Shown: piece after piece, positions 1 to 64,000 of the stretch | Layout of the letters: each line of letters opens with the position of its first letter | Position numbering within the stretch: position 1 is the stretch's first letter | Source of the DNA: Isurus oxyrinchus | Lineage: Eukaryota | Length of the DNA: 64,000 nucleotides | Direction: 5' to 3' | NCBI GenBank assembly: GCA_026770705.1 | Contig: JANJGN010000012.1 | Coordinates: 136,028,001-136,092,000 of the forward strand | Notes under the pieces: model-generated | Seen by the model: only the letters and a program-made list of their open reading frames with translations | What the model was told of the DNA's origin: nothing | Databases searched by the model: none | Position numbers and translations under genes: made by a program

Positions 1-640
1 TTACAAAATGGCCATCTTTCTATACGGGTGAAAACTGTAAATATTTGCAGGTGGAGGAGATTCAGATCTTGCTCCTATCCGAACGCCAAGTGTGCACTAT
101 CAAGTACGGGATTTTAATGGATTAACAATCTGGAACCTGGGTTAATTTTCCCTCCTCAGCACAGGGTTGAGGCCAACTACTTGACTCCAACATGGGTTAA
201 CTAAGTGGGGACTTTCCAATTCCAGTAGTTCCAACAGGAACTGGGACGATCTAACACGAAACTTAAAACTGGAAACTCAGTGATTACTTACAATGCAAAC
301 TGAAGTCAAAACTTACTACAATTGGCAGGTTTTAACTGAAAACAAAAACCTATCTACCCTTGATCCCTATATACATAATTTATAACTATTGATAAATCGT
401 GAAAATATATTACAAATATATCCTAGCTTAAGAGCAGGTTTTGTTAAAAATAAGACAACTGATTTTCCTGACTGCCCTCACCCTGTCCTGAAAGTACTGA
501 CTCTTGCTGGAGTAGTTCCACTAGCTTCAGTCCTCACCTAAGCAGTTGCATTTCATATGAGCTTAGACAGCGGGTGTTCAGGGACAATTCAAGTATGGAG
601 TGCATCACAACGGGACTGTGTTTGGTCCTCAACAGATCTC

Positions 641-700
641 AACACACACACACACATCCCAACCCCCCCTACACACACCCTCCCACACACAACACACACA
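641..700. repeat. Imperfect (CA)n / C-rich microsatellite
   Basis: aacacacacacacacatcccaacccccctacacacacc... Confidence 0.7.
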
Positions 701-1299
701 CTTTCCAGCATAATTCACAGGATACTGAAGAAGAGCAGGATCCTGACTGAATTGCCCCTTCCTACCCAGGAGCACTTAAATAATTGCTAAATGTAACCAA
801 TACCCCTCGCTGAGATTAACAAAGTCAGTAGAAACCAATTATTGCAGCCAGCAACTTCCAGTTTGTCTGATTCAGTACTATTACTTTTATATACAGCCTT
901 TTGGAAGGTAGGGGAGGGAAGAGAGGATTGAACCCATTGAATTTCGAAAGGGTATACACTATTTTATAGAGTAGATGCTGATGGAGTAATTTAAATCCTA
1001 CATTGAAAGCAGGTGCTGGTCCTAAATCTCAGGCCAGAGAGATTACAAATAGCTGGGAAATAAACTGCGCCCAGAGCTTTCTTATTTTTGTTTTTAACTG
1101 AAAAAGGCCAGATCTTCCCAACTATAAGACAAACTTAAAAAAATCATTGGAAGTTGCAAACAACTTTTCAAACTAATTTGTACCAAAGCCCTCTCAATAA
1201 TCTGAGAGGTCCATTCAGTTAACACTGCAGAAACTGATCATCGCTTGCTGTAATCTTTGACACCACCGCCACATGCAATTCTTTTTTTGTCCTCCTTTC

Positions 1300-3355
1300 C
1301 TCAAACCATCAATTTATTCTGGGGTATAGTCCCATGGGTGTCAACTGTCCTAAGTGGCAATGCATCCGTGAGCCTACACAAGCGTTTGTAGAAATTTCGC
1401 CAAGCTCAGTTTTGTCCTCACCAAAATGCACATACACACATTTTTCAGCAAGATCACTCTAGACGGTAATCCGAAAAAAAATAACCTTGGCCGAGGCTTT
1501 TTCTCACACTCTTGCGGATCCAAGCTGAAATTATCTAATGTAGGTTAGATTATAAACAGAATCTTGGAACACAAATATAATCTGGAGGTGATTTTGGAGA
1601 CATGCTCTACCAGCTAAAAAAGTTATAAACTTGCCCTCTTATACAAAAACTCCTCTCAATGAAATTCAATTAAATCTTTTGTTTGGGTGGATTGTAATGG
1701 ATGATCAAACACTAGACGTTCTAAATTAGGAATTGGGATGAGACATCAGAAAGTAACAGGGGAATGCCATCTTAATGAAAGCGACTCTCCCCAATTATAT
1801 AGTGCCATTTTAAAGCTCATCATCCAGGGATTGTTAGGAAGGTTCTTAGAAAGTAGAAACTTTTTCACAAATGGATATATAAAGTCAACATTTATGGCCA
1901 AAAGAGAATTATATAAAGATGCTGTACAGTTAGTCCTGGTCATACAGAACGCTTAGTCACTGAAAGGTTACTTCTGAATGTTACTATTGTTTTAAACAAT
2001 GTTCTTTCCCCACCCTCTCCCCATTTCAGAAATGTATAACCATCTCACTTGCAAAGTGTTCTACACTGCTGATAATTTTCAGATGCATAAACTAACAGGA
2101 AATGAAGTAGAAACAGAGGAAATGCCAATGTGGCCTGGAGTGCTACTTGCCCAAATTGAACGTTGGGGTTGGATATATGGGGAGTGTCACTTGTGTCCTC
2201 AGAGATTATTTTAAAAGTTGTACTGGCAAAAATGAGAGAAAATGGGAAAAGCTCAACTTCTAACTAAAGATGACATATTATTATACAGCAGCCCTTCCTG
2301 AATCAGAGGTGACAGCACACATACCATAAAAATATTTCCCAATCAAGCTCTATAAAACTAGAGCTATGATTGATCTACATATCTCAATCCTTTAAAAATA
2401 TAGGGCAAAAGCCTCTGTTTTCTAGCTACTCTTTATACAGAGGAGGAAGAATATATCTGGGATTATGAGCGCTACTGGTACAGGGTGTTTTAAGAGGCTG
2501 TTTAAAAAAAAAAATCAATAAAAGGTGCAACGGTAGAGTAGACATCTGTTCACCAAACAGTAGCCTGCACCTATCTTTCAAGTATCAACAGTGCTGGAAA
2601 AAACATTTCAATAAGAATTTGTCACATGGTAAGGACTCCCTGAATTTCACTCCACTTGCTTAAATTAAAATTGAAAACATTGACGTGAACTTAAATTAAT
2701 CTCAAAATGAAGTATGAATACATCTTTTGGCAAAGACTGAATTGGGGGTGGGGAGAGAGGAGACTGCTGTAATGGGCCATGAGGACACAAAGAATGTGGT
2801 ACAAGCAGAAAGCAAAAAGGAGGAAAAAAAATGATAGGAGGAATATACACAATCTGATTTGTTACTTAGCTCATCAACGGAACATGCGTCTGGTTAGTTG
2901 ACAAGTTTTCCAGCTCTGCTTCAGGGCCAATTATAAGATGCTATTAATTCCAGGAAGCCCTCTCCCGATCATCTTTAAATTATCAACAGCAGCCAACTGT
3001 ATCCCTATGTGTAAGTGGGGGATCAGCTTGGCTGCTCCTTCACATACAACACAAATGAACACACTACATTTTTAAACTATTTATCACAGCACATTAATTC
3101 TATTTAAGCATGTACAATATCCTCATTATATTAGGTTCTTCAGCTTGTAAATACAGAGTGACAAAGCCAAGACAAAAGCTTTTCAGCCATTCCCCACAGG
3201 GTTTCCAACACAAATAGACAGTCTTGACATGTCTGGATAAACAGATGTCTACTGGAAAGTAAAGCACAAGAAATGAAATGCATTCCTCCTTTACAGAATC
3301 CCTTAAATGACAGCACAGTACTCTTTCCTGACAAGATTATTATACATATTAGTAG
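1300..3355 (-). other. ITCH: Probable ITCH 3' UTR (end uncertain)
   Basis: AT-rich, largely TE-free sequence after the stop codon. The first minus-strand AATAAA I found is at 1313-1318. Confidence 0.45.
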
Positions 3356-53944
<50,589 letters not shown>

Positions 53945-56929
53945 GGTTCAGGCTGCATGAGAAACCTAAAGAAGAAAACTAGCTAGGTGAAAAGCAAATT
54001 TCAAAAAATGTGTACGCTTGTAACAGCCTAGAACAAGTCTGCTCTGTATAATTAGAATCACTGTATACTGAGGTCACTGAGAAAATCAGCTGAAGTGTCA
54101 TGCCTGTATCACTTTCAGTCACCTTAGCAATCAGATCAGAGCAGAGCCATTGAGGCCGGAAATAAGCTGCCTTGTCCAGCTTCTCAATCACAATTGATTC
54201 ATAGCCCATAATGAAAGCAAAGGAATTTATACCTCATAAATTACAGCTTTTTCTTGGGGGTGTGGGAAGGGGTGGGGATGCAGTGGTGCTGCATGAAATT
54301 TAAATGTCTTTATGTTAGGCAGGAGAAATATCAGTAAATTCCCACTATCCAACAACCCTGGTCACAAACCAGATAACTGGTAATATCATGCGGTTCATGT
54401 GAACCAGTTCAGGTTAACAATGATCAAACAAACGTAGCCACATTTGATCCCATATCAGCTTCCCTGCTTCCACCCAATTTCCTTTCCATTTCCAGCCCAA
54501 TTCGCCATATGGATCAACTGTTGACCATTTGTATCCAACACCACACAGACCAATCTCCACTTCTGTTCACAAACAATGCTGCAGGAGGTCTGTTCGTATA
54601 GCCTTAAAATATTAACAAAATTTATCAGCTAAAATTAGCTAAGTCTGCAACCCCACCCCCCGGCCAGGCCAGTTTTGGCATTCAAACATCTACATTGAGG
54701 AAAACACCACTTCAGGATGAAGACATTGGTCTAAACCATATGAATTGCAACACGTCAACAGGCTACTGCTGAACCCCAAATCATCGATAGAAAGGAACTC
54801 TAATCTCTTCTTTTCCCATGATCAGTTAATCCCTTCCTTAAGGTTAGTATGTTCAGTTACAGAGCAATACATAGAGTCAGAGAGCCCAGGTCAGTATCAC
54901 TGGTACACAAACTGAAACCTGACTGTAACCACTGAAAGAAAGTATTTTCTCAAAGTAGGTTGTGCTGAGAAGAAAACTGACATAATAAACAACTTCTTGT
55001 AAAAAAAAACTGAAGAACAACAGTGGGTTATTGTGGCTTTAAAGCAATAACAGGTTTGAGCAAATGTATAGACAGATCCCTAAGTGTTGTTATTGCTATT
55101 GGTGCAATTTACTTTGCATTATTCAGTAACCTCCTTAGTTGGTCATTCTGTGTTACCAAGGGACTGATGTTAAAAGTGCCATTTTAACCAAGACCAACAG
55201 CTTCTACTGTTCTACCATAAAGTTTAACTTTCCAGATCTTACAATTATCTAAAATATTAACCCAACTTTCTAATGTTTCAGTTGAATATCAGCAATTTTT
55301 AACAAGAGTAGGTCTCTTATACATCAGATACCATGATAGAGATGGACGCAAGCCACTTATCAGTAAGTTACATGAGAACCCCATCACCTCCAAGTTCCCT
55401 TCAAGTCAAACACCAACTGATGCAGACCGCTTTTTTCTTCACTACTGCTGGGTTTAAGTCCATACCTTCACCATGCAGATGGCAGTAGTTCAAGATAACA
55501 ACCTTTTCAATGACAACTGGGGATGGGCAACATCAGCCTCGCCAGTGCTAAATGTTTATAAGAATTAATGGACAGGAAGTTTTTTGCACCATAACTTCAT
55601 GTATTTCTGTCATATAGACAGGGTGCCTTATAAAGGATTTACAAACAAAAAAGACAACCTTATAATATGGTGCACCAGAAAGCAAGAGATATTACATGCT
55701 TTGTTTACAGAAATATTATTCACAGATATTTGATGTAAATAGTTCTATCATACCTACCAATCTACCAAAGGATGCCAAAAAACTCAGTCTTTCCTGGACA
55801 TTTCTTTCTTGGGACAGACCTTCCGAGGTGCTGGTTTCTTTGCTCGCCCTATAAAAGTTAAACAATGCAGAGGTTCAGTTTATCACAAGAGCCTACTCAG
55901 CACTGAATTGTACTATTTATAGGAAAAAAGTTACATGTAGCTAAGTTATACTCAACTGGAAAAATTTGAACAAGAATGGCTAATCAGAGTTGAGTTAGGG
56001 CTGAAGCATCTTTCGACTCAACACTCAGGAATCTGATGTCCTAACCATGTATCATCAATTGGCTCATTTAAGCAATTAAACCAACTAGCACTTAATCCTA
56101 AATCAAAACATTCCTTCAGGTAGTTTTGGGAGAATTATATTTCTGGGTAATTTACAAAGTTGCAAGGGGACATGATATGATAATCATTCCCACTTCTGAC
56201 CTTATGATGGAAGGAAGGTCATTGATGAATCAGCTGAAGATGGTTAGGCTGAGAACACTACCCTGAGGGACTCAAGGAGGAATGAGGAATGAGGTTGATG
56301 AGTCACACCTAAATTGATAGGTGTAGTTAATTATTCCGTATGTTAACTTAAGGGAAGGTTCCCCAAATAACGGCAACAAAAATGTGACTTCTTAATTCAT
56401 TTCAGACTTCAAAGCACCCAGTTTTCTTTACTGATGGTAATATGGAACTGATGCTGCCGAACAAACACAACAGGCCAGCTCTTTTACTACATGACTACAG
56501 GAATGAAAATATGATAGAACCATAGAAAAGAATCAAAGAACCGTGCAACACAAGAGGCCATGATTTTGGTCCATCGACTCTGCTCTGCTCTTTAGAAGAG
56601 CGATCAGTTTGTCCCCCCCACCGCCCCCTTCCCTTTCAACATACATCTGAAATTTTCTTTCCTTGAAGTATCAACCAATTTCCATTTGAGGGCTATCATT
56701 GAACCTTTATCCATCATCCTATCAGGCAATACATTCCAAATTCTACTCGTCAGATTTCCTTCCTTAAAGGGGCATCAGTGAACCAGATGGGTTTTTAAGA
56801 CAATTGATGATAGTTTCATGGTCACCATCACTGAGACTAGCTTTAAATTCCAGAATTAAGAAAAAAACAAATAAATTCCACCAGGTACAGTGGTGGGATT
56901 TGAACCCATGTCCCAAGGTATTAGCTTAT

Positions 56930-59350
56930 ACCGCTTCAGTATCTGAGAAGACGCGAATGTTGCTGAACACTGTGCAATCATCAGCCAACATTCCCACTTC
57001 TGACCTTAGGATGGAAGGAAGGTCATTGATGAATCAGCTGAAGATGGTTAGGCTGAGGACACTACCCTGAGGGACTCCTATCGTGATGTCCGGGAGCTGA
57101 GATGACTGACCTCCAACAACCACAACCATCTTCCTTTGTGCTAGGTATGACTCCAAAAGTGGAGAGTTTTCCCCTTGAATCCTATTGACTCTAGTTTGCT
57201 AGGGCTTCTTGATGCCACACTGAGTCAAATGCTGCCTTGATGTCAAGGGCAGTCACTCTCACCTCAACTCGGGAGTTCAGCTCTTTTGTCCATGTTTGAA
57301 CCAAGGCTGTAACAGGGTCAGGAACTGAGTGCTCCTGGCTGAACCCAAACTGGATGTCAGTGAGCAGGTTATTACTCAGCAAGTGCTGCTTCATAACACT
57401 GTTGATGGCCCCTTCCACTACTTTACTGATGGAGAGTAGACTGGCGGGGTAGTAGGTGGCTAAGTTGGATTTGTCCTGCTTTTTGTGTACAGGACATACC
57501 TGGGCAATTTTCCACATAGCCGGGTAGATGCCAGTGTTGTGGCTGTACTGGAACAGCTTGGCTAGGGGCACGGCAAGTTCTGAAGCACAAGTCTCCAGTA
57601 CTATTGTTGGAATATTGTCAGGGCCCATGGCTTTTGCAGTATCCAGTGCCTTCAGCCGTTTCTTGATATCACATGGAGTGAATTGAATTGGATTAAGACT
57701 GACATTTGTGATGTTGGGAGCCTCCAGAAGGTACCAAAATGGATCATCCACTTGGCACTTCTGGCCTTATCTTTTGCACTGATGTGCTGGGCTCCTCCAT
57801 CATTGAGGATGGGGATATTTGTAGAGCCTCTTCCTCCAGTGAGTTGTTTAATTGTCTACCACCATTCACAACTGGATGTGGCAACACTGCAGAGCTTAGA
57901 TCTGACCATTAGCAGTAGGGTCGCTTAGCCCTGTCTATCACTGGCTGCTTATGCTGTTTGGCACACAAGTGGTCCTGTGTTATAGCTTCACCGGGTTGAC
58001 ACCTCATTTTTAGGTATGCCTGGTGCTGCTCCTGGCATGCTCTCCTGCACTCTTCATTGAACCAGGGTTGATCTCCTGGCTTGGTGGTAATGGTAGAGTG
58101 GGGGATATGCTGGGCCATGAGGTTACAGATTGTGTTACAGTACAATTCTGCTGCTGCTGATGGCCTCATGGATGCCCAGTCTTGAGTTGCTAGATCTGTT
58201 CGAAATCTATCCCATTTAGCACGGTGGTAGTGCCACACAACACGATGGAGGGTATCCTCAATGTGAAGCCGGGACTTTGTCTCTACAACGACTGTGCGGT
58301 GGTCACTCCTGTTGATACTGTCATGGACAGATGCATCTGCAGCAAGTAGGTTGGTGAGGATGAGGTCAAGTATGTTTTTTCCTTTTGTTGGTTCCCTCAC
58401 CACCTGCCGCAGACTCAGTCTAGCAGCTATGTCCTTTAGAACTCAGCCAGCTCAATCAGTTATGGTGTTACCGAGCTACTCTTGATGGTGGACATTTAAG
58501 TCCCCCACTCAGGGTGCATTCTGCACCCTTGCCACCCTCAGTGCTTCCTCCAAGTGGTGTTCAACATGGAGGAGCACTGAGTCATCAGCTGAGGGAGGAT
58601 GGTACATGGTAATCAGCAGGAGGTTTCCTTGCCCATCTTCGACCTGATGCCATGCGGCTTCATAAGAGTCTGGAATCGATGTTAAGAACTCCCAGGGCAA
58701 CTCTCTCCCGGCTGTGTACCACTGTGCCGCCACCTCTGCTGGGTATGTCTTGCTGGTGGGACAGGACATACCCAGGGATAGTGATGGTGGTGTCTGGGAC
58801 ATTATCTGTAAGGTATGATTCCATGAGGATGACTACGTCAGGCTGTTGCTTGACCAGTCTGTGAGACAGCTCTCCCAATTTTGGCCCTAGCCCCCAGATG
58901 TTAGTAAGGAGGACCAGGGTCGGCAGGGCTGAGATTACCGTTGTCGTTTCCAGCACCTAGGTCGTTGCCGGGTGGTCCATCTGGTTTCATTCCTTTTTTG
59001 TGACTTTATTGTGGCTAGTTACAACTGAGTTGCTTGCTAGGGCATTTAAGAGTAAACCGCATTGCTGTGGGTCAGGAGTCACGTGTAGGCCAAACCAGGT
59101 AAGGGCGACCGTTTTCCTTCCATAAAGGACCTTAGTGAACCAGGTGGGTTTTTACAACAATCGACAATGATTTCATGGTCTTCATTAGACTTTTACTTCC
59201 AGATTTTTATTGAATTCAATTCAATAAGTTCCACCATCTGCCGTGGCAGGATTCAAACCTGGGTCCCCAGAGCATAACCCTGGCTGGGTCTCTGGATCAC
59301 TGATCCAGCAACATTGTTCAGTGACAATATCACTTTGCTATCACCTCCCC
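56930..59350 (-). mobile_element. tRNA-headed APE-RT LINE, 3'-truncated
   Basis: PKLGELSHRLVKQQPDVVILMESYL, REPTKGKNILDLILTN, KAMGPDNIP, ALDIKAAFDSVWHQ; SINE-like head at ~59020-59350. Confidence 0.85.
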
Positions 59351-59670
59351 ACTTACACATATGTACACCCAGGTCCCTGTACCCACTTTAGCATTGTACT
59401 CTTTATTATATATTCTTTCCATGTTCTTCCTACCAAAATGTACCACCTCACATTTCTCAGCATTGAACCTCTGTCACCTATCCGAACCAACTTGTTTATG
59501 TCCTTTTGAAGTTCTACCCTATCCTCTTCATAGTTCACAATGCTTCCAAGTTTCATATCAAGCACAAATTTTGAGATTTTGCCATTCATACCAGTCTAGA
59601 TCATGAATAAATATCAGGAGATTCAAGGGTCCCAACACTGGCCCCAAGGAACCCCACTACCAACCTTCCT
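59351..59670 (-). mobile_element. CR1 fragment
   Basis: ISKFVLDMKLG...LQKDINKL (ORF 59353..59589). Confidence 0.65.
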
Positions 59671-62600
59671 TCAGTAACTCAACACCTTTCATATCCACAG
59701 GATGTGCCATTACTCTTCACTATCCATGAATTACTTAGGTAGCTACTGTTGTCCTTTAGGCAAACATGGCAGCAAATTTGCTCAAAGCTTGGCTCTACAA
59801 CCAACGAGATAATTAATAATTTGATTAATAATTTTAATTGATTTATTTGAAAAGGAACAATGAGCAGGGTTATAGGAGAATGGCAGTGAAATGTTCAGTC
59901 GGCGAGCCGGTAGAGACATGATGGGCCAAATAGCCTTCTGTGCTGTAACAATTCTGTGATTCTGTGAAATTCAGTTTGGATTCTGCCAAGATAACTTGGT
60001 TCTAGATATCTTTACAGCCTTGGTACAAACATGGACAAAAGAGCTGAATTTCAGAGGCGAGCTGAGAGTGCCTGCCCTTGACATAAAGGCAACAATTGAT
60101 TGAGTTTGGTATCAAGGAACCCTAATAAAAATGAAGTCAATGGGAATCAGTCTCAGCAGTGAAATTCACATCCCATGAATTAATTTTTAAAAATTACCAT
60201 CCCTAATCTGTTTTACAATTTCTCCTTTACTGAAAAGGTACAGCTGTCAAAAGATATAACAAATCCAGCTTAATAGTTTGATTTTTTATAAATAACTTTT
60301 TTGATTCCATTTTTCTCTCTCCCTTCCAACTCTCACCAGCCAGCAATAACAGTTGTTGAGATGGTCACTGGTGCTTTCCAGTAACTTGCCTTAGTGACTT
60401 TAGATGAAGGTGAGGAAAGATGTAGCTCTTTTCACGGAGTCACACTGTCTGCTGCATATTTTGCCAACTACAACCTAATCGCCTCTCAATCTGCCTCCAA
60501 AATAGAAGAACAAGTTCTTGAATGTGCCCTGGGGCCATCAGGCATTGGTGGTGAAATGACTCAAGGGATGGCTCTTTTAGATGCACCAGAACCACAGCTA
60601 GCAATCTAACAAGAGAGTGATAGAGAAACCAGGTTACATTTATACTTCCTGAAATGAACAGTGAAAATCACTCTTAAGTATGCTTGTGGTTTGGAGAGGC
60701 AACTAACAATAATGCTTTCATACCGGATGTCAATACTTGCTTTCATATCAGTTTGAAGCCTTCTAACGTAAATAGCACTTTTGACATTTTATGGATGCCC
60801 TAGAAATATTGTGCACTTCTAAAGCTAAACTGAAGATGACAACCCAGCATTTGCAGTTTAGATTTGAAATCCAGTTGCTGGGGTTTTGCATCACATTAGA
60901 GTGCAATCTGTATTTGGATCAAGCATCCCTGTTTACGTAGCAACTTTATCAGTGGCTCTCCTTCAGTAAACACTGAAGCGAGTGCATTAATGTGCCTTTA
61001 GAAGACGATTTAGGTAATATCATCTTAAGACTGTCCCTGCTTTAATGCATTGATCTCTCTGCTATGGTTCTTCTCATCATAAGTTAGAACCCTGTAGATC
61101 ACAATTTTCAACAGTTTTGTATAAAAAAGAACCTCAATAGGTTAAAAGAAGTGCTAGTTCCATCTGTTAACTGGTCCTGTAAATCACCCCCAAATCCTCA
61201 ACCACCAGTGACCACCACCGCCCCCCCCAACGCAACCAATTTTCTGTGCTCCACTATAGACGATAAGTTTTTGAGATTTCTGGGCACAATAAAGTTGTCT
61301 GAATGTGAAAGCACTTTCACAGTATGCATTTATTTGATACAATCACTGTTATTTCCATCATTCACAAACATATTTCACTGGCCCATTGCTGAATATGTTA
61401 ATCTCATTCTTTCAGATGAGTTTTTTGAACTTGCAAACTTAGAAGAGGCTTTCAAGGAACAGAAAGGTCTTAGGACCAAGTGAGATCATCTCACAAAGGC
61501 ACAAGGGAAGGGGTTGACAGCAGAGAACTACAAAGGAAAACAACTTCAGTGAATTTGGGCTCCCAATGTTGATCAAAGCCAGCAGCCCCAGTCAGAAGGG
61601 CGTGGGTAAGTCAAATTTGAACAGGTTCCAATCTCACATCCTCTTGACAAGTCTGTTGATACTTACTCAAACACATGAAATAGATAATTGGGCAAAGTAC
61701 TGGAGGACAACGGCTACTTGTGTATAATTAAGCTCCAAATCAGACAAAGCCTTCTTGCAACTATCAGGTGTGCGCAATCAGAGCTCCAATGTACCCCTTT
61801 CACAATTAACCTTACAATCAGAGTTATATCAATGGAGTTATGAAAAAAAAATTGCCAAGTGCACATGGGTGGGCATCTGAATAGATATTCCAAGTGCACT
61901 TACACAGTAGCAGGGTCCTGAACTTCAGTTCCTTGCCCCACGGCAATTTATTATTCTGATGACACAGCAGATGGTGTGTGCCAGGCAGATCAAATCCACA
62001 AGGGAAACTTGATCACACTATCACAACGGTTTTGCAATTTGTATTTATTACGAGATGCGTGCCCCGAATTCAGAAGTAATCAGTCCACCAAGACTTGAGA
62101 TTTAAAAAAACAAAATTAAAATGTTTATTAACAAAAGCGATTTCAAGCACATACACAGAACTACAAATTACTACTATAATAATTCTTAAAATCTCCAATT
62201 AACCTGGCTCCCAGTTACACCTTCTTTAAGGCAATGGTCCAAAAATAGATTTTAAACAGATTTAGCAAATTATCACAATACCCAGACAGTGGAATTCAAA
62301 TGGCTCCCTCCAGCTTCAGTTTCTGTAGACTGCAGACTTATGCACAAAAATACTGGAGGCTTCACACAGTTATGTTAGATCTTACAATACCTTCCCCTGA
62401 CACAGACTCATTCTCCTTTATATGTTTCTCCCTTTTTAATCTGTAAATTCCATTGTTTCCATGTGTCTTTGGAACTTTAGCTTTCTCATAATATAAATCT
62501 TTTTATGATGCCACTATATATTGTCAGGAATTCTTGAAAAAAATAAATATTCCTTAACTAGTTCGTCTGGCTATCTGTAAACAGACTGAGGTCCCTTTGA

Positions 62601-62714
62601 AAACCAATTCCCCTTTCTATCTAAAAATGCAAATTCCCTTTTATATCTTACATGCTAAGGCCCCAACCATGTTTACTCATTAGCATATTAAAGACACTTC
62701 TACACCTTACTTCT

Positions 62715-62766
62715 GGGGCCAAGGTAGAAGCGTTCACATCGCGGCCCTGTTTCAACCAATTCTACT
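62715..62766 (+). ncRNA. HDV-like (double pseudoknot) ribozyme fold
   Basis: P1 GGGGCC/GGCCCT with G1-U wobble; P2 GGTAGAA/TTCTACT; P3 GCG/CGC; L3 TTCACAT; J4/2 CCAA. Confidence 0.7.
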
Positions 62767-64000
62767 ACCACCACACACAGCAAGTAGTGTATATAACATT
62801 TTTGTACCGCTGATTTGATCAAGTACCAACATCATGCCTGAAGACGGAAGTCATCAATGTCAGAAACACGGGTCTTTTTCAAGACCGGCATTGACTGTTA
62901 TATCTGCTAACATTGAAGGGTTCTTTGTAGCTAAACAAAACATCCTTGCTACATTATGTAATGAGTTGCAGTGTGATGTCCTTTGCCTGCAGGAGACACA
63001 CAGAGGAAGTGAGAACAATGGCCCAAAAATACCAGGAATGTCCCTGGTTATTGAAAGACCTCATCGACAATATGGCAGTGCTGCATTTGCTAGAGCTATG
63101 TTGTAGCTTCAGTTGTAGAAGCCACTTCTAAAAAAGAGGAGGACAACATCGAAATTCTAACTGTAGAGCTAAGCAAAGTAGTAGTGACCTCAGTGTACAA
63201 GCCACCTGGCACAGATTTCAGCTTCTCTAACCCTGTACATTAAACCACAGATCATCACTGGAGACTTTAATAGCCACAGTACCCAATGGGGGTACAAGGA
63301 GTATAACAACGATGGAGAAACAGTTGAAGAATGGATGGACGCTAACCAGCTTAGTCTCATCCACGATCCTAAATTGCCAGCCTCCATCCACAGTGCTCGC
63401 TGGAAGTGTAGTTATAACCCAGATCTTGCCATTGTCAGCAACGACATCCTGGCCCCTGCAAGAAGCTTGTCACAGATCCAATACCACAGACACAACACCG
63501 TCCTATTGGTATCCAGGTAGATGCAGCAGTGTTACCAACCGTCATACCATTCAAAAGGCGCTTCAACTTCAGGAAGACCGATTGGAATGGGTTCATTCGA
63601 GCATTTGACCGTAAGGTTAAACGCATTAAACCCCACCTGAGCACTACAACCTGTTTGCAAAAGCTGTCCAGAAAACAGCCAGATGGAAAATCTCCCGAGG
63701 TTGTAGAGCATACTACATCTCTGGTCTCACCAAGGAGAATGCTGAACTCTACTGGGAGTATGTCTCAATGTTTGAATCTGACCCCTTCTAAAAGGAAACA
63801 GTATCTACAGGTGAGAGGGTAATGTTAATTATCTCTCAAGAGTGTCAAAACACCTGAGACACCTTGATTGGGACAACAGATCTTACAAAAAACAGCAAGA
63901 AGGCATGGTCTCTCATACGCAAACTTGGAGGCGATCCCAAGAAAGCTGCCCAACATCCAAATGTGTCTGCTAACCAAGTTGCACACCAGTTGCTCCTAAA
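62715..64000 (+). mobile_element. Ingi/Vingi-like LINE 5' end (APE endonuclease), disrupted ORF, runs off the window
   Basis: ATG 62834; LTVISANIEG, DVLCLQETH, ERPHRQYGSA, IITGDFNSHSTQWGY, YNPDL, FKRRFNFRKTDW; stops and frameshifts. Clade assignment is from motif recall. Confidence 0.75.

Follow-up and report, generated by a model that had tools for sequence, protein, structure and literature searches.

What are the 52 nucleotides with which a decayed LINE begins near the end of the 64-kb stretch of DNA analysed here (the window), and why do they resemble a ribozyme that has been reported only from mammals? Among the self-cleaving RNAs encoded in the human genome, the CPEB3 ribozyme of mammals has been studied well, and work in mice has linked it to memory. 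Published HDV-like ribozymes already include some from lancelet, sea urchin and lamprey, and a part of these may be the same Vingi elements under an older name. The initial annotation of the window had proposed an HDV-like ribozyme for the 5' end of a Vingi-like LINE, and this reading has stood: together, a match to an Rfam model, the protein relatives of the element, the start that its copies share and a related, intact element with a target-site duplication (TSD) place an HDV-like fold precisely at the 5' end of such an element. That annotation overlooked the near-identity with the CPEB3 ribozyme of mammals, and it is this likeness that makes the locus most interesting. On the sequence evidence we consider it highly probable that a decayed Vingi-like LINE opens, from its base 1, with an HDV-type module for 5'-end processing at 62715-62766. 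We file this module as a variant homologue of HDV-like ribozymes, with putative activity only, because the G25 signature of these ribozymes is absent.

Geometry and detection of the fold

The plus strand of 62715-62766 forms an HDV-like double pseudoknot of the CPEB3 type, 52 nt long, with a 6-bp P1 and without P4. Its parts are the following:

62715..62766, plus strand: HDV-like (CPEB3-type) fold, from Rfam, a descriptor and base pairing
62715..62720, plus strand: 5' strand of P1, pairing with 62743-62748
62723..62729, plus strand: 5' strand of P2, pairing with 62760-62766
62730..62742, plus strand: P3 (62730-62732/62740-62742) and L3 (62733-62739), from pairing and the Rfam alignment
62738, plus strand: A at the G25 position of HDV/CPEB3 ribozymes, with loss of the U20-G25 metal-binding pair
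62743..62748, plus strand: 3' strand of P1, pairing with 62715-62720
62749..62750, plus strand: P1.1 partners, G62749-C62735, with U62750 opposite U62734 like the U-U of CPEB3
62751..62755, plus strand: 5-nt linker where P4 would stand, from the Rfam alignment and the descriptor
62756..62759, plus strand: J4/2, reading CCAA; C62756 is the putative catalytic C (CPEB3 C57, HDV C75)
62760..62766, plus strand: 3' strand of P2, pairing with 62723-62729
62767..62833, plus strand: remainder of the 5' UTR, ending at the ATG at 62834

P1, P2, P3, the seven-nucleotide L3 and the possible C-G pair of P1.1 all lie where the initial annotation had drawn them, its near-absent P4 corresponds to the mere 5 nt at 62751-62755, and the first ATG stands, as it had noted, at 62834, 68 nt past 62766. 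The nested double pseudoknot of P1, P2, P3 and P1.1 that marks HDV-like ribozymes is present, and G1 sits in the pair that opens P1 at the cleavage site, here the wobble G62715-U62748, which coincides with the insertion junction. J4/2 holds a catalytic C followed by NAA: C62756, already proposed for this role, aligns with C57, the catalytic C of the Rfam CPEB3 model, and no C>G change at 62757 was seen in runs X2, X14 and X15. The U20-G25 trans-wobble in L3 is lacking, this loop reading TTCACAT with A62738. P2 has 7 bp and is closed in the window copy by a wobble, G62723-U62766; other copies carry C at 62766 (depth 5839 of 5976 in run X1 and 2382 of 2455 in run X2) and through it form the full 7-bp helix. 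The covariation that had been expected is seen as compensatory changes in P2, whose pairs change on both sides among the window, CPEB3 and lancelet Vingi-1_BF; this was judged by eye, and a MAFFT alignment of the window with the metagenome loci L001 and L002 (see below) was not sensible.

Two further observations concern the flank. U62714 could lengthen P1 through a wobble with G62749. The host sequence at 62694-62703 is 90% complementary to 62724-62733, the 5' strand of P2/P3, and could misfold the window copy; the minimum-energy folds of this copy did not adopt that pairing.

Could such a structure be chance pairing in the 5' UTR of a LINE? Its nested folding energy is ordinary against shuffled sequences (z -0.69), which would suit chance pairing and is also what is expected for a pseudoknot. 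The Rfam model CPEB3_ribozyme (RF00622), however, matches 62704-62766 with 38.1 bits against a gathering threshold of 35 (E 8.3e-08, 4 kb searched), and this is the sole gathering-level match in the 64-kb window. An HDV descriptor found one match in the window, exactly at 62715-62766, and matched 1 of 1000 dinucleotide shuffles, a count that is generous because the descriptor was devised after the sequence had been seen; the Rfam score is the independent test. A stricter descriptor matched none of 200 shuffles but missed L002, with its 5-nt J4/2, and the loosened version was used for the 1000 shuffles. We give chance pairing next to no credence and regard it as ruled out by the Rfam score together with the start of the fold at the insertion junction.

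The element and its clade

62834..64000, plus strand: start of the single APE-RT ORF of a Vingi-like LINE, with stops and frameshifts, running off the window, from protein matches

The ORF matches residues 1-390 of a 996-aa relative in three pieces with 55-59% identity, and identity reaches up to 73% over its first 90 aa. An APE endonuclease domain is detected in it, and the window ends before the RT, the 3' tail and the second target-site copy. Vingi elements are defined by a single ORF of APE type and, unlike Ingi, by the absence of RNase H (PMC13708176, in part; here and below these words mark a source available in part). Here APE is found in the window, and APE with RT in relatives at 55-73% identity; RT is present in the relatives and APE in most of them, their length is mostly close to 1000 aa, and RNase H shows up in none of the four that were scanned and none of the 120 listed among 378. 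Those with names include proteins of Anolis, Branchiostoma and Strongylocentrotus, which are hosts of named Vingi families. Domain layout and relatives suit a putative assignment of the element to Vingi, and the window copy is a dead, decayed insertion.

Proteins of the teleost Pogonophryne albipinna share 69-70% identity with the product over its N-terminal 90 aa (62834-63103), a high value for a decayed copy; horizontal transfer between fish lineages is possible. One 970-aa relative (P0214) is annotated from the cyanobacterium Moorena and is probably animal contamination in that assembly.

The insertion junction and other copies

62714..62715, plus strand: 5' junction of the element and predicted cleavage site (U-1/G1), where the flanking repeat is interrupted and copies start
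62550..62714, no strand assigned: part of a high-copy repeat, unrelated to the LINE, that hosts the insertion, from contig mapping

Copies were examined through the contigs of four of 24 sequencing runs (X1, X2, X14 and X15), aligned to 62550-63300. By contig depth in the four runs, the DNA to the left of 62715 is a different and far deeper repeat. Its contigs diverge from the window at 62714 in every one of these runs (39, 49, 16 and 4 contigs) and continue past that point with one common other sequence, so the LINE interrupts the repeat exactly at 62714/62715. Among 32 listed pieces, with 1456 further ones, five begin at the edge of the element and are preceded by unlike sequence. Copies had been expected to start at the equivalent of G62715: among the pieces listed, three do so (records 6, 13 and 32), one starts at 62717 and one at 62712. 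An edge piece from organism C is ungapped over 62712-62816, and the 6-bp P1 and the missing P4 are therefore not peculiar to the window copy. A search of the 64-kb window found neither the element nor the flanking repeat a second time.

[quoted passage not shown] The interrupted repeat, at about 62040-62714, looks by eye like a minus-strand solo LTR, with a poly(A) signal near 62125 and an LTR-like end near 62050.

Relatives in metagenomes and wider searches

Protein alignment against metagenomes gave three confirmed loci among 170 stretches: L002 with an intact ribozyme, L001 with a degenerate core and L003 without a 5' end. L002 (2722-6124) is an intact APE-RT element of 992 aa with 51% identity to P0002. 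Its ribozyme starts at 2722 and is canonical HDV-like, with a 7-bp P1, G25 kept and a 5-nt J4/2. A 12-nt TSD abuts the G1 of this ribozyme and is repeated at 6113, after a TAA-repeat tail; taken with the junction in the window, this makes ribozyme G1 the first base of the element in both. The same protein alignment gave no confirmed locus among 47 stretches of viral contigs, and the ribozyme core pattern hit no stretch of viral contigs.

Three smaller points belong here. The upstream flank of L002 reads by eye like the endonuclease region of another LINE. At 60-140 of L001, upstream of an ORF that looks intact, lies a CPEB3-type core in degenerate form; the 5' strand of its P1 is missing, and a short duplicated stretch precedes the core. 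In prokaryotic genomes the core pattern hit two stretches, neither of which fits the descriptor, and both were taken as chance.

A possible route to the 5' ends of the element

If the element is processed as R2, L1Tc/ingi and RTE are known to be, a copy would be transcribed by read-through from a host promoter, and its first 52 nt would fold as the HDV-type double pseudoknot that the sequence presents. C62756 would act as general acid, with Mg2+, in a cut 5' of G62715. The resulting RNA would begin at G1, and full-length insertions would do the same, a start that is visible at the DNA level. The module is a compact variant, with one P1 pair fewer and no P4, of the ribozyme in lancelet, sea urchin and crocodilian Vingi. 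L1TcRz/Pr77 of trypanosomatid L1Tc/ingi and the R2 ribozymes are likewise HDV-like, with the cleavage site at the RNA 5' end as proposed for the window; they belong to other clades and hosts, and activity has been demonstrated there, whereas the window module is known from its sequence. Points against this explanation are A62738, a sea-urchin match (Vingi-2_SPur) away from the start of its consensus, the degenerate state of L001 and the missing 5' end of L003.

Likeness to the CPEB3 ribozyme and to named Vingi sequences

The CPEB3 and Vingi identities given here were counted by eye from printed sequences and not by program. The human, elephant and opossum CPEB3 ribozymes are printed in the supplement of PMC8233481, and the supplement of PMC5786205 (in part) aligns SINE2-1_AMi with four Vingi consensus sequences. 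Window and elephant ribozyme are identical at 41 of 48 aligned positions; the window has a compensatory P2 change (C12-G65 to U-A), other copies have a second one (A10-U67 to G-C), and one G-C pair is gone from both strands of P1. The two share a one-pair P1.1 plus U-U and the C at the C57 position, and they differ in that the window version has a P1 of 6 rather than 7 bp, no P4 and A instead of G25, and is multicopy at the 5' end of a LINE in a cartilaginous-fish-like genome. The locus of RF00622 is a single copy in a mammalian CPEB3 intron, whereas the window sequence is multicopy and has ITCH as its host gene. The window fold is a homologue of the CPEB3 ribozyme, not an orthologue.

Of the 54 positions that can be aligned between gharial Vingi-2_Gav and the CPEB3 ribozyme of the opossum, 53 agree. 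In CPEB3 register this is 39 of 40 for bases 2-41 and 14 of 14 for the last 14 ribozyme bases; inner P4 alone differs, and base 1 is not printed. The Vingi-derived SINE2-1_AMi of the alligator is identical to the opossum ribozyme at 59 of 66 positions, a count that takes in a 4-nt loop and a P4 stem in full agreement (14 of 14). The core recurs, its P2 altered by paired changes, in Vingi-4_Crp, in lancelet Vingi-1_BF and in sea-urchin Vingi-2_SPur, the match in Vingi-2_SPur lying at 395-451 of the consensus and not at its first base. All of these named sequences share with the window the P1-P2-P3-L3 core and the position of J4/2. The crocodilian Vingi and SINE matches begin at consensus base 1-2, SINE2-1_AMi has the same shorter 3' strand of P1 as the window, and the L3 of Vingi-4_Crp also reads TTCACAT. 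Unlike the window, the named Vingi sequences and SINE2-1_AMi retain P4 and CGAA, and G25 as well except in Vingi-4_Crp.

Likeness between Vingi and CPEB3 could in principle reflect convergence on a constrained active site and not descent. Such a case has been argued for the active sites of R2 and HDV (PMC3774820, in part), which share 21 of 27 core nucleotides (cited in PMC8256844). Here, however, the identity extends outside the active site through P1, J1/2, P2 and the P4 stem, as the 53 of 54 and the 14 of 14 counted by eye indicate, and L002 forms the same fold from quite different helix sequences. The fold therefore does not force the likeness, and convergence seems improbable to us.

We hold with strong confidence the alternative of descent, by which the mammalian CPEB3 ribozyme would go back to a Vingi 5' end that was inserted before marsupials and placentals diverged and was domesticated, with the crocodilian, shark, lancelet and sea-urchin Vingi ribozymes as outgroups. 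A direction from transposon to host is likely, since the core is present in invertebrate Vingi and the CPEB3 copy has been reported from mammals only. The human genome is known to contain traces of Vingi (PMC5753468, PMC9004415, both in part), and domestication of intronic ribozymes in general has already been proposed (PMC7761336, in part). As far as it was available, PMC5786205 gives RTE, Ingi, R1, R2, R4 and LOA as ribozyme-bearing clades and does not name the 5' ends of Vingi or SINE2-1_AMi as ribozymes; the available parts of PMC10919898 and PMC9901934 do not raise a Vingi origin of the CPEB3 ribozyme. The literature covered on the CPEB3 ribozyme and Vingi, a scope outside which lie bioRxiv supplements, Repbase Reports, patents and some key papers, holds no statement of such an origin.

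Activity and the A at the G25 position

The initial annotation had called this a minimal, P4-less LINE ribozyme. The fold does lack P4, but a P4-less retrotransposon ribozyme with a 6-bp P1 was already known in R2, where a P1 of 6 or 7 bp occurs and the P4 region may not be long enough for a helix (PMC3774820, in part). Minimal HDV-like ribozymes without P4 are active (PMC10879173, in part), and drz-Mtgn-1 and the theta ribozymes are P4-less like the fold in the window. Nearly 99% of minimal P4-less ribozyme matches are in phages, many beside tRNAs, according to a source available in part, whereas the one in the window heads an animal LINE.

More problematic is the base at 62738. The U20-G25 pair is perfectly conserved in natural variants (PMC3386971, in part), and with G25A a ribozyme of C. 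briggsae showed no cleavage that could be observed within 60 s (PMC13635239, in part). It had been suggested that CAT in L3 is a CpG-decayed CGT. Run X2 gives this no support: its five A>G places are all located elsewhere and none falls at 62738, where G was thus not seen at 5% depth or more, in a bin where depth dips and with variants near contig ends filtered. A>G places beyond those listed number 4 in X1, 1 in X14 and 3 in X15, and G at 62738 is possible there. The three CpGs neighbouring 62738 are intact in the window copy. A25 is probably the state of the family in run X2 (organism B) and not a decay specific to this copy, and owing to A in place of G25 we lean towards a window copy that cleaves slowly or not at all. 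Either the ribozyme of the master element is weak or dead and an internal promoter is used, or A25 is tolerated in the compact fold.

The former possibility leads to a vestigial fold, in which G25A would have killed cleavage in the master, the 5' ends would be set by an internal promoter at +1, and the sequence would have been kept as a promoter, a translation signal or a protein-binding site. L1Tc offers a model, as the same 77 nt serve there as promoter (Pr77) and ribozyme with the same +1 (PMC3185411, PMC3383444, both in part), and transcripts from an internal promoter with its start at +1 would have 5' ends no different from those made by ribozyme cleavage. That A seems family-wide in run X2 and that G25A is strongly deleterious elsewhere, in reports available in part, would agree with a dead master. 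Yet the catalytic C, P1.1, the G1-U wobble and all helices have been retained, with compensatory changes, and X1, X14 and X15 may hold G at 62738. A vestigial fold appears to us rather unlikely, and an HDV-type processing module is the reading that we prefer. That the shark-like family possesses a natural, active 52-nt P4-less ribozyme which tolerates A at the G25 position is a tentative proposal, and we would sooner doubt it than rely on it.

Host gene context

3359..53944, minus strand: coding exons of the host gene ITCH, on the strand opposite to the element

The exons of this E3 ligase gene match residues 1-874 of a Scyliorhinus protein, and among seven ITCH proteins compared the elasmobranch ones share the most identical residues. 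From the first coding exon of ITCH (53944) the element is 8.8 kb upstream, in antisense orientation. Its proximity might invite the idea that the host has recruited the window copy as a regulator of ITCH, just as the CPEB3 ribozyme controls its gene. But being antisense and upstream, the fold is not on the ITCH transcript; it carries A25, the window copy differs from others as a neutrally decaying repeat does, and no listed contig spans the whole stretch. We hold co-option at ITCH to be most improbable and reject it for an antisense, decaying copy.

Implications

Taken alone, the feature in the window is a modest addition, and its value lies in exposing Vingi as the probable source of the CPEB3 ribozyme. 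As a natural P4-less variant with A25 it can serve to test how far the G25 metal site is needed. Vingi-1 elements are under development as gene-writing tools that retain the native 5' UTR (PMC13708176, in part), so the role of this region matters in practice. A Vingi source, if true, would supply outgroups for the CPEB3 ribozyme and make its pre-mammalian state testable, and it would be a clear-cut example of a ribozyme that passed from a transposon into the service of host regulation.
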